A DNA stretch of 693 bases from Escherichia coli (lineage in GTDB: Bacteria; Pseudomonadota; Gammaproteobacteria; Enterobacterales; Enterobacteriaceae), in assembly GCF_003334405.1 (NCBI RefSeq), contig NZ_QOWM01000056.1. The stretch is one strand, 5' to 3'. This document shows, in pieces, positions 1-693 of this stretch (positions within the stretch are counted from its first letter, which is position 1; every line of letters begins with the position of its first letter). The notes beneath the pieces are model-generated. The model ran no database searches. It had not been told where the DNA came from and saw nothing but the letters and a program-made list of their open reading frames with translations. The translations under genes and the position numbers were made by a program.

Positions 1-673
1 GGGTCTATACCCTGCAACTTAACGCCCAGTTAAGACTCGGTTTCCCTTCGGCTCCCCTATTCGGTTAACCTTGCTACAGAATATAAGTCGCTGACCCATT
101 ATACAAAAGGTACGCAGTCACACGCCTAAGCGTGCTCCCACTGCTTGTACGTACACGGTTTCAGGTTCTTTTTCACTCCCCTCGCCGGGGTTCTTTTCGC
201 CTTTCCCTCACGGTACTGGTTCACTATCGGTCAGTCAGGAGTATTTAGCCTTGGAGGATGGTCCCCCCATATTCAGACAGGATACCACGTGTCCCGCCCT
301 ACTCATCGAGCTCACAGCATGTGCATTTTTGTGTACGGGGCTGTCACCCTGTATCGCGCGCCTTTCCAGACGCTTCCACTAACACACACACTGATTCAGG
401 CTCTGGGCTGCTCCCCGTTCGCTCGCCGCTACTGGGGGAATCTCGGTTGATTTCTTTTCCTCGGGGTACTTAGATGTTTCAGTTCCCCCGGTTCGCCTCA
501 TTAACCTATGGATTCAGTTAATGATAGTGTGTCGAAACACACTGGGTTTCCCCATTCGGAAATCGCCGGTTATAACGGTTCATATCACCTTACCGACGCT
601 TATCGCAGATTAGCACGTCCTTCATCGCCTCTGACTGCCAGGGCATCCACCGTGTACGCTTAGTCGCTTAACC
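1..673 (-). rRNA. rrl: 23S (LSU) ribosomal RNA, 5' portion (domain I and start of domain II); partial, gene continues past window position 1
   Basis: Reverse complement of 637-673 reads GGTTAAGCGACTAAGCGTACACGGTGGATGCCCTGGC, the canonical mature 5' end of enterobacterial 23S rRNA. Further universally conserved 23S blocks follow in the correct order on the minus strand: CTGAAACATCTAAGTA (rc of 467-482), CCCCAGTAGCGGCGAGCGAACGGGGAGCAGCCC (rc of ~406-438), ACCGATAGTGAACCAGTACCGTGAGGGAAAGGCGAAAAGAACCCCGGCGAGGGGAGTGAAA (rc of ~173-231), and GGGTATAGACCC (rc of 1-12). Colinear over the whole window with no indels that I can detect by eye. Confidence 0.97.
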
Positions 674-693
674 TCACAACCCGAAGATGTTTC
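674..693 (-). other. pre-23S 5' leader / 16S-23S spacer segment directly upstream of the mature 23S 5' end (one strand of the presumed RNase III processing stem)
   Basis: Reverse complement of 674-693 is GAAACATCTTCGGGTTGTGA, immediately abutting the mature 5' end GGTTAAGCG. In enterobacterial rrn operons this flanking sequence pairs with sequence 3' of 23S to form the RNase III processing stem. The pairing partner lies outside the window, so the boundary and role are inferred from established knowledge rather than seen. Confidence 0.6.

What the first reader, a model, noticed from the sequence alone, without database searches (positions are those of the whole stretch)
1..693. Window is entirely conserved rRNA operon sequence (23S 5' third); no novel system present
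Every base is accounted for by the 23S rRNA gene (1-673, minus strand) and its 5' leader (674-693). The level of sequence recognisability, including the variable regions of domain I, points to Escherichia/Shigella-type Enterobacteriaceae. This is core housekeeping sequence, so the prompt's suggestion of an undescribed system is not supported here.
Basis: partly seen in the sequence, partly recalled or inferred. Interest (0 to 1): 0.1.

Follow-up and report, generated by a model that had tools for sequence, protein, structure and literature searches.

The report
Ordinary E. coli 23S rRNA gene fragment
The window is the first 673 bases of a standard Escherichia coli 23S ribosomal RNA gene plus 20 bases of its upstream processing leader, identical to thousands of sequenced E. 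coli genomes; it is core housekeeping sequence and nothing new is hidden in it.

Summary
Rfam's bacterial LSU rRNA model matches window 673..1 (minus strand) at 614 bits, E = 7.5e-201, starting at model position 1. All 693 bases are 100% identical to annotated 23S genes in many E. coli genomes, and all 5,426 complete genomes have a match. The annotated 23S 5' end falls exactly at window 673. The window equals rrlG, rrlD, rrlB and rrlE of K-12 MG1655 base for base.

The 20-nt leader (674-693) pairs with the 23S 3' trailer in a long processing stem (-40.8 kcal/mol, z = -6.3). Its distal 13 nt are the 3' end of the described spacer RNA StyR-44.

Plus-strand ORFs antisense to the rRNA match no protein family. 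They break outside Enterobacteriaceae and change mostly nonsynonymously, so they are not genes. There is no insertion, intervening sequence or chimeric junction in the window.

Minor corrections:
- The window covers 23% of the gene, not a third.
- Shigella could not be tested.
- The exact helix-25 tip is one of several E. coli alleles.

Verdict: already known; low interest.

The parts
1..673 (-). 23S (large-subunit) ribosomal RNA gene, mature positions 1-673 of about 2,904: domain I and the first helices of domain II. The gene continues beyond window position 1.
   Evidence: Rfam RF02541 at 614.4 bits, E = 7.5e-201, model positions 1-716, truncated at the 3' side only. 100% identity to annotated 23S rRNA in E. 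coli. The annotated 5' end coincides with window 673. Identical to MG1655 rrlG, rrlD, rrlB and rrlE.
674..693 (-). 5' leader of 23S rRNA (positions -1 to -20 of the precursor): the 5' strand of the leader/trailer processing stem that RNase III cleaves.
   Evidence: When joined to the rrnG 3' end and trailer, the leader plus 23S 1-8 forms a long, nearly continuous stem with the 23S 3' end and trailer: -40.8 kcal/mol, z = -6.28, 0 of 200 shuffles as stable. The 20 nt are invariant in all seven MG1655 operons and in the Salmonella and Klebsiella-type sequences. Cleavage by RNase III is established knowledge and was not tested here.
681..693 (-). Last 13 nt of the spacer RNA element StyR-44 (Rfam RF01830), cut off by the window edge.
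   Evidence: In the identical ER1709 copy, StyR-44 matches L001 6681-6780 (-) at 105.3 bits (gathering score 54), which is window 681 onwards. The same arrangement is seen in L013, L019 and L020. Chinni et al. 2010 (PMC2943607) describe it as lying upstream of 23S in all seven operons and possibly a metastable processing intermediate.
122..133 (-). Tip of helix 25 (23S about 541-552), the main allele-variable spot within the window. Here it carries the K-12-type tip GCACGC-UUAG-GCGUGU, with no intervening sequence.
   Evidence: The alignment of E. coli alleles and relatives shows variation concentrated here. All variants fold into a hairpin on the same basal stem. Salmonella houtenae carries an insertion of about 110 nt at this point. 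MG1655 rrlH differs at 23S position 542.
530..539 (-). Second variable hairpin (23S about 135-144), which changes by compensatory swaps between alleles and species.
   Evidence: Window GUGUGU-UUCG-ACACAC, O157 and Salmonella GUGUGA-UUCG-UCACAC, Klebsiella-type GUGCAA-UUCG-UUGCAC: both sides change together.

Best explanation
The window is the promoter-proximal 23% of an Escherichia coli rrl gene (23S rRNA), read on its antisense strand, plus the last 20 nt of the 16S-23S spacer. It is transcribed as part of a 16S-tRNA-23S-5S precursor. The 20-nt leader pairs with the sequence just downstream of the 23S 3' end to form a long double-stranded stem that RNase III cuts a few nucleotides outside the mature ends. 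The spacer fragment released upstream is what was cloned as StyR-44. The mature 1-673 segment folds into domain I and the start of domain II of the large ribosomal subunit RNA. Shown here: identity, boundaries, fit to the covariance model, leader/trailer complementarity, compensatory variation, and operon context of identical copies. Inferred from established knowledge: RNase III cleavage, end trimming and the role in the ribosome.
For:: RF02541 at 614 bits, E = 7.5e-201, model positions 1-716, minus strand 673..1; 100% identity over 693/693 to annotated 23S rRNA; hits in 5,426 of 5,426 E. coli genomes, median 7 places per genome; an identical copy lies in the rrnG context (clpB, 16S, tRNA-Glu, 23S, 5S, kgtP), with the annotated 5' end at window 673; 0 differences to MG1655 rrlG, rrlD, rrlB and rrlE, and 1-3 to rrlH, rrlC and rrlA; leader/trailer stem at -40.8 kcal/mol, z = -6.28. 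StyR-44 ends 8 nt upstream of 23S position 1; differences between alleles and species sit in hairpin tips and are compensatory. StyR-44 was detected by northern blot in S. Typhi and E. coli, is processed from longer precursors and lies upstream of 23S in all operons.
Against: Nothing found contradicts it. Limits: the window stops inside the gene, so it cannot be shown that this particular copy is full length or which operon or strain it comes from. RNase III cleavage and ribosomal function were not tested here.
Confidence: 0.98

Rival explanations
1. One of the plus-strand ORFs antisense to the rRNA (145..450, 101 aa; 258..473, 71 aa; 508..663, 51 aa) is a real protein-coding gene overlapping the 23S gene.
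For: The ORFs exist and stay open in Salmonella, Citrobacter and the Klebsiella-type sequence. The exception is the 51-aa frame in Salmonella, which loses its stop codon.
Against: No Pfam match (best independent E = 0.11) and no NCBIfam match above cut-off. Outside Enterobacteriaceae the 101-aa and 71-aa frames are broken by stop codons or by indels that are not multiples of three. In the 101-aa frame: Vibrio 11-nt deletion and 2 stops, Acinetobacter 8-nt deletion and 1 stop, Ralstonia net +2 frameshift, Azospirillum 5 stops. The 51-aa frame acquires a stop only in Ralstonia and elsewhere drifts by frameshifting indels, so its evidence is weaker. Among enterics, changed codons are mostly nonsynonymous (for example 12 against 3) and substitutions are spread evenly over codon positions (7/5/5), the opposite of a coding signature. 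No sigma-70-like promoter on either strand. ORFs overlapping bacterial rRNA are a documented annotation artefact (PMC3203614).
Confidence: 0.01
2. The sequence is E. coli-type 23S, but the window does not come from an E. coli chromosome. It could be a plasmid-labelled or phage-labelled record, host DNA contamination, or a chimeric or collapsed metagenomic contig.
For: Copies at 100% identity occur in records labelled plasmid and at 99.9% in a 5.4-kb record labelled phage. The whole window is present at 100% in two MAG contigs binned as Oxalobacter and Desulfovibrio, whose flanks have no E. coli match. The window is very short, and its leader end (-20) is exactly where the seven rrn copies start to diverge, as expected for a repeat-collapsed assembly fragment.
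Against: 37,962 of 37,974 places in complete E. coli genomes are chromosomal. The MAG contigs are mosaics with crossovers inside conserved rRNA. The phage-labelled record examined is simply an rrn operon and is flagged UNVERIFIED. This rival changes only the provenance, not what the sequence is.
Confidence: 0.1
3. The window is a truncated or decaying rRNA gene fragment (a pseudogene) and not part of a working rrl gene.
For: The window ends inside the gene, so completeness cannot be shown from it alone.
Against: There are zero differences from four functional MAG1655 copies, that is MG1655 rrlG, rrlD, rrlB and rrlE, including the leader. A decaying copy would be expected to have accumulated changes. 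The 5' boundary and leader are intact.
Confidence: 0.02

Closest known systems
Escherichia coli K-12 rrlG / rrlD / rrlB / rrlE (23S rRNA genes; Rfam RF02541 LSU_rRNA_bacteria)
   Same: All 693 bases are identical, including the 20-nt leader. The 5' boundary is the same. The fit to the covariance model starts at model position 1.
   Different: Nothing within the window. Only the first 673 of about 2,904 nt are present because the window ends.
E. coli rrlH, rrlC, rrlA and other E. coli 23S alleles (O157:H7 type, BCE049 type)
   Same: Same gene, boundaries and leader. Identity is 98.6-99.9%.
   Different: There are 1-3 point differences in MG1655 rrlH, rrlC and rrlA. Other strains carry a different helix-25 tip sequence and a U-A/A-U swap at 23S positions 137/142. 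These changes are compensatory, and the hairpins are kept.
Salmonella 23S rRNA genes with a helix-25 intervening sequence
   Same: 97-98% identical outside the insertion, with an identical 20-nt leader.
   Different: The S. houtenae copy has about 110 extra nt at the helix-25 tip that fold into a long stem (-67.2 kcal/mol, z = -6.05). The window has the short E. coli tip and no insertion.
StyR-44 (Rfam RF01830), spacer-derived RNA upstream of 23S
   Same: Window 681-693 is the last 13 nt of the element as mapped in an identical E. coli copy. The element is present upstream of 23S in all operons (PMC2943607).
   Different: Only 13 of about 100 nt lie in the window, so the element itself is essentially outside it. 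Its authors could not exclude that it is just a processing intermediate.
PF10695 'Cw-hydrolase', a spurious protein family built from ORFs antisense to 23S rRNA (Tripp et al. 2011)
   Same: Same phenomenon: long open frames on the strand opposite a conserved 23S gene.
   Different: PF10695 derives from the 3' end of 23S. The ORFs in this window lie over the 5' quarter and match no Pfam family.

Membership tests
Bacterial large-subunit rRNA (RF02541) | Sequence-plus-structure match to the curated covariance model above its gathering score | tested here: met
   614.4 bits against a gathering score of 50, E = 7.5e-201, posterior probabilities near 1 throughout.
Bacterial large-subunit rRNA (RF02541) | The mature 5' end coincides with model position 1 and with curated annotation | tested here: met
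   Model position 1 is at window 673. The PGAP 23S feature ends at L001 6673, which is window 673.
Bacterial large-subunit rRNA (RF02541) | Lies in an rrn operon (16S - spacer tRNA - 23S - 5S) | tested here: met
   Shown for identical copies (ER1709 rrnG; MG1655 operons). The window itself is too short to show its own context.
Bacterial large-subunit rRNA (RF02541) | The leader pairs with the 3' trailer to form the RNase III processing stem | tested here: met
   -40.8 kcal/mol, z = -6.28, using the trailer of the identical rrnG copy. Cleavage itself was not tested.
Bacterial large-subunit rRNA (RF02541) | Helices are maintained by compensatory changes across relatives | tested here: met
   Two variable hairpins change on both sides together, and all helix-25 variants fold on the same basal stem.
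Bacterial large-subunit rRNA (RF02541) | Full-length gene (about 2.9 kb) | not testable with these tools
   The window ends at 23S position 673, and the source record is not available.
Escherichia coli rrl allele | Near-identity to E. coli copies, with clearly lower identity to other genera | tested here: met
   100% to E. coli. Salmonella 97-98%, Citrobacter 95.8%, Enterobacter-associated record 95.4%, Klebsiella-associated record 95.2%, Vibrio 83%, Acinetobacter 82%. Shigella was not testable. Among species representatives, the exact helix-25 allele occurs only in two chimeric MAG contigs.
StyR-44 (RF01830) | Covariance-model match above the gathering score | tested here: inconclusive
   Met in the full context of the identical copy (105.3 bits against 54). 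Only 13 nt fall inside the window, too few to match alone, and no StyR-44 hit was reported for the window.
23S rRNA with an intervening sequence (helix-25 IVS) | Extra stem-loop of about 100 nt replacing the helix-25 tip | tested here: not met
   The window has the short tip. The insertion is seen only in the Salmonella houtenae comparison sequence.
Protein-coding gene on the plus strand | Frame conserved across relatives, excess of synonymous change, match to a protein family | tested here: not met
   Frames are broken outside Enterobacteriaceae. Changes are mostly nonsynonymous with no third-position bias. No Pfam or NCBIfam match.

The most novel reading that the evidence does not exclude
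The least ordinary reading not strictly excluded is that the plus strand of this stretch is transcribed and one of the antisense frames (for example 145..450, 101 aa) yields an enterobacteria-restricted small protein. A second such reading is that the leader/StyR-44 fragment has a regulatory role of its own beyond being a processing by-product. Neither is suggested by the data. The frames are not conserved beyond the range where the rRNA itself is nearly identical, and the window holds only 13 nt of StyR-44.
Probability: 0.01. Interest if true: 0.4.

Novelty: already known. Interest (0 to 1): 0.03.

Why it matters
It does not matter beyond bookkeeping. This is one of the best-characterised sequences in biology. 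The useful outcome is negative: the window can be removed from any list of candidate undescribed systems. Two practical reminders follow. First, long open frames antisense to rRNA should not be called as genes. Second, exact E. coli rRNA segments turn up in records labelled phage, plasmid or unrelated MAG through contamination or chimeric assembly, so a taxonomic label on a contig carrying rRNA is not evidence about the rRNA's origin.

Tried and rejected
(1) Antisense protein-coding reading. I listed all ORFs of 20 aa or more and scanned the 101-aa ORF against Pfam and the three longest against NCBIfam; nothing passed. I then checked frame conservation in nine relatives and the synonymous/nonsynonymous pattern. 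Rejected.

(2) Insertion, intervening sequence or chimeric junction inside the window. The alignment to E. coli is gapless at 100%. The alignment with Salmonella shows the helix-25 IVS there but not in the window. Rejected.

(3) Mobile-element origin. I searched the plasmid and phage collections. The hits are whole rrn operons in records that are mislabelled chromosomes or chromids, tiny rrn-only records, or unverified phage entries. There is no evidence of a genuine mobile context.

(4) Antisense expression signals. The promoter/terminator scan found 0 promoter-like sites and 2 terminator-like sites on the plus strand, against 0.6 +/- 0.8 expected. The two sites are the complements of rRNA helices. 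Not pursued.

(5) Using the exact helix-25 allele to list species that share it. The genome-contig scan returned only two MAG contigs, both shown to be assembly mosaics. This gave no information on Shigella or other Escherichia species. The likely reasons are that representative genomes carry other alleles or lack assembled rRNA; I did not check this.

(6) The large protein-database searches, structure prediction and fold search were deliberately not used. No protein hypothesis survived the cheap tests.

Full report
**Observation.** The window was scanned against all Rfam families. A single family passed: bacterial LSU rRNA (RF02541), on the minus strand from window 673 down to window 1. It covers model positions 1-716 of 2,925 at 614.4 bits (gathering score 50), E = 7.5e-201, and is truncated only on the RNA's 3' side by the window edge. 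673 nt is 23% of a 2,904-nt gene, so "5' quarter" is more accurate than "5' third".

**Identity.**
- Megablast against 5,426 complete E. coli genomes found a match in every genome, with a median of 7 places per genome. Many records are 100% identical over all 693 bases, and every listed hit lies under a feature annotated "23S ribosomal RNA".
- In strain ER1709 the identical copy sits in the rrnG context (clpB, 16S, tRNA-Glu, 23S, 5S, kgtP). The annotated 23S 5' end (L001 6673) equals window 673.
- Compared with the seven operons of K-12 MG1655, the window has 0 differences to rrlG, rrlD, rrlB and rrlE. It has 2 to rrlH, 3 to rrlC and 1 to rrlA.
- Other genera are clearly further away: Salmonella 97-98%, Citrobacter 95.8%, an Enterobacter-associated record 95.4%, a Klebsiella-associated record 95.2%, Vibrio 83%, Acinetobacter 82%, Ralstonia 77.5%.
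- The Escherichia attribution is therefore supported. Shigella could not be tested with the available collections.

**The leader.**
- Window 674-693 in RNA sense is GAAACAUCUUCGGGUUGUGA and immediately precedes GGUUAAGCGACU, the mature 5' end.
- I joined the leader by an artificial loop to the 3' end and trailer of the same operon. It then forms one long, nearly continuous helix with the trailer and extends helix 1: -40.8 kcal/mol, z = -6.28, and no shuffle of 200 was as stable.
- This is the classical 23S processing stem. Cleavage by RNase III and later end trimming are established knowledge and were not tested here.
- The 20 nt are invariant in all seven MG1655 operons and in the Salmonella and Klebsiella-type sequences.
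- Rfam also places StyR-44 (RF01830) at L001 6681-6780 (-), ending 8 nt before 23S position 1. Window 681-693 is therefore the last 13 nt of that element.
- Chinni et al. 2010 cloned StyR-44 from S. Typhi and detected it in E. coli too. They placed it upstream of 23S in all seven operons and noted it may be merely a metastable processing intermediate (PMC2943607). An end about 8 nt upstream of the mature 23S end fits a fragment released by the RNase III cut; this last point is my inference.

**Variation and structure.**
- In 2,227 of 5,435 E. coli records the best match is only 95-99%.
- An alignment of representative alleles and relatives shows the differences concentrated in two hairpin tips. 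The first is 23S about 135-144 (window 530-539), where both sides change together: GUGUGU/ACACAC, GUGUGA/UCACAC, GUGCAA/UUGCAC. The second is the tip of helix 25 (23S about 541-552, window 122-133).
- All helix-25 variants fold into a hairpin on an identical basal stem.
- The Salmonella houtenae copy carries an insertion of about 110 nt there that folds into a long stem (-67.2 kcal/mol, z = -6.05). This is the behaviour expected of the known helix-25 intervening sequences. The window has no such insertion.
- This pattern of conserved pairing with changing sequence is what an RNA under structural selection shows.

**Rivals.**
- The only alternative with any substance is that a plus-strand ORF antisense to the rRNA is a gene (145..450, 101 aa; 258..473, 71 aa; 508..663, 51 aa).
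- None matches Pfam or NCBIfam.
- The frames are open only where the DNA is at least 92% identical. In Vibrio, Acinetobacter, Ralstonia and Azospirillum the two longer frames are disrupted by stops or by indels that are not multiples of three. The 51-aa frame gains a stop only in Ralstonia and otherwise drifts by frameshifting indels.
- Among enterics, changed codons are mostly nonsynonymous, with no third-position excess.
- No promoter-like site was found on either strand.
- Such ORFs are a documented annotation artefact. The spurious Pfam family PF10695 came from the 3' end of 23S, outside this window (PMC3203614).

**Provenance.**
- Identical or near-identical copies occur in records labelled plasmid or phage.
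- The phage-labelled record I examined (PQ800148.1, 5.7 kb, flagged UNVERIFIED) is nothing but 16S, tRNA, StyR-44 and 23S.
- A scan of species-representative genomes for the exact helix-25 allele returned only two MAG contigs, binned as Oxalobacter and Desulfovibrio.
- Both contain the whole window at 100% identity, yet their flanks have no E. coli match.
- Identity profiles show crossovers inside conserved rRNA. In L019 the 23S is about 100% E. coli up to about position 2460 and then falls to 71%. In L020 the 16S is 57-91% up to about position 830 and 100% afterwards. These are assembly chimeras, not evidence that other genera own this allele.
- The window's leader end (-20) is exactly where the seven MG1655 operons begin to differ: columns -21 to -28 vary and include a 9-nt indel. 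Together with the window's shortness, this hints that it may be a repeat-collapsed assembly fragment. I could not test this.

**Comparison with the known, and verdict.**
- The sequence is a member of RF02541 and is an exact copy of four named K-12 genes. Every defining feature that could be tested was met.
- No base is unexplained, and nothing is inserted or fused.
- The finding is already known, and interest is very low (0.03).

Noticed in passing
window 693 (the edge), which is position -20 of the 23S leader; compare L002-L008: The seven MG1655 rrn operons are identical from -20 to -1 and start to differ at exactly -21 (substitutions at -21 to -28 plus a 9-nt indel). The window therefore ends precisely at a copy-divergence point. 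With the window's short length, this suggests it may be a repeat-collapsed assembly fragment. No matching divergence point was seen at the other end within MG1655.
   Followed up: partly
L019 (JAHAYL010000010.1, Oxalobacter-bin MAG) 9903-12805; L020 (USBZ01000017.1, Desulfovibrio-bin MAG) 11755-14492: Two MAG contigs hold the whole window at 100% identity, but their flanks have no E. coli match. Identity profiles show crossovers inside conserved rRNA, at 23S about position 2460 in L019 and at 16S about position 830 in L020. They are chimeric metagenome assemblies at rRNA operons sitting in species-representative genomes.
   Followed up: yes
L013 (PQ800148.1 'Klebsiella phage Kpn_R1', 5,687 bp); also OR844775.1, OR845267.1, OR850889.1, PV358070.1: Several 5-7 kb unannotated records deposited as phages match the window. 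The one examined consists entirely of a bacterial rrn operon (16S, tRNA, StyR-44, 23S) and is flagged UNVERIFIED. It is probably host DNA and not a phage genome.
   Followed up: partly
plasmid collection hits: NZ_OL790696.1 (4.8 Mb), NZ_CP134663.1 (4.9 Mb), CP088634.1 (6,560 bp), NZ_CP087347.1 (A. baumannii, 5,402 bp): PLSDB holds chromosome-sized records labelled as plasmids and tiny 'plasmids' that appear to be just an rrn operon. The 5.4-kb A. baumannii 'plasmid' is 93.5% identical to E. coli 23S, whereas another A. baumannii record is 82%. This suggests enterobacterial contamination or misassembly.
   Followed up: no
L012 (Salmonella houtenae AGRM01000003.1), alignment A1 columns about 561-681; corresponds to window about 122-133: An insertion of about 110 nt sits at the helix-25 tip of a Salmonella 23S gene and folds into a long stem (-67.2 kcal/mol, z = -6.05). 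This is consistent with the known helix-25 intervening sequence, which is absent from the E. coli window.
   Followed up: partly
L012 785-804 (record 2612-2752, SEHO0A_03482): The Salmonella houtenae record annotates a 'hypothetical protein' CDS starting 3 nt upstream of the 23S gene, over the leader/StyR-44 spacer. It is very likely a spurious ORF call inside an rrn operon.
   Followed up: no
window 122-133 and 530-539; L009, L010, L011: E. coli carries at least three distinct helix-25 tip alleles: K-12 type CACGC-UUAG-GCGUG, O157/NCTC9082 type CACAGA-GCAA-UCUGUG, and BCE049 type CCUC-UUUAU-GGGG. About 41% of complete genomes have no copy at 99% or more identity to the window.
   Followed up: partly
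window 175-191 and 431-447, plus strand: Two terminator-like hairpin-plus-T-run matches lie on the antisense strand (2 found against 0.6 +/- 0.8 expected). They are the complements of rRNA helices followed by A-rich rRNA segments, and are not credible terminators.
   Followed up: no
E. coli genome search statistics: Places per genome range from 1 to 20 (median 7), and 12 places are on plasmid records within complete E. coli assemblies. The outliers with many or few rrl copies were not examined.
   Followed up: no

Follow-up and report, generated by a model that had tools for sequence, protein, structure and literature searches.

Introduction

Both eukaryotic ES7 and I10, a functional artificial insertion in E. 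coli, are located at the tip of helix 25 of the large-subunit rRNA (PMC2441807), and their location indicates that this tip tolerates extra RNA. Helix 25 can also carry an intervening sequence (IVS) in bacteria; according to passages of PMC12013901 and PMC4990558 that cite Burgin et al. 1990, RNase III excises the intervening sequences of Salmonella. The helix-25 region of E. coli rrnB (J01695) has served in the literature as the comparator without an intervening sequence (PMC2801512).

Here we analysed a 693-nt stretch of E. coli DNA (the whole stretch is referred to below as the window), in which a small hairpin had been predicted, from the letters alone, to be a short, uninterrupted helix 25 of 23S rRNA. 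The window is the same as rrnB (J01695) and K-12 rrlB over all 693 nt, including the helix itself, GUGGGAGCACGCUUAGGCGUGUGACUGC, at 23S 533–560. The helix-25 IVSs of Salmonella and of Proteus/Providencia occupy the same site and have the same helix base, GUGGGAGC / GUGACUGC, as the window. By contrast with that class, the window keeps a 12-nt tip, has no insert and is not a member; compared with ES7 and I10, it is of the minimal bacterial kind, without any extension. The hairpin is almost certainly the normal, uninterrupted helix 25 of the E. coli 23S rRNA gene, which lies on the minus strand of the window.

Results

The window is the 5′ part of an E. coli 23S rRNA gene

The Rfam model RF02541 (LSU_rRNA_bacteria) matched window positions 1–673 on the minus strand (614.4 bits against a gathering threshold of 50 bits; E = 7.5e-201; model positions 1–716), with the match truncated at the RNA 3′ end. 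From this mapping, the 23S position equals 674 minus the window coordinate, and the window divides into two parts:

1–673, minus strand: 5′ part of the 23S rRNA gene, nt 1–673 (domain I and the start of domain II), from RF02541 and identity to annotated E. coli 23S
674–693, minus strand: pre-23S leader, the 20 nt directly upstream of the mature 5′ end, sense GAAACATCTTCGGGTTGTGA, the RF02541 match ending at 673

The leader shows no differences among four K-12 operons and is part of the spacer, which base-pairs with the 3′ trailer and so makes up the stem that RNase III processes; its pairing partner is outside the window. The RF02541 alignment omits 34 consensus positions (model 272–305, a hairpin) at window ~404–405 (23S ~269–270). 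Given that reference E. coli has the identical sequence, the omission is normal for E. coli and no deletion peculiar to the window. A match to the snoRNA sR10 (window 206–255; 16 bits against a threshold of 45; E = 0.13) was rejected as chance because it sits within conserved 23S sequence.

Megablast against complete E. coli genomes matched the window in 5426 of 5426, with a median of 7 places each and 37,974 places in all. The best match was at least 99% identical in 3206 E. coli records, many matches were 693/693, and all of the E. coli matches listed fell under annotated '23S ribosomal RNA'. In K-12 MG1655, rrlB, rrlD, rrlE and rrlG are 100% identical to the window over 693 nt, while rrlA, rrlH and rrlC differ from it by 1–3 substitutions. 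The match in ER1709, a K-12 derivative, is rrnG (16S, tRNA-Glu, 23S and 5S, between clpB and kgtP), where the annotated start of 23S is 20 nt inside the 693-nt match. The matching ER1709 23S is 2904 nt, the same length as rrlG and rrlB of MG1655 and as an insert-free E. coli 23S; since it has this length, the ER1709 copy has no insert anywhere. As the original prediction had pointed out, the second IVS site, helix 45 (~nt 1170), falls outside the window, which spans only 23S 1–673.

The hairpin is the apical stem-loop of helix 25

On the plus strand, positions 121–134 read cacgc-ctaa-gcgtg, in which five perfect base pairs close a 4-nt loop, and since the gene is on the minus strand the RNA reads CACGC-UUAG-GCGUG. 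Helix 25, at RF02541 model positions 573–600, aligns to window 141–114 with zero indels. Both the hairpin itself and its equation with helix 25 at 23S 540–553 thereby agree exactly with what had been predicted; its assignment to domain I has to be corrected, because helix 25 belongs to domain II by the helix numbering of PMC2441807. The parts of the helix in the window are as follows:

114–141, minus strand: complete helix 25, 23S 533–560 (RF02541 structure line, folding)
121–134, minus strand: the hairpin, apical stem-loop of helix 25, 23S 540–553 (sequence, folding, covariation)
138–141 with 114–117, minus strand: lower stem of helix 25, 4 bp, 23S 533–536/557–560 (folding)
136–137 with 118–119, minus strand: 2x2 internal loop of helix 25, G-A/G-A (folding)
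130–135 with 120–125, minus strand: upper stem of helix 25, 6 bp, 23S 539–544/549–554 (folding)
126–129, minus strand: UUAG tetraloop of helix 25 (folding)
122–133, minus strand: replaceable tip, 23S 541–552, ACGCUUAGGCGU (insert comparison; E. coli alleles)

The 5-bp stem is therefore the top of a longer, interrupted helix of 10 bp (4 + 6 bp), for which RNA folding gave −16.2 kcal/mol, and −14.6 kcal/mol when it was set beside insert-bearing helices. The lower part of this helix showed no variation in any enterobacterial sequence compared.

A perfect 5-bp hairpin is not significant on its own, as the window contains eight of them against 3.3 ± 2.1 in dinucleotide shuffles, so that the case for this one is made by homology and covariation. 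These numbers (about three per shuffled 693-nt sequence), together with a repeat search with a 6-nt seed in which the 121–134 hairpin was not listed, would suit an inverted repeat that arose by chance and has no structural significance. That such a palindrome should align column for column to the consensus helix of the bacterial LSU covariance model, and that the helix should fold with z = −2.8 against shuffles, makes this explanation scarcely credible. Covariation points the same way: among seven enterobacterial alleles, 100% of cells were paired across 11 pairs, compared with 23–73% when the partners were slid, in an alignment of seven sequences only that was registered by hand and whose pair counts lean towards structure because N-padding to structural register was used in place of plain MAFFT, which left the short alleles out of register. 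In the same seven alleles, both sides had changed in four of the five variable pairs, and the covariation score was reached by 0 of 500 shuffles.

Inserts in other genomes replace the same 12 nucleotides

To characterise helix-25 inserts elsewhere, 100,044 species genomes were scanned for the flanks GTACAAGCA and CCTTTTGTATAATGG lying 91–151 nt apart instead of 31. This gave 33 insert-bearing loci, gammaproteobacterial in origin, from sources that include Photorhabdus, Xenorhabdus, Providencia, Prodigiosinella, Izhakiella, Arsenophonus, Grimontia, Haemophilus and Pseudoalteromonas, along with others and one contig of Escherichia sp. MOD1-EC7003. None of the 33 loci found with exact flanks in the 100,044 genomes was from Salmonella, either because the Salmonella representative is without an exact-flank copy or because the copy was not assembled. 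The original prediction had listed Salmonella, Yersinia and Proteus as carriers of an IVS in helix 25; for Salmonella this is borne out by a copy from serovar Senftenberg (described below), while for Yersinia a passage of PMC4990558 places the site at helix 45 instead.

In the 33 loci and the one Salmonella copy, the insert sits between the conserved GUGGGAGC and GUGACUGC, and the segment that it substitutes is 23S 541–552 only. Nearly all loci have the helix base GUGGGAGC...GUGACUGC, and a few, some of them from distant taxa, have one-base variants or a short deletion. The insert segment is roughly 80–130 nt long, for a net gain of ~70–115 nt, and usually starts with CCCACCAC and finishes with GUGGUGGG. 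Insert-bearing helices have ~16 extra contiguous pairs above the conserved base and a 14–16-bp perfect basal stem, and fold at −65 to −71 kcal/mol versus −14.6 for the window helix. In Providencia stuartii NCTC11800, two rrl copies carry the same insert, and one of them is without 3 nt at the 3′ junction (...GGUGGGACUGC versus ...GGUGGGGUGACUGC), giving a shorter conserved helix base.

Surveys are reported to have found inserts to be absent in Escherichia. The 478-nt contig of Escherichia sp. MOD1-EC7003 contains, on its minus strand at 272–441, a helix-25 insert of 126 nt, which is 87% identical to the insert of Photorhabdus asymbiotica, and so the genus Escherichia is not free of helix-25 inserts. 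Its 288-nt 23S flank has 3–4 differences from E. coli, 9 from Salmonella and 40 from Photorhabdus. The insert may have been acquired laterally; the shortness of the contig leaves an assembly chimera as the alternative.

The window has no intervening sequence at helix 25: the gap from GTACAAGCA to CCTTTTGTATAATGG is 31 nt, as in K-12, versus 103–147 nt in the 33 insert-bearing loci. Neither the extra 90–130 nt in place of the helix tip nor a long near-perfect stem of the kind that is an RNase III substrate was found in the window, and alignment to RF02541 without indels, and to E. coli and Salmonella rrl with no insertion at helix 25 relative to E. coli, upheld the prediction of an uninterrupted helix.

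The same holds widely in E. coli. Blastn against the 5426 complete E. coli genomes gave no match for an insert of the Escherichia sp./Photorhabdus type or of the Salmonella Senftenberg type. With a 72-nt probe that spans the uninterrupted helix, 37,899 places were found in complete E. coli genomes, which against the 37,974 places of the whole window puts the uninterrupted helix in at least 99.8% of E. coli copies, with 75 of 37,974 places (0.2%) unaccounted for in this comparison; per-record searches give the best place only, which makes it an indirect check for inserts across copies.

A short helix 25 also occurs in Salmonella

Salmonella rrl copies for comparison were taken from PLSDB, from chromosome fragments labelled 'plasmids'. 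Some PLSDB 'plasmids' carrying rrn operons are up to 4.9–5.4 Mb, a size from which the rrn-bearing records are evidently chromosomes or chromosome fragments. The copies compared with the window were:

S. Typhimurium SJTUF10484: short helix 25, 30 nt; 97.4% identity to the window
S. Senftenberg NCTC10384 'plasmid 2': short helix 25, 30 nt; 97.3% identity to the window
S. Senftenberg NCTC10384 'plasmid 4': short helix 25, 32 nt; 96.7% identity to the window
S. Senftenberg NCTC10384 'plasmid 3': net insertion of 101 nt; 97.5–97.7% identity in the flanks

The insert-bearing Senftenberg copy has a flank-to-flank gap of 132 nt, and the single strain NCTC10384 holds three helix-25 forms together, one with an insert and two short. 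In S. Typhimurium LT2, the 98/99-nt insert is said to have been assigned to helix 25 by Mattatall and Sanderson in 1996. Five of the seven LT2 rrl genes have the 83-nt insert only, without the 98/99-nt insert (PMC2672173), and a passage of PMC4990558 states that the insert is not present in every operon of a strain. With short Salmonella copies in existence and inserts that are copy-specific, a single short helix 25 is no argument against Salmonella.

The window might on these grounds be an rrl copy from Salmonella or another enteric genus that happens to be without a helix-25 IVS, given the 30–32-nt helices of SJTUF10484 and of two NCTC10384 copies and the larger insert missing from five of seven LT2 genes. 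What decides the matter is the rest of the sequence. The short Salmonella copies are only 96.7–97.4% identical to the window and their tip sequences differ from the window's. SJTUF10484 and Senftenberg 'plasmid 2' have 12–13 substitutions outside the tip, and the Salmonella differences outside the tip are at 23S 78, 137, 142, 264, 284/285, 348/349, 353/354, 626 and 645. Citrobacter freundii is 96.7% identical to the window with 20 differences outside the tip, Klebsiella pneumoniae 96.0% with 24, and E. coli 100%. An origin in Salmonella or a neighbouring genus is thus effectively refuted, and we give it next to no weight. Judged by sequence identity (100% versus 96.0–97.4% in the nearest genera), the source of the window is E. 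coli-type, a term that does not separate E. coli from Shigella here, the collections searched being without Shigella genomes. The original prediction had favoured Escherichia over Salmonella because the helix is short; the conclusion is correct on the grounds of identity, while the reasoning is weak in view of the short Salmonella copies and the insert in MOD1-EC7003.

One further record came up in E. coli LR-72, whose plasmid pLR-72_5 (1896 bp, circular) is 23S-like over its entire length, 81% identical to the window, and annotated 'rRNA prediction is too short'. Contamination or an assembly artefact is a more probable origin for this record than a true replicon.

The helix 25 tip is polymorphic within E. 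coli

The tip of helix 25 (window 122–133, 23S 541–552) is the main polymorphic site of the 693-nt stretch in E. coli. At least five E. coli tip alleles of 11–14 nt were found, which differ by whole-hairpin replacement:

ACGCUUAGGCGU: the window and K-12 rrlB/D/E/G; exact ~72-nt probe match in 2742 records
AUGCUUAGGCGU: K-12 rrlH
CUCUUUAUGGG: ATCC 8739; exact ~72-nt probe match in 824 records, and 1615 more at 95–99%
ACAGAGCAAUCUGU: O157:H7; exact ~72-nt probe match in 1024 records
ACCCUUUGGGGU: E600003, with the same allele in C. freundii MGH283; exact ~72-nt probe match in 8 records

Across 5434 E. coli records, the 72-nt probe for the window allele matched exactly in 2742, at 95–99% in 431 and at 90–95% in 2259. 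In the K-12 rrlH allele, a single C-to-U substitution within the tip converts one C-G pair to U-G. For ATCC 8739, all six of the columns that differ from the window over 693 nt are within 541–552, and for O157:H7 this is true of 10 of 11. On folding, all tip alleles had the same architecture, with pairing kept through compensatory changes. The 'E. coli-type form' named in the original prediction is accordingly right as to shortness, although there is no single such sequence. This polymorphism fits a surface hairpin that is constrained only to pair, and it is in keeping with the functional artificial insertion reported for the same tip in E. coli, at the site of eukaryotic ES7 (PMC2441807).

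The window allele and the O157:H7 allele were each matched exactly in strain E2865, so that tip alleles can coexist in one genome. The tip ACCCUUUGGGGU is shared by E. coli E600003 and C. freundii MGH283, the C. freundii sequence having 20 other differences from the window; either ancestral polymorphism or intergeneric exchange would account for the sharing. A bolder and rather doubtful reading is that the tip is an exchangeable hairpin cassette in Enterobacteriaceae, with lateral transfer or gene conversion recurring at this spot alone. It draws on the whole-hairpin alleles, their coexistence, the allele identical to that of Citrobacter and the Photorhabdus-like insert at the same 12 nt in a non-coli Escherichia, and it does not bear on the allele of the window itself, that of the K-12 reference. 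A literature search on the diversity of E. coli 23S turned up no directly relevant earlier study; the tip polymorphism in E. coli has probably already been described in work on rrl diversity.

The unusual polymorphism of the tip in E. coli, and the patchy distribution of inserts across Enterobacterales, one Escherichia sp. genome included, could also be taken to mean that the short tip is the scar of a secondary IVS loss in the E. coli lineage and not the ancestral state. We consider this exceedingly improbable, because the window helix matches the bacterial consensus model exactly in length, forms of 26–32 nt are also seen in Klebsiella, Citrobacter and the short Salmonella copies, and the stem base that marks inserts, CCCACCAC...GUGGUGGG, is kept in none of the short alleles.

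Discussion

Read as the normal helix 25 of E. coli 23S rRNA, the hairpin in the window is a genuine but ordinary feature that was known before. The helix consists of a conserved lower part (a stem of 4 bp and the tandem G-A internal loop, together with G-U and C-G pairs) and a 12-nt tip (23S 541–552) whose sequence and length are free to vary while a hairpin persists. From established knowledge of the ribosome, the tip would be exposed on its surface. RNase III requires long double-stranded RNA. The short tip, in a helix of 10 bp in all that is interrupted by an internal loop, would not provide a long double-stranded substrate for this enzyme, and with no such substrate RNase III would not be expected to cleave here, leaving the 23S rRNA continuous at helix 25. 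In other lineages, an insert takes the place of these 12 nt, adding ~70–115 nt and forming a long near-perfect stem that is excised by RNase III.

The window holds a textbook E. coli 23S sequence, and its rRNA is expected to stay unfragmented at helix 25. Helix-25 inserts differ from copy to copy and from strain to strain, so that whether a single rrl copy has one is a poor taxonomic marker; the taxonomic information is in the surrounding substitutions and in the sequence of the tip allele.

Follow-up and report, generated by a model that had tools for sequence, protein, structure and literature searches.

A 693-nt stretch matching the 5′ end of the Escherichia coli 23S rRNA gene: copies, operon of origin, and mis-joins in public records

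Results

Identity and layout of the window

The window (the whole 693-nt stretch of DNA analyzed here) is almost certainly the 5′ end of an E. coli rrl (23S rRNA) gene of the K-12-type allele, lying on the opposite strand and accompanied by the last 20 nt of the 16S–23S spacer. It is the reverse complement of E. coli 23S nucleotides 1–673 plus 20 nt of precursor leader upstream, and 23S positions are converted by taking the window coordinate as 674 minus the 23S position. The features are as follows.

1–673, minus strand: 23S rRNA nucleotides 1–673 (RF02541; 100% identity to RefSeq-annotated E. coli 23S genes)
674–693, minus strand: last 20 nt of the 16S–23S spacer, i.e., the 23S 5′ leader from −20 to −1 (RefSeq 23S start)
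123–133, minus strand: hairpin tip at 23S 541–551 (alignment of E. coli and Salmonella copies)
317–410, minus strand: sites variable among the K-12 operons (comparison with the seven MG1655 copies)
145–450, plus strand: longest open frame, 101 codons, antisense to the rRNA (mechanical ORF listing), most probably a chance ORF rather than a gene

Window positions 1–673 (minus strand) match the Rfam family LSU_rRNA_bacteria (RF02541) at 614.4 bits (E = 7.5e-201, model positions 1–716), against a gathering threshold of 50 bits. The match is flagged as cut at its 3′ side and takes in no more than the opening quarter of the model's 2,925 positions; the window falls short of a full-length LSU rRNA of ~2.9 kb, its sequence stopping at 23S position 673. 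This incompleteness is a limit of the window, and the gene itself, which runs on past window position 1, is not truncated. Nucleotides 1–673 correspond to domain I and the first part of domain II in the large-subunit rRNA.

The first-pass annotation had placed the stretch wholly inside 23S, which is contradicted at one end: in the RefSeq record of MG1655 the annotated 23S begins at base 21 of the window match, the Rfam alignment starts at window position 673, and by both the 20 nt at 674–693 are spacer or leader. That account also gave no strand for the gene, which is minus in the window.

No other credible RNA family was found in the window by a permissive Rfam scan, and a match to the archaeal snoRNA sR10 (16 bits, E = 0.13) was dismissed as chance. 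All 12 ORFs of at least 20 aa in the mechanical list lie inside the rRNA. The longest, the 101-codon antisense frame, was rejected as a gene, being without a Pfam match (best DUF2079, E = 0.11) and wholly within a structural RNA gene.

Copies in E. coli and the operon of origin

The window was matched in all 5,426 complete E. coli genomes, at 37,974 places and with a median of 7 per genome, and all 693 nt are present at 100% identity in many E. coli chromosomes, K-12 MG1655 included. The best copy per record reached at least 99% identity in 3,206 records and 95–99% in 2,227. Evenly spaced sampling of the ranking located exact copies down to rank ~1,670–1,810 of 5,435 records, or about one-third. 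In every genome locus fetched, the window-identical sequence stood in the order 16S, spacer tRNA(s), 23S, 5S. Shigella was absent from the collections searched.

E. coli carries seven rrn operons (PMC2672173). The earlier description of the stretch as multi-copy, on the ground of these seven operons, agrees with the median of seven places and with the seven copies in MG1655. With about seven nearly identical copies per genome, no single chromosomal site can therefore be assigned to the window.

Some complete E. coli genomes have eight window places (e.g., NZ_CP025892.1), and one has 20, the maximum; such surplus places may reflect additional rrn copies or matches broken into fragments. As a separate observation, NZ_AP027888.1 (2,750 bp, E. 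coli strain 2018-05-5CC) has an annotated 23S at 316–600 with only 79.7% identity to the window across 285 nt; this is a foreign or contaminant rRNA fragment inside an E. coli "complete genome."

All seven MG1655 rrn operons were fetched, and each was compared base by base with the window, with the following result.

rrnB, rrnD, rrnE, rrnG: 0 differences over 693 nt, leader included
rrnA: 1 difference, at 23S 316 (window 358), where rrlA has T
rrnH: 2 differences, at 23S 264 (window 410), where rrlH has G, and 542 (window 132), where rrlH has T
rrnC: 3 differences, at 23S 285 (window 389), where rrlC has A, and 356/357 (window 318/317), where rrlC has A/T

At each of the six sites that vary among the K-12 operons, the window has the majority allele. 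A unique operon assignment is impossible because four of the seven K-12 operons match the window exactly, and the previous statement that its operon of origin cannot be named holds base for base with respect to rrnB, rrnD, rrnE, and rrnG of MG1655. The window is still partly informative, with rrnA, rrnH, and rrnC excluded if the strain is K-12-like. The four identical copies are first split at position −21, where rrnD and rrnG have T, and rrnB and rrnE have A; their other differences, at 23S 1723–1735 (rrnD) and 2794–2802 (rrnE), also fall outside the window. The unique genes beside these operons in K-12 are murI/murB (rrnB), yrdA/yhdZ (rrnD), purH/yjaA (rrnE), and clpB/kgtP (rrnG). The rrn copies of a genome are homogenized by gene conversion.

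Sequence variation and the helix-25 hairpin

Variation within E. coli clusters at the 541–551 tip, at the paired positions 137/142, and at the single sites 264, 285, 316, and 356/357. The tip at 541–551, in a hairpin that we take to be helix 25 in the standard numbering, is the most variable spot. The window has the K-12-type tip allele, CAC-GCUUAGGC-GUG, and its position 132 (23S 542), at which rrnH differs, sits in this tip. In the alignment, three other tip alleles occur in E. coli AR_0013, O55:H7 DEC5D, and B19, and another in Salmonella.

Window positions 532 and 537 (23S 142 and 137) flank a UUCG loop and read U...A in the window and in K-12, and A...U in AR_0013, B19, and Salmonella. 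From the aligned sequences, this looks like a compensatory base-pair swap segregating within E. coli.

In some Salmonella records, the match to the window is split into two pieces that together span ~100 nt more than the query. To judge from the matched coordinates, the excess would be an insertion somewhere within that span. Helix 25 is the site of intervening sequences in Salmonella 23S rRNA, and the ~100-nt excess would fit such a sequence.

Leader and processing stem

The leader from −20 to −1 shows no variation among the 31 copies compared; position −21 is A, T, or C, and the spacers upstream are of very different types. When the leader and 23S nucleotides 1–12 were cofolded with the K-12 rrnB sequence at the 3′ end of 23S plus its trailer, a partner strand that lies outside the window, the energy was −40.4 kcal/mol, against −18.2 ± 2.8 with shuffled partners (0 of 500 shuffles as good). 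The cofold pairs the 5′ end and leader with the 3′ end and trailer, as helix 1 plus the processing stem. This predicted pairing is consistent with window 674–693 forming the 5′ side of the 23S processing stem, the leader/trailer duplex that RNase III is known to cleave in freeing pre-23S.

The 3′ end of StyR-44 (RF01830) lies 8 nt before 23S in four rrn loci, and by this position in the full loci window 681–693 is the last 13 nt of StyR-44. The window itself gave no match to the 107-position StyR-44 model at E up to 1.

Chimeric MAG and metagenome contigs

One genome from each of 100,044 species was scanned with 100 nt around the helix-25 tip as the pattern. Only two exact matches were obtained, both in MAGs, and both contigs carry the whole 693-nt window at 100% identity.

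USBZ01000017.1 ("uncultured Desulfovibrio sp. UMGS1580"): rRNA at 11755–14492, with a flank of 11.7 kb (54–59% G+C over the first 11 kb)
JAHAYL010000010.1 ("Oxalobacter sp. MBin.057"): rRNA at 9676–13266, with a flank of 9.6 kb

The flanks of the two contigs (50–59% G+C) have no E. coli genome match by megablast over their 11.7 and 9.6 kb. On USBZ01000017.1, the 5′ 800 nt of 16S are only 74–91% identical to K-12; after 16S position ~800, the remaining 16S, tRNA-Ile/Ala, the spacer, and 23S 1–746 are 99–100% E. coli, up to the contig end. JAHAYL010000010.1 is 100% E. coli almost throughout from the 16S 3′ end via tRNA-Glu to 23S position ~2400 (one 200-nt block at 96%), beyond which identity is 95%, 84%, and 80% and the 5S is unlike that of E. 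coli.

The same one-genome-per-species scan returned no Escherichia-labelled record with the K-12-type 100-mer; apparently, all copies in the genome chosen to represent E. coli have helix-25 alleles other than this one.

Metagenome contigs were scanned with a pattern made of the leader and 23S nucleotides 1–80, and 15 gut contigs were found, seven of which (L018, L020, L024, L027, L028, L029, and L031) show an identity switch. For L018, L020, L024, L027, L028, and L031 (human gut), which come from independent assemblies, the 5′ part of 16S is 73–91% identical to E. coli and the rest ~96–100%, with the join points usually in conserved rRNA regions; L028 has a second switch, at 23S ~2000. The remaining contig, L029 (OOCM01000485.1), has the same length (39,250 bp), identity profile, and blast alignment to K-12 rrnA as USBZ01000017.1 and is apparently the same contig deposited a second time. 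The two MAG contigs and these seven metagenome contigs are chimeric across the rRNA.

A further contig, L021 (OGIK01003027.1, 8.9 kb), is E. coli-like in the leader and 23S for 113 nt only (1100–1212), after which the match ends; it may be another mis-join, at 23S position ~93.

Plasmid and phage records

OR844775.1 ("Escherichia phage ECO111 5-P," 5,386 bp) is an UNVERIFIED_ORG SPAdes node containing 16S, tRNA, StyR-44, and most of 23S, the last cut at the record end. It belongs with a set of short, unannotated phage-collection records that are 95–99.9% identical to the window (OR845267.1, OR850889.1, PV358070.1, PQ800148.1, and OR850364.1). One Staphylococcus phage-labelled record (1,627 bp) matches the enterobacterial 23S of the window at 97.3%.

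CP088748.1 ("plasmid pB16EC0942-4," 8,897 bp, circular) is non-mobilizable, carries a single hypothetical CDS besides a complete rrn operon, and looks like a repeat-induced assembly product. Similar small, non-mobilizable records come from the same series of blood isolates (CP088766.1, CP088871.1, CP088634.1, CP088358.1, CP088420.1, and CP088631.1). At the other extreme of size, NZ_OL790696.1 (4.80 Mb), NZ_CP134663.1 (4.90 Mb), and NZ_CP141089.1 (4.94 Mb) are plasmid-collection records with seven window copies each and appear to be chromosomes filed as plasmids.

Alternative readings of the record

The sequence could be real rRNA while the record that holds it is an assembly artefact, either a collapsed rrn consensus or the E. 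coli part of a misattributed chimeric contig, and we regard this as possible, if doubtful. A collapsed repeat does not conflict with the 23S identification, and rDNA repeats do collapse in short-read draft genomes (bioRxiv 10.1101/2021.01.01.425045). The majority allele at every K-12 variable site is in keeping with a consensus, and the exact window on MAG contigs with flanks unmatched in any E. coli genome, with an abrupt switch in identity that recurs in 7 of the 15 metagenome contigs, is in keeping with a chimera. The right end of the window (693) also speaks for an artefact, being the last base common to all rrn spacers, at the −20/−21 divergence, where a unitig of a de Bruijn graph would stop. 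The left end (23S 673), however, is no branch point: it lies in invariant sequence, the next 6 nt are the same in 26 copies, and the closest positions that vary in K-12 are 542 and 846. Moreover, −20 is not an endpoint in any of the 15 metagenome contigs, and four genuine K-12 copies have the exact sequence, so that a collapse is not needed to produce it. The unitig-like right end may be a coincidence or a hint.

Much less credible is an origin from an extrachromosomal or mobile rrn copy, borne by a plasmid or phage, which we hold to be highly improbable. It could draw on the 12 of the 37,974 places in complete E. coli genomes that fall on plasmid-labelled records, and on eight plasmid records and one "phage" record that match at 99% or better, the top plasmids being large E. 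coli records of 94 kb to 4.8 Mb. Yet the two records inspected, OR844775.1 and CP088748.1, are unconvincing as replicons, several of the "plasmid" matches are megabase-sized with four or seven copies and appear to be mislabelled chromosomes, and the IMG/VR viral contigs contain no exact match to the 100-nt stretch at helix 25, a negative result for a viral origin as well. We give still less credence, indeed next to none, to the idea that some of the recurrent mosaic joins reflect real transfer of E. coli rRNA-operon segments into other gut bacteria and that the window came from such a mosaic. Real transfer is very unlikely because the abrupt switches sit where rRNA is most conserved and come from short-read assemblies of samples that contain E. 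coli. The reading that we prefer remains an ordinary copy of the 5′ end of rrl with its leader.

Discussion

The feature is real, ordinary, and already known, and the window itself has nothing unusual about it. By established knowledge, the gene in the window would be transcribed within the rrn precursor, RNase III would cleave the leader/trailer stem of that precursor, and the remaining 673 nt would fold into domain I and early domain II of the LSU rRNA. As DNA, the window would behave as a repeat at which short-read assemblies break, collapse, or are mis-joined.

As a textbook multi-copy repeat, the window is of importance for quality control only. An oddity that adjoins it in a short-read assembly is more probably a mis-join than biology. 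Such mis-joins are already inside species-representative genome sets and inside phage and plasmid collections, as with the exact E. coli 23S sequence in MAGs labelled Desulfovibrio and Oxalobacter, and the rrn operons deposited as phages or plasmids. The first-pass annotation had warned that a stretch of this kind is prone to collapse or mis-joining, and the two chimeric MAG contigs, the seven chimeric metagenome contigs, and the rrn-operon "phage" and "plasmid" records bear the warning out. Its advice to treat any unusual context beside the window with caution was likewise correct, these public contigs and records being concrete examples.

Compared with known systems, the window agrees with the bacterial LSU rRNA of Rfam (RF02541) in sequence and secondary structure over model positions 1–716. 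StyR-44 (Rfam RF01830) is a 109-nt RNA of Salmonella Typhi and E. coli, from the spacer that precedes 23S, of which the window has a 13-nt fragment only, and which, according to its describers, may merely be a metastable rRNA-processing intermediate (PMC2943607). The 23S genes of Salmonella enterica are ~97% identical over the window and have an identical leader, but they differ from it in the helix-25 tip and by several substitutions, and the window is free of the insertion of some Salmonella records; with Salmonella copies at ~97%, the exact window sequence is therefore of the Escherichia type. Within K-12, rrlA, rrlH, and rrlC have the same leader and share 690–692 of the 693 nt with the window, and rrlB, rrlD, rrlE, and rrlG with their 5′ leaders show no difference from it at all.

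Follow-up and report, generated by a model that had tools for sequence, protein, structure and literature searches.

Positions 674 to 693 (minus strand) of the window, which is the whole 693-nt stretch of Escherichia coli DNA analysed here, are almost certainly the last 20 nt (-20 to -1) of the spacer between 16S and 23S in an E. coli rrn operon, and as such make up the 5' strand of the proximal helix in which pre-23S is processed. The feature is confirmed as a textbook one, a strand of the stem at which RNase III processes E. coli pre-23S rRNA; it is already known and represents no new biology. None of the evidence gathered contradicts the processing-stem reading. The leader's identity and position, its genomic context, its complementarity and its covariation were computed in this analysis, and the cleavage positions and the enzymes involved are taken from the literature.

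Read in the RNA sense, window 674-693 is GAAACAUCUUCGGGUUGUGA, in exact agreement with the earlier note, which had described these residues as the 20 nt upstream of the mature 23S 5' end. The reverse complement, GAAACATCTTCGGGTTGTGA, has a single exact match in the window, on the minus strand, compared with 0 expected from 200 shuffles; the match is not a chance one. The minus strand of the window thus starts with GAAACATCTTCGGGTTGTGA (leader), followed directly by GGTTAAGCGACTAAGCG (23S). Comparison of window 673 to 1 with the Rfam bacterial LSU rRNA model (RF02541) gave 614.4 bits (E 7.5e-201, model positions 1-716), and the full gene in an identical E. coli locus, L001 (strain 503025, rrnD locus), gave 2878.7 bits; both pass the gathering threshold of 50 bits. 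Position 1 of the LSU model falls on window 673, and the annotated 23S start is the same base both in L001 (3521) and in all seven MG1655 operons. Because model position 1 and the annotated start coincide at window 673, window 674-693 is exactly -20 to -1 of the mature 23S, directly 5' of its 5' end and on its strand, and the placement given in the earlier note is precise to the nucleotide. The 20 nt of the leader stop at the window edge. The coordinates of the features are collected in Table 1.

Table 1. Features of the window and of the identical locus L001, in which the window occupies 3501-4193 (identity checked)
Feature	Position	Strand	Basis
23S rRNA, first 673 nt (LSU model positions 1-716), truncated by window start	window 1..673	-	Rfam RF02541; 23S annotation in identical E. 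coli loci
23S nt 1-8 (GGUUAAGC), helix 1 5' strand	window 666..673	-	Cofolds; alignment A1
Leader -1 to -7 (RNA GUUGUGA), 7-nt 5' extension of pre-23S after RNase III	window 674..680	-	Cofolds and alignment; extension from PMC7261194, PMC12817084
Leader -8 to -20 (RNA GAAACAUCUUCGG), spacer-side stem strand distal to RNase III cut; also last 13 nt of StyR-44	window 681..693	-	Cofold, covariation, RF01830
16S	L001 1533-3074	23S strand	Record annotation, Rfam
tRNA-Ile(GAU)	L001 3143-3219	23S strand	Record annotation, ARAGORN, Rfam
tRNA-Ala(UGC)	L001 3262-3337	23S strand	Record annotation, ARAGORN, Rfam
23S	L001 3521-6422	minus in window terms	Record annotation, Rfam
5S, then tRNA-Thr, then 5S	after 23S in L001		Record annotation, ARAGORN, Rfam

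Apart from the LSU rRNA, the Rfam scan of the window returned only a weak resemblance to the archaeal C/D-box snoRNA sR10 at 206-255 (16.3 bits against a gathering score of 45, E 0.13), which is rejected as a chance resemblance inside the 23S. A tRNA scan found no tRNA genes in the window itself, as expected.

The flanking context was read from E. coli loci identical to the window rather than from the window's own contig. All contexts examined have, beyond 693, either tRNA-Ala and tRNA-Ile or tRNA-Glu, followed by the 16S, on the same strand as the 23S. In L001 the spacer is of the Ala/Ile type, and in MG1655 rrnB, rrnE and rrnG, which are identical to the window, tRNA-Glu precedes the 16S on the 23S strand. 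The leader accordingly lies in the 16S-23S spacer, downstream of the 16S and of the spacer tRNA or tRNAs, as seen from the L001 annotation, ARAGORN and Rfam, and in 7/7 MG1655 operons. The minus-strand tRNAs and 16S predicted by the earlier note beyond 693 are therefore present on the identical loci, and the leader serves, as proposed there, as an orientation landmark: it shows on which strand of the window, and in which direction, the rrn operon runs.

Over its whole length the window is 100% identical to sequences on E. coli chromosomes. It has a match in 5426/5426 complete genomes of the collection, at a median of 7 places per genome. In K-12 it is identical to four operons, three with tRNA-Glu spacers (rrnB, rrnE and rrnG) and one with an Ile/Ala spacer (rrnD), and assignment to a single rrn operon is ruled out by this identity. 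Since operons of both types match exactly, the spacer type (Glu or Ile/Ala) is undecidable from the window, and the earlier wording, which left the choice between tRNA-Ile plus tRNA-Ala and tRNA-Glu, was apt. The other three operons show 1-3 mismatches, at window 410 and 132 in rrnH, at 389, 318 and 317 in rrnC and at 358 in rrnA. The leader 20-mer is invariant across all seven K-12 operons, and the spacers diverge directly upstream of -20. At that point, the rrnD operons of strain 503025 and MG1655 (L004) differ, with the 'cacgatgatgaatcgaaa' spacer type in the former and the 'ctctgaagt' type in the latter. Spacer types have evidently been exchanged among operons, and gene conversion is the presumed route.

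The leader is predicted to pair with the segment immediately 3' of the 23S gene, the first 19 nt of which are ACAACGCCGAAGNUGUUUU. When the leader and 23S nt 1-8 were folded with the 23S 3' end and trailer of eight E. coli operons (the seven of MG1655 and L001), a single continuous helix of 27-28 bp was obtained in loci identical to the window as in the others, with stem energies of -33.6 kcal/mol in rrnB, rrnD, rrnG, rrnH and L001, and of -37.7 to -38.3 kcal/mol in rrnA, rrnC and rrnE. In the predicted structure, leader -20 to -1 pairs with the trailer from +19 back to the last two nucleotides of the 23S, with a bulged G at +6. Leader -1 to -7 pairs with these last two nucleotides and trailer +1 to +5 in both the cofolds and the alignment described below, and leader -8 to -20 pairs with trailer +7 to +19 in the cofold. 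The first eight nucleotides of the 23S pair with its 3' end (GCUUAACC), so that in the cofolds the processing stem stacks directly on helix 1. Trailer +13 is C, A or G among the K-12 operons and lies opposite U-14, giving a U.C mismatch in 4/7 and a U-A or U.G pair in 3/7; bulge and mismatch details are predictions from folding rather than from probing data.

The partner of the leader is specific. Against the 23-nt trailer the 20-mer gave -20.5 kcal/mol, compared with -8.7 +/- 2.5 kcal/mol for shuffled trailers, of which 1/1000 was as low, and its best 23-nt partner on the entire 7.7-kb L001 locus starts at 6418-6423, that is, at the 23S 3' end and trailer. This agrees with the claim of the earlier note that the leader base-pairs with the 23S 3' trailer.

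The same proximal helix was present in the minimum free energy (MFE) structure of 21/21 distinct gammaproteobacterial operons cofolded. Its outer end lies at -19 to -22 in 20/21, and the window edge therefore corresponds to the outer end of the proximal helix. When the complete spacer and the complete trailer were folded together, additional distal helices were predicted in E. coli, one between -41 to -56 and +21 to +32 and another between about -88 to -109 and +34 to +55. These lie outside the window (L001 3412-3480 with 6443-6477), and distal helices of 16-25 bp were predicted at similar positions in 18/21 of the gammaproteobacterial operons. The full processing stem thus probably extends past -20 through more distal helices.

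Comparison across the Gammaproteobacteria indicates that the pairing has been retained in evolution by compensatory changes. Species-representative genomes were scanned with a conserved 23S 5' pattern, which gave 120 stretches, mostly short rRNA contig fragments. A complete 23S with both flanks was present in 38/120, corresponding to 24 distinct leader/trailer combinations, 20 of which were aligned. The resulting gap-free alignment (A1) comprises 20 distinct constructs of leader, helix 1, 3' end and trailer, from E. coli, Enterobacter, Citrobacter, Pantoea, Tatumella, Erwinia, Vibrionales, Photobacterium, Thaumasiovibrio, Arsukibacterium and Endozoicomonas, on which the E. coli structure was counted. 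Standard pairs occupy 96.8% of stem cells, compared with 35-47% in slid registers; as the structure is derived from E. coli, the unslid register is somewhat favoured in this comparison, whereas the counts of compensatory pairs are unaffected. Eleven pairs are changed on both sides, including 10 among the 20 leader pairs (shuffles 6.6 +/- 1.3), and the covariation score is 0.316 against 0.161 in shuffles, with 0/500 shuffles as high. Among the pairs of leader -8 to -20, 8/13 are changed on both sides. Exchanges of A-U for C-G or G-C are numerous at -15/+14, -14/+13 and -10/+9, and these cannot be explained by register bias. The eight pairs of helix 1 (A1 columns 23-30 with 37-44) are standard in every cell in 20/20 sequences; two of them vary, one on a single side (C-G/U-G) and the other on both (U-A/C-G), and the remaining six do not.

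A number of further observations were made on these sequences. Pantoea, Tatumella and Erwinia share a G.G mismatch at mid-stem, at leader -11/trailer +10 (A1 columns 12/56), where other taxa have U-A; the RNase III cut of E. coli is three pairs away. Pantoea sp. 1.19 (L037) contains the 23S 5' pattern twice, at 9843-9887 and 10062-10106, 219 nt apart and with the same 40-nt leader before each, which represents either a tandem duplication of the leader and 23S 5' end or an assembly artefact. In Endozoicomonas ascidiicola and E. numazuensis (L108-L111, L119), the 23S genes span 2965-3163 nt, compared with 2890 nt in E. elysicola. This suggests the presence of intervening sequences in some copies.

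RNase III cuts within stems made by the rRNA flanks, such that the pre-23S keeps 7 nt at its 5' end and is cut 8 nt past the 3' end (PMC7261194). [quoted passage not shown] The duplex had been proposed in the earlier note to be the RNase III substrate, and cleavage is thus documented for it. Mapped on to the window, the published 5' cut falls between 681 and 680 (-8/-7). As -8 pairs with +7 in the predicted duplex and the cuts are at -8/-7 and +8/+9, cleavage would leave the 2-nt 3' overhang that RNase III normally leaves, and we infer that the geometry of the predicted duplex fits this enzyme.

The following sequence of events can be proposed. Once the 23S gene of approximately 2.9 kb had been transcribed, the leader would pair with the last two nucleotides of the 23S and 19 trailer nucleotides, and the helix would stack coaxially on helix 1 to give the 27-28 bp. 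RNase III would then cut the duplex at window 681/680 and, on the opposite strand, at +8/+9, releasing a pre-23S with 7 extra nucleotides at the 5' end and 8 at the 3' end. Trimming of the 23S 3' end, by RNase PH, RNase II and others and then by RNase T, has to precede 5' maturation (PMC7261194), and would free the 5' extension. Four nucleotides of this extension are taken off by an unknown enzyme, to +3, and the last three by RNase AM (PMC7261194); the freed extension would be matured in this way. The outer 13 nt (window 681-693) would be lost as part of the excised spacer fragment, which is most likely the RNA cloned as StyR-44 (109 nt).

StyR-44 (RF01830) matches L001 3405-3513 with 122.9 bits, well above the gathering score of 54, and the locus can be assigned to this family. 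The match corresponds to -116 to -8, and only its final 13 nt are inside the window, which gave no Rfam match to StyR-44 when searched alone. Its 5' end presumably lies within the spacer boxA (TGCTCTTTAAAAA, about L001 3401-3413), and its 3' end is the nucleotide just before the published RNase III cut. The RNA was identified in Salmonella Typhi (npcRNA 44), cloned as a 109-nt RNA encoded upstream of the 23S in all seven operons, and assigned to the rRNA operon, perhaps as an intermediate of processing; its authors allowed that it may be a metastable by-product of maturation (PMC2943607). That its 3' end coincides with the RNase III site speaks for such a maturation intermediate. StyR-44 is most likely an excised spacer fragment and not an independent RNA gene, its 3' end being, as we infer, an RNase III product end.

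It could be argued instead that window 681-693 matters chiefly as the 3' terminus of an independently folding, functional small RNA, and that pairing with the trailer is incidental. The Rfam match, which ends at window 681, is far over threshold, and StyR-44 has been seen on northern blots, with growth-regulated expression, in both S. Typhi and E. coli (PMC2943607). The Rfam consensus structure joins -16 to -9 (CAUCUUCG) to an upstream CGAUGAUG, and in MFE folds of -60 to -8 the 3' end is part of a hairpin for most species and for both spacer types of E. coli. However, with an upstream partner in -50 to -21, the local hairpin had a mean z of -0.72 relative to shuffles and was at or below 0.05 in just 5/21 loci, and the own partner beat a partner swapped from another species in 67% of comparisons, as against 92% for the trailer. 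Pairing of -20 to -8 gave -13.6 to -20.1 kcal/mol with the trailer, compared with -1.8 to -9.6 kcal/mol with the upstream partner, and it is the trailer pairing that clearly covaries. Furthermore, the discoverers of StyR-44 themselves entertained a by-product origin (PMC2943607). The small-RNA and processing readings are also compatible with each other, as a fragment left over from RNase III cleavage would have its 3' end at precisely -8. An independent small RNA is a very improbable explanation of this segment.

The local hairpin, with weak support from the z value and the own-partner comparison, is not claimed here as a feature. Leader -17 to -8 (window 681-690) can nevertheless pair upstream, with CGAUGAUG in the rrnB-type spacer or with CUGAAG in the rrnG-type spacer, and such pairing would compete with the trailer; although they differ upstream of -20, both E. 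coli spacer types are still able to pair with CAUCUUCGG. Transient structures in pre-23S rRNA have been discussed in the field before. It is conceivable, if rather unlikely, that leader -17 to -8 toggles between two exclusive partners, the upstream spacer first, immediately on transcription (as the 3' hairpin of StyR-44), and the 23S trailer approximately 2.9 kb later. If so, the hairpin would serve as a placeholder during transcription, shielding the strand or setting the time of stem formation, and would later stabilize the excised fragment.

That the 20 nt are a chance, non-functional flank, their pairing with the trailer merely reflecting conservation among close relatives, has next to no likelihood: the invariance of the 20-mer within E. 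coli means that this species alone offers no leader-side covariation, but the reading is refuted by the two-sided changes that preserve half of the leader pairs across the 20 distinct operons (and by the collapse of pairing in slid registers), by the variation of trailer +13 within one genome, which yields U-A and U.G pairs with U-14 in three operons, and by the published biochemistry of cleavage (PMC12817084, PMC7261194).

The processing-stem strand in the window shows no difference from the known E. coli pre-23S RNase III stem (Bram, Young and Steitz 1980, cited in PMC7261194). Its sequence is identical in the seven K-12 operons, at the same position (-20 to -1) and with the same partner, the 23S 3' trailer, and the published cuts, 7 nt upstream and 8 nt downstream, fit the predicted duplex. 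The window holds the 5' strand of the proximal helix only, the 3' strand and the distal helices being outside it. StyR-44 resembles the feature in that window 681-693 forms its last 13 nt and that it lies upstream of the 23S in all rrn operons, and differs in being catalogued as an RNA gene, although its 3' end is at the RNase III cut. The leader-trailer helix of the 16S shares the principle that the flanks of an rRNA pair at long distance to form an RNase III substrate (PMC7261194, PMC10250234). It is, however, a separate stem of the same operon that flanks the 16S, and it is cut much farther out, at -115 and 22 nt past the mature 16S 3' end (PMC12817084).

The value of the feature is that of an annotation landmark only, marking the mature 23S 5' end, the RNase III cut and the orientation of the rrn operon. 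In the adjoining 23S, window 132, 317, 318, 358, 389 and 410 are sites of intragenomic heterogeneity, which could help to assign reads to operons. On the spacer side, the curated StyR-44 'gene' is shown to end at the RNase III cut.
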